Shown here: piece after piece, positions 1 to 64,000 of the stretch
Position numbering within the stretch: the first letter of the stretch is position 1
Layout: every line of letters begins with the position of its first letter
Source: Candidatus Eiseniibacteriota bacterium
Lineage (GTDB): Bacteria; Eisenbacteria; RBG-16-71-46
Assembly: GCA_033853925.1 (NCBI GenBank)
Contig: JAWOLC010000001.1
Location: 4,658 to 68,657, forward strand
Reading direction: 5' to 3'
DNA: 64,000 nt
Notes under the pieces: generated by a model
Databases searched by the model: none
What the model saw: the letters and a program-made list of their open reading frames with translations, nothing else
What the model was told of the DNA's origin: nothing
Translations under genes and position numbers: made by a program

Positions 1-738
1 GTGCAGATGGGGGAGGCCTGCGTTCGGCATGGCCGAGACGAACGTCCCGTCGGCCGCCTCGATCAGCTCCTCGACGACTTCGAGCGTGGCCTGCGGACCG
101 ACGCCGCAGTTGACGCCGACGATGTCCGCGCCGGCCTGGCGCAGGGCCCGCACGGCCAGGGCGGGAGCGTGGCCGTAGAGGGTCTTGCCGTCCACGCCGA
201 AGGTCATCTGGGCGACGACGGGAAGCTCGCGAGACACGCGCCGGACGGCCCGCAGCGCGGCCAGGATCTCGTTCAGGTCCTGGAAGGTCTCGAGGACGAA
301 GCAGTCCACCCCGCCTTCCAGCAGCCCTTCGACCGATTCCTGGAACCAATCCTCGGCGTCGGCCACCGCGATCTGCCCGAAGGGCTCGAGCGCCTTGCCC
401 AGCGGCCCGATCGAGCCCGCGACGAACGCGGGCACGCCCACGATCTCGCGGGCCGCCCGGGCGATGCGCGCCCCCTGGCGGGCGATCACGCGCACCTCGC
501 GCTCGAGCCCGTGCGGGGCCAGACGCACGTGGTTCGCGCCGAAGGTGTTGGTCTCGATCAGCTCCGCGCCCGCGGCCAGGTACTCGCGGTGGATGGCCTC
601 CACCAGGGCCGGGTTCGAGAGGTTGGCCTCGTCGAAGCTGCGGTCGAAGGGGACGCCGCGCTCGTAGAGCAGCGTGCCCATCGCCCCATCGGCGAGCAGC
701 GGTCCCTGCGCGAGGCGTTCCAGGAAGGGTGCCGGCAT
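1..738 (-). CDS. Homocysteine S-methyltransferase domain protein (N-terminal region of MetH-like methionine synthase). The gene runs off the left edge of the window (its 3' end is missing); its N-terminus lies at 738.
   Basis: Own translation of the minus strand starting at the ATG at 736-738 gives MPAPFLERLAQGPLLADGAMGTLLYERG...IETNTFGANHVRLAPHGL...VGVNCG, which is typical of the Pfam S-methyl_trans (Hcy-binding) domain. This ORF is absent from the supplied track because it runs off the window. Confidence 0.7.
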   Translation of the reverse strand, partial: MPAPFLERLAQGPLLADGAMGTLLYERGVPFDRSFDEANLSNPALVEAIHREYLAAGAELIETNTFGANHVRLAPHGLEREVRVIARQGARIARAAREIVGVPAFVAGSIGPLGKALEPFGQIAVADAEDWFQESVEGLLEGGVDCFVLETFQDLNEILAALRAVRRVSRELPVVAQMTFGVDGKTLYGHAPALAVRALRQAGADIVGVNCGVGPQATLEVVEELIEAADGTFVSAMPNAGLPHLH

Positions 739-885
739 GCTGCTCAGCCTAAGGTCCGGGGCTCGGGGCTGGCAAGCGGCGGGAGCGAGGCCCCGCGGCC
801 GGCGACGCCGCGCCGACGCATCACCCCTTCGTCAAGTCGCCGGGCGCATTGGCCACCCGAGGAGCGTCTGCTAGAGTGCCGCCCC

Positions 886-2793
886 GTGCCACCCATCGCC
901 TCACCGCGCTGCGTCCGTCCGGCCTCCTCCTCCGCGGGGCCTGCGTGTCGCGCCTGGGCGCGCGGCGCCGGGCTCGCGGCGGCCCTCGCGCTGACGCTCG
1001 CTGGTTCGCTTCCCTGCCTCGCCGTAGCCCCACCCACGCTCGCTCCCGGCGAGCTGCGCCCGGGGGAGCCGGCGGTCGTGCGCACGGTGCTGCGGGGAGA
1101 CTCGATCGAGGAGTTCCCCGCCGAGGTGGTCGGCGTGCTCTCGGGCGGCCGCGTCGAGGGGCAGCTGATCATCGCCAAGGCCACGTCCGAGCGCCTGCGG
1201 CAGATCGGCGTCGCCCAGGGCATGAGTGGCTCGCCCGTCTACGTGCGCGGGAAGCTGGTGGGGGCGCTGTCCTCGAGCTGGCTGTTCGAGCGGGAGCCCC
1301 TGTTCGGCATCACCCCGATCGGCGAGATGCTCGACGTGCTCGAGCATCCCTCGGCTTCCGTCACCGGTCCCTCGGCGGGCCCCGCGGGCGTGGATCTCGC
1401 CGCGCCCGCCGGCGAGGCGCGCTTCGGCGAGTTCCACTGGGACGAGGCCCCGCGCCCCGCGCCGCCGGAGCCCCCGCGCGCGCCGGGCCCGCTCGCGGGC
1501 ACCACCTCGGGGTCGCCGACCGCCCTGCCGATCCCGCTGGCCTGCGCGGGGCTCGCCCCGGATGCGCTGCCCGCGCTCCAGCAGTGGCTCGGCCCCCTCG
1601 GCTTCGACGCGGTGCAGGGCGGCCTCGGCGACGACGCCGGCCCGCCCGCGGCGGACCTGGCGCCCGGCTCGGCCGTGGCCGTGGACCTGCTGCGCGGCGA
1701 CCTGAGGCTGGCCGCGATCGGCACGCTCACCTGGCGCGACGGCGACCGCGTGCTGCTCTTCGGCCACCCGTTCTTCCAGTCCGGCGACGTGCGCCTGCCT
1801 CTGTCCACCGCGCGCATCACCACGGTGATCGCCAGCGACTACGTCTCCTTCAAGATGGGCACGCCCGGCCGCGAGGTGGGAGTGGTGACGCAGGACAGGC
1901 ACTCGGGCGTGGCCGGCGTGCTCGGTCCCCGCGCGCGCCTGCTGCCCTTCACCGTGCGCATCCGGGGCACGCTGCCCGAGCCGCGGGACTTCCACTTCCA
2001 GATGGTCGAGGACCGCGTGCTGGCGCCCCAGCTCGCCTCGGCCGCCATCCTCAACAGCCTGCTCGAATCGGGAGGCACCGCCGCGAACCAGACCGTGCGC
2101 TGGACGCTCACCCTCCGTCGTCACGGCGCCGCTCCGCTGATGCTGAGCGACGTCGAGGCCGAGGACGCGCCGCTCACGGCGACGGCGAGCGCCATCGGCG
2201 CGCCCCTGGGCTTCCTCTTCGGCAACCCGTACGAGCGGCTCCAGCTCGACAGCCTCGACCTGACGGTGCAGGTGGAGCCGGGACGCGAGCTGTGGACGCT
2301 GCGCGAGGCGCGGCTCCTCGAGGCGGCCGTGCGCCCCGGCGGGCTCGCCCACGTGGAGTGCCGGCTCGAGCGCTGGCGCGGTCCGACCGAGACGCGCGTT
2401 CTCGAGGTGCCCGTCGCCCAGGAGCTGCCGGACGGCCGTTACGCGCTGTGGGTGGGCGGCGGCGCCGAGCTGTCACGCACGGAGGCCGCGCGCTTCCCCG
2501 CGCGCTACGTGCCGGTGTCGCTCGATGACGCCTGGCGGCGCCTCGCGCGGCTGCATCCCTCGGACGCTCTCTACGGGGTCATCCTGGCCAGTGCGCCCGA
2601 CGTGACGGCGGGAGGGCGCGACTACCCCGAACTGCCCTCCTCGGCGGCGGCCGTGCTCTCGAGCGGGCTGGTCATGCGCAGCACGGCGCGTCGCGCCGAC
2701 GCGGCGATGCTCGGAGAGACGCGCCTGCCGCTCCCGGGCGCGACCCAGGGCGAGTTGCAGCTCATCCTCACCGTGGATTCCAAGGCTCCATGA
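886..2793 (+). CDS. Secreted trypsin-fold serine peptidase, SpoIVB/S55-like. The start is uncertain; GTG at 886 was chosen.
   Basis: Frame-1 translation has a signal-like stretch GAGLAAALALTLAGSLPCLAVAP and a GMSGSPVYVRGKLVGALS catalytic-serine motif. It is part of the 1..2793 ORF, but the region upstream of about 880 is antisense to the MetH-like gene. The stop TGA at 2791-2793 overlaps the next start (ATGA). Confidence 0.5.
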   Translation: MPPIASPRCVRPASSSAGPACRAWARGAGLAAALALTLAGSLPCLAVAPPTLAPGELRPGEPAVVRTVLRGDSIEEFPAEVVGVLSGGRVEGQLIIAKATSERLRQIGVAQGMSGSPVYVRGKLVGALSSSWLFEREPLFGITPIGEMLDVLEHPSASVTGPSAGPAGVDLAAPAGEARFGEFHWDEAPRPAPPEPPRAPGPLAGTTSGSPTALPIPLACAGLAPDALPALQQWLGPLGFDAVQGGLGDDAGPPAADLAPGSAVAVDLLRGDLRLAAIGTLTWRDGDRVLLFGHPFFQSGDVRLPLSTARITTVIASDYVSFKMGTPGREVGVVTQDRHSGVAGVLGPRARLLPFTVRIRGTLPEPRDFHFQMVEDRVLAPQLASAAILNSLLESGGTAANQTVRWTLTLRRHGAAPLMLSDVEAEDAPLTATASAIGAPLGFLFGNPYERLQLDSLDLTVQVEPGRELWTLREARLLEAAVRPGGLAHVECRLERWRGPTETRVLEVPVAQELPDGRYALWVGGGAELSRTEAARFPARYVPVSLDDAWRRLARLHPSDALYGVILASAPDVTAGGRDYPELPSSAAAVLSSGLVMRSTARRADAAMLGETRLPLPGATQGELQLILTVDSKAP

Positions 2794-4967
2794 GCCGGGG
2801 AGGCACCTTGCGCGATGTCCCGTGGCGCGCGGCCGCGAACCGTGCGTCGGCCTTCTGGGCGGCCGTGACGCTGGCGCTTGTCGGCGCGGCGCCCGCGGCC
2901 GCGTCCGACACGCAGTGGTGGATTCTCGACAGCCCCCCCGACTACGCCAAGTCCGAGGCTCGCGGCGTGGTCGTGCAGCCGGACGGCTCCCTCGCCCTCG
3001 GACCGCGGGCGCTCTCGACCCGGCTCGACAGCCTCACGATCGTCTGGTCCCTGGCCGAGCTGGGAGACGGCTCGTTGGCTCTGGCGGGCGATCACGGGCT
3101 CGTCCTGCGGCGCGCGCCCGGCGGCGAGACCAAGGTCTGGGCCCGGCTCGGCTCGGGGCAGGTGCTCTGCCTGGCCCCGGACGGCGACGGGGCGGTGGCG
3201 GGCACGGGCCCCGACGGGCTCGTCTACCGCATCTCGGCCCGCGGCGACACCACCCTGCTCGCGCGCACGGGAGAGCGCTACGTCTGGGGCCTGGCCCCGG
3301 CCGGGCGCGGGGCCTGGTACGCGGCCACAGGCACGCGCGGCCGCCTGCTGCGCCTCGAGGGCGGCAAGGTCCGCGTCATCGCCGACACCGACGAGAGCAA
3401 CCTGGTCTCGATCCTGGCCGACGGCCAGGGGGGCGTGCTCGCGGGGGGCGACTCGGAGGGACGCATCCTGCATGCGCGCGCCGACGGCTCCCTGCGCACC
3501 GTCTTCGACGCGAGCGAGAGCGAGGTCCGCTCCCTGGCCTGGGGCCCGGACGGCGCGCTCTACGCCGCCGCCCTGAGCAGTCCTGCGACCAGCGGCGACG
3601 AGAAGGAGGGCGAGCCGAGCCCCGTCAAGACCCCGCCGAGCGGCGGGCGGGCCACGATCTACCGTATCGTCCCCGATTCCTCCGCGGCCTCCTGGTGGGT
3701 CGCGCCCCAACCTCTCGTCTTCGCCCTCACGGGGATCGGGACCGCGGGCGGGCGCGGAGGCGTTGCGGGCGGCTGGCGGGGACTCGTGGCCGCCACGGGC
3801 GATCGCGCCGCGGTCTACCTCGTCGAGCGGGCGGGCGGCGCGACCCAGTGGCTCGCCCTGCCGGAAGGTCAGGTCACGGCGCTGGCGGTGGACCCGCGGG
3901 GGCAGGTCTACGCCGCCACCTCGAATCCGGCGGCTCTCTGGCAGCTCGGCCCGGAGCGCGCGCCCAAGGGCGAGCTGCTCTCGATGGCCTTGGACGCCCG
4001 GCGCTTCGCGCGCTTCGGCCTGCTGCAATGGCGCGGTGAGGCGGGGGGCGGGCGGGTGACGCTGGCCGCCCGTTGCGGCAACACCGATCCGGCCGACACG
4101 ACCTGGAGCGACTGGGAATCGGTCGGCCAGGGCGGCGCCCTGCATCTGCCCGCGGCTCGCTACCTGCAATGGCGGGTGACGCTCGAGGGGGGCAACCCGC
4201 ACGTCGAGTCGGTGGAGACCGCCTGGCGCGAGCAGAATCAGGCGCCTCGCGTCGAGGACGTGCTCGTCGCCCCGCAGGGCGAGGGCTTCCGCGAGGGCGA
4301 GCTGCAGCCGCATGTGGAGCCCATCACCCAGACCCTGCCGGGAGGCCAGCGCGTGGAGTACAGCGCACCCCAGGCCGGGACCCTGCGCCAGCTCCGAGAC
4401 CTCCCGATGTGGGCGCGGGGCCTGCGCACGATCCAGTGGCGCGCGTCCGATCCCAACGGCGACCCGCTCCACTTCCGCATCGAGGCGCGGCCGGAGCCGG
4501 CGGGCGCGTGGACGCTGGTGGCCAAGGACCTGGACCAGACGAGCTACACGTGGGACACGAACGCCCTCCCCGATGGTCGCTACCGGGTGCGCGTCACCGC
4601 GAGCGACGCCGAAGGGAACGCCGTGGGGGAGGAGTTGACCGGCGAAGGGCTGAGCCAGCCCTTCGCGGTGGACAACACTCCGCCCGAGATCACCTCGCTC
4701 GAGGCCCGCGGCGAGCCGCGAGCCCTGGTGGTGACGGGGCAGGCGCGAGACCTGGCGAGCCCGCTCCAGCGGGTCGAGGTCTCGCTCGACGACGGTCCGT
4801 GGCGCCCGGTCACGCCGGAGGGCGGCTTCACCGACCAGCGCCAGCACTCGTTCCGGGCGCGCCTCGGCGACGTGCCCCCGGGCGAGCACACGGTGAGCGT
4901 GCGTGCCGTGGACCTGGTGGGCAATCCCGCCGTGCGGGCCGTGCACGCGACCGTGCCTGCACGGTAG
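2790..4967 (+). CDS. Secreted beta-propeller protein with C-terminal Y_Y_Y/Ig-like domains. It resembles the periplasmic sensor part of hybrid two-component regulators but has no kinase.
   Basis: The N-terminal signal peptide is AFWAAVTLALVGAAPAAAS. Repeated G-rich blade-like segments follow. The C-terminal motifs YTWDTNALPDGRYRVRVTASDAEGN and TVSVRAVDLVGN resemble the Y_Y_Y domain. Translationally coupled to the upstream peptidase gene. Confidence 0.55.
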   Translation: MSRGGTLRDVPWRAAANRASAFWAAVTLALVGAAPAAASDTQWWILDSPPDYAKSEARGVVVQPDGSLALGPRALSTRLDSLTIVWSLAELGDGSLALAGDHGLVLRRAPGGETKVWARLGSGQVLCLAPDGDGAVAGTGPDGLVYRISARGDTTLLARTGERYVWGLAPAGRGAWYAATGTRGRLLRLEGGKVRVIADTDESNLVSILADGQGGVLAGGDSEGRILHARADGSLRTVFDASESEVRSLAWGPDGALYAAALSSPATSGDEKEGEPSPVKTPPSGGRATIYRIVPDSSAASWWVAPQPLVFALTGIGTAGGRGGVAGGWRGLVAATGDRAAVYLVERAGGATQWLALPEGQVTALAVDPRGQVYAATSNPAALWQLGPERAPKGELLSMALDARRFARFGLLQWRGEAGGGRVTLAARCGNTDPADTTWSDWESVGQGGALHLPAARYLQWRVTLEGGNPHVESVETAWREQNQAPRVEDVLVAPQGEGFREGELQPHVEPITQTLPGGQRVEYSAPQAGTLRQLRDLPMWARGLRTIQWRASDPNGDPLHFRIEARPEPAGAWTLVAKDLDQTSYTWDTNALPDGRYRVRVTASDAEGNAVGEELTGEGLSQPFAVDNTPPEITSLEARGEPRALVVTGQARDLASPLQRVEVSLDDGPWRPVTPEGGFTDQRQHSFRARLGDVPPGEHTVSVRAVDLVGNPAVRAVHATVPAR

Positions 4968-4999
4968 CAGCGCGGCGAGACTCGAGAGAAGGAGAGGCC

Positions 5000-5422
5000 A
5001 TGCAGGTCCAGCGCACCCGCTACGGCTACGGCGTCCGCCTCGAGACCGGCGAGGAGATCGTCACCGCGCTCACGGAGTTCGCGCGCCGGGAGAACGTCCG
5101 CGCCGGGCTCCTCTCGGGGCTGGGTGCCATGGGCGAGTGCGAGCTGGGCTTCTTCGTGCGGCCGACGAAGCAGTACGTGCGCCGCGTCTTCACGGGGGAG
5201 CACGAGATCGGCGCGCTCACGGGGAACCTCAGCGAGCTGGACGGCCAGCCCTTCCCGCACTGCCACGTGCTCATCGCGGGCGAGGATCTCGTGGCCTGGA
5301 CCGGGCATCTCTTCCGCGGCGTCGTCACCCTGACGTGCGAGGTCCAGGTCGTCTCCGACCCCGGCGTCTTCAAGCGCGTGCGCCGGCCGGAGCTGGGCTT
5401 CAACCCGCTCGAGCTGGGCTGA
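5000..5422 (+). CDS. PPC (DUF296) domain DNA-binding protein
   Basis: ATG at 5000 follows the RBS GAAGGAGAGG. The 140-aa product is MQVQRTRYGYGVRLETGEEIVTALTEFARRENVRAGLLSGLGAMGECELGFF...GQPFPHCHVLIAG, which fits the PPC/DUF296 fold. The 4073..5422 track ORF is the spurious upstream extension of this frame. Confidence 0.65.
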   Translation: MQVQRTRYGYGVRLETGEEIVTALTEFARRENVRAGLLSGLGAMGECELGFFVRPTKQYVRRVFTGEHEIGALTGNLSELDGQPFPHCHVLIAGEDLVAWTGHLFRGVVTLTCEVQVVSDPGVFKRVRRPELGFNPLELG

Positions 5423-5431
5423 GGCTCCGGG

Positions 5432-6096
5432 CTAGGGAGCCGCCGGGAGACCTCCCGCCCCGCCCGCGGAGGCTGGATCCACGACGTACGCCCGGCCGAG
5501 CAGTGCCCGCTTCTCGGGATCGGGGCCGCCACGGCCGGCCAGGACCTCGGCGCGGCCGCCCAGGCGTCCGATGGACTCCGCCACGTCGAGCCCGCGGATC
5601 ACGTGCCCGAAGACCGTGTAGCCCGCTCGATCCAGGGCCGGCTGGTCCGACAACAGGATGAAGAACTGGCTGCCGCTCGACTCCCGCCCCGGATTCGCCT
5701 CGTCCGGGAGCCGGGCGGCGACCAGGGCGCCACGCACGCACGGCAGCTCGATCTCGGGCGCCAGCGTGTAGCCCGGGCCGCCCAGGCCGTCGTCGCGCGG
5801 ATCGGCGTTCTTCGTGTTCGGATCCCCGCCCTGGATCTTGAAGCCGGGGAAGGCGACGTGGAAGTACGTACCGTCGTAGAAGCCCTGCCGAACGAGCCGC
5901 AGGAAGTTGCCCGCGGTCCTGGGCGCCGTCTGCTCGTCGAGCTGCAGGACGATCCTGCCGCGCACGGTCTCGAGGATCACGACGGGGCCGCTATCGGACG
6001 GGGCGGGCGCGTGGGTCGCGCCCGCTTCGGGCAGGACGGCCGAGTCCGCAGCCGCGGCCGGCGACGCGGCCGCCGCCAGCGCGACGAACAACGAGC
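5432..6096 (-). CDS. ppiA: Peptidyl-prolyl cis-trans isomerase, cyclophilin type, with signal peptide (periplasmic)
   Basis: Minus-strand ATG at 6094-6096 follows an RBS GGGAAGGGA. The product is MLSCSLFVALAAAASPAAAADS... followed by VVILETVRGRIVLQLDEQTAPRTAGNFLRLVRQGFYDGTYFHV...GSQFFI, which is the cyclophilin signature. Confidence 0.85.
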
Positions 6097-6207
6097 ACGA
6101 GAGCATGGAATCCCTTCCCGGGTGGAGGTGGCCGCCGGTCCCTGGCGCCGGCCGTGCTCCGCAGTCTAGGAACCGACCGGCCAGGGGGTCAAGCCCCGCC
6201 AAGCCTG

Positions 6208-7002
6208 CTATAATGTCGTGCCGATTCTGCGCGGTAGGGGCGGCGAATCGGGCGCCTTCAGGGCGGCGACGCTCCAGAGGCGGCCCGTGCGGCCCGCATC
6301 GCGCCGATGGGAGAAGTACCAGTACGGCTCGCAGGCCGTGCAGGCGCCCGTGTCCTCGAGGGCCTCGGGCGGCAGCCCCGCTTCCTCGAGCTGGAGCCGG
6401 GCCACCGCGGGCAGATCGAGGTAGAGATGCCCGCTCGCGCGCCTCTGGGCCGCGGCGGGAAAGCGTCGAGCCACGTCGGAGCCGACCTCGTAGCAGCAGG
6501 AGCGGATGCAGGGTCCGAGGACCACGCGCACCCGCCGCGGCGGAAGCTGCACCGCGGCGCACAGCGCACGCAGGGTCGCCGCGGGGGCTCCCGCCAGGGC
6601 GCCGCGCCAGCCGGCGTGAGCCACCGCGACGGCACCCGGGGCCGCGTAGAGGAGGCCCATGCAGTCGGCAGTCGAAACCGCCAGGGAGATGCCGGGCGTG
6701 ACGGTGAGCAGCGCGTCGCAGCCGCTCACGTGACCGGGATGCGAGACGAGGCGCGCATCCGCCCCGTGCACCTGCCCGGCGCTCGCCAGGGAGGTGAGCC
6801 GGAGGCCGAGGCTGCCGAGGAGCCGGGCTCGGTTCTCGGCCACGGCCTCGGGCCGGTCTCCCACGGAGAGCCCCAGGTTGAGAGAGTCCCAGGGCGGAGC
6901 GCTGGCGCCGCCGCGGCGGGTCGAGAACGCCAGCACGAACGCGGGATCGGCAGGCTGCGGGCGCCAGGCCGGAACGGGGGCGTCACGATCCAGGTTCCAC
7001 AT
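6208..7002 (-). CDS. pgeF: Peptidoglycan editing factor PgeF / YfiH (DUF152) family purine nucleoside phosphorylase/laccase-like protein
   Basis: 264-aa ORF with DUF152/YfiH-type sequence (GQVHGADARLVSHPG...ADCMGLLYAAPGAVAVAHAGWRG...CTACEPYWYFSHRRD). It lies upstream of, and on the same strand as, the cyclophilin gene. Confidence 0.8.
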   Translation of the reverse strand: MWNLDRDAPVPAWRPQPADPAFVLAFSTRRGGASAPPWDSLNLGLSVGDRPEAVAENRARLLGSLGLRLTSLASAGQVHGADARLVSHPGHVSGCDALLTVTPGISLAVSTADCMGLLYAAPGAVAVAHAGWRGALAGAPAATLRALCAAVQLPPRRVRVVLGPCIRSCCYEVGSDVARRFPAAAQRRASGHLYLDLPAVARLQLEEAGLPPEALEDTGACTACEPYWYFSHRRDAGRTGRLWSVAALKAPDSPPLPRRIGTTL

Positions 7003-7048
7003 GGAGAGGTCACAAGCTAGAGAAGCGCCCGGGGAAGCGTCAAGGCGG

Positions 7049-10000
7049 ATGGCCGCGAAGGGAGTGCTCCGGATGAGTCAGTCGAGGTGGCGGGCCGTGA
7101 TGGCGATCGTGGTCACGTTGCTGGTGGCGGCAGGCATGGCGGTGGCGCAGGTGGCGCCGCCCAAGGGCGCGGCGCGTCCGGCCCAGGCTCCCCCTCCACC
7201 TCCCGCGGTGGCGACCGTGGGCGCCCTGCGCATCACCCAGACCGAGCTGGATCAGCGGGTCCAGCAGGCTCTCGCCGAGTACAAGGGCCGGACCACGACC
7301 GAGGTCCCGCCGGAGGTCATGCCGATCGTGCGCCGGCAGATCCTCGAGGGCCTGATCCGCCGCGACCTGCTCGTCCTCGAGGCGCGCCGCCGCGGCCTGC
7401 AGGCCACCGAGCAGGAGGCCGAGGCCCAGCTCCAGAAGGACCCCTTCTTCCAGGTCAACGGCAAGTTCGACGCCGCCCGCTTCAATCAGGTCCGCCTGCA
7501 GAACCCCGCCGTCTTCGCGAGCGCGATCCAGACGCTGCGGACGAGCCTGGCGGCCCAGAAGCTGATGCGCCAGCTCCAGGCGGAGAAGGGCCCCTCCGAG
7601 GCGACCCTGCGTGCCCGGGCGCGCCGCGAGCTGATGCGCGTCGACGTCGACTACCTGGCGGTGCGCCGCAGCGAGTTCGACGGCAACTACCCCGAGCCGC
7701 GCGAGAGCGAGATCCTCGACTACTATCGCGGCCATGCCAAGGAGTTCGAGCGACCCCAGCGCGCCCTGCTCTCCATCGTCTTCGTGGACCAGCCGGCTCT
7801 GCCGGACTCGGAGGCCGCGGTCCCCGCCGAGGTCACGGCCTGGAACGCGCGCATGAAGCAGCGAGCGGACAGCATCCTCGCGGGCGTCAAGGCGGGCCGG
7901 AAGCTCGAGGAGCTGACGGCGCCGTTCGGCGGACCACGCCCCAACCAGATCGCCTTGCCCGGCAACTTCCCCGGGTTCTGGGGGGGCAACCAGGCGGTGA
8001 ATCAGTCCGTCTTCACGGCCGCGCCCGGCACGATCCTGCCCGAGGCCGTCCCGGGGCAGCACGGCTGGCTCGTGGCCCGGGTGGACCGGGTGGAGCCCGC
8101 GCACGTGGCGGCGTTCCGCGAGGTCGCACGCGAGATTCGCGCGCGGCTGCGCAACGAGCGACGCCAGGGATTCGAGGAGCAGGGGTTGCGGGCGCTCTAC
8201 GAGACCCTGCGGGACAGTCTGAAGACGACCGGCTACCGCCTGCGCTACGCGGTCGTGGACTCGGCCTCGATCGATCCCGGCCAACCCGGCCCGGCCGACC
8301 TGGACCGCTATTACCGCGCGCACCTGGCCGACTACTCCTCGTTCAGCAGCCAGCAGGGCGGCGTGACCACGAAGCCGTTCGCCGAAGTCCGTGACGACGT
8401 GCAGGCCCGCTGGCTGCGCGAGCGCCGTGCCGAGCTGGCGCGCAGCCGGGCCGAGGATCTGCGCGACGCGTGGACCCGAGGCAAGCGCGACCCCGCCCTC
8501 GAGCAGCGCCTGCGCGTGCGCGAGGCGGGCCCGCTGCCGCTGGGCGTGCCGGTGGATTCGAGCGTGGCCGGGCGGCTGATCGCCGATTCCCTGGCCGCCC
8601 GGGCCGGCGCCACGGACCCGGGTCTGGCCCGGAGCGGCGACACCTGGGCCGTGTTCCAGGTGCTCGCCCGCGTGCCCGACTACGTGCCCAGCTTCGCCCA
8701 GGCCCGCCCGAGGCTGGTCGAGCGCTTCCGCGCCCGGCGGCAGGCCGAGGACGAGGACGGCGCCCGGAAGCTGTTCGAGGCCTCCCCGCGCGAATTCCAG
8801 TCCGGCAACGTGGTCCACTACTCCCGGGTGATGGTGGCGCCGCCCTCGGTGCTGCGCGTGCCGCTCACCCACGGCGAGGTCGAGCGCTACTATCGCGAGC
8901 ACATCGAGAAGTACTCGGCCGCCGAGCTGGTGAGCGCCCAGCACATCCTCATCAGCCCGCGCGACCGCACGGCCGCGGCCGACCGCGAGGCGCGCGCCCG
9001 CGCCGACAGCATCCTCGCGGTCCTGCGGGCGGGCGCGGACTTCGCCACCGTGGCCGGGCAGACCACGGACGACCCCGCCACCCGCGAGAACGGGGGCGAC
9101 CTCGGCACGTTCGGGCGGGGCGCCATGCTCCCCGAGTTCGAGCGGGCGGCGTTCGCCATGCGGGCGGGGGACCTGAGCCGCGAGCCGGTGCGCACGTCCG
9201 TCGGCTACCACATCATCAAGGTCTACGACTACCGCCCTCTGAGCACGAACCCGCTGGCGCACGTCTACTCGAACGTGAGCTCCGACGCGGCCGAGGTGAA
9301 GGCCGACTCGTTGAACCGGGTGCAGGCGGACAGCCTGTGGCGCAGCCTGAAGAGCGCCGCCGCGGCCCGCCTGGCCGCCAAGCACATGGGCCTGAGCATC
9401 AGCTCCTACGACCACGTGATCGGCCAGCAGGAGCGAGCGCCCCAGGACGTGCAACCCTACTTCCGCAGGCTGGAGAGCGTGAAGGCGGGAGCGATGTACC
9501 CGGGCATCCAGCAGTTCAAGGGCATGGGCTTCGCCGTCACCTGGGTGGACAGCGTCACCCCGCCGCGCACGCCCACCTGGGACGAGGCCCGCGAGAAGGC
9601 GGTGGAGGTGTACCGCGAGGGCGCGGGAACGCGCGCGCTGAACGCCAAGCTCGCCGAGCTGGACTCCCTGATGCAGGCTGGCTGGACGCTGGACAGCCTG
9701 GCCGCGGGCTGGGGCGGGCTCGTCCACAGCGCGGACTACTCGCCCGGGACGCGTCTGGCCGGCGTGGGCACGAGCGGCCTGCTCGACAGCCTCATCTTCG
9801 GCTCCGGGCGGGCAGCCGGGCTCACCCCGGGCCGGCCGAGCGCCTGGGTCCGGTTGCCCGGCGGGGCCCTTCGCCTGCGTGTCGGCGAGGTGCGGAGCCC
9901 GGACGCCAACGCGGTCACGACCCGGATCGAGACCCTGCGCAGCTCGGAGACCGAGGCCGCGCTCTTCGGCTACTTCGACGTGCTCAAGAAGCGCTTTCCG

Positions 10001-10066
10001 GTGCGCATCCTCGACCGGAAGCTGCGCGACGCGATGCTGCCGCAGACCGTGAACCCCGCGCGCTGA
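7049..10066 (+). CDS. Periplasmic chaperone / peptidyl-prolyl isomerase of the PpiD/SurA family (parvulin domain)
   Basis: In-frame ATG at 7049 (MAAKGVLRMSQSRWRAVMAIVVTLLVAAGMAVAQ, a signal/anchor). A parvulin PPIase domain is present (AQHILISPRD...GGDLGTFGRGAMLPEFERAAFAM...GYHIIKV). At 1005 aa it is longer than typical PpiD. Confidence 0.7.
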   Translation: MAAKGVLRMSQSRWRAVMAIVVTLLVAAGMAVAQVAPPKGAARPAQAPPPPPAVATVGALRITQTELDQRVQQALAEYKGRTTTEVPPEVMPIVRRQILEGLIRRDLLVLEARRRGLQATEQEAEAQLQKDPFFQVNGKFDAARFNQVRLQNPAVFASAIQTLRTSLAAQKLMRQLQAEKGPSEATLRARARRELMRVDVDYLAVRRSEFDGNYPEPRESEILDYYRGHAKEFERPQRALLSIVFVDQPALPDSEAAVPAEVTAWNARMKQRADSILAGVKAGRKLEELTAPFGGPRPNQIALPGNFPGFWGGNQAVNQSVFTAAPGTILPEAVPGQHGWLVARVDRVEPAHVAAFREVAREIRARLRNERRQGFEEQGLRALYETLRDSLKTTGYRLRYAVVDSASIDPGQPGPADLDRYYRAHLADYSSFSSQQGGVTTKPFAEVRDDVQARWLRERRAELARSRAEDLRDAWTRGKRDPALEQRLRVREAGPLPLGVPVDSSVAGRLIADSLAARAGATDPGLARSGDTWAVFQVLARVPDYVPSFAQARPRLVERFRARRQAEDEDGARKLFEASPREFQSGNVVHYSRVMVAPPSVLRVPLTHGEVERYYREHIEKYSAAELVSAQHILISPRDRTAAADREARARADSILAVLRAGADFATVAGQTTDDPATRENGGDLGTFGRGAMLPEFERAAFAMRAGDLSREPVRTSVGYHIIKVYDYRPLSTNPLAHVYSNVSSDAAEVKADSLNRVQADSLWRSLKSAAAARLAAKHMGLSISSYDHVIGQQERAPQDVQPYFRRLESVKAGAMYPGIQQFKGMGFAVTWVDSVTPPRTPTWDEAREKAVEVYREGAGTRALNAKLAELDSLMQAGWTLDSLAAGWGGLVHSADYSPGTRLAGVGTSGLLDSLIFGSGRAAGLTPGRPSAWVRLPGGALRLRVGEVRSPDANAVTTRIETLRSSETEAALFGYFDVLKKRFPVRILDRKLRDAMLPQTVNPAR

Positions 10067-10201
10067 GCCCGCGGCCGCCGCCGCCACCGCGGCCGCCAAT
10101 CCGCAACCCGGCCGGGCATTCCGCACGGCGCGCGCGTGGCGCGACGCGCGCGCGCGGGCGCCGAAGCACGCCTCGGCGCGGGCGGGCGCGCGCGCGGGCG
10201 A

Positions 10202-11581
10202 ATGGTATGCTCCCTGCAACCTCGGCAGCGGACCCCGATGGAGCCGGCCGTGACCATGCCCGCGATCTCGCCTCGTGAAACCCCGCCCAAGCGCATCGTG
10301 CTCGTCGACTTCGACTGGCGCGACGCCGACTTCCTGCCCGAGCTGCTGGCGCGGCCCGGGCTCTCGGTTCGACTCGTGGCGGGCGAGAAGCGCGAGGATC
10401 CGGGCCTCCGTCTGGCCGAGCTGTGCGATCTGCCCCGCACGACCGACCTCGCCGACCTGACGCGCGAGATCTTCGACGTGGCCGTGGTGAGCGAGCGCAG
10501 CCCCCGCCGCACCCAGATCGAGGGCTTGCTCCTGGCGCTCGGCACGCCCTGCGTCTCGCCCGAGAGCTTCCTGCGCGGCCCCGATCTCACGCACGCGAGC
10601 ACTCCCGCCGTCGAAGCGCCGCTCGCCCTGCACGCCGCCGCCCTGGAGAGCGCGCTGGGCGGCGCCGATTTCGACGCCCTGGTCGAGCACGCCCTGCCGG
10701 ACCTCGGCGAGGACGCCCCGACCGCGCCTCCGCCGGTGACGCCCGTGGGGCACACGGACGTGCGGTTGTCGAGCCTCGACGAGTTCCCGTCCCTCGAGGA
10801 CCGCCTGGGGCTCGAACGCGCGCTGGCCTCGCTGGTGAACGGCACCGGCGCGCTGGGCGCCGAATTGCGCGCCGGCCGGGCGGGCGACGTCGAGCTGCTG
10901 GCCCGCGTGGGCGGCGAGGACCCGCTGCTCGAGGGGCTGATCCGGCTCGCGCTCGAGCTGAACACGGTGCAGGTGGTGAGCCGCCTGACCGGCCCCGAGG
11001 AGGGAAAGGCCTGGGGCGCGTGGCCGTTCCGCACCACGCGCAGCCGCGGCGTGCTGGCGGCCGCCGCCATCGACCCCGCCTCGGGCTGGACGACCTGGCA
11101 GCACACGGTCGAGGGGCTGCGCACGGCCTGGGATCGGCACGATCGCGAGCGGGCGGCTCCGGCGTTTCCCCTCGTTCCCGAGGAAGGGCACGGGTGGCTC
11201 GACGCGCCGGCCTTCCGCTCGGCCATCTCGCTCGCCGTGGAGCGCAACGGGCGCGACGGGCTCGCCTTCGCCGTCCATCGCTTCGACCTGGCCGACCGCC
11301 CGGCAGCGCTGGAGGCGCTGTGCACCCGCCTGCCGGCGCAGCTCCGTGACACCGACCGCCTCTGCCGCCCGGCAGCGCGCATCGTGCTCCTGCTCACCAC
11401 CTGCACGCTCGACGCCTTCGAGCCGGTGCGGCGCCGGATCACGGCGCTGTGGGAGAGCGTGTGGCAGGAGAGCGGCGGCGCGGCGCCCGCCCCCGCCTTC
11501 GTCGAGAGCCGGACCGCCATCACCGCCCCCGCCGAGGCCGAGCGCTTCGTCGCCACGGCCTCGAGTTGGCTGCCGCTGTAG
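10202..11581 (+). CDS. Hypothetical protein. The start is uncertain (ATG 10202 or 10238). The C-terminal half resembles a degenerate GGDEF-like fold, but only weakly.
   Basis: Long ORF with normal high-GC codon usage and no recognisable catalytic motifs. N-terminal segment KRIVLVDFDWRDADFLPELLARPGLSVRLV. Confidence 0.4.
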   Translation: MVCSLQPRQRTPMEPAVTMPAISPRETPPKRIVLVDFDWRDADFLPELLARPGLSVRLVAGEKREDPGLRLAELCDLPRTTDLADLTREIFDVAVVSERSPRRTQIEGLLLALGTPCVSPESFLRGPDLTHASTPAVEAPLALHAAALESALGGADFDALVEHALPDLGEDAPTAPPPVTPVGHTDVRLSSLDEFPSLEDRLGLERALASLVNGTGALGAELRAGRAGDVELLARVGGEDPLLEGLIRLALELNTVQVVSRLTGPEEGKAWGAWPFRTTRSRGVLAAAAIDPASGWTTWQHTVEGLRTAWDRHDRERAAPAFPLVPEEGHGWLDAPAFRSAISLAVERNGRDGLAFAVHRFDLADRPAALEALCTRLPAQLRDTDRLCRPAARIVLLLTTCTLDAFEPVRRRITALWESVWQESGGAAPAPAFVESRTAITAPAEAERFVATASSWLPL

Positions 11582-11634
11582 CCCGCGCCGGCAGGCGCGG
11601 CCCGCGCCCCACGCCGCTTATCCACATCCCTTCC

Positions 11635-11662
11635 TTGACCGGGCTTCGCGCGCTCGGGTAAT
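11635..11662 (+). promoter_or_regulatory. Putative sigma-70-type promoter for the mutL-miaA operon (TTGACC, 16 nt, GGTAAT)
   Basis: -35-like TTGACC at 11635-11640 and -10-like GGTAAT at 11657-11662, about 100 bp upstream of the mutL ATG. Pattern match only. Confidence 0.3.
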
Positions 11663-11760
11663 GCTTCGCGACCAGGCGCCGTTCGAGCATTCCCCGGGGC
11701 CGCGCGCGCCGCCGCGGGCCGGGCGGGGAGCCGCGGCCGGCGCCGGGTCCGGAGATCCCC

Positions 11761-13503
11761 ATGGCTCGTCCCATCCGGCGGCTGCCGCCGGAGACCGCCT
11801 CGCGCATCGCCGCCGGCGAAGTGATCGAGCGCCCCTCGTCTGCGCTCAAGGAGCTGCTCGAGAACGCCCTCGACGCCGGCGCGCGGGCGATCGAGGTGCG
11901 GATCGAGCGGGCTCTCGACCATCGCTTCTCGGTGGCCGACGATGGCGAGGGCATCCCGGCCGACCAGCTCGCGCTGGCCCTCGAGCGGCACGCGACGAGC
12001 AAGCTCGGCACCCTGGAGGATCTGGACCGGCTGGCCTCGCTCGGGTTCCGCGGCGAGGCGCTGCCCAGCATCGCCGCCGTGAGCCGGCTCAAGCTGACGA
12101 GCCGCCCGGCCTCCGGGGGGAGTGCGGCCTTCCTGGCCCTGGAGGGCGGGGTCGTGAAGGAGCAGGGAGCCATTGCCCGGGCGCCGGGCACGACGGTCGA
12201 AGTCGCCGACCTGTTCTTCAACACTCCGGCTCGCCGCAAGTTCCTGGCCTCGCCGGCCGGCGAGTTGCGCGCCGCCTTGCGTCTGCTCGAGGCCTACGCC
12301 CTGGCCTTCCCCGAGGTGGGCTTCCGCCTGGTCGTGGACGGCAAGGACCGCGTGCAGTGGCCGGGGGTCGCGGGGAGTTCCCTCGCGGCCCGGCGCGATC
12401 GGGCCGCGGCCCTGTGGGGCGCGCGCCACGCCACCCAGCTTCTCGAGGTCGAAGCGGAGCGCGAAGGGGCGCGGATCGAGGCCCTGCTGGGCCTGCCCGA
12501 GCACGCGCGCGCGACGCGGGAGGGCCAGGTCTTCCTCGTGAATCGGCGCTGGATCCAGAGCCCGCTTCTCGGCGCCGCGCTGCGCCAGGCCTACGGCAAC
12601 CTGCTCCCCGCGGGCCGCTTCCCCGCGGCCGCCGTGTGGCTCGAGGTGCCGGCGGCGCGGCTGGACGTGAACGTCCACCCGACGAAGCGCGAGGTGCGCT
12701 TCGCGGACGAGGAGCGGGTCTTCGCGCTCGTGGTCTCGGCCTGCTCCCGGCCCCTCGCACAGATCGCCCCGCCGTTCACGGTCGTGCGCGGCGGCGGCTC
12801 CGCGCCCGCCGCGGGGTTCCCCGCGTGGAGCGAGCGGGTACGCGAGGGACCGCCCGAACAGACCTATCTCGGCCTGGAGCTGCCGGCGATCCCGGCGGGC
12901 CCGCCACGGGCCGCGACGCCCCCGCCCGCCGCCGAGCCCGACCTCTGGCAGCTCCACAACACCTACATCCTCGCCCCCGTGCGCGGAGGCCTGGTGATCG
13001 TGGACCAGCACGCGGCGCACGAGCGCATCCTCTACGAGGAAGCGCTGGCGCGCCTCGAGGGCGAGCGCGGCGCCGCACAGCAGCTCCTCTTTCCCACGCT
13101 CGTGGACCTCTCGAACGACCAGTTCGAGCTGCTGCTGGAGCTGGGGCCGCACCTGCGGCAGCTGGGCTGGGATCTCTCCCTGCTCGGCCCGCCCACGGTG
13201 GTCATCCAAGGCGTGCCCTCCGGCCTGAGGCACGAGCGGCCGGGCCAGCTCCTGCAGGACGTCTTGGACGGCATGAGCGAGAGCACGGGCCGCGCTCCGG
13301 ACGAGGACATCGCCCATCGCCTCGCGGCCTCGTGGGCCTGCCACGCCGCCACGCGAGCCGGCGACCCGCTCGACCAGGAGGAGATGCGCTCGCTCGTGGA
13401 TCGGCTCTTCGCCACCTCGCGCCCGCACGGCGACCCGCACGGCCGGGTCACCTTCGTGCGGCTGGACCTGGAAGAGCTGCACCGCCGTTTCGGCCGGGCC
13501 TGA
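11761..13503 (+). CDS. mutL: DNA mismatch repair protein MutL
   Basis: The N-terminus MARPIRRLPPETASRIAAGEVIERPSSALKELLENALDAGARAIEV is the GHKL ATPase signature of MutL. Length 580 aa. Confidence 0.9.
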   Translation: MARPIRRLPPETASRIAAGEVIERPSSALKELLENALDAGARAIEVRIERALDHRFSVADDGEGIPADQLALALERHATSKLGTLEDLDRLASLGFRGEALPSIAAVSRLKLTSRPASGGSAAFLALEGGVVKEQGAIARAPGTTVEVADLFFNTPARRKFLASPAGELRAALRLLEAYALAFPEVGFRLVVDGKDRVQWPGVAGSSLAARRDRAAALWGARHATQLLEVEAEREGARIEALLGLPEHARATREGQVFLVNRRWIQSPLLGAALRQAYGNLLPAGRFPAAAVWLEVPAARLDVNVHPTKREVRFADEERVFALVVSACSRPLAQIAPPFTVVRGGGSAPAAGFPAWSERVREGPPEQTYLGLELPAIPAGPPRAATPPPAAEPDLWQLHNTYILAPVRGGLVIVDQHAAHERILYEEALARLEGERGAAQQLLFPTLVDLSNDQFELLLELGPHLRQLGWDLSLLGPPTVVIQGVPSGLRHERPGQLLQDVLDGMSESTGRAPDEDIAHRLAASWACHAATRAGDPLDQEEMRSLVDRLFATSRPHGDPHGRVTFVRLDLEELHRRFGRA

Positions 13504-13550
13504 GCGATGGCGGGACGGCGGAGCCGCGACCGGAGCCTCGCAGCCCTCCC

Positions 13551-14486
13551 ATGCGGGGCGGGACGAGCGTGAGCCCTCTCGTCGTCGCCATCGTCGGGGC
13601 GACCGCCACGGGAAAGACCGACCTCGCCGAGACCGTGGCCGAAGCCCTCGACGGCGAGGTCGTCTGCGCCGACTCGCGCCAGGTCTTTCGCGAGCTGGAG
13701 ATCGGCACGGGCAAGCCCGCGCCTGCGACTCGGGCCGCCCGGCCGCACCATCTCTTCGAGGCCCTCGCGCTGGGGCAGCGCGCCAGCGCGGGGTGGTACG
13801 GGAGCGCGGCGGGCGCGGCCTGCGCCGCGGTCGCGGAGCGCAGGCGCACGCCCGTGCTGGTCGGGGGGTCGGGGCTCTGGCTGCGCGCGGCCCAGCGCGG
13901 GCTCTCGGGGGAGCCCCCGCACGATCCCGCGGTGCGCGAGCGACTGCGCCAGGCCCTCGCGCGCGAGGGAATCGCGGCGCTGCACGCCCGGCTGGCCCGC
14001 GTGGACCCCGCGACCGCGGCGCGCCTCGACCCCCGCGACCGCCAGCGGGTGACCCGCGCCCTCGAGGTCTACGAGGCGAGCGGCCGGCCGCTCTCGTGGT
14101 GGCACGCGCGGGCGGGTGCGCCCGTGGTGGCGGGGGAGTGGCGGCTGTTCGAGCTGACGCTGGCGACGGGAGCGCTGGACGAGCGCATCGCTCGGCGAAC
14201 GCGCGGCATGTTCGAGGCGGGGCTGGTCGAGGAGACCCGTGCCCTGGTCGCCGCCGGCAAGGAGCCGCCGCTGCGGGCTCTGCGCGCGGTCGGCTACGAC
14301 GAGGCGCTGGACCTGCTGGCGGGCCGCCTGACGCGGGCCGAGGCCGAGGCCCGCACCAATCTGCGCACGAGGCAGCTCGCGAAGCGCCAGCGCACCTGGT
14401 TCCGCCATCAGGTCGAGGCCGTGCGTCTCGACGCGGCGGCCGGGGACGACGCCGCGCGGCGCGACGCGGTGCTGGCCGGGCTGTAG
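13551..14486 (+). CDS. miaA: tRNA dimethylallyltransferase MiaA
   Basis: ATG at 13551. P-loop VVAIVGATATGKTDLAETVAEAL, then EVVCADSRQVFRELEIGTGKP. Conserved mutL-miaA adjacency. This is the internal part of track ORF 11346..14486. Confidence 0.85.
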   Translation: MRGGTSVSPLVVAIVGATATGKTDLAETVAEALDGEVVCADSRQVFRELEIGTGKPAPATRAARPHHLFEALALGQRASAGWYGSAAGAACAAVAERRRTPVLVGGSGLWLRAAQRGLSGEPPHDPAVRERLRQALAREGIAALHARLARVDPATAARLDPRDRQRVTRALEVYEASGRPLSWWHARAGAPVVAGEWRLFELTLATGALDERIARRTRGMFEAGLVEETRALVAAGKEPPLRALRAVGYDEALDLLAGRLTRAEAEARTNLRTRQLAKRQRTWFRHQVEAVRLDAAAGDDAARRDAVLAGL

Positions 14487-14540
14487 ACCGCAGGCCCGGC
14501 GGACCGCGCTGGCCCCTTCGCCGCGCCGCCCCGCTCGGGT

Positions 14541-16046
14541 ATGCTCCCCGTCATGCGAGACGCGATCGTCGCCCTCTTCACCCGCACCTTCGGGCGCCGC
14601 CCGGAGGGGATCGAGCGGCTGGCCGCCGACGGCTCCCAGCGCCTCTACTACCGGCTGACCGGCGCTCCGCCGGCCTCCGTGATCGGCGCCTTCGGCCCCG
14701 ACGCGGACGAGAACCGCGCCTTCCTGTCGTTCTCCCGCACGTTCCGCGGCCTCGGCCTGCCGGTCCCGGAGATCTACGCCGCCGACGACAACCTCGGGAT
14801 CTGGCTGGCCGAGGACCTGGGCGACACGACGCTCTTCCAGGCGGTGTCCAGCGCGCGCGAGGAGGACCGCTGGCCCGGGAGCCTGGTGGAGGCGTACGGG
14901 CGCGTGCTCGACCTCCTGCCGCGCTTCCAGGTCGAGGGCGGCCGCGCCATCGACTTCGGCGCCGCCTATCCGCGCGCGGCCTTCGACCGGCAGTCCATGC
15001 TGTGGGATCTGAACTACTTCAAGTACCACTTCCTCAAGCTGGCCCACGTTCCCTTCAGCGAGCAGCTCCTCGAGAACGACTTCCATCGGCTCATCGAGCA
15101 TCTCCTCACCGCGGAGGCGGGCTACTTTCTCTATCGCGACTTCCAATCGCGCAACGTCCTGCTGCGCGGCGGCGCGCCGTGGTTCATCGACTACCAGGGT
15201 GGCCGCCGGGGCGCGGCCCAGTACGACGTGGCCTCGCTGCTCTACGACGCCAAGGCGAACGTCCCCGAAGGCGTGCGCGCGCAGCTCCTCGCCCGCTACG
15301 TGAGCACGTTCTCGCGGCTCGCGGACGTGGACCCCGGGCGCTTCCTCGAGACCTACCGGGGCTTCGTGCTCATCCGCATCATGCAGGCCATGGGCGCGTA
15401 CGGCTACCGTGGGTTCTTCGAGCGCAAGCCTCGCTTCCTGGAGAGCGTCCCCTACGCCGCGCGCAACGTGGCCGGACTCCTCCGCGCGGGCTTGCCGGTG
15501 GAGCTGCCCGAGCTGGAGTGCGTTTTCCGGCGCATCGTCGAGACCTGGGCCGATCGTCCCGGCCCGCTCGCGTCCCCGGGCCTCACCGTCCACGTCACGA
15601 GCTTCAGCTACCGGGACGGCCCGCCACTGGACGAGATGGGGCACGGCGGGGGTTTCGTCTTCGATTGCCGCTCGCTGCCCAATCCCGGTCGGTTCGCCCA
15701 GTACTCCGGCGTGAGCGGCGAGGACGCCTCGGTCGCCCGCTACCTCGAGGCCGTGCCGGAGACCGAGGCGTTCTGGAGCCACGTCGTCTCGCTCGTCGAG
15801 GCGCACATCGCCAGCTTCCGGCAGCGGGGCTTCTCCGACCTCAGCGTCGCCTTCGGCTGCACGGGCGGCCAGCATCGCTCCGTCTACTTCGCCGCGCGCC
15901 TGGCCCGCCATCTGCGCGAGCGCCACGGCGACCTGGCCGTGCGCCTCTGCCACGCGGCGGAGGCCTGCTGGACCGTCGCGGCGGCCGAGCCGAGCGCGCC
16001 GCCTCCCGCGGAGCCCGTCTCCGGAGATCCCTGGTGGAGGGGATGA
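14541..16046 (+). CDS. Fusion protein: an N-terminal AmgK-like anomeric MurNAc/GlcNAc kinase domain (aminoglycoside-phosphotransferase fold) joined to a C-terminal RapZ C-terminal domain
   Basis: The N-terminal half has an APH-family Brenner motif YRDFQSRNVLL and a DYQ metal-binding motif. The C-terminal roughly 150 aa (VHVTSFSYRDGPPLD...GGGFVFDCRSLPNPGR...VAFGCTGGQHRSVYFAARLARHL) aligns with the RapZ C-terminal domain of E. coli (FDVRFLPNPHW...AIGCTGGKHRSVY). The stop overlaps the start of the downstream MurU-like gene. Confidence 0.6.
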   Translation: MLPVMRDAIVALFTRTFGRRPEGIERLAADGSQRLYYRLTGAPPASVIGAFGPDADENRAFLSFSRTFRGLGLPVPEIYAADDNLGIWLAEDLGDTTLFQAVSSAREEDRWPGSLVEAYGRVLDLLPRFQVEGGRAIDFGAAYPRAAFDRQSMLWDLNYFKYHFLKLAHVPFSEQLLENDFHRLIEHLLTAEAGYFLYRDFQSRNVLLRGGAPWFIDYQGGRRGAAQYDVASLLYDAKANVPEGVRAQLLARYVSTFSRLADVDPGRFLETYRGFVLIRIMQAMGAYGYRGFFERKPRFLESVPYAARNVAGLLRAGLPVELPELECVFRRIVETWADRPGPLASPGLTVHVTSFSYRDGPPLDEMGHGGGFVFDCRSLPNPGRFAQYSGVSGEDASVARYLEAVPETEAFWSHVVSLVEAHIASFRQRGFSDLSVAFGCTGGQHRSVYFAARLARHLRERHGDLAVRLCHAAEACWTVAAAEPSAPPPAEPVSGDPWWRG

Positions 16047-16762
16047 TCTTCGCCGCGGGCCTGGGATCCCGGCTCGGAGACCTCGGGCGGACGACCCCCA
16101 AGGCGCTCATCGAGATCGGCGGCCGCAACATGCTCGAGCGCGTGGCAGAGCAATTGGTCGCGGCGGGCGCGCGGCGCATCGTGGTGAACGTGCATCACCA
16201 GGCCGGGCGGATCGAGGAGTTCCTCGCCGGGCGCGATCTCGGCGTCGAGGTCCTGGTGAGCCGCGAGGAGGAGCGTCCGCTCGAGACCGGCGGCGGCCTG
16301 CTGCACGCGCGCGCCCTCTTCCGCGGCGACGACCTCATTCTCCTGCACAACGTCGACGTCCTCAGCGAGGCCCCGCTCGCCCCGCTCGTCGCCGAGCATC
16401 GGCGGAACGGGGCGCTCGCCACGCTGGCGGTCAACGAGCGGGAGACCGCGCGCTACCTGCTCTTCGACGACCTCGGCCTGCTCGGCCGGGAGGATCGGCG
16501 CCACGGGCTCCGGCGCGAGGTGCGCTCGCCCCGCGGCCCGGTGCGGACGCTCGCGTTCGCCGGAATCCACGCCTGCTCCCCGGAGCTGCTCGACCTCGTC
16601 ACGGAGCGTGGAGTCTTCCCGATCGTGGACGTCTACCTGCGCCTCGCCGCCGCCGGGCGCGTGATCGCTCCCTGGCCGCTCTCGCGCGACCTGTGGATCG
16701 AGATCGGGACGCCGGAGCGCCTCGAGGCGGCACGCGCGCGCCTCGAGAGGATCGCTCCCTGA
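16043..16762 (+). CDS. Sugar-1-phosphate nucleotidyltransferase, MurU-like (N-acetylmuramate alpha-1-phosphate uridylyltransferase candidate)
   Basis: ATG at 16043 overlaps the upstream stop (ATGA). MIFAAGLGSRLGDLGRTTPKALIEIGGRNMLE is the G-rich NTP-transferase signature. It is paired with the AmgK-like kinase as in the AmgK-MurU recycling bypass. Confidence 0.65.
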   Translation: MIFAAGLGSRLGDLGRTTPKALIEIGGRNMLERVAEQLVAAGARRIVVNVHHQAGRIEEFLAGRDLGVEVLVSREEERPLETGGGLLHARALFRGDDLILLHNVDVLSEAPLAPLVAEHRRNGALATLAVNERETARYLLFDDLGLLGREDRRHGLRREVRSPRGPVRTLAFAGIHACSPELLDLVTERGVFPIVDVYLRLAAAGRVIAPWPLSRDLWIEIGTPERLEAARARLERIAP

Positions 16763-16890
16763 AGGTGCGCCCGGCGCGCGACGGGGGGGCCGCCGGCGGC
16801 CGCGCACGCGGCTCCCGATCGCGCACCCCTGTTGACACCACCGCCTTCCCGCAATAGCTTCGTGCGCGGCTCGAAGCGGACCTCGTCCGA

Positions 16891-16966
16891 GCGGGCATAG
16901 CTCAGTTGGTAGAGCGCGAGCTTCCCAAGCTTGAGGTCGCGGGTTCGAACCCCGTTGCCCGCTCCA
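16891..16966 (+). tRNA. tRNA-Gly (anticodon CCC)
   Basis: Cloverleaf folded by hand. Acceptor GCGGGCA/TGCCCGC, D arm GCTCAGTTGGTAGAGC, anticodon loop TTCCCAA, T arm GGTTCGAAC, encoded CCA end. Confidence 0.85.
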
Positions 16967-17091
16967 TCTTCTCTTGGGCTCGCGGCGCGCCGGCAGCGAT
17001 GTTCGTCCCCGCCGGCGCGCCGAGCCGTCTGGAGGAAACTGACCTCTTCGATGGCCGCCTTCCTCCCCAGCCTCCGTTGCGGCATCCGCAC

Positions 17092-18386
17092 ATGCCTTCG
17101 CCGGTAGTCGCGATCATCGGCCGGCCGAACGTGGGCAAGTCCACGTTCTTCAACCGCGTGCTCGGCGAGCGCCGGGCCGTGGTCCACGACCGGCCGGGCA
17201 TCACCCGCGACCGCAACACGGCGCGGGCGGAGTGGGCGGGGCGGTCGTTCCTGCTCGTGGACACGGGTGGCTTCCTGCCGGGCGCCGCCGAAGGGCGCGA
17301 CGCGCACGTCCGCCGCCAGGCCGAGATCGCCATCGCTCTCGCGCAGGTCGTGCTCTTCCTGGCGTCACGGACCTGGACCAGGCCATCGCCCGCGACCTGC
17401 GCAAGCGGCGGGCGAGGAGCCTGCTCGTGGTGAACAAGGCGGACAAGCCCGGCGACCTCGCCGCCCACGACTTCCACCGGCTGGGGCTGGGCGAGCCGCT
17501 GCCGGTCTCGGCGGAGAGCGGCCTGGGCATCGGCGATCTGCTCGACCGGACCATCGCGCTCCTGCCCGCGCCGACCGGGGAGGAGGAGCGAGCCGGCAAG
17601 CGGGTGGCCATCGTGGGCCGGCCGAACGTGGGCAAGTCGTCGATCGTCAACGTGTTGCTGCGCGAGGAGCGGGTGATCGTGGAGCCGAAGCCGGGCACGA
17701 CGATGGACGCCATCGACACGGAGTGGAAGACGCCGGCGGGGACGTTCACCCTCGTGGACACGGCGGGCATCCGCCGGCAGTCGCGGTTCGAGGACGAGGC
17801 CGAGTTCTACGCCGTGGTGCGGGCGCTGAATGCGCTCCAGCGCGCCGACATCGCCTGCCTGGTCGTGGACGCGACCCAGGGCTTCCTCAGGCAAGAGGCG
17901 CGCCTGGCGCACGACGCCCTCGAGGCGGGCTGCTCGTCGCTGCTCGTCTACAACAAGTGGGATCTGATCGAGGATCGCGAGGAGGCCTGGAAGCGGCTGT
18001 CCCGCGAGCGGGAGGAGCGCTATCCGACGCTCGCCGATCTGCCGGCGACGCCGGTTTCCGCCACGGCGAAGATCAATCTCGGGCGGCTGCCCAAGCTCAT
18101 CCTCCAGCGGGCCGAGGAGCACGCCCGCAAGATCCCCACCCGCGCGCTGAACGCCTGGCTGCAAGACGTGCAGAAGACCCGCGCCGTGCCGGCCACGCGC
18201 GGGGGCCTCTCGGTGAAGCTCTACTACATAGCCCAGACGGGCACGGGGCCACCCGAGTTCACGCTCTTCGTGAACCATCCGCAGCGGCTCTCCGACAACT
18301 ACCGGCGCTTCCTCTGGAGCCGCCTGGCCGAGGAGTTCGACTTCCACGGCACGCCGGTGCGCCTGCGCGTGCGGAAGAGCGAGTGA
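17092..18386 (+). pseudogene. der: GTPase Der (EngA), interrupted by a frameshift near 17362 (possible sequencing/assembly error or a genuine lesion)
   Basis: GD1 ([23 protein letters not shown]...DTGG) is in frame 1 from ATG 17092. From about 17362 the protein continues in frame 3 ([15 protein letters not shown]...[10 protein letters not shown]...GD2 [13 protein letters not shown]...KH-domain) to the TGA at 18386. Between VVLFL and GVTDLD about 5-6 expected codons are missing, consistent with a 13- or 16-nt deletion. Confidence 0.7.
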
Positions 18387-18388
18387 TC

Positions 18389-19027
18389 ATGCTCGTCGCC
18401 CTGGTCGGCTGTCTCGCCATCGCCTACTTGAGCGGCTCGCTGCCCTTCGGCCTGTGGGTCGGCCGGCTGGCGCGCGGCGTGGACATCCGCACGCTGGGCT
18501 CGGGCAACCTCGGCGCGACCAACGTCTACCGCTCCCTCGGCCCCGCGCTCGGCGTGCTCACGCTTCTCCTCGACATCGCCAAGGGGGCCCTGCCCGTGTG
18601 GCTCCTGCCGCAGGCCCCCTGGGCCGCGGCCTTCCCCGGCGGGCCGGAGTGGTGCCGTCTGGCGGTGGGCCTCGCCGCGGTGGCGGGACACGTCTGGACC
18701 TTCTTCGCCGGCTTCAAGGGAGGCAAGGGAGTCGCCACCACGGTGGGCGTCCTGCTCGCCCTCGCGCCGGCGGCCTTCGGCGTCTTCGTGCTCGTCTTCC
18801 TCCTGGTGGTGGCGACGACGCGCTACATCTCGCTGGGCTCGACCCTGGGTGCCGCGGCCTTCGCCGTCGCCCTGGCCTTTCTCGCGCCGCGTGGCGTGCG
18901 CAGCCCCACGTTCCTCCTGGGGGTGGCGCTGGCGCTGCTGGTGATCGCGCGGCACGGCGACAACTTCCGCCGCCTCGTCCGGGGCGAGGAGCGGCGCTTC
19001 TCGTGGCGTGGAGGGAGATCCTCGTGA
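18389..19027 (+). CDS. plsY: Glycerol-3-phosphate acyltransferase PlsY
   Basis: MLVALVGCLAIAYLSGSLPFGLWVGRL...GSGNLGATNVYR...FKGGKGVAT is the PlsY signature. ATG at 18389 is 2 nt after the der stop. Confidence 0.85.
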   Translation: MLVALVGCLAIAYLSGSLPFGLWVGRLARGVDIRTLGSGNLGATNVYRSLGPALGVLTLLLDIAKGALPVWLLPQAPWAAAFPGGPEWCRLAVGLAAVAGHVWTFFAGFKGGKGVATTVGVLLALAPAAFGVFVLVFLLVVATTRYISLGSTLGAAAFAVALAFLAPRGVRSPTFLLGVALALLVIARHGDNFRRLVRGEERRFSWRGGRSS

Positions 19028-20013
19028 GCACCGTGGCCGTGCTGGGAGCGGGTTCCTGGGGGACGACCCTGGCCATCCACCTGTGCCAAGCGGGAGCCGA
19101 GGTCAGGTTGTGGGGCAACGTGCTGGAAGACCTGGAGCAGATGCTGGCGATCCGCGAGAACCGGAAGTTTTTGCCTGGCATAAGGCTTCCCGATGGGGTT
19201 AAGGTTCTGCCCGAACTCGAGGGGGCGCTGGAGTCGGCCGACTTCACGTTCTACGTGGTGCCGTCCCAGGCCGTTCGCGAGGTGGCCCGGAAGGTGGCCG
19301 CCACCGGGCTCGGGAGTCAGGCCGTGTGTGCGGCCAAGGGCCTCGAGCTCGGCAGCCTCGCGCGCATGAGCCGGGTGCTGGAGGAGTGCCTCGGGGAAGC
19401 TCACGCCGTGATCCTCACGGGGCCCAGCCACGCGGAAGAGGTGAGTCGGGGAATCCCGACTTCGGTGGTGGCGGCCGCGGACGACGAGGAGCGGGCGCGC
19501 GCGGTGCAGGTGTTGTGCTCCACGCGAGCCTTCCGTGTCTACACGAACGACGACGTGGCGGGCTGCGAGTACGGGGCGGCCCTCAAGAACATCATCGCCA
19601 TCGCCGCCGGGGTGTGCGACGGCATTGGCTGGGGAGACAACACGAAGGGGGCGCTGCTCACGCGCGGGCTGGCCGAGATCTCGCGGCTGGGCATCGCCCT
19701 GGGAGGAAGACGCGAAACCTTCTTCGGGCTGACGGGGATGGGGGACCTGATCGCCACGGCCATGAGCCGCCACAGCCGCAACCGGTATCTCGGGGAAGGC
19801 ATCGGCCGCGGCCAGACGCTCGCCCAGACGCTCGAGAGCATGGTGATGGTGGCCGAGGGCGTGGCCACGGCGCAGGCCGCACGGGAGCTGGGCCGCGCGC
19901 ACGGGGTGGAGCTGCCCATCACGGAACAGGTGTGCGCGATGTTGTTCGAGAACCGCAGCCCGCGCGAGGCGCTGCAGGCGCTGATGTCGCGCGACCTGAG
20001 GAGCGAACAGTGA
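19024..20013 (+). CDS. gpsA: NAD(P)H-dependent glycerol-3-phosphate dehydrogenase
   Basis: GTG start at 19024 overlaps the plsY stop (GTGA). VAVLGAGSWGTTLAIHL...NDDVAGCEYGAALKNIIAIAAG fits GpsA. der-plsY-gpsA is a conserved linkage. Confidence 0.85.
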   Translation: MSTVAVLGAGSWGTTLAIHLCQAGAEVRLWGNVLEDLEQMLAIRENRKFLPGIRLPDGVKVLPELEGALESADFTFYVVPSQAVREVARKVAATGLGSQAVCAAKGLELGSLARMSRVLEECLGEAHAVILTGPSHAEEVSRGIPTSVVAAADDEERARAVQVLCSTRAFRVYTNDDVAGCEYGAALKNIIAIAAGVCDGIGWGDNTKGALLTRGLAEISRLGIALGGRRETFFGLTGMGDLIATAMSRHSRNRYLGEGIGRGQTLAQTLESMVMVAEGVATAQAARELGRAHGVELPITEQVCAMLFENRSPREALQALMSRDLRSEQ

Positions 20014-20072
20014 GGTCCGCTGCCGCGACGCGCCGCGGCGGCAGAGCGGCGGACCGGCGAGGGAGGAGGACC

Positions 20073-20462
20073 TTGACGCCCCTCAAGACGGAGACGGAGA
20101 CCGATTCCAAGCTGTACCGGCCCATCAGCGAAGTGGCCGAGGTCGTGGGGGTGAAGCCGCACGTGCTGCGCTACTGGGAGACGCAGTTCAGCATGCTGCG
20201 GCCCAAGAAGAACCGCGCCGGCAACCGCATGTACCGCCCGGACGAGGTGAAGCTCCTCTTCCAGATCAAGGAGTTGCTCTACGCGCGGCGCTTCACGATC
20301 GCCGGCGCCCGGCGGCACCTGCTCGATCAGCGCAAGGATCCGGCTCCGCAGCAGGTGGAGCTGGTCTTCGGCGAGGCCGAGAAGAAGCTCGCCCTGCACG
20401 AGGTGAAAGCGGAGCTCAAGCAGATTCTCGGCCGCCTGCGCGGCCGGGACGCGCGAGTCTAG
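20073..20462 (+). CDS. MerR-family HTH transcriptional regulator
   Basis: TTG at 20073 follows the RBS GGGAGGAGGA. LYRPISEVAEVVGVKPHVLRYWETQFSMLRPKKNRAGNRMYRPDEVKLLFQIKELL is a MerR-type HTH. Confidence 0.6.
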   Translation: MTPLKTETETDSKLYRPISEVAEVVGVKPHVLRYWETQFSMLRPKKNRAGNRMYRPDEVKLLFQIKELLYARRFTIAGARRHLLDQRKDPAPQQVELVFGEAEKKLALHEVKAELKQILGRLRGRDARV

Positions 20463-20686
20463 TGCCCCGTCCCGGGGGTAGGTCGACCTGGGTCGGAGGC
20501 CCGCAGCGGCCCGGACGAGGCACGCCGACGACGCAACCGGCTCTGGTTGCGAAGGAGGCGCAAGGCCGCCAGGGCCGCGAGGTCCCCGAGATCTGGCGAG
20601 TTACTCCCGGGACAGGACACGAGCTCGAACTTGCGGAGGCGGCCGGGCTCGAATAGATTCGACGGGACGAAGGAAGCCCCTGAGGT

Positions 20687-20763
20687 CGGGGCGTAGCGCA
20701 GCCTGGTAGCGCACCTGCATGGGGGGCAGGTGGTCGCTGGTTCAAATCCAGTCGCCCCGACCA
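20687..20763 (+). tRNA. tRNA-Pro (anticodon GGG)
   Basis: Hand-folded. Acceptor CGGGGCG/CGCCCCG, anticodon stem CCTGC/GCAGG with loop ATGGGGG, T loop TTCAAAT, encoded CCA. Confidence 0.8.
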
Positions 20764-20899
20764 CTCCTTCCGCCGAGAAGGGCCCATCTGCGGCGTCGTC
20801 CCCGCGGCTCCGTGCCCCGTTCCGGTCCGCCGGCGAGCGGCTTCCGCTCCGTCCTCTTCGCTTGCATCTTCGCCCCGGCCGCCCCAAAGTGCCGTCGGT

Positions 20900-21715
20900 A
20901 TGCTCTCCGGTCTTCTCTACGTGCTCGCCGACGCGCTCGCGCGGCTCCTGCCCGCCAGGGTGGCCGACTCGCTGGCGGTGGCGCTGGCGCGCGTCGCCTT
21001 CGCGGTGCGCGTGCCGGCCCGGGTGCGGCTCGAGGAGAACCTGGCTCGCCTCATGGAGGTGGGGCCGGATCGTCGCGTGCGGGACAAGGCCCGGGAAGCC
21101 TTCGGCAACTTCGCCCTGACGTTCGTGGACGTGCTGAGACTCGGACACCTGTCGCCCGCACGGCTGGCGGCGTCCCTCGAGGTGCACGGCGCGGAGCACC
21201 TCCAGGCCGCCCGTGCCTCGGGCCGGGGGGTGATCCTGCTCTCGGCGCACCTCGGCAATTGGGAGCTGGGGGCGGCGTGGCTCGCGGCGGGCGGAGCCCC
21301 GTTGCACCTCGTGGCCCGGCCCCACCCGAGCCCCTGGGTCGAGCGCCTCTACGCCCGGCGCCGCGGCGCCTGGGGCGTGCGCGTGGTGCCCGATCGCCCG
21401 CTGTGGCGCGCGGCCGCGTGCGCCCTGCGGCGCCGCGAGTGGGTCGCGCTGATGGCCGACCGGGCTCCGCGCCGGCCGGGCAGGCGTACGTCGGCGTGCG
21501 CCTGGGCGGCCGCTCTCTCGCGACGCACGGGCGCTCTGGTGCTGCCGGCGGTCATCGTGCGTCTGCCCGACCGGCGCTACGCCGCCTACTTCGAGACGCC
21601 GCTCGAGCCCGCGGCCGTGCGCGCCGACGGCTTCGTCGAGTGGGTGCGGCGACACCTGCGGCAGCATGCCGGGCAGTGGTTCGCCTTCGAGCCCTTGCCC
21701 GAGGGGCTGGCCTGA
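20900..21715 (+). CDS. Lipid A biosynthesis (lauroyl/myristoyl) acyltransferase family protein (LpxL/HtrB-like)
   Basis: 271 aa. Contains SAHLGNWELGAAWLA, which is the H(X4)E-like motif region of the LpxL/lysophospholipid acyltransferase family. Confidence 0.6.
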   Translation: MLSGLLYVLADALARLLPARVADSLAVALARVAFAVRVPARVRLEENLARLMEVGPDRRVRDKAREAFGNFALTFVDVLRLGHLSPARLAASLEVHGAEHLQAARASGRGVILLSAHLGNWELGAAWLAAGGAPLHLVARPHPSPWVERLYARRRGAWGVRVVPDRPLWRAAACALRRREWVALMADRAPRRPGRRTSACAWAAALSRRTGALVLPAVIVRLPDRRYAAYFETPLEPAAVRADGFVEWVRRHLRQHAGQWFAFEPLPEGLA

Positions 21716-22476
21716 TGCGCGTGGCCGCCCTGGTTCCGGCTTATCAGGCGGCCCATTGCCTGGGCGAGGTGCTCCTGCGGCTGCAGGCGCTCGCCGCGCC
21801 TCCCGAGGTGCTGGTGGTGGACGACGGCTCGCGCGACGCGACGGCCCTGGTCGCGCGGCAGTTCGGGGCGCGGGTGCTCTCCTTCGCGGGCAATCGCGGC
21901 AAGGGGCACGCCCTCCTCGCGGGCTTTGCCGCGCTGCGCGGCGAGTTCGACGCGATCGTGACGCTGGACGCCGACGGACAGCATCCCCCCGAGTGCCTGC
22001 CCGACTTCGTCCGCGTCGCCGAGGCCGGCGCCGACCTGGTGCTGGGCAGACGCGCCCGCACGCCGGACATGCCCTTCTCGCGCCGCTTCGCCAACGGCTT
22101 CTCCTCGGGATGGACGTCCTGGCTCGCGGGCCAGCGCGTGTCCGACAGCCAGTGCGGCTACCGGCTGCACACGCGCCCCGTGCTGGAGCGCACCCCCCTC
22201 ACGCCGGGGCGCTACGAGGTGGAGACCGAGGTGGTGGTGCGCGCCGCCCGGCTCGGCTTCCGCCTGGCGGAGGTCGAGATTCCCACGGTCTACGGGGAGC
22301 AGCGGAGCCAGATCCGCACGCTGCGGGACGTGCCCCGCATCGTCGGCGCGCTCCTGCGGCTCACCCGCGAAGGAGTGGCGCCGCCCGCGGCCATGCGCGC
22401 GGCCCGGCGCAACGGCGGGCCGATGCACCCTGGGGGAGCCGCGGAAGCCGGGCGAGGACCGGCGGACGGACCATGA
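21715..22476 (+). CDS. Family 2 glycosyltransferase
   Basis: ATG at 21715 overlaps the upstream stop by 1 nt. Contains VVDDGSRDAT...TLDADGQHPPE (DxD), typical of GT2. The stop overlaps the surE start. Confidence 0.7.
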   Translation: MRVAALVPAYQAAHCLGEVLLRLQALAAPPEVLVVDDGSRDATALVARQFGARVLSFAGNRGKGHALLAGFAALRGEFDAIVTLDADGQHPPECLPDFVRVAEAGADLVLGRRARTPDMPFSRRFANGFSSGWTSWLAGQRVSDSQCGYRLHTRPVLERTPLTPGRYEVETEVVVRAARLGFRLAEVEIPTVYGEQRSQIRTLRDVPRIVGALLRLTREGVAPPAAMRAARRNGGPMHPGGAAEAGRGPADGP

Positions 22477-23219
22477 ACATCCTGATCACCAACGACGACG
22501 GCATCCAGGCCGCCGCGCTTCGCCCGCTGAAGGAGGCGCTCCAGCCTCTCGGCCGGGTGATCATCGTGGCTCCCGACCGGGACCAGAGCGCCACCTCGCA
22601 CGCCCTCACCCTGCACCGCCCGTTCCGCATCCAGCAGCACGAGCCTGACGTGTACAGCGTGGAGGGCACGCCCACCGATTGCGTCGTCACCTCGTTCTAC
22701 GGCCTCATCGACGGGCGCCCCGATCTGGTGATCTCGGGCATCAACCTCGGGCCCAACATGGGCGAGGACGTCTTCTACTCCGGCACCGTGGCCGCGGCAC
22801 TCGAAGGCTCGCTGCAGGGCACGCCGGCGATCGCCGCCTCGCTCGTCACCAAGGAGCCGGGGGACTTCGAGCAGCCGTCTCGCTTCATCGCCCGCCTCGT
22901 GAGCCGCCTGCTGGCGCGCGGGCTGCCCCGCCGCCATCTGCTGAACGTCAACATCCCGGGGCGGCCGTGGTCGGAGATCCGGGGCGTGCGGGTCACGCGC
23001 CTGGGCACCCGCGTCTACCACGACACGCTGGTGAAGAAGGTGGATCCGCGCGGCCGGGACTACTACTGGATCGGCGGTGAGGAGCCCAAGTGGGAGGCCA
23101 TCGCGGGCACGGACTTCCAGGCCGTGCACGAGGGCTGGATCTCGGTCACGCCGATGCGGCTGGACCTCACGGCCGACCAGGTCCTCGCGGAGCTGGAGAC
23201 ATGGGGTCTGGAGAAGTAG
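22473..23219 (+). CDS. surE: 5'/3'-nucleotidase SurE
   Basis: MNILITNDDGIQAAALRPLKEAL...GINLGPNMGEDVFYSGTVAAALEG is the SurE signature. Confidence 0.9.
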   Translation: MNILITNDDGIQAAALRPLKEALQPLGRVIIVAPDRDQSATSHALTLHRPFRIQQHEPDVYSVEGTPTDCVVTSFYGLIDGRPDLVISGINLGPNMGEDVFYSGTVAAALEGSLQGTPAIAASLVTKEPGDFEQPSRFIARLVSRLLARGLPRRHLLNVNIPGRPWSEIRGVRVTRLGTRVYHDTLVKKVDPRGRDYYWIGGEEPKWEAIAGTDFQAVHEGWISVTPMRLDLTADQVLAELETWGLEK

Positions 23220-23911
23220 AGCCGGACCCCACGGCGGCCGGGACCGACGCTTGGGCCTCCGAGCGGGCGCGCATGGTCGAGGAGCAGATCCGGGCGCGGG
23301 GCGTGCGCGATCCCCGGGTCCTGGCGGTCATGCGGGAGCTGCCCCGGCACCTCTTCCTCTCCGAGGAGCTGTGGCCCGAGGCGTACGGCGACTGGGCGCT
23401 ACCCACGGCTTGCGGCCAGACGATCTCCCAGCCCTACATCGTGGCCCGCATGCTCGAGCTGGCCGAGCTGGACCCCGGACACCGAGTGCTCGAGGTCGGA
23501 ACGGGGAGCGGCTACGAGACCGCGCTGCTGGCCCGACTGGTGCGCGAGGTCTACAGCATCGAGCGCGTCTCCGAGCTGCTGGAGGCTTCCCGGGCACGAC
23601 TGGCCGCGCTCGGGCTCGAGAACGTGCGCCTCCGCCAAGGCGACGGGACCCTCGGGTGGCAGGAGGCAGCACCGTATGATAGGGTGCTCGTCTCTGCGGC
23701 GGCACCCCGTGTACCCGAGGCCCTCAAAGAACAACTCGGAGAGCGGGGTGTTCTCGTGATTCCCGTGGGCGGGACCACCACGCAGCGCCTCGAGGTCTGG
23801 CGCCGGTCCCCGACCGGGGAATGGGAGTGGCGGCGCCATGGCGAGTGCCGCTTCGTCCCCTTGCTCGGACGTGACGCCTGGCGGGAGGAGCGAGGCCCAT
23901 CGCGAGACTGA
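23201..23911 (+). CDS. pcm: Protein-L-isoaspartate O-methyltransferase
   Basis: ATG at 23201 inside track ORF 23090..23911. Contains QTISQPYIVARMLELAELDPGHRVLEVGTGSGYETALLA, the PCMT signature. surE-pcm is a conserved pair. Confidence 0.85.
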   Translation: MGSGEVEPDPTAAGTDAWASERARMVEEQIRARGVRDPRVLAVMRELPRHLFLSEELWPEAYGDWALPTACGQTISQPYIVARMLELAELDPGHRVLEVGTGSGYETALLARLVREVYSIERVSELLEASRARLAALGLENVRLRQGDGTLGWQEAAPYDRVLVSAAAPRVPEALKEQLGERGVLVIPVGGTTTQRLEVWRRSPTGEWEWRRHGECRFVPLLGRDAWREERGPSRD

Positions 23912-23919
23912 TCACTTGT

Positions 23920-23996
<77 letters not shown>

Positions 23997-24146
23997 TTCT
24001 TTGGTCGGCCAACGGTCCATCCGCAGCGTCGGCTCTTCGCTCCTCGCCGCGCCGCGGCTCGTCCGGCGCGGCGCGCTCGCCCCATCCCGTCCGCCGCTCG
24101 ATCACCTGCTCGACGGCGGCCGGCGCGGCAGGGGCTGCTGACCCGC

Positions 24147-24419
24147 ATGCATCGCCTCTCCCTCGTCGTCACTGGGCTCGTGCAGGGCGTGGGCTTCCGC
24201 TGGTACGTTCTGCGCGTAGCCCAGGACCTCGGCCTCGCGGGGGAGGTCCGGAACCGCTCGGACGGAGCGGTGGCGATCGATGCCGAAGGAGAGCGTGAGG
24301 CGCTCGAGCGGTTGCTCGAGGCGGCCCGCGAGGGTCCGGTGACGGCGATCGTCGACCGCGTTGACGTGCGCTGGAGCGAAGGGCCCCGGCAGCACCGCGA
24401 CTTCCACATCGGCCGTTGA
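24147..24419 (+). CDS. acyP: Acylphosphatase
   Basis: 90 aa. The N-terminal VTGLVQGVGFRWYV, followed by EVRNRSDGAVAI, is the acylphosphatase signature. Confidence 0.8.
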   Translation: MHRLSLVVTGLVQGVGFRWYVLRVAQDLGLAGEVRNRSDGAVAIDAEGEREALERLLEAAREGPVTAIVDRVDVRWSEGPRQHRDFHIGR

Positions 24420-24434
24420 ACCCGAAGGCAGCGG

Positions 24435-25502
24435 ATGCCCGATCTCGTCCGATTCCATGACCGGCTCGCCGAGACGTTCGCCCGCGCCCGTCGCCGTGGC
24501 GGCGTGGCCGAGGACGAATACGAGGCGCTGCTCATCGACCCGGACTTCGACGACGCGGAGTTCGAGCGCTTCCGCGCCGAGGCGCTCGAAGCGGGGCTGG
24601 CGCTGCCCGAGGGCGAGATCGACGCGGCGGCTGCCGAGCCCGAGCCAAAGACCCCCGCGGGGCTCGCCGACCGCGACCTCATCGACGTCTACCTGCGCGA
24701 GATCGGACGCATCCCCATGCTGCCGCACGCCGAGCTGCTGGAGCGGGCCCGCGCGGCGCGTACCGGCGACGCGGCGGCGCGCAAGCAGATCATCGTCGCG
24801 AACCTGAGGCTCGTCGTGCACCTGGCCCGCGGTTACCACGGTCGCGGGCTGCCCCTGCTCGACCTGATCGAGGAGGGCAATCTCGGCCTGATTCACGCCG
24901 TGGACCGCTTCGAGCCCGAGCGCGGGCTGCGCTTCTCCACCTACGCGGCGATCTGGATCCGCCAGGCGATCCTGCGCGGCATCGCCGAGCAGGCGCGCTC
25001 GGTGCGCATCCCGGTGCAGATGTTCCAGCAGGTGAACCGCTACGTCCGCGTCGAGCGGGCGCTGCGCGCGCACCTGGGGCGGCCCCCGCTGGCGGAGGAG
25101 ATCGCCCGCGAGATGCAGATCTCCGTCGGCCGCGCGGAGAGGCTGGGCAGCCTGCTCTCCAGCCTGCGCTCCCTCGACGAGGGCACCAGCGTCGAGGCCT
25201 TCGAGCAGCTGTCCACCGAGGACCTGGCCGAATCCCCGCCCTCGGTCGAGCGCCTCATCGAGCTTCAGCTCGAGCACGAGAAGGTGGACCGGCTGCTGCG
25301 CTCCCTCAGCCAGCGCGAGGAGCAGATCGTGCGCATCCGCTACGGCTTCTACGACGGCGTGGCCCGCACCCTCGCGCAGACCGGGGGGCTGTTCGGCATC
25401 TCGCGCGAGCGCGTGCGGCAGATCGAGGCTCGGGCGCTGCAGAAGCTGCGCCGGGCGATCGAGCTTCAGGATTCGGACCGCGCGGGCGAGGAAGCCCGCT
25501 GA
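24435..25502 (+). CDS. RNA polymerase sigma factor, sigma-70 family (RpoD/RpoS-like group with regions 1.2-4)
   Basis: [22 protein letters not shown] (region 1.2), [15 protein letters not shown]...[37 protein letters not shown] (region 2), and a C-terminal region 4 [28 protein letters not shown]. Confidence 0.8.
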
Positions 25503-25555
25503 GACCGCCACGGCCCGGTGCGCTGCGGCCCGGGTCCGGCCAGGGAGAACCAGCA

Positions 25556-26077
25556 ATGACCGACCTCAGGCGCTACATCCGAGACGTGCCCGACTTCCCG
25601 CGCAAGGGCATCGTCTTCAAGGACATCACGCCGCTCCTGGCCGATCCCCAGGCTCTCGGCACCGCTCTCGACCTCATGGGGCAGCGCTTCGCCAGGCCCG
25701 AAGCCGTGATCGCGGTCGAGTCGCGGGGCTTCGTCTTCGGCGCGGGCCTGGCCCTGCGCTGGCAGGTGCCCCTGGTCCTGGCGCGCAAGTTCGGCAAGCT
25801 GCCGGGGAAGACGAGGCGCGAGGTCTACTCGCTGGAGTACGGCGAGGACACGCTCGAGATGCACGCCGACGCGCTCGCGCCGGGCCAACGAGTGGTGGTG
25901 GTGGACGATCTGCTGGCCACGGGAGGGACGGCTCTCGCGGCCGCCCGGCTGGCGGAGCAGCTCGAGGCGAAGGTTGCGGGGATGGTCTTCGTGGTCGAGC
26001 TGGTCGGGCTCGGAGGACGGGCGCGGCTGGCGGGGTATCCGGTCGAGACGCTGCTTCAGTACGAGGTGCACGAGTAG
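25556..26077 (+). CDS. apt: Adenine phosphoribosyltransferase
   Basis: IRDVPDFPRKGIVFKDITPLL...VVVVDDLLATGGTA is the PRTase motif. Confidence 0.9.
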   Translation: MTDLRRYIRDVPDFPRKGIVFKDITPLLADPQALGTALDLMGQRFARPEAVIAVESRGFVFGAGLALRWQVPLVLARKFGKLPGKTRREVYSLEYGEDTLEMHADALAPGQRVVVVDDLLATGGTALAAARLAEQLEAKVAGMVFVVELVGLGGRARLAGYPVETLLQYEVHE

Positions 26078-26187
26078 GGGAGAGCGCCGCCCTGCGCCGG
26101 GCGCCAACAAAGGCGATGGGCGCCGCGGACCCGGGCTGGCCCGGCGACGCCCATGACGCGTGAAGTAGTCTCCCCGAGACGATCGAC

Positions 26188-26388
26188 CTACAGCTTGCGG
26201 ACGTTGGCCGCCTGCAGCCCCTTGGGGCCCCGGTTCACGTCGAACTCCACCGCCTCACCCTCGGCGAGGGTCTTGAAACCTTCCCCCTGGATGGCCGAGA
26301 AGTGCACGAACACGTCCTCGCCGCCTTCCTGAGAGATGAACCCAAAGCCCTTCGCCTCGTTGAACCACTTCACAGTACCACGAGCCAC
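26188..26388 (-). CDS. Cold-shock protein (CspA family)
   Basis: GTG start at 26386-26388 follows the RBS AAGGAG. The 66-aa product is [65 protein letters not shown], with the RNP1/RNP2 motifs. The track ORF 26188..26592 is its upstream extension. Confidence 0.9.
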
Positions 26389-26700
26389 TTGCAGCTCCTT
26401 GCTTCCGGGGCCGAAGACCCCAACTCGCCGTCCAGACGCGACGGCAGCGTCCGGCCACTCTGGCCGGATTCGGTGCCTGGCACGAAGACGCAAATGCCGC
26501 CAGGTAGACCCTGGCGGCACCGAACGCGCGTTCGTACATCCATGGGCAACCGAAGCAGGCTCTAGTATCCCCGAATGACCCGAAGATGTCAAGTCGAACC
26601 TCTCAGTCGGGGCACGCCGCGCCGGCCCCGCGCCCGGCGGAGGCGAGCGGTCGCACCCCGATTGCCGGTATCATCAATGCTCGCCGCTCGGTGGGCGAAA
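26389..26700 (-). promoter_or_regulatory. Divergent intergenic region: a long csp 5' leader (a candidate cold-shock 5'-UTR regulatory RNA) plus promoters for csp and the S8 protease
   Basis: About 315 bp lie between the csp start and the first plausible protease ATG. Cold-shock genes characteristically carry long structured leaders; only the location is visible here. Confidence 0.35.
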
Positions 26701-26703
26701 GCC

Positions 26704-28839
26704 ATGGAGCGGCAGGCCCCGATGTCCTCCACCCTGGCGCGGCCACGGCCGCCCGTGTCCACACCACTGCTCATGCCGATTGCCCACCGTCGCGAGCCGC
26801 CTTTCCCGTCCGCGAGATCGTTGCCAGGCTCGGGAACGGGGCTCGCCGCCGCCCGAGGCGCCCGGACAGGCGCGCGGCGCCTCGGCCGAATCGGGCCGCT
26901 CGCTGCAGCGGCGCTCGTGCCGCTCGTTCTTCTGGGCTCCGCGCCGACTCGCGCCGCCATCCTCGACCTGGCCGTGCGCGACGCGATCGCCGGGAGCGCC
27001 GACGGCAGCGCCTACGTGGTCGTCCTCCTCACCCCGGTCACCGGCGAGCCTCGGGTCCGCCGGAGCGCGGTCGCCGCTGCCGAGTCACGGGTCCTCGCCG
27101 GCCTGGCCGAGACCGACTTCGTGCCCGCGTACCGCTACCAGTCCTTCGCCGCCCTCAGCGGCCGGGTCAGCGCGGCCGGCCTGGCCCGGCTCGCCGCGCA
27201 TCCCGACGTCGCGGCCATCGGTCTCGATGTCCGGGGCGGCGCCGACCTGGTGTCGAGCGTGCCCTTCATCGGCGCCGCCGCGGTGCAGAGCCTCGGTATC
27301 CGCGCCGACAGCATCACGGTGGCCGTCCTCGATTCCGGCATTGACACGGATCACCCGGACCTCGCGGACCACGTCGCGGCAGGCGCGTACCACTTCCTCG
27401 GCCAGGGGGCGGACTCGGGTCCAGGGGCCGAGGACGGGAACGGTCATGGCACGAACGTGGCGGGCATCATCACCTCGCGCGGGCTGGCGACCTACCCGGG
27501 AGTCGCCCCCGGCGCCGCGATCCTGGCGGTGCGCGTCCTGGACGCCAGCGGCTCCGGCTGGCTCTCCGACTGGGCGGCAGGCGTCGACTACGTCGTGACC
27601 CACGCCGGCGACCATCCCCACCTCTGCGTGCTGAACATGAGCCTCGGCTCGTACGTCCTCTACGACCAGTGTCCGTGCGACGGAGCCTCGGCGGCGACCC
27701 TGCTGCTCCAGGCCGCGCTCGCGAGCGCCCGGGCGGCGGGGATCACCACCTTCTGCTCGAGCGGCAACAACGGCTCGGCCACGAGCATGACGGCGCCCGC
27801 CTGCCTCTCCGCGGCCACGGCCGTGGCTGCCGTCTACGAGGCGGATCTCGGGCGCCAGCCGGTCACCGGGACTTACGCGCAGGCGTTCGGCACGTCGTTC
27901 GCGAGCTGCGCCGACGCCGAGACGGACCCGGACGAGATCACCTGCTTCTCGAACCGGAGCCCGTGCAACCGGCTCGCCGCCCCCGGCCGCTCGATCGCCG
28001 CACCGGGCCTCGGCGGAGGCACGAGCGTCTATACCGGCACGTCGCAGGCTTCGCCGCACTGCGCGGGGACAGCCGCCCTGGTCGCCCAGGCTCGCCTGGA
28101 CGCCGGGCTCCCCATGCTGAGCCCCGAGCAGATGATCGATCTCCTCTCCGCCACGGGCCTGCCGACTCTCGACCCGCAGGGCACCTCGCCCAATCCCCGG
28201 CGCGTGGACGCGCTGGCCGCCGTGGACGAGGCCGTCCCTCCCGTGGTCGCCCTGGCGAGCCCGCGGGGCGGCGAGTCGCTCGCGATCGGCGACACGATCC
28301 AGATCCGCTGGCGGGCCCGCGATGTGATCGGCGTCACGGGCGTGAGCGTGCAGATCTCGCGTGGAGCGGGCGGGTCCCCGGAGGTCATCGGCGAGGAGTC
28401 GCCCGGCGCCGATTCCCTGGACTGGGTGGTGACCGGACCGTCCACCTCGCGCGCCCGAGTGCGGGTCGAGGCCCGCGACGCCGCGGGCAACATCGGCGCG
28501 GACTCGAGCGCCGGCGACTTCGAGATCCGCGCCAGCGGCGCCGCCGTTCCGGATTGGCCGGCAGGCCAGTTCGGCCTGCTCGGGCTGGCCCCCAATCCGG
28601 TGCAGGACCGTGTCTGGCTCGACTTCGCCCTGCCCTTCGCGGCTCAGGCGCGCATCGAGGTGCTGGACATCCAGGGCCGCCGCGTCGGCCGGCTGGCCGA
28701 CGGCCGCTTCGAGGCCGGGCGTCATCGGCTCGAGTGGCGAACGGCAGGCCCCGCGGGGGAGGTCTCCCCGGGCCTCTACTTCGTGCGCCTGGAGTGCGCC
28801 GGCAGGCGCTGGACGAAGAGGCTGGCCGTCACGCGTTGA
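26704..28839 (+). CDS. Secreted subtilisin-family (S8) serine peptidase with Ig-like domain and C-terminal FlgD-Ig/T9SS-type sorting domain. The start is uncertain (ATG 26704 or 26773).
   Basis: Catalytic triad motifs VAVLDSGID (Asp), NGHGTNVAGII (His) and GTSQASPHCAG (Ser). Signal/anchor stretch IGPLAAAALVPLVLLGSAPTRAA. The C-terminal 85 aa (NPVQDRVWLDF...VLDIQGRRVGRL...GRHRLEW...PGLYFVRL) is homologous to the C-terminus of the 57535..61533 protein. Confidence 0.75.
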   Translation: MERQAPMSSTLARPRPPVSTPLLMPIAHRREPPFPSARSLPGSGTGLAAARGARTGARRLGRIGPLAAAALVPLVLLGSAPTRAAILDLAVRDAIAGSADGSAYVVVLLTPVTGEPRVRRSAVAAAESRVLAGLAETDFVPAYRYQSFAALSGRVSAAGLARLAAHPDVAAIGLDVRGGADLVSSVPFIGAAAVQSLGIRADSITVAVLDSGIDTDHPDLADHVAAGAYHFLGQGADSGPGAEDGNGHGTNVAGIITSRGLATYPGVAPGAAILAVRVLDASGSGWLSDWAAGVDYVVTHAGDHPHLCVLNMSLGSYVLYDQCPCDGASAATLLLQAALASARAAGITTFCSSGNNGSATSMTAPACLSAATAVAAVYEADLGRQPVTGTYAQAFGTSFASCADAETDPDEITCFSNRSPCNRLAAPGRSIAAPGLGGGTSVYTGTSQASPHCAGTAALVAQARLDAGLPMLSPEQMIDLLSATGLPTLDPQGTSPNPRRVDALAAVDEAVPPVVALASPRGGESLAIGDTIQIRWRARDVIGVTGVSVQISRGAGGSPEVIGEESPGADSLDWVVTGPSTSRARVRVEARDAAGNIGADSSAGDFEIRASGAAVPDWPAGQFGLLGLAPNPVQDRVWLDFALPFAAQARIEVLDIQGRRVGRLADGRFEAGRHRLEWRTAGPAGEVSPGLYFVRLECAGRRWTKRLAVTR

Positions 28840-28987
28840 ACGCCGGGCGCTGGGAGCGTCGTGCCCGGGGCTCCGGGCGGGGACGTTGCGTGGCGCGGCT
28901 CGCCTGCCCTAGCCTCTCGCGGGCCACGCGGTGCGGATGGCGGAGGGGGCCCTGGCGGCCGATGGAGCGAGGCACCATCACTTGCCG

Positions 28988-29995
28988 ATGAAGCCAGAGG
29001 AGAGCGCCGCGCCGCGCGCGGCAGACGGCGTGATCGTCGTCGAGCACCTGGTCAAGCACTACGGCGCCATCCAGGCGGTGAACGACGTCTCCTTCACCGT
29101 CGGGCAGGGGGAGATCTTCGGCTTCCTGGGTCCCAACGGGGCCGGGAAGACGACCACGATCAGCATCCTCTGCACTCTGCTGACCCCCACCGCCGGCCGC
29201 GTCCGGGTGGCCGGCTTCGACGTCATCCGCCAGCGCAACGGCGTGCGCCACTCGATCGGCCTGGTGTTCCAGGAGCCCGCGCTCGATCTCAAGCTCACGG
29301 CCGAGGAGAACCTCTACCTCCACGCCCGCCTCTACGGCGTGCCGCCCGCGGACTACCGGGAGCGCCTCCGCGAGGTGCTGACCCTGGTCGAGCTGTGGGA
29401 GCGGAGGAAGGACAAGGTCGAGACGTTCTCGGGCGGCATGAAGCGCCGCCTCGAGATCGCCCGCGGGCTCATCCACTATCCCAAGGTGCTGTTCCTGGAC
29501 GAGCCCACGCTGGGTCTCGACCCCCAGACGCGCAATCACCTGTGGACCTACATCCTTCGGCTCAAGGCGGAGAAGGGAATGACGATCTTCCTCACGACGC
29601 ACTACATGAACGAGGCGGAGTACTGCGACCGGATCGGCATCATCGACCACGGTCGCCTGGTGACCCTGGATGCGCCGGATCGGCTGAAGGAGCGCCTGGG
29701 CGGCGACGTGGTCAGTCTGCGCAGCCCGGCGCCCCCCGCGGCCGTGATCGAGGAGTTGAACCTCCTGGGGCTCGCGGCCAGGGCCGACGGAGACTCGATT
29801 CGCTTCGAGACGGGCGATGCCGGGCGGCACGTGCCCGAGATCATCCGCTCCCTCTCCGTGGCGGTGGACTCCATCGAGATCCACAAGCCCACGCTGGAGG
29901 ACGTCTTCCTCGCGCTCACCGGCCACGCCCTGCGGGACTTGACCGGCGCGAGCGAGCGTGCCCGGCAGTCCCTCCGCCACATGAGGAGGCACTGA
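28988..29995 (+). CDS. ABC transporter ATP-binding protein (ABC-2 / DrrA-like exporter family)
   Basis: Walker A GPNGAGKTT, signature FSGGMKRRLEIA and Walker B VLFLDEPTLGLD. Confidence 0.85.
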   Translation: MKPEESAAPRAADGVIVVEHLVKHYGAIQAVNDVSFTVGQGEIFGFLGPNGAGKTTTISILCTLLTPTAGRVRVAGFDVIRQRNGVRHSIGLVFQEPALDLKLTAEENLYLHARLYGVPPADYRERLREVLTLVELWERRKDKVETFSGGMKRRLEIARGLIHYPKVLFLDEPTLGLDPQTRNHLWTYILRLKAEKGMTIFLTTHYMNEAEYCDRIGIIDHGRLVTLDAPDRLKERLGGDVVSLRSPAPPAAVIEELNLLGLAARADGDSIRFETGDAGRHVPEIIRSLSVAVDSIEIHKPTLEDVFLALTGHALRDLTGASERARQSLRHMRRH

Positions 29996-30762
29996 TGAGA
30001 AACGAGCTGCGCGGGCTCTTCGTCATCTGGCAGCGGGAGATGCTGCGCTACGCCCGCAACCGCACGCGCATCGTGACCTCGCTCTTCCAACCGCTCCTCT
30101 TCCTCGTCATCTTCGGCAGCGGCCTGCGCCAGAGCCTGAGCGGTCAGGGAGTCGGCGGCGACTTCTTGAGGTTCATGTACCCGGGGATCGTGGCCATGGG
30201 CATCATGGGCATGGCCATGACCTCGGCCATCTCGATCGTCTGGGATCGGGAGTTCGGCTTCCTCAAGGAGATCCTGGTCGCCCCCGTCGCTCGCACCACC
30301 ATCGCGCTCGGCAAGGCCGTGGGAGGGACGACGACCGCGCTCGTCCAGGCGGCGATCCTCCTCGTGCTCGCCCCCTTCATCGGCATCCGGCTCACGGTGG
30401 GGCACCTCGCCGCTCTCCTCGGCCTGGGAGCCATGCTCTCCTTCGCCGTCTCGGGCCTCGGCATCCTGGTCGCCTCCCGCATGAAGTCCGTCGAGAGCTT
30501 CGGCCTGGTCATGCAGTTCGTGCTCTTCCCCATGTTCTTCCTCTCGGGAGCCTTCTTCCCCTTGCAGCGCACGCCCCCCTGGATGCAGCTCCTCACGCGC
30601 CTGAATCCGCTCTCCTACGGGGTGGACGCGTTTCGCGGCGTGCTGCTGGGCTCGGGAAGCCCGGCGCTCGTGCAGTCCATCCCCACGAACGTGGCCTGGC
30701 TCGTGGGCTTCTCCTGCGCGTTCATGACCCTGGCCGTGTGGCAGTTCCGGCGCATGGACTGA
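29995..30762 (+). CDS. ABC-2 type transporter permease
   Basis: ATG at 29995 overlaps the upstream TGA and follows the RBS GAGGAGG. The product is a 255-aa polytopic membrane protein with six hydrophobic segments, typical of ABC-2 permeases. Confidence 0.8.
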   Translation: MRNELRGLFVIWQREMLRYARNRTRIVTSLFQPLLFLVIFGSGLRQSLSGQGVGGDFLRFMYPGIVAMGIMGMAMTSAISIVWDREFGFLKEILVAPVARTTIALGKAVGGTTTALVQAAILLVLAPFIGIRLTVGHLAALLGLGAMLSFAVSGLGILVASRMKSVESFGLVMQFVLFPMFFLSGAFFPLQRTPPWMQLLTRLNPLSYGVDAFRGVLLGSGSPALVQSIPTNVAWLVGFSCAFMTLAVWQFRRMD

Positions 30763-31108
30763 GGCGCCGGTCGGCAGGAGAAGGAGCGCGAGGCCGCTCC
30801 GGCGCGGGGCGACCGCCGCAGCCCGGCCCGATGGCCGGACGCAGGAGCGACGCGGGGGAGGAGAGCCGGGCTCATCCGAGCTGCGGCCCGCGCCTGCCGA
30901 GCCGCGAAGCGGGCCTCGGCGGCGTGGCTCGCCGCCTCACTGCGCCGGACGGCCCGATCACTTTCCCGAAACACTCCCGCACGACCCTGCATCTAGCATA
31001 GGCACGGAGAGCCGCTCGGGCAGCCCGGGAGGACCTCCGCCGGCGAGCCAGCCCGCCCGGAGGATTCCGGCTGGTGCCGAAGCTCGAGGCCACCCATGGA
31101 GGCCGACA

Positions 31109-31707
<599 letters not shown>

Positions 31708-31711
<4 letters not shown>

Positions 31712-31944
31712 AGCGAAGCGGGAAGAGAGTCCTGGGAGCCGCGCTGCTCCTCGTTCTGGCCGCGGCGAGCAGCGGGTGCGCGGCGATGTCGGTGCGGCCC
31801 TGGGACAGGGATCTCCTGGCCCAGAAGAAGATGCGCCTCGATCCCTCACCCATGATCAACTCCGTGGACGACCACGTCTACTTCAGCAAGGAAGGATCCA
31901 CCGGGGGGCAGAACGTCGGTGGCGGGGGCTGCGGGTGCAACTAG
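31708..31944 (+). CDS. DUF4266-family small lipoprotein
   Basis: 78 aa. Lipobox LAAASSGC, then VRPWDRDLLAQKKMRLDP, YFSKEGSTGG and the terminal GGGCGCN, which are the hallmark motifs of DUF4266. Confidence 0.65.
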
Positions 31945-33221
31945 ACCCCGCGGGCCGCATCGTCTCCGTGCGGCAACGGCTGAGCGCCGCAGCCTGCGTC
32001 CTCCTGGCCGCCGGCGTGCCCGCGGGGGCGCGGGCGGACCCTGCCGGCGCCGCCGCTCCCGACACCGCGGCCTGGCAGCTCGACGCGACGGGCCTCATCT
32101 ACGGCGAGGAGAACCGCGCGAACGTGGTCGAGCCCGTGGCTCGCCTCACCCGTCTCTTCCCCGACGGCCAGACCCTGTCGGGACAGTTCACCATCGACGC
32201 GATCAGTGGGGCTTCGCCCACGGGAGCCTTGCCTTCGGGACAGGCCCAGACGACCACGAGCGCCTCGGGCACGGTGACCACCATCCCGGCGGGGCAGATA
32301 CCCACCAAGCCGTTCCGAGACCTGCGAGGCGCGGTGGACCTGGAGTGGCAGCGGCCTCTCGGCAGCCTGTTCACCGCCACGACCGGGGGACACTTCTCGC
32401 GGGAGAAGGACTACCAATCCCTGGGCGCGAACGTGAAGTTCTCCCTGGACGTCCTTCGCCGCCTGGCCACGCTCACCGCAGGCGTGGGGTACAACCGCGA
32501 CGGGGTCTTTCCCGTGGGGGGCACGCCGCCCGGACTGTCCGATGGTACCGTCATCCTCACGACCGCTCCCAATCCGAAGCGGGTCACGACGGGAGTCGTC
32601 GGCCTCTCGCGGGTGCTCACCCGGCGCTGGCTCGTGGGGGTGGACGCCTCGCGAACCTCGGAGCGCGGCTATCTGACCGAGCCGTACAAGGTCGTGAGCG
32701 TGGTGGACTCCGTGTCCGGACTCCCCATTGGCCAGCTCACGGACAGCCGTCCCTCCACGCGCAGCCGCAACGACGTGCTCGCCAGCTCCGTGTACCACCT
32801 GACCGACGACGTGATCTACGCCTCGTACCGGTACTACTGGGACGACTGGGGGGTTCGCTCGAACACGTTCGACGTCAAGTACCGGCACGAGCTGCCGCAG
32901 GGCACGTACGTCGAGCCCCACCTGCGCGTCTACACGCAGACTCCAGCCCGATTCTTCCGCTTCGGCCTCGTCCAGGGAGCGCCGCTCCCGGCCTTCGCCA
33001 CGAGCGACGACCGCCTGGGGCCCCTGCGGACGGCGACCCTCGGAGCCACCTTCGGCTTCCACATCCCCGACCAGCCCGGGGACTTCACCGTGCGGGGGGA
33101 GTACATCCGCCAGTGGGGTCGGGGGCACCCCGCCGACGCTCTCGGAGCCATGCGCCAGTTCGATCTCTTCCCCGCTGAGAACATCGGCTCGCTGGTGGCC
33201 GGATACTCGGTCCAGTTCTGA
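31935..33221 (+). CDS. DUF3570-family protein (predicted secreted/outer-membrane beta-rich protein)
   Basis: GTG at 31935 (or 31971) gives a signal peptide RLSAAACVLLAAGVPAGARA. The roughly 425-aa product is rich in alternating Y/W/T/S residues. It sits between the DUF4266 and ApbE genes, as in the conserved DUF4266-DUF3570 pairing. Confidence 0.55.
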   Translation: MQLDPAGRIVSVRQRLSAAACVLLAAGVPAGARADPAGAAAPDTAAWQLDATGLIYGEENRANVVEPVARLTRLFPDGQTLSGQFTIDAISGASPTGALPSGQAQTTTSASGTVTTIPAGQIPTKPFRDLRGAVDLEWQRPLGSLFTATTGGHFSREKDYQSLGANVKFSLDVLRRLATLTAGVGYNRDGVFPVGGTPPGLSDGTVILTTAPNPKRVTTGVVGLSRVLTRRWLVGVDASRTSERGYLTEPYKVVSVVDSVSGLPIGQLTDSRPSTRSRNDVLASSVYHLTDDVIYASYRYYWDDWGVRSNTFDVKYRHELPQGTYVEPHLRVYTQTPARFFRFGLVQGAPLPAFATSDDRLGPLRTATLGATFGFHIPDQPGDFTVRGEYIRQWGRGHPADALGAMRQFDLFPAENIGSLVAGYSVQF

Positions 33222-33228
33222 GGCTCGC

Positions 33229-34152
33229 GTGTCCACGGTGCCTCGGCTCTCCGCTGCCGCCAGCCACGGCTCGACGTCGCTGCTGCGGGTCGGTGACTAT
33301 TTCGCCGGCCACTTCTCGGCGATGGCCAGCCCCTGCGAGGTGCTGGTGGACACGGACGATCGCGGCGAGGCAGCCCGGGCGCTCGCGGCGGCGCGCAGCG
33401 AGGCGGCGCGAATCGAGCGGAAGTACAGCCGCTACCGCGCGGACAACCTCGTCCACCGCCTGAACCACGCGGCCGGACGGCCCGTCGCCGTGGATGCGGA
33501 GACCGCGCGGCTCCTCGACTACGCCGCCGCCTGCCACGAGATGTCGGAGGGGTCGTTCGACATCACCTCGGGCGCGCTGCGGCGCGTCTGGAAGTTCGAC
33601 GGCAGCGACCGGGTGCCCACGGCGGAGGCGGTGGGGGACGTGTTGCGGCTGGTGGGCTGGGAGCGGGTGACCTGGGCGGACTCCGTGCTGCAGATGCCGG
33701 CGGGCATGGAGATCGATCTGGGTGGGATCGGCAAGGAGTACGCCGTGGACCGCGCCGCGGCCCGCGTGGCGGCGCGCACGGACGCCGCCTTCCTCGTCAA
33801 CTTCGGCGGCGACCTCTTCGCGCGCGGTCCGCGCCGCGGGAATCGCTCCTGGGGCGTCGGCGTCGACGACCCCGCTCAGACGGGCGAGGCCACGCGGCTC
33901 CAGATCGAGCTCACCCGGGGTGGCCTGGCCACGAGCGGGGACGCTCGGCGCTACCTGCTCTGGCAGGGCAGGCGCCTGGGCCACATCCTGAATCCGAAGA
34001 CCGGCTGGCCCGTGGAGGGCGCGCCCCACTCGGTGACGGTCCTCGGCCCCACTTGCCTCGAGGCCGGGACGCTCTCCACCCTCGCCTTCCTGCATGGACC
34101 GCGAGCCCGCGACTTCCTCGCCGGCCAAGGGGTCCAGTTCTGGATCCTGTGA
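33229..34152 (+). CDS. apbE: FAD:protein FMN transferase (flavin transferase ApbE)
   Basis: 307 aa, with typical ApbE-family segments (LRVGDYFAGHF..MASPCEVLV ... ITSGALRRVW ... MEIDLGGIGKEYAVD ... LVNFGGDLFARG ... VGVDDP ... LATSGDARRY). Confidence 0.85.
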   Translation: MSTVPRLSAAASHGSTSLLRVGDYFAGHFSAMASPCEVLVDTDDRGEAARALAAARSEAARIERKYSRYRADNLVHRLNHAAGRPVAVDAETARLLDYAAACHEMSEGSFDITSGALRRVWKFDGSDRVPTAEAVGDVLRLVGWERVTWADSVLQMPAGMEIDLGGIGKEYAVDRAAARVAARTDAAFLVNFGGDLFARGPRRGNRSWGVGVDDPAQTGEATRLQIELTRGGLATSGDARRYLLWQGRRLGHILNPKTGWPVEGAPHSVTVLGPTCLEAGTLSTLAFLHGPRARDFLAGQGVQFWIL

Positions 34153-34167
34153 GGCTGGCCGCCCTTC

Positions 34168-34470
34168 TCAGGGACGCAGCGGCGCCGCGGCCATGTCGCC
34201 GATCACCGTGGTCCACTCGCGCACCCGCCAGCGGGGCACCAGGCCGTTGAGCACGTAGGGATCGGACTGCGCGAAGGCTTCCGCCACCCTCGGCGATTCG
34301 CCGCAGAAGAGCAGGATGGCGCCGTCCACGGGGTCGGCGAGCGCGCCCCCGAGCACCAGCTCTCCGCGGGCGTGGGCGGCCCAGGCGTACCCGAGGTGGG
34401 CTGTCCGGTACATCTTCCGCCTCGTCAGATAGTCGTCTGTCACCTCATAGAAGAGCAGGAAGTGCCTCAT
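34168..34470 (-). CDS. YciI-like (YCII-related) small protein
   Basis: The 100-aa product MRHFLLFYEVTDDYLTRRKMYRTAHLGYAWAAHARGELVLGGALADPVDGAILLF fits the YciI/dimeric alpha-beta barrel family. It is the only plausible gene inside the spurious 1480-aa antisense ORF 34168..38610. Confidence 0.6.
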   Translation of the reverse strand: MRHFLLFYEVTDDYLTRRKMYRTAHLGYAWAAHARGELVLGGALADPVDGAILLFCGESPRVAEAFAQSDPYVLNGLVPRWRVREWTTVIGDMAAAPLRP

Positions 34471-34710
34471 CCCATGCCTCCTCGTCGGGATCCCGGCCAA
34501 AGGCGAGCCGGCAGAATGTACACCCCGGCTCGGGGGAGGGCGGGCCAGCGTGGCGGCCGGGCCACGGGGAGTCGTCTGATTGCCCCGTTCCGGGGGCCGG
34601 GATGACAGCGGGGTCGACAGTTGCGTCTTCGAGTAAGCTGGATGCGGAGCCTGCGATGGAGGGCGACGCGGGGACCGGAACTTGCATCTGAACCCTTTGG
34701 GAGCGGAGTC

Positions 34711-36540
34711 ATGCGAAGACGGGAGCGAATCGGGGCGGCCGCCCCGCACAGGCATGCGCGCCTTCGGCGCCTCGCCCGGCGAGGCGCGGGAGCGTTCTTC
34801 GCGATGTGCATTGCGGGCGCCCTGGTGGCCGTGGCGGCCCGGGCGGACGAGGTCGCCGATGGCGACCGCGCCTTCGCGGCCGGCCGACTGGACGAGGCCC
34901 TGCGGCACTATCAGCAGGCGGCCAAGAGCGGCAGCCCGATCGGGCAAGCCGGCGTCGGCCGCGTGTGGCTGCGGCGCGGCCGCTACGAGCTGGCCATGGA
35001 GGCCTTCCAGCAGGCCGTGCACATGGACTCGGAATGCGCGCCGGGCTACTACGGCATGGGCGAGGTGCTCAAACGGCAGGGAAAGTGCCCGGACGCCATC
35101 CCCAACTTCGAGCGCGCCACGCGCATCAACCGCCGTTACCCCGAGGCCCAGCTCGATCTGGGCAATTGTCTGGTGGCCGCGGGTCGTTTCGAGGACGGCC
35201 TCGCGGCCCTGAACAAGGGCCTGGAATGGGGGCCCACGTGGCAGCCCCGCTTCCTGGTCGCGCGGGCGAGCGCCTGGCTGAGCCGCGATTCGCTCCGCGC
35301 GGCCGGGATCGACTTCACTCGCGCCCGCGAGCTGGCGCCCAACGACCCCACGATCCGCCGCGCCGTGGGTGAGTTCTACATGCAGCGAGGAACCTGGGCG
35401 CTGGCGGTGCCGGAGCTGCAGGCGGCCGTGGCCCTCGATTCCACCGATGCCGACGCGCAGTACTCGCTCGCCCAGGCTCTCTTCTTCGATCAGCGCTACG
35501 ACGAGGCCTTGCAGACCTACCGGAACCTGATCGCCCGGGATCCCGACTACGCGCCCGGCCTGATCGGGCTCGGGGACCTGCTCTATCGCGCGGCCACGGC
35601 CGACCCCCGCCGCTACCAGGAAGCGCGCGCGCCCCTTCTGCAGTACACGCTCCTCGAGCCCAAGGACCCGAAGGGCTGGAGCCTGCTCGGGCGGACCTAC
35701 TTCCACCTCGGGGTGATGGACTCGGCCCTCACCGCCCTCACGACGGCCGAGAAGCTCGGCGACACGACCAAGGAGTCCTTCACCGATCTGGGCCTCGTCT
35801 ACGCCGACCGCAAGGAGTGGGATCAGGCCGTGGCTGCCCTCAGCAAGGGCGATCTCGGCGTGCGCGAGTACTCGATCCTGGGGCAGATCTTCGAAGTGAC
35901 GGGCAGGTCCGAGCAGGCGGACTCGGTGTACCGCCTGATCCTGGCACAGGACTCCACGTCGGCGGTGGCGGGACTGGCTTACGGGCAGCGGGCCAAGGCG
36001 AGCTTCCGGGCCAAGGACTTCCCGGGGGCGCTGGATCTGTTCCAGCGGGCCATTGCCATCCAACCGGCGAGGGGCGAGTACTACTTCTACGAGGGTCTTT
36101 GCCTGAAGGAGCTGAATCGCGCCCCCGAGGCGCTGACGGCCTTGCAGAAGGCGGCGACCATCGACTCGACCCAGGCCGACCGCTTCTTCTGGCTGGGTGT
36201 CGTCGAGGACGGGCTGAAGCAGGTGGACGACGCTCAGCGGGCGTTCCAGCGCTCGATCGACCTCGCTCCGACGGGTCCCACGGCGGCTACCGCCTATCGG
36301 CAGCTCGGCTACTACCAGCTCCTGGACAAGAAGTGGACGGCCGCGACCCCGCTCCTCGAGAAGGCCGTGAGCCTGGCGCCGAACGACGAGCAGGCCTGGC
36401 TCTGGCTGGCTCAGGGGCACCAGAACGCCGGGAACCGCACGAAGGCCGCGGAATGCTATCGCAAGGTGCTGAGCCTGGACCCGAAGAACAGCGAGGCCCT
36501 GAAGGGACTGAAGAGCCTGGGCCCCGCGGCCAAGAAGTAG
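34711..36540 (+). CDS. Secreted TPR-repeat protein
   Basis: Signal peptide MRRRERIGAAAPHRHARLRRLARRGAGAFFAMCIAGALVAVAARA, followed by at least 10 TPR-like 34-aa repeats (A..Y......G.Y..A...F..A..LDP). Confidence 0.7.
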   Translation: MRRRERIGAAAPHRHARLRRLARRGAGAFFAMCIAGALVAVAARADEVADGDRAFAAGRLDEALRHYQQAAKSGSPIGQAGVGRVWLRRGRYELAMEAFQQAVHMDSECAPGYYGMGEVLKRQGKCPDAIPNFERATRINRRYPEAQLDLGNCLVAAGRFEDGLAALNKGLEWGPTWQPRFLVARASAWLSRDSLRAAGIDFTRARELAPNDPTIRRAVGEFYMQRGTWALAVPELQAAVALDSTDADAQYSLAQALFFDQRYDEALQTYRNLIARDPDYAPGLIGLGDLLYRAATADPRRYQEARAPLLQYTLLEPKDPKGWSLLGRTYFHLGVMDSALTALTTAEKLGDTTKESFTDLGLVYADRKEWDQAVAALSKGDLGVREYSILGQIFEVTGRSEQADSVYRLILAQDSTSAVAGLAYGQRAKASFRAKDFPGALDLFQRAIAIQPARGEYYFYEGLCLKELNRAPEALTALQKAATIDSTQADRFFWLGVVEDGLKQVDDAQRAFQRSIDLAPTGPTAATAYRQLGYYQLLDKKWTAATPLLEKAVSLAPNDEQAWLWLAQGHQNAGNRTKAAECYRKVLSLDPKNSEALKGLKSLGPAAKK

Positions 36541-36675
36541 ACGCTCGCCGCAGCGGCGGCACGAGAGCGCGGGCGGCGACGGAGACCCGATGGGCCGCCC
36601 GCGAGGCACGGCCGCCCGTGAGCAACGCCAGCGGAAAGCGAGAGCAGGCCCGATCCACGGAGGAGATGCAGGCAC

Positions 36676-37164
36676 ATGTCGAAGCCGCTCTGGAGCACGA
36701 CGGGCCTGGCCGCGGCCCTCCTGGTCGCGGCCGCGCTGGCCGCGGCCTTCGCGAGCGCTGCGCCAATGCCGGGGAGCAAGGATGCACCCTGGCGAGCCGA
36801 CCAGCTCCTGCAGCCCAAGCGGCTCGTCGCGGCTCTCTCCGGCCCGGTGGCCCGGCGGCCCGTCCTGCTGCACGTGGGCTTCAGCGTCCTCTACCCCGGC
36901 GGCAACATCCCCGGTTCGCGCGCAGTGGGCCCCACCTCGCGCCCCGAGGGGATCGCGGAGCTGAAGCGGGTGGCCGCAAGTCTTCCCCGGGATGCCGCCA
37001 TCGTGCTCTATTGCGGCTGCTGCCCGTGGAGCCACTGCCCGAACGTCGCCCCCGCCTTCCGCACGATGCGGAACCTGGGGTTCAAGCACGTCGAGGTGCT
37101 CTACATCCCCACGAACATGCAGAAGGATTGGGTGGATCGCGGTTATCCCCTCGTGGGCAAGTGA
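36676..37164 (+). CDS. Rhodanese-like (sulfurtransferase) domain protein with signal peptide
   Basis: Signal LAAALLVAAALAAAFASAAP. Active-site-loop-like YCGCCPWSHC, embedded in a rhodanese-like segment IVLYCG. Confidence 0.55.
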   Translation: MSKPLWSTTGLAAALLVAAALAAAFASAAPMPGSKDAPWRADQLLQPKRLVAALSGPVARRPVLLHVGFSVLYPGGNIPGSRAVGPTSRPEGIAELKRVAASLPRDAAIVLYCGCCPWSHCPNVAPAFRTMRNLGFKHVEVLYIPTNMQKDWVDRGYPLVGK

Positions 37165-37344
37165 GGCAGGCCGCGGAGTGAAAGCCACCTGAACGGCGCC
37201 GGAGCCCAGCCGGCGCCGGGCGGCCGTCGCGATTTCGAGGGGGCGCCGGCCGGGGACCCTGACGAAGTCCCCCCCCGCGGGCCGGCCTCGAGTCGCCGGC
37301 GAATCGCGCTGGACTGCCGGACGCGGCCGGGGCAGACTCGCGCA

Positions 37345-38907
37345 ATGGCCACTCCTTCCGCTCAGGCCACCCGCACGCTCCTCGAAGCCCTGCGGGGCGT
37401 GATGTGCCAGCTCGCCGAGCCCTCGACCGTGCTCCGCACCCTGCTCGAGCAGGCGGTGGCCCAGACCGGCGCCCAGCGAGGGCTGTTCGTCGAGGTGGCC
37501 GAGGCGGGCGAGCTGACGTACCGGGTCCTGCACGGCTACCAGCCGAAGCAGCTCGAGGGAGAGGCGGGGCGGTTCAGCCGCAGCCTTTTCAATCGCGTCC
37601 TCGCGTCGGGCCGAGGCGTGCTCCTCGGGAGCGTCCTGGACGACCCGGGTTACGCCGAGCTGGAGTCCGCGCGTGCCCTGCGCGTCGCCTCCGTACTGTG
37701 CGCGCCGATCCGCACGGGTGGACGCGTGGCGGCGCTGATCTACCTCGAGCACCGGCAGCCGGTCTACTTCCGCGAGGAGCACCTGGCGCTCGTCGAGTCG
37801 CTGGCGGAGGTGGCGGATCCGATACTCGGAGCCCTGCAGGCAGGCCGCGACACGATCCGCGAGCGCGACCAGCTCCGCCTGTCGGAGACCCGCTATCGGG
37901 GCGAGGCGGAGGAGTCGCGCAAGCTGCTGGCCTCGGAGTGGTCGTTCGGCCGTTTCGTCGGCCATTCGCCGGTCGTGCGCGAGCTGGAGACCACGGTCCG
38001 CAAGGCCGCGGCCACTTCGTTCCCGGTCCTGATCCTGGGGGAGACCGGAACGGGCAAGAGCATCCTCGCTCGCATCCTGCACTACACGAGCCCGCGCGCC
38101 GCCGGCCCCCTGGTGACGGTCTTCTGTCCTTCGCTCGAGAAGGGCCTCGTGGAATCGGAGCTGTTCGGCCACCGGCGCGGCGCCTTCACGGGCGCGGTGT
38201 CGGATCGTCTCGGCAAGGTGCAGGTCGCCGAGGCCGGGACCCTGTTCCTGGACGAGATCGGCGAGCTGCCCCTCGAGATCCAGCCGAAGCTCCTCAGGCT
38301 CCTGCAGGAGAAGACCTACGAGCGAGTGGGGGACCCGCAGGAGAGGAAGGCGGACGTGCGCGTGATCGCGGCGACGAACCAGGATCTGGACGTGGCAGTC
38401 CAGGAGGGGCGCTTTCGCCAGGACCTCTACACGCGGCTGAACTTCATCCCGATCCACGTCCCGCCGCTGAGGGAGCGGGTCGCCGACCTGGGGCTGCTCC
38501 TCCGCCACTGCCTCGACCAGACGGACGCGGGCCGCTGGCTGGAGATCTCGGCCGAGGCCGGCAGCTTCCTCGAGCAGCTCGACTTCTCCTGGCCGGGGAA
38601 CGTGCGCCATGTCGAGCAGCTCGCCGCGCGCCTGAGCATGGAGGGTGGCCAGGGGCCCGTCACGGCCGAGGCCCTGGCCAGGCTCCTGGACACGCGTGAG
38701 GGGCGAGCCGATGCCTCCCGGGGCGCGGGGCGCGCGAAGCTGGAGGCCGGCCTGCCTCGGCTCCTCGAGGAAGCCGAGCGCGGCTGGCTGGAGGAGGCGC
38801 TCCGCCGCTATCCCAAGCTCACGCGGGCCCAGCTCGCGGCGAAGCTGAAGATCAGCGAGTCGCTGCTCTACAAGAAGCTCCGCGAGTACGGGATCTACCC
38901 CGAGTGA
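37345..38907 (+). CDS. Sigma-54-dependent transcriptional activator with N-terminal GAF domain (GAF, AAA+ sigma54-interaction domain, Fis-type HTH)
   Basis: Walker A ILGETGTGKS, GAFTGA motif ELFGHRRGAFTGA, Walker B GTLFLDEIGELP, and a C-terminal HTH LTRAQLAAKLKISESLLYKKLREYGI. Confidence 0.85.
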   Translation: MATPSAQATRTLLEALRGVMCQLAEPSTVLRTLLEQAVAQTGAQRGLFVEVAEAGELTYRVLHGYQPKQLEGEAGRFSRSLFNRVLASGRGVLLGSVLDDPGYAELESARALRVASVLCAPIRTGGRVAALIYLEHRQPVYFREEHLALVESLAEVADPILGALQAGRDTIRERDQLRLSETRYRGEAEESRKLLASEWSFGRFVGHSPVVRELETTVRKAAATSFPVLILGETGTGKSILARILHYTSPRAAGPLVTVFCPSLEKGLVESELFGHRRGAFTGAVSDRLGKVQVAEAGTLFLDEIGELPLEIQPKLLRLLQEKTYERVGDPQERKADVRVIAATNQDLDVAVQEGRFRQDLYTRLNFIPIHVPPLRERVADLGLLLRHCLDQTDAGRWLEISAEAGSFLEQLDFSWPGNVRHVEQLAARLSMEGGQGPVTAEALARLLDTREGRADASRGAGRAKLEAGLPRLLEEAERGWLEEALRRYPKLTRAQLAAKLKISESLLYKKLREYGIYPE

Positions 38908-41552
38908 TGGACGGGCCCACGGGTGACCCCTTCGTGGGGTCGAGGATCGCGCACTACCAGATCCTCGCGAAGCTGGGCGAGGGTGGGATGGGCGTCGTCT
39001 ATCGCGCCCGCGATACCCGCCTGAACCGCGAGGTCGCGCTCAAGCTCCTCCCACCCGAGGCGGTGGACGACCCCGGGGCACGGGCGCGCCTGCTGCGCGA
39101 GGCGCGCACGGCCTCGCGCCTCAACCACCCGCACATCTGCACGATCCACGAGGTGGGGCAGGTGGGCGACCTGGTGTACGTGACCATGGAATTCGTCGAG
39201 GGCCGACCCCTGACGGCCCTGATTCCCGCGGGTGGCATGGCGGAGGAGTCCGTGGTCCGCTACGGGGCGCAGATCGCGCGCGCGCTGGCGCACGCTCACG
39301 AGCACGGGGTGGTGCACCGCGACCTGAAGACGGCGAACGTCGTGGTCGGAGCCGGCGGTCAGACCAAGCTCCTGGACTTCGGCCTGTCGCGTCAGATCCT
39401 GGACGCGGCGGGGCCCTCGGGGCCCGGGGCGAGCGCCCCCAGCACCACCGGCGCGATCGTGGGCACACCTCAGTACATCGCCCCCGAAGTGCTGATGGGG
39501 GCCGCGGCCGACGCCCGCAGCGACATCTGGGCGCTGGGCGTCGTGCTCTACGAGATGGGCACGGGCCGGCCGCCCTTCGGCGCAGGCGGCGTGCCGGGGG
39601 TCGTGACCGCGATCCTCCACTCCACGCCCGCACCCCTGCCCGACCGCCTGTCCGGGGGGCTGCGCTCGGTGGTGATGCGCTGCCTGGCGAAGGATCCGGA
39701 GCAGCGCTACCAGCGGGCGGGGGAGGTGGCCGCAGGGCTCGAGGCGCTGTCGCCCGAGGCCGTGAGCGGAGGTGTCGGGCGGCGGGGCGGGCGCGGCCCT
39801 CGCTGGATGCGACGGCGCTGGCGGCTGGCGGCGGTCGCCGCGCTGCTCCTCGCCTTCGCGGCCGGCGCTTGGTGGCGCGGCTGTGGCCCGGGGTCGGGAG
39901 CGGACGCGACGGCTTCGGGCACCATCCTCATCCTGCCCCTCGAGGTGCGCGGCCAGATCCAGGGGGCCGCCTTCGCGGGCCGCGCCTTCGCCGAGGCCCT
40001 GGCGGTGAATCTCGCGCAGAGGAAGGGCGTGCGCGTCATGCCGGTGCCCTCGTCCGCGGAGCTGCCGGGCGCGGCGACGATCGGCCCGGCTCGGGCCGCC
40101 TTCCTGAGTGGAGCCTCCCGCTTGATCGTGGGCGCGCTCACGCGTGACGGGGACTCCCTGCGGGCGAGCGTGAGCCTCATCGACACGCAGGCGAACCAGG
40201 TCCTCTGGGGAGAGCAGCGGGCGGGAAGCGGCGGAGACCTGTCCATGCTGGCTGCCTCTCTCGCGCTGGGGATCGCGGATCGTCTCGGCGCGCAGCCCGC
40301 GAGGCGGTACGACTATGTCCTCTACGTCTCCGGCCCCCCGGAAATGGCCAACTCGCCCGAGATGGCCGAGGCGCTGGGCGCGGTGCGACGCTACGAGCTG
40401 CCGCAGTCGCTCGAGGCCACGCAGCGACTGGTGGAGCGCTTTCCGCGCGAGCCCGAGGCGCACCTCCTGCGGGCGGTGGCCCTGTGGATCGACCTCGTGG
40501 CAGCCGGCCCCGACTCCGCCCGCAGCCAGGCGATGGCGAGCGAGCTGGTCGTGCTCCACCGCCTGGACCGGCGGAACCCCTGGAACGAGGTCGGCCGGGC
40601 CGTGCTCCTGCCTCGCGGTCCTCAGGCCATGCGCCTCCTCGACCAGGTGCTGGCGCGGAACGACCTCACTCCGGCCGCGCGCGGAGCGGTGCTGGCCATG
40701 CGCTCGGACGCCTTCGCCGCCGCCAGCGACACGGCGCGCGCCCTGGCCGACGCGGAGCAGGCCGTCCGCCTCGATCCGGCGAGCGATCTGTCCCTGTCGA
40801 CGCTGGCGCGTCACCTGGCCGAGGCGGGCCGCTACGAGGAGGCCGCAGCCCGAGTGCGCCAGGCGCTGGCCCTGAACCCGACGGTGGTGAACTACTGGCT
40901 TCAGCTCGGCAATTGCATGCTGAAACAGGGCCGCTGGGAGGACTACGTCACCGACCTGGAACGCGCGGCCGCCCTCAGCCCGAGCGCCGACGCGATTCTC
41001 TCGGCTCAGAGCAACGGCCTGAGCTGCGTCGGACGCTATCGCGAGGCCGCAGACTGCGCCCGGCGCGCCGCGCGCCTCGAGCCCGGACGCTGGGAGTACG
41101 GTTTCCAGCTGGGCCTCTCGCTCATGCGGCTCGGCCAATGGCAGGAGGCGTCCGCCCTCCTCGAGCGCGGCTGCCGCGAGGGCCACCGGGCCGTCTGCCC
41201 CCTGCGTGCCGCCGCTCTCGCGGTCACGCTCCTTCGCGCCGGCGACGAAGCCCGGGCCCAGGAGCAGGCGCGGCGAGCGGAGGCGATGACCGCGTCCGGA
41301 GCGGCGCCCGCCGTGCCCGAGAGCAAGTCCGGCGACTATGCGCTGGCCTGCTATCACGCGCTGCGCGGCGACCGCGACGAAGCCATTCGCCTGCTCGAAC
41401 GTCTCCCGGCCCGGGGTTGGGTGGAGCCTGCTCTCGATCGGGATCCGAACCTGATCTCCCTTCGCCGGGACCCTCGATTCCGGCGCGTCGTCGCGTGGAT
41501 GCGCGCTCAGCCCATCGATCGGGTCTTCCGGGACTGGGGTCGGTCGCTCTGA
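38904..41552 (+). CDS. Serine/threonine protein kinase with C-terminal TPR-repeat region
   Basis: YQILAKLGEGGMGVVYRARD...VALK (ATP site), HRDLKTANVV (catalytic loop) and DFG. A TM segment LAAVAALLLAFAAGAWW is followed by a TPR-like C-terminal region. The start overlaps the activator gene's stop (ATGA). Confidence 0.85.
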   Translation: MMDGPTGDPFVGSRIAHYQILAKLGEGGMGVVYRARDTRLNREVALKLLPPEAVDDPGARARLLREARTASRLNHPHICTIHEVGQVGDLVYVTMEFVEGRPLTALIPAGGMAEESVVRYGAQIARALAHAHEHGVVHRDLKTANVVVGAGGQTKLLDFGLSRQILDAAGPSGPGASAPSTTGAIVGTPQYIAPEVLMGAAADARSDIWALGVVLYEMGTGRPPFGAGGVPGVVTAILHSTPAPLPDRLSGGLRSVVMRCLAKDPEQRYQRAGEVAAGLEALSPEAVSGGVGRRGGRGPRWMRRRWRLAAVAALLLAFAAGAWWRGCGPGSGADATASGTILILPLEVRGQIQGAAFAGRAFAEALAVNLAQRKGVRVMPVPSSAELPGAATIGPARAAFLSGASRLIVGALTRDGDSLRASVSLIDTQANQVLWGEQRAGSGGDLSMLAASLALGIADRLGAQPARRYDYVLYVSGPPEMANSPEMAEALGAVRRYELPQSLEATQRLVERFPREPEAHLLRAVALWIDLVAAGPDSARSQAMASELVVLHRLDRRNPWNEVGRAVLLPRGPQAMRLLDQVLARNDLTPAARGAVLAMRSDAFAAASDTARALADAEQAVRLDPASDLSLSTLARHLAEAGRYEEAAARVRQALALNPTVVNYWLQLGNCMLKQGRWEDYVTDLERAAALSPSADAILSAQSNGLSCVGRYREAADCARRAARLEPGRWEYGFQLGLSLMRLGQWQEASALLERGCREGHRAVCPLRAAALAVTLLRAGDEARAQEQARRAEAMTASGAAPAVPESKSGDYALACYHALRGDRDEAIRLLERLPARGWVEPALDRDPNLISLRRDPRFRRVVAWMRAQPIDRVFRDWGRSL

Positions 41553-41877
41553 GCCCGGGCCCCGTCGGCCCTCCCTGGAGCCCGCCGGTCCGGACGCTCT
41601 CGTCTCCTGGAGCGTGCGGCGCGCTCCAGGACCGTGGAGCCGCGGAGGCGCGGCTTCGCCGCGGGCGACACTGGCCGCGATGTCGCGCCTGCCTCCCCGA
41701 CTCGCCTCCTGCCAATGTCTTGGCCCGCCACCCCACGACCTCGCGCCGGCCCCGTCGGGGCCGGGCATGGCCGATGCTCTTGCGTCTCGCGACCATGGCG
41801 CCGCGGCGGGCAGCCGCTCCCGAGACGCGGGAGTGCCCGGCCCGGCCGTGGCGCCGCTCGCCCGTAGGGAGGTCGTC

Positions 41878-42444
41878 ATGCGAACCGCGGGGATTCGCGC
41901 CCTCGCGCTCGGACTGTTGCTGGCCGCCGCCGGCGGTCCAGCGCGCGCCGAGGGAACCGTCTACACCTTGGGCTCCTCGCTGGGACTCGACGTGTACCAC
42001 CAGGAGTACGGCTCGTACTGCGTCCTCTCGACCACTCCGGGCTCGCCCCTGCTCTTCCCGGCGGAGCCCGGGCTGCGCCTGGGGATGGTCCTGCCCGGGG
42101 AGCGGGCCGAGTTCGCGGTGCTGATGGGGATGACCGTGATCTCCACCGGGGAAGAGGCCGTCTCGGCCCTGGGCTGCACGCTGGAGGGCAACTACGCCTT
42201 CGCCGGCGACCGGGAGGTCCGTCCCTACCTGGGCGTCCACGCGGGCATCGCCCGCTCCGGCCTCTCCTCGGGCGAAGGCACGGGCCTCACGAACGTCGGC
42301 GCCCAGATCGGTGTCCGCCGGATGGTCTCGGGAGGGCATGGCGCCGTGCGCCTGGAGCTGCGCGGCAGCGCCCTCGGAGGAGACGCGGGCACGGGCATGA
42401 CCGATCTCGGGGTGCGCGTGGGTTATGATCTCTGGTTCCGTTGA
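41878..42444 (+). CDS. Hypothetical secreted protein (beta-rich, possible small outer-membrane protein)
   Basis: ATG at 41878 follows the RBS GGGAGG. Signal peptide MRTAGIRALALGLLLAAAGGPARA. The C-terminal residue is aromatic (F in WFR). Confidence 0.5.
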   Translation: MRTAGIRALALGLLLAAAGGPARAEGTVYTLGSSLGLDVYHQEYGSYCVLSTTPGSPLLFPAEPGLRLGMVLPGERAEFAVLMGMTVISTGEEAVSALGCTLEGNYAFAGDREVRPYLGVHAGIARSGLSSGEGTGLTNVGAQIGVRRMVSGGHGAVRLELRGSALGGDAGTGMTDLGVRVGYDLWFR

Positions 42445-42534
42445 GGGGATCGTCCGGGCCAGTCGGGGCGAGAGCCTCGCCTCGCCGCCCAGGAGCCAGG
42501 TGCGGGTCGTCTGCGATCAGGAAGGAGGCGTCCC

Positions 42535-43374
42535 ATGAGCCGTCACCTCGTCCGTCTCGTCCTGCTCCTCTGCCTCACCCTCTCCTCCTCCGGCTGCGCC
42601 GTGATGATGCTGGGCACGGGTCACGAGGGTGGCTCCGCATCGCTCGGCGACGCCGCCGCGCAGGTTCACCCGGACTCGACGACGAGAACGAAGGACCAGC
42701 CGCTCGACGTCGGCTATACCGTGCCCCCGTCCGCGTCGGCCGTCGTCGAGGAGGTCCCCGAAACCCCGGAGGCGGCCAGCCTCGCGCCCGAGGACGAGCC
42801 CACGAAGGCCGCGAAGCGGCCCGACGGGCACTTCCTGGCCGGCGTGCTGGGCGGCGGCGGCGCCTTCGGCGGGCAGGACTACGACGGCTTCAGCACGGCT
42901 GGCCTGGCCATCGGTGGCTATCCCGCGCCGCAGTGGCGCATCGACCTCGCGGGCACCTACGACGACATCAAGTTCAAGGGCGAGGGCCTCCTCGACCAGG
43001 CGTTCCAGGATGCCTTCGATCTGAACCTCGACCTCACGGTGCGTTACTACCTCACGAAGGACCAGACCTTCATGGGCGTATATCCCCTGGCGGGGCTGGG
43101 GACCGGGACGCTGTTCTGGGACTACGGCCGGCCGGTCACGGTGATGGAGGACGGGGCGCCGAAGACGCTGGATGGAGACCGGCTGAATCACTTCTCGTTC
43201 TTCGGCGGCGCCGGCATCTCCCTTCTGCAGACCCGCTACCTTCACCTGGGCGGCAACCTGACGGGCGGCGTGCGCATCTACGGGTGGCATACCGGGAGCG
43301 GCCTCAAGAACGATCTCTTGAAGCCCACGGGGTTCGCGAGGCTGATGATCGAGGCGAGCTACAAGGTGTTCTGA
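42535..43374 (+). CDS. Hypothetical lipoprotein (possible outer-membrane beta-barrel; C-terminal F)
   Basis: Lipobox LTLSSSGC. A Pro/Glu-rich linker is followed by alternating hydrophobic strands, ending ...MIEASYKVF. Confidence 0.5.
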   Translation: MSRHLVRLVLLLCLTLSSSGCAVMMLGTGHEGGSASLGDAAAQVHPDSTTRTKDQPLDVGYTVPPSASAVVEEVPETPEAASLAPEDEPTKAAKRPDGHFLAGVLGGGGAFGGQDYDGFSTAGLAIGGYPAPQWRIDLAGTYDDIKFKGEGLLDQAFQDAFDLNLDLTVRYYLTKDQTFMGVYPLAGLGTGTLFWDYGRPVTVMEDGAPKTLDGDRLNHFSFFGGAGISLLQTRYLHLGGNLTGGVRIYGWHTGSGLKNDLLKPTGFARLMIEASYKVF

Positions 43375-43454
43375 GCGGGAAGCCGCGGCGCCCGTCCGCG
43401 CTCCCGGCCAGACGCCGGGAGTGCAAGGTTGGGCTCACGAGAGGGGAGAAGCGG

Positions 43455-44408
43455 ATGAGCGAGGCTCGTCCCTCGCACGTCATCCTCGGCGCAGGCGGGG
43501 CCATCGGCACGCCGCTGGCGGCCGCGCTGCTCGAGCGCGGGGCGCGGCTGCGCACGGTCTCGCGCACGGGCCACGGCCCGGCAGGGGCGGAGGCGGTGCG
43601 CGCCGACCTCATGCGCGCCGAGGACGTCCGGCGCGTGGTCGAGGAGGGCGCCACGGTCTTCCTCCTCGCCGGCCTCGCCTACGACCGGCGCGTGTGGCGC
43701 GCGCAGTGGCCCCCCATCATGCGCAACGTCGTCGCCGCCTGCGCGGCGAAGGCGGCTCGGCTGATCTTCTTCGACAACGTGTACCTCTACGGTCGAGTCG
43801 AGGGCCCGATGACCGAGGACACCCCGGTCCGCCCGACGAGCCGGAAGGGCGAGGTCCGCGCGGAGATCGCGAGCTACCTCGGCGGCGAGATCGCCGCCGG
43901 CCACCTCACGGCCGCCGTCGCGCGGGCGGCCGACTTCTACGGTCCGCACGCCGAGAAGAACGGGCTGCCTTCGCTCCTCGTCTTCCAGAGGCTCGCCGCC
44001 GGCCAGCCGGCGCGGGTGTTCGTGAGCGCGGACACCAGGCACTCGTACACCTACACGCGCGACTGCGCCCGGGCTCTCTGCCTCCTCGCCGACGCGCCCG
44101 ACGCGTTCGGCCGGGTCTGGCATCTGCCCACGGCGCGGCCCGCGCTCACCAGCCGGCGCTTCGTCGAGCTGGCGGCCGAGGCGCTCGGGGTTCCGCCCCG
44201 GCTCGGCGTCACGCCGCGGTGGCTGATCGAGGCCGGCGGGATCTTCAGCACGCTGCTGCGCGAGGTGGGCGAGATGCTGTACCAGAACGAGCGGGACTAC
44301 GTCTTCGACTCCAGCCGCTTCGAGGCGCGCTTCGCCTTCGCGCCGACCCCGTACGAGGAGGGCATCCGCGAGACCGTCGCGTGGATGCGCCGCGGGCAGA
44401 CAGCCTAG
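43455..44408 (+). CDS. NAD(P)-dependent epimerase/dehydratase family protein (extended SDR)
   Basis: Rossmann motif VILGAGGAIGTPLAAALLERG; the YxxxK region is within the NAD-dependent epimerase fold. Confidence 0.65.
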   Translation: MSEARPSHVILGAGGAIGTPLAAALLERGARLRTVSRTGHGPAGAEAVRADLMRAEDVRRVVEEGATVFLLAGLAYDRRVWRAQWPPIMRNVVAACAAKAARLIFFDNVYLYGRVEGPMTEDTPVRPTSRKGEVRAEIASYLGGEIAAGHLTAAVARAADFYGPHAEKNGLPSLLVFQRLAAGQPARVFVSADTRHSYTYTRDCARALCLLADAPDAFGRVWHLPTARPALTSRRFVELAAEALGVPPRLGVTPRWLIEAGGIFSTLLREVGEMLYQNERDYVFDSSRFEARFAFAPTPYEEGIRETVAWMRRGQTA

Positions 44409-45211
44409 CCAGCGGCCCGACCCCCGCTCGGCGCGCGGGGAGCGTGCGCGGCGAAGATCCCGTACGGATCGTGGTGGAAGTGGAAGACCTTCGCGACCTG
44501 GATCTCCAGGGGGCGCACCCACGGGGCATGGCGCAGGGCCACGGCGCCCAGCGCGCCCAGCGCCGGACCCACGAAGTAGATCCACCAGCCGCCGAGCGCG
44601 CCCGCCACGAGCGCCGGCCCCAGGCTGCGAGCGGGGTTCGTGCTGGTGCCCGAGAGCGGTGCCTCGAGCCAGACCATCAGGGCGTAGAGCGGCGGAAACA
44701 GAGCCGGCGCGAGCCCGCGCAGGCGAGGACGGCAGAGGACGGCGAAGAGCGCCGCGATCAGGCAGAACGTCGTCGCCACCTCTCCGGCCAACGCGGCCCA
44801 GACCCCGTTCGGCCCGGGCACCGTGGCGCCGTACGCGACACTCGCTCCCGCCCCACCCCAGAGTCGCAGCGGCAGCGCCCCGATCACGCCCCCGGCGAGC
44901 TGCGCCACGACGTACCCGAGGGCCAGAGACGAGGCCATTCGCCGCTCGAGCCAGAAGGCGAGGGTGACCACGGGATTGATGTGCGCACCGCTCGTCCTGC
45001 CGACCGGCGAGATGGCGATCAGCGCGCCCACGGAGCCGAAGAGCAAGCCGGTGAGCGCCCGCCGGGCCGCCGCCTCCGGCAACCCGGCCACGACGGGGCT
45101 GCTCGGCGCGAAATCGATGACCACGAGCGAGCCGCCCGCCGCCACCAGCGCCGCAGTTCCGATCAGCTCGGAGGCCCAGAGCCGCCAGGCATTCGCGTTG
45201 GGTGCCTTCAT
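44405..45211 (-). CDS. Aquaporin / MIP-family channel
   Basis: Two half-helix motifs, SGAHINPVVT and GTSTNPARSLGPA (NPA-type boxes), within six hydrophobic segments. Convergent with the epimerase gene, overlapping it by 4 nt. Confidence 0.8.
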   Translation of the reverse strand: MKAPNANAWRLWASELIGTAALVAAGGSLVVIDFAPSSPVVAGLPEAAARRALTGLLFGSVGALIAISPVGRTSGAHINPVVTLAFWLERRMASSLALGYVVAQLAGGVIGALPLRLWGGAGASVAYGATVPGPNGVWAALAGEVATTFCLIAALFAVLCRPRLRGLAPALFPPLYALMVWLEAPLSGTSTNPARSLGPALVAGALGGWWIYFVGPALGALGAVALRHAPWVRPLEIQVAKVFHFHHDPYGIFAAHAPRAPSGGRAAG

Positions 45212-45513
45212 GGCGGACGCAACGCTAGCGAAGAGGGAGGACGAACGCCACTGCGCGGGCGACGAGCGCCCGCCTGCCTCGGCCCCGGCGCGAGCTCCGA
45301 CGGTCGCGGCGCACGAGACGCGGGCCGGCTTCCCCGCTTCGGCGCGAGGCGCCGGGAATCCGCCGCCCGCCGGACCGCATCCAACCCCGCATCACGCGGC
45401 AGCCACGGGCGTGCAGCCGAAGGCCGGGGGCGACGCCCCGCGGGGGCCCGGGAAGGCGCCGGGCCGCGAGATCCTCTCGGCCGCGGCAGTTCAGTCCCAG
45501 GAGCAACCGACCG

Positions 45514-46641
45514 ATGGTGAAGAAGCGCATGCTCCAGATGCTGGGCGGGGTCGTGCTATTCCTCGCCTTGATCGGCTTCGTCAAGTTCCAGCAAATCAAG
45601 ACGGCGATCGCCGCGGCCAAGTCGTTCCAGCCCCCGCCCGAGGCGGTCACGACCATCATCGCCCGCGTGCAGCCCTGGCAGGAGATGGTCGACGCGGTGG
45701 GCAGCGTGGCCCCGGTGGAGGGGGTCACGCTCAGCGTGGACCAGCCGGGAATCGTGGATCGGATCCTCTTCGAGTCCGGCGCGCGCGTGAAGGCCGGTCA
45801 GACGCTGGTGACCCTCGACACGCGGCAGGAGCAGGCGGAGATGGCCTCGGCCCAGGCGGCGCAGGAGCTGGCCCAGGTGAGCTTCGACCGCGCCAAGAGG
45901 CTGCTGGACCAGCAGCTCATCGCCCCCTCGGACTACGACCAGGCCGCGGCCCAGCTCAAGCAGTCGGTGGCGAACGTCAACCAGATGAAGGCGACCATCG
46001 ACAACAAGACGATCCGCGCGCCGTTCTCGGGCGTGGCCGGCATCCGCCAGGTGAACCTGGGACAGTACGTGCACAGCGGAGATCCCGTGGTTCCCTTGCA
46101 GTCCCTGAACCCGATCTACGTGAACTTCTCCGTGCCCCAGCAGCAGATCCAGCTGCTGCACGCGGGCGACACGGTCTGGGCCACGAGCGACACCTCGAGC
46201 GCCGAGAACGCCGGGCGCATCACCGCGATCAACCCCGAAGCCGACGACGCCACGCGCAACGTCCAGATCCAGGCGACCTTCCGCAACCCCGACGAGCGGC
46301 TGCGGCCCGGCATGTACGTGAGCGTCAAGGTCGGCCTCGGTAGCCGCGACCCGGTGATCGCGCTGCCGTCCTCGGCCATCAACTACGCGCCCTACGGGAA
46401 TTCCGTGTTCATCGTGGACAACCTGAAGGGACCGAACGGCCAGACGTACCGTGGCCTGCGCCAGCAGTTCGTCACGCTCGGCGCCTCTCGTGGCGACCAG
46501 GTCGCCGTGCTCCACGGGGTCAAGCCGGGCGAGGAGGTCGTGACCTCCGGCGTCTTCAAGCTGCGCGCCGGCGAGGCCGTGCTGGTGAACAACAAGGTCC
46601 AGCCCTCGGACAACCCGGCCCCCAAGCCGCCCGACAGCTGA
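45514..46641 (+). CDS. RND efflux periplasmic adaptor (membrane fusion protein)
   Basis: N-terminal anchor MLQMLGGVVLFLALIGFV. Coiled-coil, lipoyl and beta-barrel arrangement typical of HlyD/AcrA (..IRAPFSGVAGIRQVNLGQYV..). The stop overlaps the permease start. Confidence 0.85.
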   Translation: MVKKRMLQMLGGVVLFLALIGFVKFQQIKTAIAAAKSFQPPPEAVTTIIARVQPWQEMVDAVGSVAPVEGVTLSVDQPGIVDRILFESGARVKAGQTLVTLDTRQEQAEMASAQAAQELAQVSFDRAKRLLDQQLIAPSDYDQAAAQLKQSVANVNQMKATIDNKTIRAPFSGVAGIRQVNLGQYVHSGDPVVPLQSLNPIYVNFSVPQQQIQLLHAGDTVWATSDTSSAENAGRITAINPEADDATRNVQIQATFRNPDERLRPGMYVSVKVGLGSRDPVIALPSSAINYAPYGNSVFIVDNLKGPNGQTYRGLRQQFVTLGASRGDQVAVLHGVKPGEEVVTSGVFKLRAGEAVLVNNKVQPSDNPAPKPPDS

Positions 46642-49600
46642 TGCGCCTCACCGACCTCTTCATCCGCCGGCCGGTCCTGGCGATCGTCGTCAACCTGGTC
46701 ATCCTGATCGCCGGCCTGCAGTCCATCCGCTCGCTGAGCGTGCGCCAGTACCCGCGCACGGACATCGCCGTGGTCACGGTGTCCACCGTCTACGTGGGCG
46801 CCAGCGCGGACCTCGTGCGCGGCTTCATCACCTCGCCCCTCGAGCGGGTGATCGCCAGCGCCGACGGCATCGACTACATGGAGTCCACGAGCGCCGAGGG
46901 CCTCAGCACGATCACCGTGCACCTCAAGATCAACTACGACACGAATGCGGCGCTCACCCAGATCCAAGCCAAGGTCGCGCAGGTGCGGAACGACCTCCCG
47001 CCGGAGGCGGAGGCGCCCATCATCGAGGTGCAGACGCCCGACACCCAGCGGGCGGCGATGTACATCGGCTTCGCCTCGAAGGACCTGGGCCAGAACCAGA
47101 TCACCGACTACCTCACGCGCGTCGTGCAGCCCCGCTTGAGCGCGGTCAGCGGCGTGGAGCGGGCCGACATCCTGGGTGCCCGCACGTTCGCGATGCGCAT
47201 CTGGCTGAGACCCGACCGCATGGCCGCACGGGGCCTGGCCCCCTCCGACGTCTGGAACGCGCTGGCGCAGAACAACTACCTCTCCGCCCTCGGCAACACG
47301 AAGGGCTCCATGGTGTCCGTGAACCTGACCGCCAACACCGACCTGCGGACGCCCGAGGACTTCCGCCAGCTGGTCGTGAAGCAGGCGAACGGGCAGATCG
47401 TCCGCCTCGGCGACATCGCCGACGTCGAGCTGGGCGCGGAGAACTACGACGAGGACGTGCGCTTCAACGGCCAGGACGCCACCTTCATGGGCATCTGGGT
47501 GCTGCCCACGGCCAACACCCTCGAGGTGATCGGCAAGGTGCGCGAGGCCATGAAGGACGTGCAGGCCGAGCTGCCCGTGGGCATGACCGCCACGATCCCG
47601 TACGACTCCACGGTCTACATCCGCCAGGCGATCCACGAGGTGCTGAAGACGCTGAGCGAGACGCTGCTGATCGTCATCCTCATCATCTTCCTGTTCCTGG
47701 GCTCGGTGCGCGGCCTCATCATCCCCGTGGTCGCCATTCCCATCTCGCTCATCGGCGCTGTCTTCCTCATGCAGATCTCGGGCTTCACGATCAACCTGCT
47801 CACGCTGCTGGCCATCGTCCTCTCGGTGGGGCTCGTGGTGGACGACGCGATCGTCATGGTCGAGAACGTGGAGCGCCACGTGCACCTGGGCCAGCCTCCG
47901 CTGCAGGCGGCGATCGCGGCCGCGCGCGAGCTGATCGGGCCGATCATCGCCATGACCATCACGCTGGCCGCCGTCTACACGCCCATCGGCCTGCAGGGTG
48001 GGCTCACCGGGGCGCTCTTCCGCGAATTCGCCTTCACCCTGGCGGGGGCCGTGCTCGTGTCCGGCTTCGTGGCCATCACCCTGTCGCCGATGATGGGCTC
48101 GCGGCTGCTGCGCGCGGGCGACGACCAGCGGGGCTTCGCGGGCTTGATCAACCGCCGCTTCGAGAATGTCCGTCAGTGGTACATGAGCGCCCTCTCGTCC
48201 ACGCTGCAGTACCGCCCCGTGGTCTTCGCGCTCTGGGGGATCGTCTCCCTGCTCATGGTGCCCTTCTACATGTTCGTGCAGCGCGAGCTGGCGCCGCGCG
48301 AGGACCAGGGCGTGGTCTTCGCGGTGGTCCAGGCCCCGGCCAACGCCACCCTGGACCAGACCAAGCTGTTCGCCTCCCAGATCTACGGCATCTTCCACTC
48401 GATCCCCGAGACGCAGAACACCTTCCAGGCGACGCTGCCGAGCGGCGGCTTCGCGGGCCTCGTGGCGAAGCCGTGGGACGAGCGCAAGCTCAGCACGGAC
48501 AAGCTGCAGGTGCAGGTCAGCCGCGCCTTCGCGAAGATCCCCGGCATCCGCGCGATCGCCCTGGTGCCCCCCTCGCTCCCGGGAGGCGGCACGTACCCGG
48601 TGGACATGGCGATCATCTCCACCGCCGAGCCCGAGCAGCTCCTGGCCATCGCCAACCAGCTCGTGCAGAAGGCCTACGCGAGCGGCAAGTTCATGTTCGT
48701 GGACACCGACCTCAAGTTCGACCAGCCGCAGGCGGAGGTCGTCTTCGACCGCGACAAGGTGCGCTCGCTGGGCGTGGACCTGAGCCGGGCCGGCCTGGAC
48801 CTGTCCACGATGCTGGGCGGCAACTACGTCAACCGCTTCAGCATCCAGGGCGAGAGCTACAAGGTCATCCCGCAGGTCAAGCGCGTGGACCGCCTGACGG
48901 CGGATCAGCTGCAGTCCATGTACGTGAGCGGCGCCAACGGCACGCTCGTGCCGCTCTCCACCTTCGCCACGCTCAAGACCTCGACGCAGCCGCGCTCCCT
49001 GAACCGCTTCCAGCAGCTCAACGCCGTCCGCATCCAGGCCGTGATCCCGCCCAACGTCTCGCTCGACCAGGCGCTCACCTTCCTGGAGACGGAGGCGAGG
49101 AAGATCATGCCCCGCGGCTACTCGATCGACTACGCGGGCGAGTCCCGGCAGCTCCGCACCGAGAGCGGGAAGTTCCTGGGCATGTTCCTGCTCTCGGCGA
49201 TCCTCATCGGGCTCGTGCTGGCGGCCCAGTTCGAGAGCTTCCGCGACCCGTTCGTCATCATGACCGGCTCGGCGCCGCTGGCCATCTCGGGCGCGCTGCT
49301 CTTCATGTTCCTCGGCTTCACCTCGCTCAACATCTTCAGCGAGGTCGGGCTCATCACCCTGGTCGGGCTGGTGGCGAAGAACGGCATCCTCATCGTGCAG
49401 TTCGCGAACCACCTGCAGGAGACGGGACTCGACAAGACCCGGGCGGTGATCGAGGCGGCCGGCACCCGGCTGCGGCCCATCCTCATGACCACCGCGGCCA
49501 CCGTGTTCGGCCACCTGCCCTTGATCTTCGCCCGTGGCCCCGGAGCCGGCGCCCGCAACAGCATCGGCATCACCCTGGTGAGCGGCATGATCATCGGCTC

Positions 49601-49727
49601 GGTGTTCACCCTGTTCTTCGTGCCGGCGATCTACACGCTCGTGGCCCGGGTGCACAAGCCGGTGGAGATCCCCGAGGCCGTTCCCGCTCCCGGCACGGAG
49701 CTGCAGCCCCGGCCGGCGGCGGCCTGA
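46641..49727 (+). CDS. RND family efflux transporter permease (AcrB/MexB/CzcA superfamily)
   Basis: 1028 aa. MRLTDLFIRRPVLAIVVNLVILIAGL.. start and 12-TMS two-lobe architecture with large periplasmic loops. Confidence 0.9.
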   Translation: MRLTDLFIRRPVLAIVVNLVILIAGLQSIRSLSVRQYPRTDIAVVTVSTVYVGASADLVRGFITSPLERVIASADGIDYMESTSAEGLSTITVHLKINYDTNAALTQIQAKVAQVRNDLPPEAEAPIIEVQTPDTQRAAMYIGFASKDLGQNQITDYLTRVVQPRLSAVSGVERADILGARTFAMRIWLRPDRMAARGLAPSDVWNALAQNNYLSALGNTKGSMVSVNLTANTDLRTPEDFRQLVVKQANGQIVRLGDIADVELGAENYDEDVRFNGQDATFMGIWVLPTANTLEVIGKVREAMKDVQAELPVGMTATIPYDSTVYIRQAIHEVLKTLSETLLIVILIIFLFLGSVRGLIIPVVAIPISLIGAVFLMQISGFTINLLTLLAIVLSVGLVVDDAIVMVENVERHVHLGQPPLQAAIAAARELIGPIIAMTITLAAVYTPIGLQGGLTGALFREFAFTLAGAVLVSGFVAITLSPMMGSRLLRAGDDQRGFAGLINRRFENVRQWYMSALSSTLQYRPVVFALWGIVSLLMVPFYMFVQRELAPREDQGVVFAVVQAPANATLDQTKLFASQIYGIFHSIPETQNTFQATLPSGGFAGLVAKPWDERKLSTDKLQVQVSRAFAKIPGIRAIALVPPSLPGGGTYPVDMAIISTAEPEQLLAIANQLVQKAYASGKFMFVDTDLKFDQPQAEVVFDRDKVRSLGVDLSRAGLDLSTMLGGNYVNRFSIQGESYKVIPQVKRVDRLTADQLQSMYVSGANGTLVPLSTFATLKTSTQPRSLNRFQQLNAVRIQAVIPPNVSLDQALTFLETEARKIMPRGYSIDYAGESRQLRTESGKFLGMFLLSAILIGLVLAAQFESFRDPFVIMTGSAPLAISGALLFMFLGFTSLNIFSEVGLITLVGLVAKNGILIVQFANHLQETGLDKTRAVIEAAGTRLRPILMTTAATVFGHLPLIFARGPGAGARNSIGITLVSGMIIGSVFTLFFVPAIYTLVARVHKPVEIPEAVPAPGTELQPRPAAA

Positions 49728-50014
49728 GCCGCCGCCCGCCCAGGGCGGCCGGAGCCCCACGGCGACGGGTTCCACCTGCCCGTCGCCGTGGGACATGACC
49801 CGGCGGCCCGAGTCGCGCGGGGCTCGCGTCCCGCTTCCCCGATCCTCACACCCCGGCCATCGAAACGGACAACCACCGGCACACGGACGACGTGAAGCCG
49901 TCGAGGCCGCCTGCCCCCGCGTGGCGCCACCCGCCTACGCCGTGGCGCGGGCACGTGCTACCGTGTGCTCGGCGCCACCGGCGCCGCCTCTCGTCCGCCC
50001 AGGGAGAACTCGCG

Positions 50015-50497
50015 ATGACGGAGAAGATCGGATCGTTCGTTCGGGCCGCCAAGGACCTCGCCGACAAGGCTCAGGACAAGGTGGAGGAGGGCACGGGCGC
50101 GGTGCTCGACGCCGCGGGCCGGATCGGCGACGTCGGCCAGATCGGGGGCGAAGCCGCGAAGACCTTGACCGACGATCTCAACGAGGTGCTGCCCGCCATC
50201 AAGCGCGCCGGCTACCACGTCCAGGGCATCGACGTGGACGTGGCCTTGCCGCCCAAGATCGCCGTGCATTGCCACCTCGACAGCGAAGTGTCCGAGGCCG
50301 ACCGGACGGTGCTCCTCGAGTCGCTCGAGGGGCGCAAGATCGCGGCCCTGGCGATCCGCATGCTCTTCCAGGTCTCCGACCTGCAGAAGAACCTGGCTGT
50401 CGGCGCGCTGAAGCCCTCCGATGTCATCCTCGAGCTGGGTGTGAGCCCGGCGGTGAGGGTGCGCTACCGCGAGAGGGACACGGGCGTCACCACCTGA
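50015..50497 (+). CDS. Hypothetical protein (160 aa, no recognised family)
   Basis: ATG at 50015 follows the RBS AGGGAGAA. The product is acidic and soluble with no signal peptide. Confidence 0.4.
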   Translation: MTEKIGSFVRAAKDLADKAQDKVEEGTGAVLDAAGRIGDVGQIGGEAAKTLTDDLNEVLPAIKRAGYHVQGIDVDVALPPKIAVHCHLDSEVSEADRTVLLESLEGRKIAALAIRMLFQVSDLQKNLAVGALKPSDVILELGVSPAVRVRYRERDTGVTT

Positions 50498-50507
50498 GGA
50501 GCCGCGC

Positions 50508-51758
50508 TTGATCCCTCCCACGGGCCGCACTCCGCCGCCAGGCTTCGTCGTATTCGCCGCCGCGTCCCCGATCCACGACGAGGCCGTCCTCCGCGAGCTG
50601 ATCGAGTCCTATCTCTCGCCCCTGCGGGCTCTGGGCGGCCGCGCTTGGGATCCCGCCAGCGGTCCCGCCCCGGCGCCGCCGGTCGTCTTCGTCGCCACCG
50701 GCGGAACCGAGCGCCCGATCCTCGAGTCCCTGGCACGCGACCCTCGGGCGGCGGCCGTCCTGGTGGCGCACCCCGGGCACAACTCCCTGCCCGCCGCACT
50801 CGAGGTGCTCGCGCGCCTGCGCCAGCTCGGCGCCCGGGGCACGATCCACTACCTGCGCGGCCCTGGCGACGCCGACGGATGGAGAGAGCTGGCCGAGGCG
50901 ATCCATGGCCGCCAGGTGCGCGAGGCGCTGCGCGAGAGTCGCATCGGGCTCGTGGGGGAGCCTGCGGATTGGCTCGTGGCGAGCCGTCCGGCGCTCGAGC
51001 TGGTGCGCAGCGTGTGGGGCCCCACGGTCGTACCGCTGCCGCTCGAGCCCCTGCTCGGGGTGGGCGACGGAGACGCGGAGGGCGAGCGGGTCGCGCGCGA
51101 TTTCCAGACCGGCGCGACGCCCCCGGTCGAAGCCTCCGCGGACGCTCTCCTGGCCGCAGGCGGCGTCCACGCCCGGCTCTGCCGCCTGGTCCAGGCCGAG
51201 CGGCTCGACGCCGTGGCCGTGCGTTGCTTCGATCTCGTCGTCCGCCGGCGGACCACCGGCTGCCTGGCGCTCGCGCGTCTGAACGAGGATGGCATCGTCG
51301 CCGGCTGCGAGGGCGATCTGGTCGCCACGGTCGCCATGCTCTGGCTCCGCCTCGCGACGGGCGCGATCCCCTGGATGGCGAATCCCTCGCGCGTGGATCC
51401 CGAGCGCGGCCTGCTGAGCCTCGCGCACTGCACCGTGGCCCGCGGGCTCACCACCTCGTACCGTCTGCGCACGCACTTCGAATCGGGCCAGGGCGTCGGG
51501 ATCCAGGGCACGCTGCCCACGGGTCCGGTCACCCTCGTGCGCATCGGTGGCGCGCGCCTGGAGCGGCTTCTGGCCATCGACGGCCAGCTGGTGCGCAACA
51601 CGGACCATGCGGACCTCTGCCGCACCCAGGTCGAGGTGGAGATCGGGGGAGAGGCGCTGCGGAGCCTGCTCACCGATCCTCTCGGCAACCACCTGGTCCT
51701 CACCCCAGGGCACGCGGCCGCCGCTCTGCGCCGCTGGCACGAGGCGATGATCGGCTGA
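50508..51758 (+). CDS. Putative sugar isomerase of the L-fucose/L-arabinose isomerase-like family (COG2407-like). This is a low-confidence assignment.
   Basis: 416 aa. The assignment rests on an overall impression of the C-terminal region (RCFDLVV...CEGDLVATVAMLWL...PWMANP...SLAHCTV). It is coupled to the downstream HAD hydrolase by a TGATG overlap. Confidence 0.3.
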   Translation: MIPPTGRTPPPGFVVFAAASPIHDEAVLRELIESYLSPLRALGGRAWDPASGPAPAPPVVFVATGGTERPILESLARDPRAAAVLVAHPGHNSLPAALEVLARLRQLGARGTIHYLRGPGDADGWRELAEAIHGRQVREALRESRIGLVGEPADWLVASRPALELVRSVWGPTVVPLPLEPLLGVGDGDAEGERVARDFQTGATPPVEASADALLAAGGVHARLCRLVQAERLDAVAVRCFDLVVRRRTTGCLALARLNEDGIVAGCEGDLVATVAMLWLRLATGAIPWMANPSRVDPERGLLSLAHCTVARGLTTSYRLRTHFESGQGVGIQGTLPTGPVTLVRIGGARLERLLAIDGQLVRNTDHADLCRTQVEVEIGGEALRSLLTDPLGNHLVLTPGHAAAALRRWHEAMIG

Positions 51759-52654
51759 TGCGGGGCTCCCCCCGGTCGAGCGCGGCCGATCCCCGCCGCG
51801 TGTCCCTCGTCGTCCTCGACTTCGACGGCACGCTGACCGACGCGGACGCGCACGCGCCCGCGTTCTACGAGGCCTCGCGTCAGGAGCTGGCGAGCCGGCT
51901 GGGCTGGGACGCGGCACGGCTGGGGCCGGAGTGGGAGCGGGCGCGGCGGGCCGTGGAGGCGCTGCCTTCCCGGGCGGCCTGGGTCGTCCAAGGCTACGAC
52001 GTCTGTCCCGCCGTCGCGGATCCCTACATGATCGCGAACAGCGTGTGCAAGCACCTCTTCGCGGAGCAGCGAGCGGTGGAGGACGGCGCGCTGGTGGCGA
52101 GCGTGCTCGAGGTCCACCACGCCGCCTACGCGCGGGTGCCGCCGCCCTTTCGCCCCGAGGCCGCCCGGTCGCTCGAGGAGCTGGTGGCGAGCGGCCGTGC
52201 CGTGCGCGTGGTGACGAACTCGGACGGCGCCATCGTGACGCGGCTCCTCGACGTGCTGGCGTTCCCCGGGCGGGAGCGAGTCGTCGTGCACGGCAACGCC
52301 GACAAGTTCGCGGTCGGCGGCACGCGCTCGCCGGACGCGCGGTTCGCGGCGCTTCCTCCGACGGCCGCGTGGCCGGAGGTCGGCCGCCCGGTGCACCTGC
52401 GGCGGGGCAGGTACTTCGACGCGCTGAGCGCCATGTGGCGCGAGACCGGTGCGGACCCGCAGACGACGCTCGTCGCGGGCGACATCTTCGAGCTGGATCT
52501 GGCCATGCCGGCGGCGCTCGGAGCCCGCGTGCACCTCGTGACCCGCGCGGGCACGGTGAAGCACGAGCTGGAGCTGGTTCGGCGCCTGGCCCGGGGAGGC
52601 ATGGGCGCGTCGCTGCTGGACGTCGTGGCCAGGCTCCAGGCCTGCCCGCGCTGA
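51758..52654 (+). CDS. HAD-superfamily hydrolase (phosphatase-like)
   Basis: Motif I VVLDFDGTLTD. Later in the sequence come VVTNSD and the end motif GDIFELDL. ATG at 51758 overlaps the upstream stop. Confidence 0.65.
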   Translation: MRGSPRSSAADPRRVSLVVLDFDGTLTDADAHAPAFYEASRQELASRLGWDAARLGPEWERARRAVEALPSRAAWVVQGYDVCPAVADPYMIANSVCKHLFAEQRAVEDGALVASVLEVHHAAYARVPPPFRPEAARSLEELVASGRAVRVVTNSDGAIVTRLLDVLAFPGRERVVVHGNADKFAVGGTRSPDARFAALPPTAAWPEVGRPVHLRRGRYFDALSAMWRETGADPQTTLVAGDIFELDLAMPAALGARVHLVTRAGTVKHELELVRRLARGGMGASLLDVVARLQACPR

Positions 52655-53147
52655 GCCGGGCGGAGGGCGTCGCGCCCCGGCCGCGAGGCGGAACGAGGGG
52701 CGCGGCCTCGGCGCCGGGGCCCTTCATTCCAGTTCTTCGCGCCGCCGAGGTCGGCGCCTGAGAAGACGCTCGCTCAGCCGGACGGTACCTCGGCGCATGC
52801 GGTCGTAGTCCCACGCCCACGCTGACGTAGAAGCCGCTGTAGTCCAGCCAGACCGTCCGGCCCGTCACCTTTCACGGTGTTCGTGCCGTCCGAGATGGTC
52901 AGGTCGCTGGACATGCGGCCCATGTCCCGGTACTGGAACCCCGCCCGGATGAACCCCGCAATGCCGGCGGAGTTGGCCTGATCCAAGCCGAGGCAGCCGC
53001 CGTAGGTCGTCTTGGTGCGGTGGGCCTTACTCCCGCTTGGACCGCGGCACCCGGCCCCCCCGCCCGGCCGACCGGGCACCGCGGCCCTCGGGGGCGGCTT
53101 TTTCGGGTTTCGCCGGGCCCCGTTTCCACGTATCTTGCCCGGCAACC

Positions 53148-54374
53148 ATGCTCAACTGGATTTGGGCCGCCTTCTTCCTGATCGCCTTCGTCTTCGCGGT
53201 CGTGCAGGCCGCGCTCGGCCACCCCGACGTGCTGCGCAGCGTGGTGGCCTCGCTCTTCGACTCGGCCAAGACGGGCTTCGAGATCGCCCTGGGCCTGACC
53301 GGGGTGATGAGCCTCTGGCTCGGCCTCATGCGCGTGGGCCAGCGCGGAGGAGTGGTCGAGGGCATCGCTCGCGTCTTCCGCCCCCTCTTCCGGCGCTTGT
53401 TCCCCGGCATCCCCGATGGGCACCCGGCGGGCGGCGCCATCGTCATGAACCTCTCGGCCAACATGCTGGGCCTCGACAACGCCGCGACGCCGCTCGGTCT
53501 CGCGGCCATGCGCGAGCTGCAGACCCTGAATCCCGAGCCGGAGCGGGCCACGAACGAGATGATCCTGTTCATGGTCATCAACGCCTCCTCGGTGACGCTC
53601 CTTCCGGTCACGATCTTCACCTTCCGCGCGCAGCTCGGGGCGCACGATCCGACCGACGTCTTCGTGCCGATCCTGATCGCCACCTACTGCAGCGACATGG
53701 GCGGCTTCCTGCTGACCGCGGCCGTGCAGCGCATCCCCATCTGGAACCGGGTGGTGCTCGGCTGGCTCGTGCTCCTCACCGCGCTCGTCGTGGGCCTGGT
53801 GGCGTACTTCGCCCACCTCCCGGCCGCGGCCGTCGGCCCGCAGTCCGCCCTGCTGGCCAACGGCCTGCTGCTCGGCGTGATCGTGTTGTTCCTCGCGGCC
53901 GGGGCGCGCAAGCGTGTGCGCCTCTACGAGACGTTCATCGAGGGGGCCAAGGAGGGCTTCCAGGTGGCGGTCGGCATCGTGCCCTACCTGGTCGCGATCC
54001 TGGTCGCGGTCGGCGTCCTGCGCGCGAGCGGCGCGCTCGAGGCCCTGCTGGGCGCGATCCGCGCCGGCGTGGCTTCTCTCTCGCTGGACTCGCGCTGGGT
54101 GGACGCCCTGCCCGTGGCCCTCATCAAGCCGTTCTCCGGCAGCGGCGCCCGCGGCATGATGGTCGAGACGATGAAGGCCCTCGGCCCGGATTCCTTCCCC
54201 GGCCGCCTGGCCTGCGTGATCCAGGGCAGCACGGAAACCACCTTCTACGTGCTGGCGGTCTACTTCGGCGCGATCGGCGTCAAGAACACGCGCCACGCCC
54301 TGGCCTGCGCCCTGTTCGCCGAGCTGTGCGGAGTGGTGGCCGCGATCCTGGTCAGCTACCTGTTCTTCGGCTGA
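53148..54374 (+). CDS. Nucleoside-recognition (Gate) domain membrane protein, SpmA/SpmB-like fusion
   Basis: 408-aa polytopic membrane protein with two Gate-domain-like halves (..GGAIVMNLSANMLGLDNAATPLGLAAM.. and ..GARGMMVETMKALGPDS..). Confidence 0.65.
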   Translation: MLNWIWAAFFLIAFVFAVVQAALGHPDVLRSVVASLFDSAKTGFEIALGLTGVMSLWLGLMRVGQRGGVVEGIARVFRPLFRRLFPGIPDGHPAGGAIVMNLSANMLGLDNAATPLGLAAMRELQTLNPEPERATNEMILFMVINASSVTLLPVTIFTFRAQLGAHDPTDVFVPILIATYCSDMGGFLLTAAVQRIPIWNRVVLGWLVLLTALVVGLVAYFAHLPAAAVGPQSALLANGLLLGVIVLFLAAGARKRVRLYETFIEGAKEGFQVAVGIVPYLVAILVAVGVLRASGALEALLGAIRAGVASLSLDSRWVDALPVALIKPFSGSGARGMMVETMKALGPDSFPGRLACVIQGSTETTFYVLAVYFGAIGVKNTRHALACALFAELCGVVAAILVSYLFFG

Positions 54375-54883
54375 AGCGGATCGCGGGAGCCCGCGCCCTG
54401 GCGGAGCGCGCCGGCAATCCCCACCCAGGTAGAACCGCCTCACCGCCGTCGCGAACACCGCGGCACTCGCCGTGCGCCCGGCCGCTCGAGCCCAATCGAG
54501 AGCGAGCCCGAGCGCGAACCGCCAGCGCGGCGCGCGCCTGGGGGACGAAGGCCGCGGTGAGGTAGAGGGGGATCGCCCCGCGGGCTCCACAAGGCGCGGT
54601 CAAGCAGGCTTCTCGGCTCGCCGGTCAGACCCGCTCCCGCCAGGGCGACCGCGCATCCATATCCGCTACGCCGGCAGGCCGGGGCCGAGCCGGCGCGAGA
54701 TTGCCCGCGCCTGACACGCGGGCCGGACAAGACCAGAAAGAAGGTGTCCACCTCGCTCACTCCCGAGCCGAAGGAGAAGGAGGCGCGCCTGTGCGCCCGG
54801 ATGGCGGCGCAGCGCTAGTGCTACTCTCGGCTCCCGAGTCGTCACGGCCGCTCTGTCGCACCCGCTCCCCACGAGGCCCCTCG

Positions 54884-55396
54884 ATGAACGTTCCCGTGAA
54901 TTCCGCCTCCGCCATCTCCGCGTCCTTCCTCGCGGAGCTCGATGTCGAGATGCCCACGACCCGCCGACTGCTGGAGCGTGTGCCCAGCGACAAGGCGGCG
55001 TGGAAGCCGCACGTGAAGTCCTTTCCCCTCGGACACCTGGCTCAGCTCGTGGCCCGCATGCCCGGCTGGCTGGCCCCCATCATGCGCGAGGGCGCGCTCG
55101 ACCTGGGCCGCGCACCCGCGTACAGCCTCGAGAAGACCGAGACGCTGCTCGCCGAGTTCGACCGCAACGTGAACGACGGCAGGGCGGCCCTGGCCGCAGC
55201 CAGGGATGAAGACTTCAGCGTGCCCTGGTCGCTCAAGACCGGCGACCGCGTGCTCTTCACGCTGCCTCGCGTCGCCGTGGTGCGCTCGACGATCAACCAT
55301 CTCGTTCACCACCGCGGACAGCTCAGCGTCTACCTGCGTCTCGTCGACGTGCCGCTGCCTTCCATCTACGGACCGACGGCCGACGAGAAGTGGTAG
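54884..55396 (+). CDS. DinB/YfiT-family (DinB_2) protein
   Basis: FLAELDVEMPTTRRLLERVPSDKAAWKPHVKSFPLGHLAQLVA and the C-terminal INHLVHHRGQLSVYLR are typical of the DinB_2 four-helix bundle. An alternative start GTG at 54791 has a strong upstream RBS AAGGAGAAGGAGG. Confidence 0.65.
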   Translation: MNVPVNSASAISASFLAELDVEMPTTRRLLERVPSDKAAWKPHVKSFPLGHLAQLVARMPGWLAPIMREGALDLGRAPAYSLEKTETLLAEFDRNVNDGRAALAAARDEDFSVPWSLKTGDRVLFTLPRVAVVRSTINHLVHHRGQLSVYLRLVDVPLPSIYGPTADEKW

Positions 55397-55521
55397 GCGG
55401 GCCGCGGGCCGCCCGCGGCCGGATGCTTCGCCGCATCGCCGGGGCCCCAGCCGATGGCCTGGGCCGCGGGGCAGGCGTCCCCGCGTTCATTCCTACGAAA
55501 GCACCGGGGATGGGGCGCTAG

Positions 55522-57099
55522 GTGGCCGTCCCCCTCCGGCCACCCTGCGATGCCGCGCTCGTGCGCGCCGGCGCATGTGCCGCGCCCGCCCCCGAGAGCG
55601 CGCGCCGCTGGGTGCTGGCCACGACCATCCTCGGCTCCAGCATGATCTTCCTCGACGGAACGATCGTGAACGTGGCCCTGCCGGTCCTGCAGCGGCAGTT
55701 CGACGCCACGCTGGCCGCCGTGCAGTGGGTCGTCGAGGCCTACGCCCTCTGCCTCGCCGCGTTCATGCTCGTGGGCGGGGCGCTGGGCGACCGCATCGGC
55801 CGCCGCCGGGCCTTCGCCCTGGGCGGCGTGATCTTCGCCGTCGCCTCGGCGCTGTGCGGCGCTGCGCAGGATCTCGGCCAGCTCGTCGCCGCCCGCATCG
55901 CGCAGGGGGTCGGCGGGGCCCTGCTCGCGCCGAACAGCCTCGCCATCATCAGCAGCTCCTTCGCCGACGAGTCGCGGGGCCGGGCGATCGGCACCTGGTC
56001 GGGCTCGACCGCCATCCTCGCCGGACTGGGACCGGTCGCAGGCGGCTGGCTGATCGATCACGCCTCCTGGCGCTTCGCCTTCTGGCTCAACCTGCCCCTG
56101 GCCTTGATCACGCTCGCGATCCTCTTCGCTCGCGTCCCGGAGAGCCGCGATGCCGAAGCGCGCGGAGCGGTGGACTGGGGCGGCGCGTCCCTGGCGACGC
56201 TGGGTCTGGGCGGAATCGTCTACGGCCTGCTCGAGTGGGGATCCGACTCGGCGAGCCGGCGCGCCCAGGGGCTGGCGATCGCTGGCGGAGTCGCTCTGCT
56301 GGCCGCGTTCCTTGCGGTCGAGCGGCGGGGGCGCTCGCCCATGATGCCCCTTCAGCTCTTCGGCTCCCGCCGCTTCGGCGGAGCGAACCTCCTCACCCTG
56401 CTCCTCTACGCGGCGCTCGGCGGCGCGCTCTTCTTCCTGCCCTTCGAGCTGATCCAGGTGGATCACGAGTCCCCCACGGCCGCGGGGGCGGCGCTGGCTC
56501 CGTTCATCATCATCATGTCGGCGCTCTCCCGGTGGTCGGGCGGCCTGGTCGCCCGTCACGGGCCCAGGGCCCCGCTGGTCGTGGGCCCGCTCGTCGCGGC
56601 CGCCGGCTTCCTCCTGCTGGCGTCGGCGGCCCCGGGCCGAAGCTACTGGCTCGGCGTCTTCCCCGGTGTCGCGACCCTGGGCCTGGGGATGGCCGTGAGC
56701 GTCGCGCCGCTCACGACCACCGTGATGAGCGCGGTCCCCCAGCGCCTCGCCGGCACGGCCTCGGGAGTCAACAACACGGCGGCCCGGGTGGCCGGTCTGC
56801 TGGCGATCGCGATTCTCGGTCTCGTGCTCCTCTCGGCGTTCCGCCGCGCTCTCGACCATCGCATCGCCGCGATTCCCCTGGACGCTTCCGTCCGCCTGGC
56901 ACTGGACCGAGGCAGCGCGAAGCTCGCGGCTCTGCCGCTCCCGCCCGGGCCGTCGGCGGAAACGCGCGCCGCCGTCGAGCGGGCGATCGGCGACGCCTTC
57001 GTGGCGGGGTATCGGTTCGTGATGGTCATTGCGGCCGGCCTCGCTCTCGCGGGCGCGGTCGTCTCGTGGCGGATGATCGGCGGCGAAGAGGGCCCATAG
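55522..57099 (+). CDS. MFS transporter, DHA2 (14-TMS drug:H+ antiporter) family
   Basis: SSMIFLDGTIVNVALPVLQ, LCLAAFMLVGGALGDRIGRRRAF (motif A) and about 14 hydrophobic segments. Confidence 0.8.
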   Translation: MAVPLRPPCDAALVRAGACAAPAPESARRWVLATTILGSSMIFLDGTIVNVALPVLQRQFDATLAAVQWVVEAYALCLAAFMLVGGALGDRIGRRRAFALGGVIFAVASALCGAAQDLGQLVAARIAQGVGGALLAPNSLAIISSSFADESRGRAIGTWSGSTAILAGLGPVAGGWLIDHASWRFAFWLNLPLALITLAILFARVPESRDAEARGAVDWGGASLATLGLGGIVYGLLEWGSDSASRRAQGLAIAGGVALLAAFLAVERRGRSPMMPLQLFGSRRFGGANLLTLLLYAALGGALFFLPFELIQVDHESPTAAGAALAPFIIIMSALSRWSGGLVARHGPRAPLVVGPLVAAAGFLLLASAAPGRSYWLGVFPGVATLGLGMAVSVAPLTTTVMSAVPQRLAGTASGVNNTAARVAGLLAIAILGLVLLSAFRRALDHRIAAIPLDASVRLALDRGSAKLAALPLPPGPSAETRAAVERAIGDAFVAGYRFVMVIAAGLALAGAVVSWRMIGGEEGP

Positions 57100-57534
57100 C
57101 CCACGCTTCAGGACGTCACGGTCGCCGACGACCTCCGCCGGGGTGGCCGGCCCGCGTGGAGGCTTTTCCCCAGAGCCGCGGGCAAATGCCCCGCCCCGGA
57201 GGGCCAGCGGCCGCGCCTCCGGCAGATCGCGCCTTCGCGGCGTCCTGCCGGCAGGGGCCGGCGTCCCGCCGCGCGCGCTCCTCCTCGAGAGGAAGGGCCG
57301 GGAAATCGGGCGGTCCCGCCGAGGCCCGCTCGGCTCGGACGCCTCGGGCGGTCCTCTTGTCTCCTCCCCGGAGCGCGCCGAGGTGTCTCCCCGGGGGATC
57401 CCCCGCGATGGCAAGTGCCTTGCGTTGCCACGTCCTGCTGGGGGTGGGCGGCGGTCGCCGTGCCACTCGTTCCACGCATGGACGCCGGTCGCCCTGGGAA
57501 CGACTCCCGGCAGTCGAGCGACGGGAGAGAACGA

Positions 57535-60500
57535 ATGCTGCACGTGCCGACATCATCTCGCCTCTTCGCCATGGTCGCGGTGATTTCCGCGAGCCTGGCG
57601 CTCGCCGGGTCCGCGCTCGCGGGCCCGTCCGCCTCCATCGAGCAGGTGAGGAACGGCGAGGCCACCGCTCCTCTCACGCCCGTCCCCGCGTGGGGCACGG
57701 GCAATTGCGGTGCCTCGAACTCCCACTACCTCGAGAGCCACTCGACCGCCTATCGCGCCGTGATGGACGGACTCCCGACCGATGGCACCGTGGTCGAGCT
57801 CACCATCGGCTACGACGTGAAGCGCAGCGGCTCGTACGCCCTCGACTACCTGACCCACTTCCAGCGGCTGCTGCCCCATGTCCTCTTCGGCCATCGCGAG
57901 CCCGAGGTCATCGACCCCCTGAGCGGCATCACCGGTGTCGGCTCCCTCGTCACCACGGCTCCGATCCCCCTGCCCACGCGCAACCTGCTCGTGGATCCGG
58001 ACGGCCCCGACCCCGACCCGGCAGCGCTCCAGCCGGTGACCAGCATGGCCGCCCTGCCCGAGGCCGAGCGAGTGATGACCCTCTACGGTGGAACGCTCGT
58101 CGACGTCTCCTACGTGACGGAGGCGGACGTGAGCCTGGCCACCAACTCCTCCGAGTCGCAGGTCCGGGTGCGCTTCACGGCCAGCAGTCCCAAGGCCGTG
58201 CTGGCCTGGGGCGGACACATCGCCTGCCGCTGGGACTGGGGTTTCAACGCGGACGGCACGCCGCGGTCGGCCGCAGGGATCAGCGGCTCCTCCTACCACA
58301 TGCGGCTGGTCACCTGGAGCCTCGGGAACCTGGGGAACCAGGATCGCTCGATGTCCACCGACGCCGTCTACCCCGTCCCGCGCTGCGGAATCTCGAACCT
58401 CGGCCCCTTCTGCGCCGGATCCACCAACACCCACACGGCGCCATCGGGGATGGAGTCCTACGCCTGGTCGCTGTTCGACAACACCTGCGGGGCCGAGATC
58501 GTCGGCGCCGACACCGGCCTCACGGTCGTCGTCCGCTCGAGCAGCGCCGGGAGCTACGGCCTGCTGCTCACCACGGGGGCGAGCGGGTTCACCAAGCAGT
58601 GTCAGGCGACGGTGCTCGTGAACCCGCCCGTCGTCGCGGACGCGGGCCCCGACCAGACCGTTTGCGCCGGAAGCCCCCAGACGCGGCTCGCCGGCGTGGT
58701 GAGCGGCGGCAGCGGAGCGTGGAGCGGCGGCACGGGCGCCTTCAGCCCCGGCCGCGGTGATGCGAACGCGGCGTACACGCCGTCGGCCGCCGAGATCGCG
58801 GCGGGGGGCGTCACCCTCACCCTCGTCTGCACCCCGTCGTCCGGACCCTGCCCGCCCGCCAGCGATCCCCTGCGCATCACCATCGACCCGATGGCCACGG
58901 CGAACGCCGGGCCCGACCAGATCCTCTGTGCGAGCAGCTCGCAGGCCCAGCTCGCCGGCCTGATCGGAGGCGCGGCAGCGAGTGGGGTGTGGAGCGGCGG
59001 GGCCGGCGCCTTCAGCCCGAGCGCCGCCGCCCTGAACGCGACCTACACGCCGACGGCGGCCGAGATCGCCGCCGGCAGCGTGACGCTGACGCTCACGAGC
59101 AACGACCCCGCCGGCCCCTGCGGGGCGGCCAGCGATCAGGTGCGCCTCACCTTCAATCCCGCCGCGCTCGCCGAGGCCGGGCCCGACCAGACGCTCTGCG
59201 GCACCAGCCCCCAGGCCCAGCTCGCGGGCAGCGTGGGCGGCGCGGCCACGCGAGGCACCTGGAGCGGCGGTGCCGGCACCTTCAGCCCGAGCGCCGCGGC
59301 CCTGAACGCCACCTACTCGCCGACCGCGGCCGAGATCGCGGCCGGCGGCGTGAGCTTGACCCTCACCACCGACGACCCGCCCGGGCCTTGCCCGGCGGTC
59401 AGCGACCTCGTACGGCTCGCCTTCAGCCCCGCGGCGATCGCGAACGCCGGCCCCGACCAAGAGGTGTGCGCGAGCAGCCCGCAGGTGACGCTCGCCGGCG
59501 CGGTGGGAGGGGCGGCGACGAGTGGCACGTGGAGCGGGGGCGCCGGCACCTTCAGCCCGAGCGCCGCGGCCCTGGACGCGACCTACTCGCCGACCTCGGC
59601 CGAGATCGCCGCCGGCCACGTCACCCTGACGCTCACCACGAACGATCCGGCGGGGCCTTGCCCCGCGGTGAGCGACGTCGTGGACGTCACCATCGCTCCC
59701 GCGGCTCTGGCGAACGCCGGGGCCGACCAGCGCGTCTGCGCGAGCAGTCCCCAGGTCCCGCTCGCGGGCGCCGTGGGTGGCGGCGCGGTGAGCGGCACGT
59801 GGAGCGGCGGGGCCGGGAGCTTCAGCCCCCGCGCGACCGCGCTGAATGCGACCTACTCGCCGACCGCGGCCGAGATCGCGGCGGGCGGCGTCACCCTCAC
59901 CCTCACCACCAACGACCCGGCCGGGCCCTGCGGCCCGGCCAGCGACACGATGCGGATCACCATCGACCCGGTGACGACCGTGAACGCAGGTCCCGATCAG
60001 ACCGTGTGCTCGAGCAGCCCACAGGTCCAGCTCCAGGGCGCGGTGAGCGGCACCGTCTCGAGCGGCACGTGGGGCGGCGGGGTGGGAACGTTCAGCCCGA
60101 GCGCCTCCTCCTTGACCGCGACCTACACCCCGACGGCGGCGGAGATCGCGGCAGGCGGCGTCACCCTGGTGCTGACCAGCGCCACGCCGGCGGGGCCGTG
60201 CCCACCCGCCAGCGACGCCGTGACCATCGTCATCCGCCAGGCGGTCACGGTGAACGCGGGCCCGGATCAGACGGTGTGCCTGGCCTCGCCGCAGGTGCAG
60301 CTCGCGGGCTCGCTGGGGAACGGAGCCACGAGCGGCACGTGGAGCGGCGGAACCGGCACGTTCAGCCCCGGACCCACCGCGCTGAACGCGCTCTACACCC
60401 TCTCGGCCGCGGAGATCGCCGCGCGGGGCGTCACCCTCACGCTCACCACCAACGACCCCGAGGGCCCGTGCCCCGCCGTGAGCGACGCGATGCGGATCAC

Positions 60501-61533
60501 GCTCGACGCGCCGACCGTGACGGTCCCGGACCGCGTCGTCTGCGCCGGCATCTCGCCGGTCACGCTCTGCGCGAATCCAGCCAACGGCGTCGCGCCCTAC
60601 ACCTATCGGTGGAGCACCGGCGCCACCGGTCCGTGCATCTCCGTCGCGGACACCGGGCGCTACACCGTCTCCATCACCGACGCCAGGGGCTGCCAGGCCA
60701 GCGGGAGCGGCGTCTTCCGGCAGCGCGATTGCCAGGGCCAGCTCGCCCACACGAGCACCACCTGCGACAGCTACATGGCGGGAACGGGGGAGGACCTCTC
60801 CTCGACGAGCGTGAGCTACGTGCTCAGGGACGGGGTCATCACCAGCATCGCGCCCGGAGTGTTCTTCTACTACACCAAGGTGACCGCCCCCAGGGCCGAC
60901 TTCACCGTGCAACTGGTACAGGTCAAGAACAACCCCGCCTTCCCCTTCTGCGAGGTGCAGCAGGACCAGGTCGTGCTCTACGACGCGGACTGCAATCGCA
61001 TCGGCGCGGGGAGCGGCACGACCGCGGGGCAGGCGTCGGTCGACGTGCACGGGGCCACGGTCGGGCAGGTGTTCATCATCAGCGTGAAGTACTCCCTCAA
61101 GGTCCTGGTCGGCACCGCGATCGGGCCGGCGGGCGGCGCCCATTACACCTTCCGCACCGAGATCGACGGCACCGTCGTCGATCAGGACCCCGACGGCCTG
61201 CAGATCGGGCCACCGAGCCTGGTCGCCGTCGGCGACGGCCCGTCGGCGTTCGAGGGAATCGAGCTGTATCGACCCATCCCCAACCCGTTCCACCACGGCA
61301 TGTGGATGGTCTATGCGGTGGCCTCGGGTCGCGAGCGGGTGGTGGTCTGCGTCTTCGATCTCGCGGGCCGGCGCGTGCGCAGCCTGACGAACGACTACCA
61401 GTCGCCGGGGCGCCACATGGTCGCCTGGGACGGCCGTGACGAGCAGGGCACGCGCGTGCGGAGCGGCCTGTACTTCGTCCACGTCGCCATCGGCGAGCGG
61501 GCGCGCCAGGTGCGCGTCACCTTCCTGAAGTAG
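57535..61533 (+). CDS. Giant secreted cell-surface repeat protein. It has a unique 360-aa N-terminal domain, seven 90-aa tandem Cys-containing repeats, a SprB-type repeat and a C-terminal FlgD-Ig/T9SS-like sorting domain.
   Basis: ATG at 57535 follows the RBS GGGAGAGAA. Signal peptide MLHVPTSSRLFAMVAVISASLALAGSALAG. The repeat unit is xNAGPDQxVCxSSPQxxLAGxVGGxAxSGxWSGGAGxFSPSAAALNATYxPTAAEIAAGxVTLTLTTNDPAGPCxxxSDxVxxTI. Then comes APYTYRWSTGATGPCISVADTGRYTVSITDARGC (SprB-like), followed by the C-terminal NPFHHGMWMVYA..FDLAGRRVRSL..GRHMVAWDG..SGLYFVHV domain. Confidence 0.8.
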   Translation: MLHVPTSSRLFAMVAVISASLALAGSALAGPSASIEQVRNGEATAPLTPVPAWGTGNCGASNSHYLESHSTAYRAVMDGLPTDGTVVELTIGYDVKRSGSYALDYLTHFQRLLPHVLFGHREPEVIDPLSGITGVGSLVTTAPIPLPTRNLLVDPDGPDPDPAALQPVTSMAALPEAERVMTLYGGTLVDVSYVTEADVSLATNSSESQVRVRFTASSPKAVLAWGGHIACRWDWGFNADGTPRSAAGISGSSYHMRLVTWSLGNLGNQDRSMSTDAVYPVPRCGISNLGPFCAGSTNTHTAPSGMESYAWSLFDNTCGAEIVGADTGLTVVVRSSSAGSYGLLLTTGASGFTKQCQATVLVNPPVVADAGPDQTVCAGSPQTRLAGVVSGGSGAWSGGTGAFSPGRGDANAAYTPSAAEIAAGGVTLTLVCTPSSGPCPPASDPLRITIDPMATANAGPDQILCASSSQAQLAGLIGGAAASGVWSGGAGAFSPSAAALNATYTPTAAEIAAGSVTLTLTSNDPAGPCGAASDQVRLTFNPAALAEAGPDQTLCGTSPQAQLAGSVGGAATRGTWSGGAGTFSPSAAALNATYSPTAAEIAAGGVSLTLTTDDPPGPCPAVSDLVRLAFSPAAIANAGPDQEVCASSPQVTLAGAVGGAATSGTWSGGAGTFSPSAAALDATYSPTSAEIAAGHVTLTLTTNDPAGPCPAVSDVVDVTIAPAALANAGADQRVCASSPQVPLAGAVGGGAVSGTWSGGAGSFSPRATALNATYSPTAAEIAAGGVTLTLTTNDPAGPCGPASDTMRITIDPVTTVNAGPDQTVCSSSPQVQLQGAVSGTVSSGTWGGGVGTFSPSASSLTATYTPTAAEIAAGGVTLVLTSATPAGPCPPASDAVTIVIRQAVTVNAGPDQTVCLASPQVQLAGSLGNGATSGTWSGGTGTFSPGPTALNALYTLSAAEIAARGVTLTLTTNDPEGPCPAVSDAMRITLDAPTVTVPDRVVCAGISPVTLCANPANGVAPYTYRWSTGATGPCISVADTGRYTVSITDARGCQASGSGVFRQRDCQGQLAHTSTTCDSYMAGTGEDLSSTSVSYVLRDGVITSIAPGVFFYYTKVTAPRADFTVQLVQVKNNPAFPFCEVQQDQVVLYDADCNRIGAGSGTTAGQASVDVHGATVGQVFIISVKYSLKVLVGTAIGPAGGAHYTFRTEIDGTVVDQDPDGLQIGPPSLVAVGDGPSAFEGIELYRPIPNPFHHGMWMVYAVASGRERVVVCVFDLAGRRVRSLTNDYQSPGRHMVAWDGRDEQGTRVRSGLYFVHVAIGERARQVRVTFLK
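58620..60540 (+). repeat. Coding tandem repeat array: seven copies plus one truncated copy, with an exact 270-bp period
   Basis: The AGPDQ-encoding motif recurs at about 58636, 58906, 59176, 59446, 59716, 59986, 60256 and 60526 (a degenerate eighth copy). Copies are highly similar at the nucleotide level. Confidence 0.85.
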
Positions 61534-61664
61534 AGAGCGGAGGGCGCCCGGCGCGAGGCTGGGCGCCCTCCCGACTCCCGAGCGCCGGCAGGCACCGGCG
61601 GTCCGCGCACCGGCCGAGAGACCGCGTAGAGGCGTCGCCTCGCCGGAGGTGCGGCGGAGCTATC

Positions 61665-62567
61665 TCACTCCACCTTCACGACATCCGGGCCGAGGTGACG
61701 AAACCGCATGAAGACGGCCGGATCGTGGCCGGGGACGATCAGCCGCCGAGCCGAGGCGATCCGCGTCATTCGCTCCTGAGCCGCCAGGTTCGACCGCGCG
61801 TCCAGGGTCTGGGCGATCGGGACGCGGCGCTCGAGGTTCTCGTAGAGGTAGACGTTGTCCGAGGCCAGCACGACCACGCCCTTCGCCGTGTGGACTCCCA
61901 GGAACTGCGAGGCGAACGTGTGCCGCCCGCCCGTGTAGGCGGTGATCCCGGGGAGGATCTCCCGGCCGTCGCCCTCGACGAAGCGCACGCGGCCCTGCGC
62001 CCGCAGGCCGGCGAGCATCGCCGCGTCCACGGTGTCGATGCCCTCGTGCGCCGGAGTTCCTCCTTCGCCGACGTAGTACTCGTACTCCTGCCGTTGAAGC
62101 CAGATGCGCGCTCGGGGAAACAGGTCGGCGCCGTCCAGATGGTCCCAGTGGATGTGGGTCAGGATGACATCGCTGACCGAGTCGGGCGGCACTCCCAGAC
62201 GCTCGAGCGCCACATCCGGACGAACGAAGCCGGCGGGCTTCCAGGCGTCGAGAAGGCCCTGGCGGTAGAACCCTGCGTCCACGAGGACCCAGCGCCCCCG
62301 CGGGCCCTCGAGGGCCCAGAACATCATCGCGATGTCGAGCTTGCGCGTGCTGTCGGCACCCGCCACCAGCGCCTGCACGGGGAAGCCCGGGAGCGTCGCG
62401 TAGCGGACGGCGTAGACCTGCCAGTCGGGCGGGCGGGCCGCGGCTCGCGACGCGCACGCCGCGGCTCCCGGTAGAGCACCGAGCAGCAGTGTCGCGGCCA
62501 GGAGCCCGACACCCAGGCTCGGGCTTCGCTGGTGCCCCCGAACCGAAGCTGCCGCTCGCACGCGCAT
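61665..62567 (-). CDS. Secreted metallo-beta-lactamase-fold hydrolase (lactonase-like)
   Basis: Signal MRVRAAASVRGHQRSPSLGVGLLAATLLLGALPGAAACA. MBL motif ILTHIHWDHLDG, with a later HD motif (PGHD). Track ORF 61665..63809 is a spurious extension of this frame. Confidence 0.75.
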   Translation of the reverse strand: MRVRAAASVRGHQRSPSLGVGLLAATLLLGALPGAAACASRAAARPPDWQVYAVRYATLPGFPVQALVAGADSTRKLDIAMMFWALEGPRGRWVLVDAGFYRQGLLDAWKPAGFVRPDVALERLGVPPDSVSDVILTHIHWDHLDGADLFPRARIWLQRQEYEYYVGEGGTPAHEGIDTVDAAMLAGLRAQGRVRFVEGDGREILPGITAYTGGRHTFASQFLGVHTAKGVVVLASDNVYLYENLERRVPIAQTLDARSNLAAQERMTRIASARRLIVPGHDPAVFMRFRHLGPDVVKVE

Positions 62568-62675
62568 GGACCCAAGATCGCACCGGACCTTTCGCCTGTC
62601 CATCCCGGAGCCATGGGATCGTGGGTCCGTCGAGGCCGCGCCTGTGGTACGCTGCACGCTCCGCGGAGAGATCCG

Positions 62676-63986
62676 ATGGGCCACCTGGTCGGCAAGGACA
62701 TCTATCGGCGGCTCGGCGCCAAGATCGACGGGCTCACCGTCCGCGCGCCCTGGAACGACGCCCTCTACGCCATCCTCAAGCAGCTCTACTCGGCCGAAGA
62801 CGCCCAACTGGTGGTCGAGATGCCGTACGGTCTCGCCACGCTGGAACGCCTGGAGCGGGTGACCGGGATCCCGCGCCCCGAGCTCGAGAAGCGACTCGAG
62901 AGCCTCGGGTCCCGCGGCCTCGTCCTGGATCTCTGCGTGGGCGGGCGCTACCACTACGCGCCCTCGCCGATGGTCATCGGCATCTTCGAGTTCACGATGA
63001 TGCGCACCGGCCCGGGCCTGGATCACGGGACGTGGGCGAGGCTGTTCCACGACTACCTGGAGCAGGGCGCCTTCTACGGCGCCAACTTCGGCTCGGGCGA
63101 GAAGGTGTCGCTCATGCGCACCGTGCCCCACGAGGGCACCGTGCGCCCCGACGAGTGCGTGGAGATCCTCGATTACGAGAAGGCCACGGCCATCGTCGAC
63201 AGCGGGCGGCGATTCGCCATGGGCCTGTGCTCCTGCCGCCACGAGAAGCACCACCTCGGCACGAGGCAGTGCCAGGCTCCGCTCGACAACTGCTCGACCT
63301 TCGGGGACGCGGCGGACTTCCTGGTGCGCAAGAACCTCGCGCGCGAGGTCTCGAAGAGCGAGATGCTGGAGAACCTCGCCCGCTCGCGGGAGCTGGGGCT
63401 CGTCCTGAACGCCGACAACGTGCAGCGCGACGTCACCTTCATCTGCCACTGCTGCGGCTGCTGCTGCAACGTGCTGCTCGGGATCTCGCGGCACGGCTAT
63501 CCCAACACGGTCGTGACCTCGACGTTCATCGCGGCCTCGGACCGCGCCCTCTGCGACGGCTGCGGTATCTGCTCGAAGCGGTGCCCGATCGCCGCGATTC
63601 CGCGCGTCCCCGACCCCGACCCGCGCTTCCGCAAGCACGGTCGGCCGCAGGTGGACGAGTCCCTGTGCCTCGGCTGCGGCGTCTGCGCGACGCGCTGCAA
63701 GACGGGCGCGATGAAGCTGCACAAGCGCCCGCAGCGGGTGCTCCATCCCGAGACCACCTTCGAGCGCGTGATCCTGCAGTGCCTGGAGCGGGGGACGCTG
63801 CAGAATCAACTGTTCGACGACCCGGGCAGCAAGTCCCAGGCGTTCCTGCGCGGCGTCGTGGGCGGGTTCCTGCGCCTGCCCCCGGTCAAGCAGGCGCTCA
63901 TGAGCGACGCGCTGCGCTCGCGCTTCCTCGCCGCCATGAAGCAGGGCGCCGCCCGCCAGGGCGGGGACCGTCCCTCGCAGACCTGA
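62676..63986 (+). CDS. Cysteine-rich iron-sulfur protein with two ferredoxin-type CxxCxxCxxxCP motifs and a CHCCGCCC motif
   Basis: ATG at 62676 follows the RBS GGAGAG. LCDGCGICSKRCP and LCLGCGVCATRCK are 4Fe-4S ferredoxin motifs. Further Cys clusters are CSCRHEKHH and FICHCCGCCCNVL. It is divergent from the MBL hydrolase gene. Confidence 0.55.
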   Translation: MGHLVGKDIYRRLGAKIDGLTVRAPWNDALYAILKQLYSAEDAQLVVEMPYGLATLERLERVTGIPRPELEKRLESLGSRGLVLDLCVGGRYHYAPSPMVIGIFEFTMMRTGPGLDHGTWARLFHDYLEQGAFYGANFGSGEKVSLMRTVPHEGTVRPDECVEILDYEKATAIVDSGRRFAMGLCSCRHEKHHLGTRQCQAPLDNCSTFGDAADFLVRKNLAREVSKSEMLENLARSRELGLVLNADNVQRDVTFICHCCGCCCNVLLGISRHGYPNTVVTSTFIAASDRALCDGCGICSKRCPIAAIPRVPDPDPRFRKHGRPQVDESLCLGCGVCATRCKTGAMKLHKRPQRVLHPETTFERVILQCLERGTLQNQLFDDPGSKSQAFLRGVVGGFLRLPPVKQALMSDALRSRFLAAMKQGAARQGGDRPSQT

Positions 63987-64000
63987 GGGGCGCCGGCGCC

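Follow-up and report, generated by a model that had tools for sequence, protein, structure and literature searches.

The der locus and its neighborhood

The window, by which we mean the whole 64-kb stretch of DNA that was analyzed (G+C content, 72.5%), contains a split copy of der (engA), the gene for a ribosome-assembly GTPase, which direct translation reads first in frame 1 and then in frame 3 (Table 1). The 5' part of the gene encodes the G1 (GRPNVGKS) and G3 (DTGG) motifs of G-domain 1 together with most of strand beta4, and it runs on into an out-of-frame tail that is unrelated to Der and that matches exactly the tail of a protein in the public collections, P0215. The 3' part, whose first glycine corresponds to residue 96 of an intact 436-aa Der, encodes helix alpha3, the G4 motif (NKAD), the remainder of G-domain 1, the whole of G-domain 2, and the KH-like domain. 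When the two pieces were compared with the NCBIfam Der equivalog TIGR03594, the N-terminal piece matched profile positions 1 to 88 with 118.9 bits, and the C-terminal piece matched positions 92 to 432 with 337.1 bits, which exceeds the curated equivalog cutoff of 306.7. In the Pfam searches, MMR_HSR1 was found in the N-terminal piece, and MMR_HSR1 and the EngA KH-like domain (PF14714, KH_dom-like) were found in the C-terminal piece. The locus therefore specifies the domain architecture of Der, a tandem pair of GTPase domains and then the EngA KH-like domain; it does so not in one continuous open reading frame of about 436 codons but in two frames, 1 and 3, with 16 nt missing.

The two halves were joined into a 431-aa query and searched against a collection of 5.8 billion proteins. 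The nearest full-length proteins were 77 to 86% identical to the query and mostly 436 aa long, and they came from metagenomes and Candidatus Eisenbacteria-like MAGs; the best match in the genome collection was a Candidatus Eisenbacteria MAG (65% identity).

Table 1. Features at and around der in the window (positions are those of the window)
Feature	Position	Strand	Description and evidence
tRNA-Gly(CCC)	16891..16966	+	Just upstream of der; ARAGORN; Rfam RF00005, 70.4 bits
der, 5' part (frame 1)	17092..17361	+	Met1 (ATG 17092) to Leu90; translation
Leu90 codon (ctg)	17359-17361	+	Last in-register der codon of frame 1
Deletion junction	17359..17362	+	16 nt lost between CT (17359-17360) and GGC (17361-17363)
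der, 3' part (frame 3)	17361..18386	+	Gly (ggc 17361-17363) to natural stop (18384-18386)
Out-of-frame tail of N-terminal fragment	17362..17433	+	23 residues, then TGA (17431-17433); translation
P0024, truncated public call	17427..18386	+	319 aa; 100% identical to C-terminal piece; coordinates from length and stop
plsY	18389-19027	+	Downstream of der; intact; Pfam G3P_acyltransf; single-frame tblastn
gpsA	19024-20013	+	Intact; Pfam NAD_Gly3P_dh; single-frame tblastn

The gene order der-plsY-gpsA is common to the window and its relatives. Upstream of der, the window differs from three of the relatives' contigs (L085, L086, and L087): in these, miaA lies directly upstream of der, whereas here a kinase/NTP-transferase gene pair (14541-16762, plus strand) and the tRNA-Gly gene lie between the two. 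One gene of this pair encodes a 501-aa protein in which an APH-family kinase domain (PF01636, residues 24 to 260) is fused to a RapZ C-terminal domain (PF22740, residues 348 to 466), and this gene overlaps by ATGA with the MobA/NTP-transferase gene (16043-16762). We take the pair to resemble the AmgK/MurU-type sugar kinase/nucleotidyltransferase pair, the fusion to RapZ_C being presumably unusual. On the other side of the locus, two tRNA-Pro genes (GGG and CGG anticodons) at 20687-20763 and 23920-23996 are interspersed in a conserved block of MerR, acyltransferase, GT2, SurE, PCMT, and acylphosphatase genes downstream of gpsA.

The 16-nt deletion and the residues that it removes

Searches of the window by tblastn with three intact orthologues placed Der residues 1 to 90 in frame 1 (17092-17361, 86 to 92% identity) and residues 96 to 436 in frame 3 (17361-18383), and residues 91 to 95 were absent. 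In a DNA alignment with three relatives (L081, L082, and L001), the window has a single clean gap of 16 columns, and in the protein alignment it has a gap of five residues relative to every one of the 15 intact relatives. The missing residues there conform to VD[AVG][KRQH]T and are flanked by VLF[LM] and G[VIPA]TDLD. At the DNA level, the relatives read CTCTTC-ATGGTGGACGC(C/G)A(G/A)GAC(C/G)-GG(G/C)GTGACC or similar at this point, and the window reads CTCTTC-CT-GGCGTCACG. The exact placement of the deletion is ambiguous by at most 2 nt, as GG could flank the deleted block on either side, and this GG is also the most microhomology (about 2 nt) that is possible around it. As these alignments show, the lesion in der consists of the loss of codons 91 to 95 (V-D-x-x-T) plus one base, that is, 16 nt, with a consequent shift of frame.

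These results bear on several points of an earlier, sequence-only reading of this DNA. Its central claim, that der is frameshifted from frame 1 into frame 3 at 17340-17380, is confirmed by translation, by the TIGR03594 matches, and by tblastn. It had put the size of the deletion at either 13 or 16 nt, of which the DNA alignment with three relatives upholds 16 and disposes of 13, and the alignment of the two halves to Der orthologues that it had proposed has now defined the missing stretch as these 16 nt. It had also described the missing residues as five or six, VDxRxG; five are indeed lost (V-D-x-x-T), but the glycine is not among them, since the Gly that follows is retained. Its statement that frame 3 starts 2 nt later was mistaken, because the two frames actually share one base, 17361.

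Three of the five missing residues (V91, D92, and T95) do not vary among 18 intact relatives. In the AlphaFold model of the closest intact relative (mean pLDDT of 81, rising to 90 to 92 in the junction region), residues 86 to 92 form strand beta4 of G-domain 1, residues 93 to 98 a loop, and residues 99 to 110 a helix. Judged by this model, the deletion is predicted to take away the last two residues of the core strand beta4 and the start of the next loop, besides shifting the frame. With VDAKT restored, the 436-aa protein aligns from end to end with Bacillus subtilis Der (PDB 2HJG, 436 aa; E = 3.5e-101), ungapped across the junction, and the block corresponding to the missing residues is VNGRE in that protein. 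EngA is essential, and its function in vivo needs the integrity of both G-domains (PMC4245960). Because of this dual requirement, and because core residues are lost, the der allele as written would be expected to be null.

We also considered whether the change of frame is decoded by programmed ribosomal frameshifting, or by some other form of recoding, to give full-length Der; the sole point in favor of such decoding is the overlap of two open frames at this site. For a -1 shift, a slippery sequence of the form X XXY YYZ is required, and the junction, CTC TTC CTG GCG TCA, has no such heptamer; nor, when read directly, does it have a +1 shift-prone motif. The fold of the 99 nt downstream is no more stable than that of shuffled sequence (z = -0.62), and in the Rfam search only the upstream tRNA, and no known recoding element, was found. 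No frame change occurs in the 15 to 18 close relatives, and 80 genome loci each gave one continuous match. Moreover, a shift would still leave the product five residues short at the end of a core beta strand, and three of these are invariant, whereas recoding keeps the protein complete. Recoding can therefore be considered effectively excluded, and the doubt that the sequence-only reading had cast on a programmed frameshift, having seen no slippery heptamer, is borne out by the junction, by the fold, and by the relatives.

Origin of the deletion

Two approaches were used to look for further lesions of this kind. Called genes from the relatives' contigs L082, L086, and L087 served as tblastn probes, and each of 22 orthologous genes across 5.0 to 26.4 kb aligned in one frame along essentially its whole length; der was the only split gene among the orthologues probed. 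In addition, the whole 64 kb was tiled in all six frames for codon usage with a self-trained model; besides der, the only same-strand switch that lacked a stop boundary was near 23.6 kb. The candidate second frameshift at that site was rejected, the switch being from an intact PCMT-type methyltransferase gene to a tRNA-Pro gene. The lesion in der is thus isolated in the 64 kb.

The coding sequence on either side of the junction is otherwise free of signs of decay: neither half of der has additional stops or shifts. When private substitutions were counted, defined as departures of one sequence from a residue that all the others in the alignment share, the Der of the window had 1 in 195 otherwise invariant columns, compared with 0 to 3 in close intact relatives and 6 to 12 in distant ones. 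An established pseudogene would be expected to have several lesions and relaxed constraint, and here there is a single lesion, with substitutions in the range of intact relatives. The absence of other decay argues against the suggestion that der is a fixed pseudogene in this lineage, its function being supplied by a second der copy or by some other compensation, because the further lesions and substitutions expected of such a gene have not accumulated. TIGR03594 is used as a single-copy bacterial marker. Among the relatives that we examined, each has a single intact der, in the conserved der-plsY-gpsA context, and there is no second der in the 64-kb window, the extra tblastn matches being the two G-domains matching each other. 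The point that speaks for a compensating copy is that the search for a paralogue covered only these 64 kb of the genome, and on balance a fixed pseudogene seems very unlikely. We likewise give little credence to the wider proposition that the 16-bp deletion is the true fixed state of the gene, with Der dispensable, replaced by an undetected paralogue, or working as two separately translated pieces. The deletion would have a bearing on whether Der is essential in an uncultured phylum only if the reads proved it to be fixed.

We consider it likely, without being certain of it, that the deletion arose as a local error of assembly or consensus and does not reflect the living population. We draw this conclusion because der is essential, because both of its G-domains are required, and because local errors occur in uncurated MAGs at a published rate. 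All short-read assemblers occasionally make local errors that no read supports, and 13 such errors were found in one 1.13-Mb genome, or about 1 per 87 kb (PMC7111523, Chen et al. 2020). Many purported bacterial pseudogenes are assembly artifacts (PMC11017572, Cooley and Wright 2024). By this calculation, one defect in 64 kb would be close to the number expected, and the 22 single-frame orthologues and the tiling of the 64 kb show the defect to be isolated and about as frequent as is typical of uncurated MAGs. The deposited contig, from a Candidatus Eisenbacteria-like MAG, has a single isolated 16-bp deletion in der, which shifts the frame and leads gene callers to give a 113-aa N-terminal stub and a 319-aa C-terminal piece; according to our interpretation, the organism itself would carry an intact, single-copy, 436-aa der.

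Other assemblies were examined for independent coverage of the locus. A PlsY protein identical to that of the window is encoded on two other public contigs, L083 and L084. The first, L083, is from the Logan assembly of run SRR16529308, begins inside der at 18252, and is 100% identical to the window over 18252-19756; because of this identity, SRR16529308 is probably the source run of the MAG. The second, L084 (positions 1 to 1399), is from the NCBI metagenome GCA_037932185.1 and is 99.07% identical to the window over 17715-19113. Both contigs end short of the junction at 17360. The differences between L084 and the window number 13, and all of them are inside der, with 10 falling within the first 80 nt of L084; 6 of the 11 changed codons are nonsynonymous, including one that changes the otherwise invariant Phe265 to Val. 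These differences are probably contig-end or strain-mixing noise in that assembly. L084 was accordingly dropped as a gauge of selection, its differences being clustered at a contig end and altering an invariant Phe, and the private-substitution test described above was used in its place.

Searches for either allele of the same population gave little more. Look-ups of exact products, using P0024 and the product of the upstream NTP-transferase gene, yielded no further contig with the junction, and a junction-centered search of the 5.8 billion proteins yielded no Der of the same population except the stub P0215. A pattern for both alleles with species-specific flanks had 0 matches in JGI metagenome DNA. 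The sole JGI match to a degenerate pattern for the deleted allele, L088, was a chance match in an unrelated gene, and neither blastn nor tblastn showed it to resemble the window or Der. An intact der copy from the same population was not found in any collection searched.

The main alternative, possible if less probable than not, is that the deletion is present in a real DNA molecule that does not represent a viable established genotype. The molecule could stem from a very recent mutation, from a minority allele that the assembler happened to follow where strains were mixed, from a single copy in a polyploid cell, or from relic DNA. As a rule, the k-mers that De Bruijn graph assemblers put out have been seen in reads, and graph assemblers in general need read support for the k-mers across a junction. 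For some pipelines, a 16-nt deletion without read support would therefore be unusual, and this leaves room for a real allele. The microhomology of about 2 nt (GG) is compatible with a spontaneous illegitimate deletion, the absence of other decay is as much in keeping with a very recent event as with an artifact, and there is strain variation within der, as seen in L084 (99.07% identity, with its differences confined to that gene). The Logan assembly of the probable source run is also fragmented in the der region, which suggests that the assembly graph branches there as a result of strain variation in the SRR16529308 sample. On the other hand, an essential gene should not have a null allele common enough to become the consensus, as we infer from the essentiality of EngA (PMC4245960), and the deleted allele did not turn up a second time in the JGI metagenomes or in the protein collection. 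An error of assembly or consensus remains the explanation that we prefer. The sequence-only reading had offered several causes without committing itself to any one of them, and these included the two that we judge likeliest, an indel from sequencing or assembly and a disabling mutation of recent date.

Der in the public record and comparison with known systems

The deletion is present in the public record. P0215 is a 113-aa protein identical to the N-terminal piece of the window, including its out-of-frame tail, and P0024 is the 319-aa truncated call of Table 1. Both come from one 132,951-bp NCBI contig, and each is known as a single sequence on a single contig. Because the public collection holds both fragments, the lesion was not introduced in preparation of the window. 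It had been anticipated that annotation would either split or drop the gene, and the two public calls (113 aa and 319 aa) show that it was split. Within der, in the segment 17410-17429, a chance Shine-Dalgarno-like GAGGAG lies 7 nt upstream of an in-frame GTG at 17427, which would account for the gene caller having begun the 319-aa product there and not at the GTG at 17232.

Der is also broken in other public records. Truncated or frameshifted Der calls (P0166, P0133, P0138, P0183, P0207, and P0209) occur on contigs of 38 kb to 7.4 Mb in unrelated assemblies, and one broken Der call, named hypothetical protein, is in the genome of a Micromonospora isolate. A recurrent breakpoint was considered and rejected, as the other split Der calls on long contigs break elsewhere. 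Broken der calls are a recurring database artifact, and we count the occurrence of split calls at unrelated positions in other assemblies as support for an artifact here as well.

The finding is an ordinary one and biologically minor, and its chief value lies in the correction of annotation. The der of this organism is carried publicly as two proteins, one of them a 113-aa stub that ends in a nonsense tail and the other a 319-aa protein truncated at its N terminus, and both are already in large collections. As the C-terminal piece passes the TIGR03594 cutoff, marker pipelines will count der as present and miss the defect. Reads that show an intact gene would call for a correction of the record, and the gene should be flagged as a pseudogene otherwise.

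Compared with known systems, the product of this locus is like Der/EngA as seen in B. subtilis (PDB 2HJG) and in Escherichia coli EngA on the 50S subunit (PDB 3J8G), in that it has two Era-like G-domains followed by a KH-like domain, and it differs from them in that no single open reading frame encodes the protein and a 16-nt deletion lies in G-domain 1. Genes that are expressed by programmed frameshifting, such as prfB (+1) and dnaX (-1), share with it two overlapping frames that are both needed for a conserved protein; unlike them, this der has no slippery sequence, no stimulatory structure, and no conserved shift, and conserved residues are missing from it. The lesion is also like the local errors and spurious pseudogenes of draft genomes and MAGs, being one isolated indel that breaks a gene on a contig otherwise clean, in a gene whose loss is not plausible, and at a matching frequency; at 16 nt, the deletion is larger than the 1- to 2-nt homopolymer errors typical of long-read assemblies.

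What the first reader, a model, noticed from the sequence alone, without database searches (positions are those of the whole stretch)
57535..61533. 1332-aa surface protein with seven perfectly phased 270-bp tandem repeats carrying an N/DAGPDQxVC...GPC motif
The repeat array (58620..60540) keeps an exact 270-bp (90-aa) register across seven copies, with two conserved Cys per unit. It is followed by a SprB-type repeat (APYTYRWSTG...TVSITDARGC) and a C-terminal sorting domain. The 360-aa N-terminal domain (Cys-containing, no recognisable family) may be the functional head, i.e. an adhesin or enzyme. Near-identical DNA repeats of this kind are hotspots for copy-number variation by slipped recombination (surface antigenic or length variation), and also for assembly collapse, so the true copy number may differ. 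The high-GC repeats also create a 1309-aa spurious antisense ORF.
Basis: seen in the sequence. Interest (0 to 1): 0.65.

Follow-up and report, generated by a model that had tools for sequence, protein, structure and literature searches.

The report
Surface protein with seven Ig-like repeats
This gene encodes an ordinary kind of large bacterial surface protein: a conserved but uncatalogued tip domain held on a stalk of seven Ig/PKD-like beads, with a secretion-type tail; the repeats are real but diverged, so the copy number is reliable rather than unstable.

Summary
The ORF (57535..61533, +, 1332 aa) and its seven in-frame repeats are real. The repeats are not near-identical: nucleotide identity is 66-79%, amino-acid identity 57-78%, and no exact shared word exceeds 33 nt. 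The first unit is 264 nt, not 270.

Structure prediction shows each unit is an Ig/PKD-like beta-sandwich with an invariant Cys pair. The N-terminal "360 aa" is really two domains:
- a 250-aa beta-sandwich head (pLDDT 92.5) with only distant resemblance to Gram-positive pilin/adhesin domains;
- an 80-aa Cys-containing module.

The head belongs to a large family that matches no model in Pfam or NCBIfam (1652 cluster representatives, more than ten phyla). It always sits N-terminal to phylum-specific stalks.

The tail is a FlgD-Ig / T9SS type A sorting-like domain. An orthologue's tail passes the T9SS model; this one does not.

Relatives are in Candidatus Eisenbacteria. Among 57 complete family members the copy number is 3, 5, 7, 9 or 11, never even. 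Thirty independent assemblies carry seven, so assembly collapse here is unlikely.

Verdict: a fibrillar-adhesin-like secreted protein, a new member of a known kind. Side points of modest interest are the two uncurated domain families and the two-repeat stepping rule.

The parts
57523..57529 (+). Shine-Dalgarno-like GGGAGAG, 5 nt before the ATG
   Evidence: Read from the sequence. It supports ATG 57535 over GTG 57415 as the start.
57535..61533 (+). Coding sequence, 1332 aa plus stop
   Evidence: ORF list. GC3 is 0.935. There are 856 or more homologues, with full-length relatives at 63-72% identity in Candidatus Eisenbacteria.
57535..57624 (+). Signal peptide (aa 1-30: MLHVPTSSR / LFAMVAVISASLALAGSALA / G)
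   Evidence: By inspection of the translation. Orthologues have a similar leader, and their head domain begins at residue 28-31. No signal-peptide predictor was available.
57625..58383 (+). Head (tip) domain, aa 31-283: a beta-sandwich of an uncurated, widespread family
58384..58620 (+). Small Cys-containing module, aa 284-362, between head and repeats; an Ig-like fold is assumed, not shown
   Evidence: Sequence pattern with four Cys (284, 293, 318, 356). No Pfam hit when scanned alone. Conserved in orthologues and Bacteroidota head proteins. The fold was not modelled.
58621..60504 (+). Seven tandem Ig/PKD-like repeats, aa 363-990: R1 58621-58884; R2 58885-59154; R3 59155-59424; R4 59425-59694; R5 59695-59964; R6 59965-60234; R7 60235-60504
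60505..60732 (+). Cys-rich SprB-like module, aa 991-1066
   Evidence: Partial SprB (PF13573) match: 20.3 bits against a cutoff of 28, covering profile positions 19-37 of 37. Five Cys.
60733..61278 (+). Family-specific domain of unknown fold, aa 1067-1248
   Evidence: No Pfam, NCBIfam or PDB match. Homologues were found only in this family, always followed by FlgD_ig.
61279..61530 (+). C-terminal FlgD-Ig / T9SS type A sorting-like domain, aa 1249-1332
   Evidence: FlgD_ig scores 40.3-42.2 bits against a cutoff of 27. TIGR04183 scores 15.9 bits against 23, below threshold. The orthologue fragment P0339 passes TIGR04183 with 33.7 bits. The tail is shared with the S8 protease ORF at 26566-28836.

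Best explanation
The gene encodes a Sec-exported, cell-surface or secreted 'fibrillar-adhesin-like' protein of a high-GC bacterium related to Candidatus Eisenbacteria.

Proposed layout after signal-peptide removal:
- A 250-aa beta-sandwich tip domain forms the distal functional end. It most likely binds a ligand, given its conserved polar pocket.
- A short Cys-containing module follows it.
- Seven contiguous 90-aa Ig/PKD-like domains with no linkers, each probably stapled by a disulfide between its two invariant Cys, form a fairly rigid stalk. From typical Ig-domain size this would be roughly 25-30 nm (inferred).
- A Cys-rich SprB-like module and a family-specific domain lead into the tail.
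- The C-terminal FlgD-Ig / T9SS type A CTD-like beta-sandwich most likely directs passage across the outer membrane and/or attachment to the outer membrane.

Stalk length is an evolvable property of the family. Central repeats are gained and lost two at a time (3, 5, 7, 9 or 11 copies), while the first and the last two repeats stay fixed.

Shown: the domain boundaries, the folds of the head and the repeat, family membership of the tail, and the copy-number pattern.

Inferred: export route, disulfides, rigidity and length of the stalk, and a binding function for the head.
For: - ORF, start and coding signal.
- Seven in-register repeats.
- Invariant Cys pair, including in Bacteroidota copies.
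- The head is N-terminal (starting within about 300 residues) in the nine full-length loci checked and in most of the 150 listed hits. It lies upstream of interchangeable stalk domains (HYR_4C, PKD_6, SpaA_2/4, SdrD_B, DUF11) and surface-sorting tails (Por_Secre_tail, FlgD_ig, IPTL-CTERM). This is the architecture expected of adhesin tip domains.
- Tail: FlgD_ig is above threshold. An orthologue's tail and the tails of other head-domain proteins pass the T9SS type A model. A subtilase in the same window carries the same kind of tail.
- The lipid A acyltransferase and SurA-like genes in the window indicate a diderm cell envelope.
- Copy number is 3/5/7/9/11 in 57 complete relatives, with classes intermixed in the clustering of non-repeat parts.
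Against: - No known adhesive domain is present, and no ligand can be named.
- The head carries unusually many invariant polar residues (four His, two Glu, three Asp, three to four Arg). These could equally mark a catalytic or metal site.
- The window's own tail is below the T9SS model thresholds.
- No T9SS machinery gene lies in the 64-kb window.
- No paper in the searched library links Eisenbacteria to T9SS.
Confidence: 0.65

Rival explanations
1. Periscope-type contingency protein. The array is a recombination hotspot that changes length within populations, and the assembled copy number may be collapsed.
For: - Copy number varies from 3 to 11 across the family.
- One pair is 97% identical outside the repeats yet differs by exactly four repeats. 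The junction lies in register, inside the conserved AAEIAAGGVTLTL motif.
- Some relatives show a period-2 DNA similarity signal that would guide unequal crossing-over. In L010 the lag-2 identity is 82% against 73% at lag 1.
Against: - The Periscope class is defined by highly identical repeats at the coding-sequence level (PMC9704523).
- Here nucleotide identity is 66-79% and exact shared words are at most 33 nt.
- Seven copies occur in 30 of 57 complete relatives from independent assemblies.
- The single 3-copy sequence comes from a Logan assembly. From my own knowledge these are built with short k-mers, so it may itself be a collapse.
- The window array shows no period-2 signal.
Confidence: 0.12
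2. Secreted enzyme. The head is a catalytic domain (for example acting on a polymer), displayed or released on an Ig-like spacer, as in many T9SS hydrolases.
For: - A dense set of invariant polar residues is found across sequences under 60% identical: Q37, H64, E67, R74, D94, D104, H120, E124, H228, Y254, H255, D270 and R271.
- Conservation is very broad across phyla.
- T9SS-type tails are common on hydrolases. One example is the S8 protease in this window.
Against: - There is no sequence or structural similarity to any enzyme family.
- The architecture of a tip domain followed by a long stalk is typical of adhesins.
Confidence: 0.15
3. SprB-like gliding-motility adhesin carried along the cell surface by a T9SS-linked track.
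For: - The same 88-90 aa repeat makes up 14-23 copies in Bacteroidota proteins that sources label 'gliding motility-associated C-terminal domain'.
- There is a weak SprB-repeat match.
Against: - The SprB and CHU_C (type B CTD) models are below threshold: 20.3 bits against 28, and 16.6 against 27.
- The tail resembles type A, not type B.
- At 1332 aa the protein is far shorter than SprB, which is about 6500 aa (my own knowledge).
- No gliding genes are in the window.
Confidence: 0.05

Closest known systems
Bacteroidota giant T9SS cargo proteins labelled 'gliding motility-associated C-terminal domain-containing protein' (e.g. P0059, P0067)
   Same: They carry the same 88-90 aa repeat with the AGxDQxxC ... 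GxC motif and an invariant Cys pair (41-58% identity to the query over the aligned, array-spanning region). The units are head-to-tail without linkers, and Pfam does not recognise the array.
   Different: They have 14-23 copies of either parity, IgGFc_binding or PKD N-terminal parts in place of this head, and a type B CHU_C tail in place of the FlgD-Ig / type A-like tail.
Fibrillar adhesins / Periscope proteins (Monzon and Bateman; Whelan; PMC8286594, PMC9704523)
   Same: A single-chain rod of tandem, independently folding domains projects an N-terminal functional domain away from the cell. Repeat number differs among relatives.
   Different: The repeats are diverged (66-79% nt identity), not highly identical. 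The tip is not a catalogued adhesive domain. The host is a diderm with a T9SS-like tail rather than LPXTG or T1SS anchoring.
PKD domains (ColH PKD 4u7k, KIAA1837 2yrl, PrtV PKD1 4l9d)
   Different: No PKD Pfam model matches, even at E<=10. The conserved Cys pair and the AGPDQ motif are specific to this repeat.
CnaA/CnaB-type domains of Gram-positive pilins and adhesins (CppA 5xcb, PrgB 8beg, AgI/II 3qe5, RrgB, BcpA)
   Different: Identity is only about 10%, and only half of the 250-aa head aligns. There is no conserved Lys or Cys, so the isopeptide and thioester chemistry of those domains is not present. Foldseek is not significant.
T9SS type A C-terminal sorting domain (TIGR04183 / PF18962) and the FlgD Ig-like domain (PF13860)
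   Same: An ~80-aa beta-sandwich sits at the extreme C-terminus. FlgD_ig is above threshold, and the orthologue tail passes TIGR04183.
   Different: This copy scores 15.9 bits against a cutoff of 23 for TIGR04183, and 14.6 against 27 for PF18962. The T9SS machinery is not verified in this organism.

Membership tests
Fibrillar adhesin-like protein | Tandem array of stalk domains that fold independently | tested here: met
Fibrillar adhesin-like protein | A recognised adhesive (ligand-binding) domain | tested here: inconclusive
   No Pfam or NCBIfam family covers the head. There is only fold-level resemblance to pilin and adhesin sandwiches. The tip-domain architecture is conserved.
Fibrillar adhesin-like protein | Export signal plus a surface-anchoring or sorting element | tested here: inconclusive
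   Signal peptide by inspection. The FlgD_ig tail is above threshold, but the T9SS sorting models are below threshold for this copy.
Periscope proteins | Highly identical tandem repeats at the coding-sequence level | tested here: not met
   66-79% nt and 57-78% aa identity; longest shared words 33 nt. The definition is taken from PMC9704523.
Periscope proteins | Repeat-number variation between closely related strains | tested here: inconclusive
   The family spans 3-11 copies. The closest pair with different numbers is 97% identical outside the repeats, but its 3-copy member may be an assembly artefact. The next closest pair is 84% identical.
T9SS type A cargo | C-terminal domain matching TIGR04183 / PF18962 above the curated threshold | tested here: not met
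   15.9 bits against 23 and 14.6 against 27. However, the orthologue fragment P0339 scores 33.7 bits, and the head-domain proteins P0199 and P0209 score 31.5 and 35.9 bits.
T9SS type A cargo | N-terminal Sec signal peptide | tested here: met
   Basic n-region, 20-residue hydrophobic core, and an ALA-G cleavage-like site. By inspection only.
T9SS type A cargo | T9SS core machinery (PorK/L/M/N, Sov/SprA, PorU, PorV) encoded in the genome | not testable with these tools
   None lies in the 64-kb window. The rest of the genome is not available, and the literature search found nothing for Eisenbacteria.
SprB-type gliding adhesin | SprB repeats (PF13573) above threshold and a type B CTD (CHU_C) | tested here: not met
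   SprB scores 16.5-20.3 bits against 28 as a single partial match. CHU_C scores 16.6 bits against 27.
PKD domain family | Match to the PKD sequence models (PF00801 / PF18911 / PF19408 / PF22352) | tested here: not met
   Single repeats give no hit at E<=10. The profile against PDB finds the KIAA0319L PKD protein only at E 0.56.
PKD domain family | PKD-type beta-sandwich fold | tested here: met
Isopeptide / thioester cross-linked adhesin domains (CnaA/CnaB, TED) | Conserved Lys-Asn/Asp plus a catalytic acid, or a Cys-Gln pair | tested here: not met
   No Lys or Cys appears among the positions conserved at 85% or more in 55 diverse heads.

The most novel reading that the evidence does not exclude
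Two linked readings are not excluded.

(1) The head is the founding example of an undescribed tip domain, found across many bacterial phyla and in an archaeal genome bin. Its invariant constellation (Q37, E67, R74, H228, H255, D270, S272) would be a true active site. That site could be enzymatic, or it could form an autocatalytic intramolecular cross-link between the first and last strands. The second option would be analogous to, but chemically different from, the isopeptide and ester bonds of the pilin domains it structurally resembles.

(2) The stalk obeys a structural rule, with roughly a half-turn of twist per Ig/PKD bead. Only additions of two beads would then keep the head correctly oriented, which would explain why 57 of 57 complete relatives have an odd copy number.
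Probability: 0.15. Interest if true: 0.55.

Novelty: new member of a known kind. Interest (0 to 1): 0.3.

Why it matters
For the genome itself the result is routine: a large secreted or surface protein of an uncultured soil or sediment bacterium, correctly assembled.

Three by-products have some wider value.
- The 88-90 aa Cys-pair Ig/PKD-like repeat fills 1,200-2,000 residues of each of the three Bacteroidota T9SS proteins checked and recurs in dozens more, yet no Pfam-A model matched it in any scan run here. A model would annotate a large amount of 'dark' sequence.
- The 250-aa head is a widespread N-terminal tip domain with no curated family and no solved structure. It occurs in CPR bacteria, Planctomycetota, Chloroflexota, Actinomycetota, Bacteroidota, Acidobacteriota and an archaeon. 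That makes it a reasonable target for structural and ligand work.
- The strict two-repeat stepping of stalk length is a clean, testable case of either a mutational or a geometric constraint on repeat-protein evolution.

T9SS-type tails on two proteins in one window also hint that T9SS-like export is used in Eisenbacteria. No paper in the searched library reports this.

Tried and rejected
- **Pfam on single repeats and modules.** The Cys-containing module and the mid-domain were also scanned alone at E<=10; nothing relevant appeared.
- **PDB sequence searches.** Profiles of the head and the repeat gave nothing significant.
- **Fold libraries.** Foldseek against PDB for the head gave nothing at E<=1e-3. 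The afdb50 fold library was unavailable.
- **Isopeptide or thioester chemistry in the head.** Rejected, because no Lys or Cys is conserved.
- **Tandem paralogues.** The idea came from P0009 and P0055 sharing a 9568-nt contig length. It was rejected because the P0009 contig holds only one family gene.
- **Conserved gene neighbourhood or operon.** None was found among the Eisenbacteria loci. The window neighbours are an MFS transporter, a DinB protein, a metallo-beta-lactamase-fold protein and a ferredoxin-like protein.
- **Second copy in the window.** No other ORF in the window carries the repeat.
- **Internal similarity.** The Cys-containing module and the SprB-like module show none.
- **Promoter and terminator scan.** No sites were found.
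- **Exact look-up of the window protein's contig.** Not on record.
- **Literature on Eisenbacteria and T9SS.** Nothing found.
- **Period-2 signal in the window's own array.** Absent, although it is present in some relatives.


Full report
**1. The observation**

The window is about 72% G+C. The ORF from ATG 57535 to the stop at 61531-61533 encodes 1332 aa. A longer reading from GTG 57415 is also open. Three things support the ATG:
- A GGGAGAG motif sits 5 nt upstream.
- A classical signal peptide starts at that Met.
- In orthologues the head domain begins at residue 28-31.

The sense frame has GC3 of 0.935. The 1309-aa antisense ORF (57553..61482) has GC3 of 0.64 and GC1 of 0.93. Two long alternative-frame ORFs behave the same way. 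All three are by-products of base composition.

Tandem Repeats Finder reports a 270-nt period with 6.3 copies, 74% matches and score 1326. The repeat finder places seven copies with spacings of 264, 270, 270, 270, 270 and 270 nt. In protein terms the units are R1 (88 aa, 58621-58884) and R2-R7 (90 aa each, up to 60504). All seven carry the AG[PA]DQxxC and GPC motifs.

The array is therefore real and far beyond chance. Two parts of the description are wrong:
- The register is not seven exact 270-nt steps.
- The copies are not near-identical. Nucleotide identity is 66-79% and amino-acid identity 57-78%. The longest exact words shared by two units are 33 and 32 nt, and all others are 21 nt or less.

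**2. The repeat**

No Pfam or NCBIfam model matches the repeat, even when single units are scanned at E<=10. An AlphaFold2 model of R3-R4 was built from a 30-sequence alignment of di-repeats. It has pLDDT 95 and pTM 0.77, and shows two beta-sandwiches, each with a short helix.

The two Cys per unit are invariant, including in Bacteroidota copies. A strand-stapling disulfide is likely but could not be measured. The units abut without linker residues. The 'beads-on-a-string' idea is supported.

**3. The rest of the protein**

The '360-aa N-terminal domain' is two parts. Residues 31-283 form the head. Its model, from 48 sequences, has pLDDT 92.5 and pTM 0.90.

- the shaft pilins EbpC, LrpA, BcpA and RrgB

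These alignments cover only 115-137 residues at about 10% identity. Foldseek finds nothing significant. Profile searches of PDB sequences find nothing.

Across 55 heads that are under 60% identical to each other, many polar residues are almost invariant: Q37, N40, N57, H64, E67, S70, Y73, R74, D94, D104, T107, R111, H120, E124, H228, S245, S252, Y254, H255, D270, R271 and S272. No Lys or Cys is conserved, which excludes the isopeptide and thioester chemistry of its structural neighbours.

The remaining parts are:
- **Residues 284-362.** A small four-Cys module with no family match.
- **After the repeats.** A Cys-rich module with a partial, sub-threshold SprB match (20.3 bits against 28).
- **The next ~180 aa.** A domain found only in this family.
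- **The C-terminus.** A FlgD_ig domain at 40 bits against a cutoff of 27.

The T9SS type A sorting models are below threshold for this copy: 15.9 bits against 23, and 14.6 against 27. However, the tail of an orthologous fragment (P0339) passes at 33.7 bits. Tails of other head-bearing proteins also pass. A subtilase ORF at 26566-28836 in the same window carries a homologous tail: 30% identity, and TIGR04183 at 20.7 bits.

**4. Relatives and context**

Full-length relatives at 63-72% identity come from metagenomes and from genome bins labelled Candidatus Eisenbacteria. The attribution of the window to that phylum is an inference from these hits.

The repeat alone recurs in Bacteroidota proteins labelled 'gliding motility-associated C-terminal domain'. 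These carry 14-23 copies. In the three scanned here, every Pfam hit lies outside the array.

The head is much more widespread. It has 1652 cluster representatives at E<=1e-3 and 349 loci in species-representative genomes. These include CPR lineages, Planctomycetota, Actinomycetota, Chloroflexota, Bacteroidota, Verrucomicrobiota, Acidobacteriota and a Nitrososphaerota archaeon.

The head lies at or near the N-terminus in the loci examined in detail. It is followed by phylum-specific stalks (HYR_4C and PKD_6; SpaA_2/4; SdrD_B; DUF11 and DUF7507) and by different sorting tails.

Flanking genes in the window are unrelated housekeeping or transport genes. They are not conserved among Eisenbacteria loci. 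No other ORF in the window carries the repeat.

**5. Copy number**

I counted units in the 120 best hits with an HMM built from the seven units. There are 57 complete family members, defined as having the same head and the same C-terminal part. Their copy numbers are:

| Copies | Members |
|---|---|
| 3 | 1 |
| 5 | 6 |
| 7 | 30 |
| 9 | 12 |
| 11 | 8 |

Even counts occur only in truncated fragments. The complete arrays in genome loci have 7, 7, 9, 11 and 11 copies; a 3'-truncated ORF has at least 11 and a 5'-truncated one has 7.

Position-specific HMMs show that the first, penultimate and last units keep their identity. The central units are the ones gained or lost, often in a 3-4-3-4 pattern. 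Copy-number classes are intermixed when the non-repeat parts are clustered, so many independent changes occurred, all by even steps.

In some relatives the central units are more alike at lag 2 than at lag 1:
- L010: 82% against 73%
- L009: 79% against 75%
- L004: 75% against 72%

This is the signature of a 540-nt super-repeat that would guide unequal crossing-over. The window's own array and L001 show no such signal. Bacteroidota arrays have both parities.

One pair (P0024 with 7 copies, P0073 with 3) is 97% identical outside the array. It differs by an in-register loss of exactly four units, with the junction in the conserved AAEIAAGGVTLTL motif. The 3-copy sequence comes from a Logan assembly, so it may be either a real deletion or a collapse.

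**6. Interpretation**

The best-supported reading is a Sec-exported fibrillar-adhesin-like protein. It has a conserved tip domain, a stalk of seven disulfide-stapled Ig/PKD-like beads, and a T9SS type A-like tail for outer-membrane export or attachment.

The inference of an unstable, possibly collapsed array was not, for two reasons. The defining Periscope feature, highly identical coding repeats (PMC9704523), is not met. And seven copies are reproduced in 30 independent assemblies.

Whether the head binds a ligand or catalyses a reaction is open. Its neighbours in fold space and its architectural position favour binding. Its invariant polar constellation keeps an enzymatic or cross-linking role alive.

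**7. Novelty and score**

This is a new member of a known kind. The following are worth recording but would not surprise a specialist:
- two domain families that matched no Pfam or NCBIfam model in these scans;
- the odd-only, two-repeat stepping of stalk length;
- the hint of T9SS-type sorting in Eisenbacteria.

Interest: 0.3.

Noticed in passing
window 26566-28836 (+): A subtilase (Peptidase_S8, E 6e-37) carries a C-terminal tail homologous to the target's tail (30% identity over 84 aa). It scores 20.7 bits against the T9SS type A sorting model, just under the cutoff of 23. Two unrelated secreted proteins in one window therefore share the same sorting-type tail.
   Followed up: partly
family members P0002-P0073; loci L001, L004, L005, L007, L009, L010, L011: Copy number of the 90-aa repeat is 3, 5, 7, 9 or 11 in all 57 complete relatives, and odd in the complete arrays of the genome loci. 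It is even only in truncated fragments. Changes sit in the central units, and the classes are phylogenetically intermixed.
   Followed up: yes
L010 2207-7144 (also L009, L004): The central repeats show a 540-nt super-period. In L010, DNA identity at lag 2 is 82% against 73% at lag 1. This signal is absent from the window's own array.
   Followed up: partly
P0024 versus P0073: The two proteins are 97% identical outside the array but differ by an in-register loss of exactly four repeats. The junction lies in the AAEIAAGGVTLTL motif. The short form is from a Logan assembly, so it may be a real deletion or an assembly collapse.
   Followed up: partly
window 57625-58383; loci L012-L079: The head domain is an uncurated family found in CPR bacteria, Planctomycetota, Chloroflexota, Actinomycetota, Bacteroidota, Acidobacteriota, Verrucomicrobiota and a Nitrososphaerota archaeon. 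In the loci examined it is N-terminal to different stalk types.
   Followed up: yes
L010 (contig DATLUU010000522.1): A contig binned as Verrucomicrobiia carries a close orthologue: head 74% identical, at least 11 repeats, ORF running off the contig end. This is otherwise typical of Eisenbacteria bins. Possible mis-binning or transfer.
   Followed up: no
window 55206-58760 (+), 58989-61439 (+), 57553-61482 (-): Three very long ORFs (1184, 816 and 1309 aa) overlap real genes. Their GC3 is about 0.6 and their GC1 is 0.86-0.94. They are composition artefacts of a 72% G+C genome.
   Followed up: yes
P0121 and P0341 (both list a longest contig of 194,952 nt): An N-terminal fragment (372 aa: head plus first repeat) and a mid-domain fragment (176 aa) of a family member both list a longest contig of the same length, 194,952 nt. 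If this is one contig, the gene may be broken by frameshifts or gaps within the array in that assembly.
   Followed up: no
window 20684-21712 and 6734-10063 (+): A lipid A biosynthesis acyltransferase and a SurA-like PPIase chaperone indicate a diderm, LPS-containing envelope. That is consistent with a need for an outer-membrane export route.
   Followed up: no
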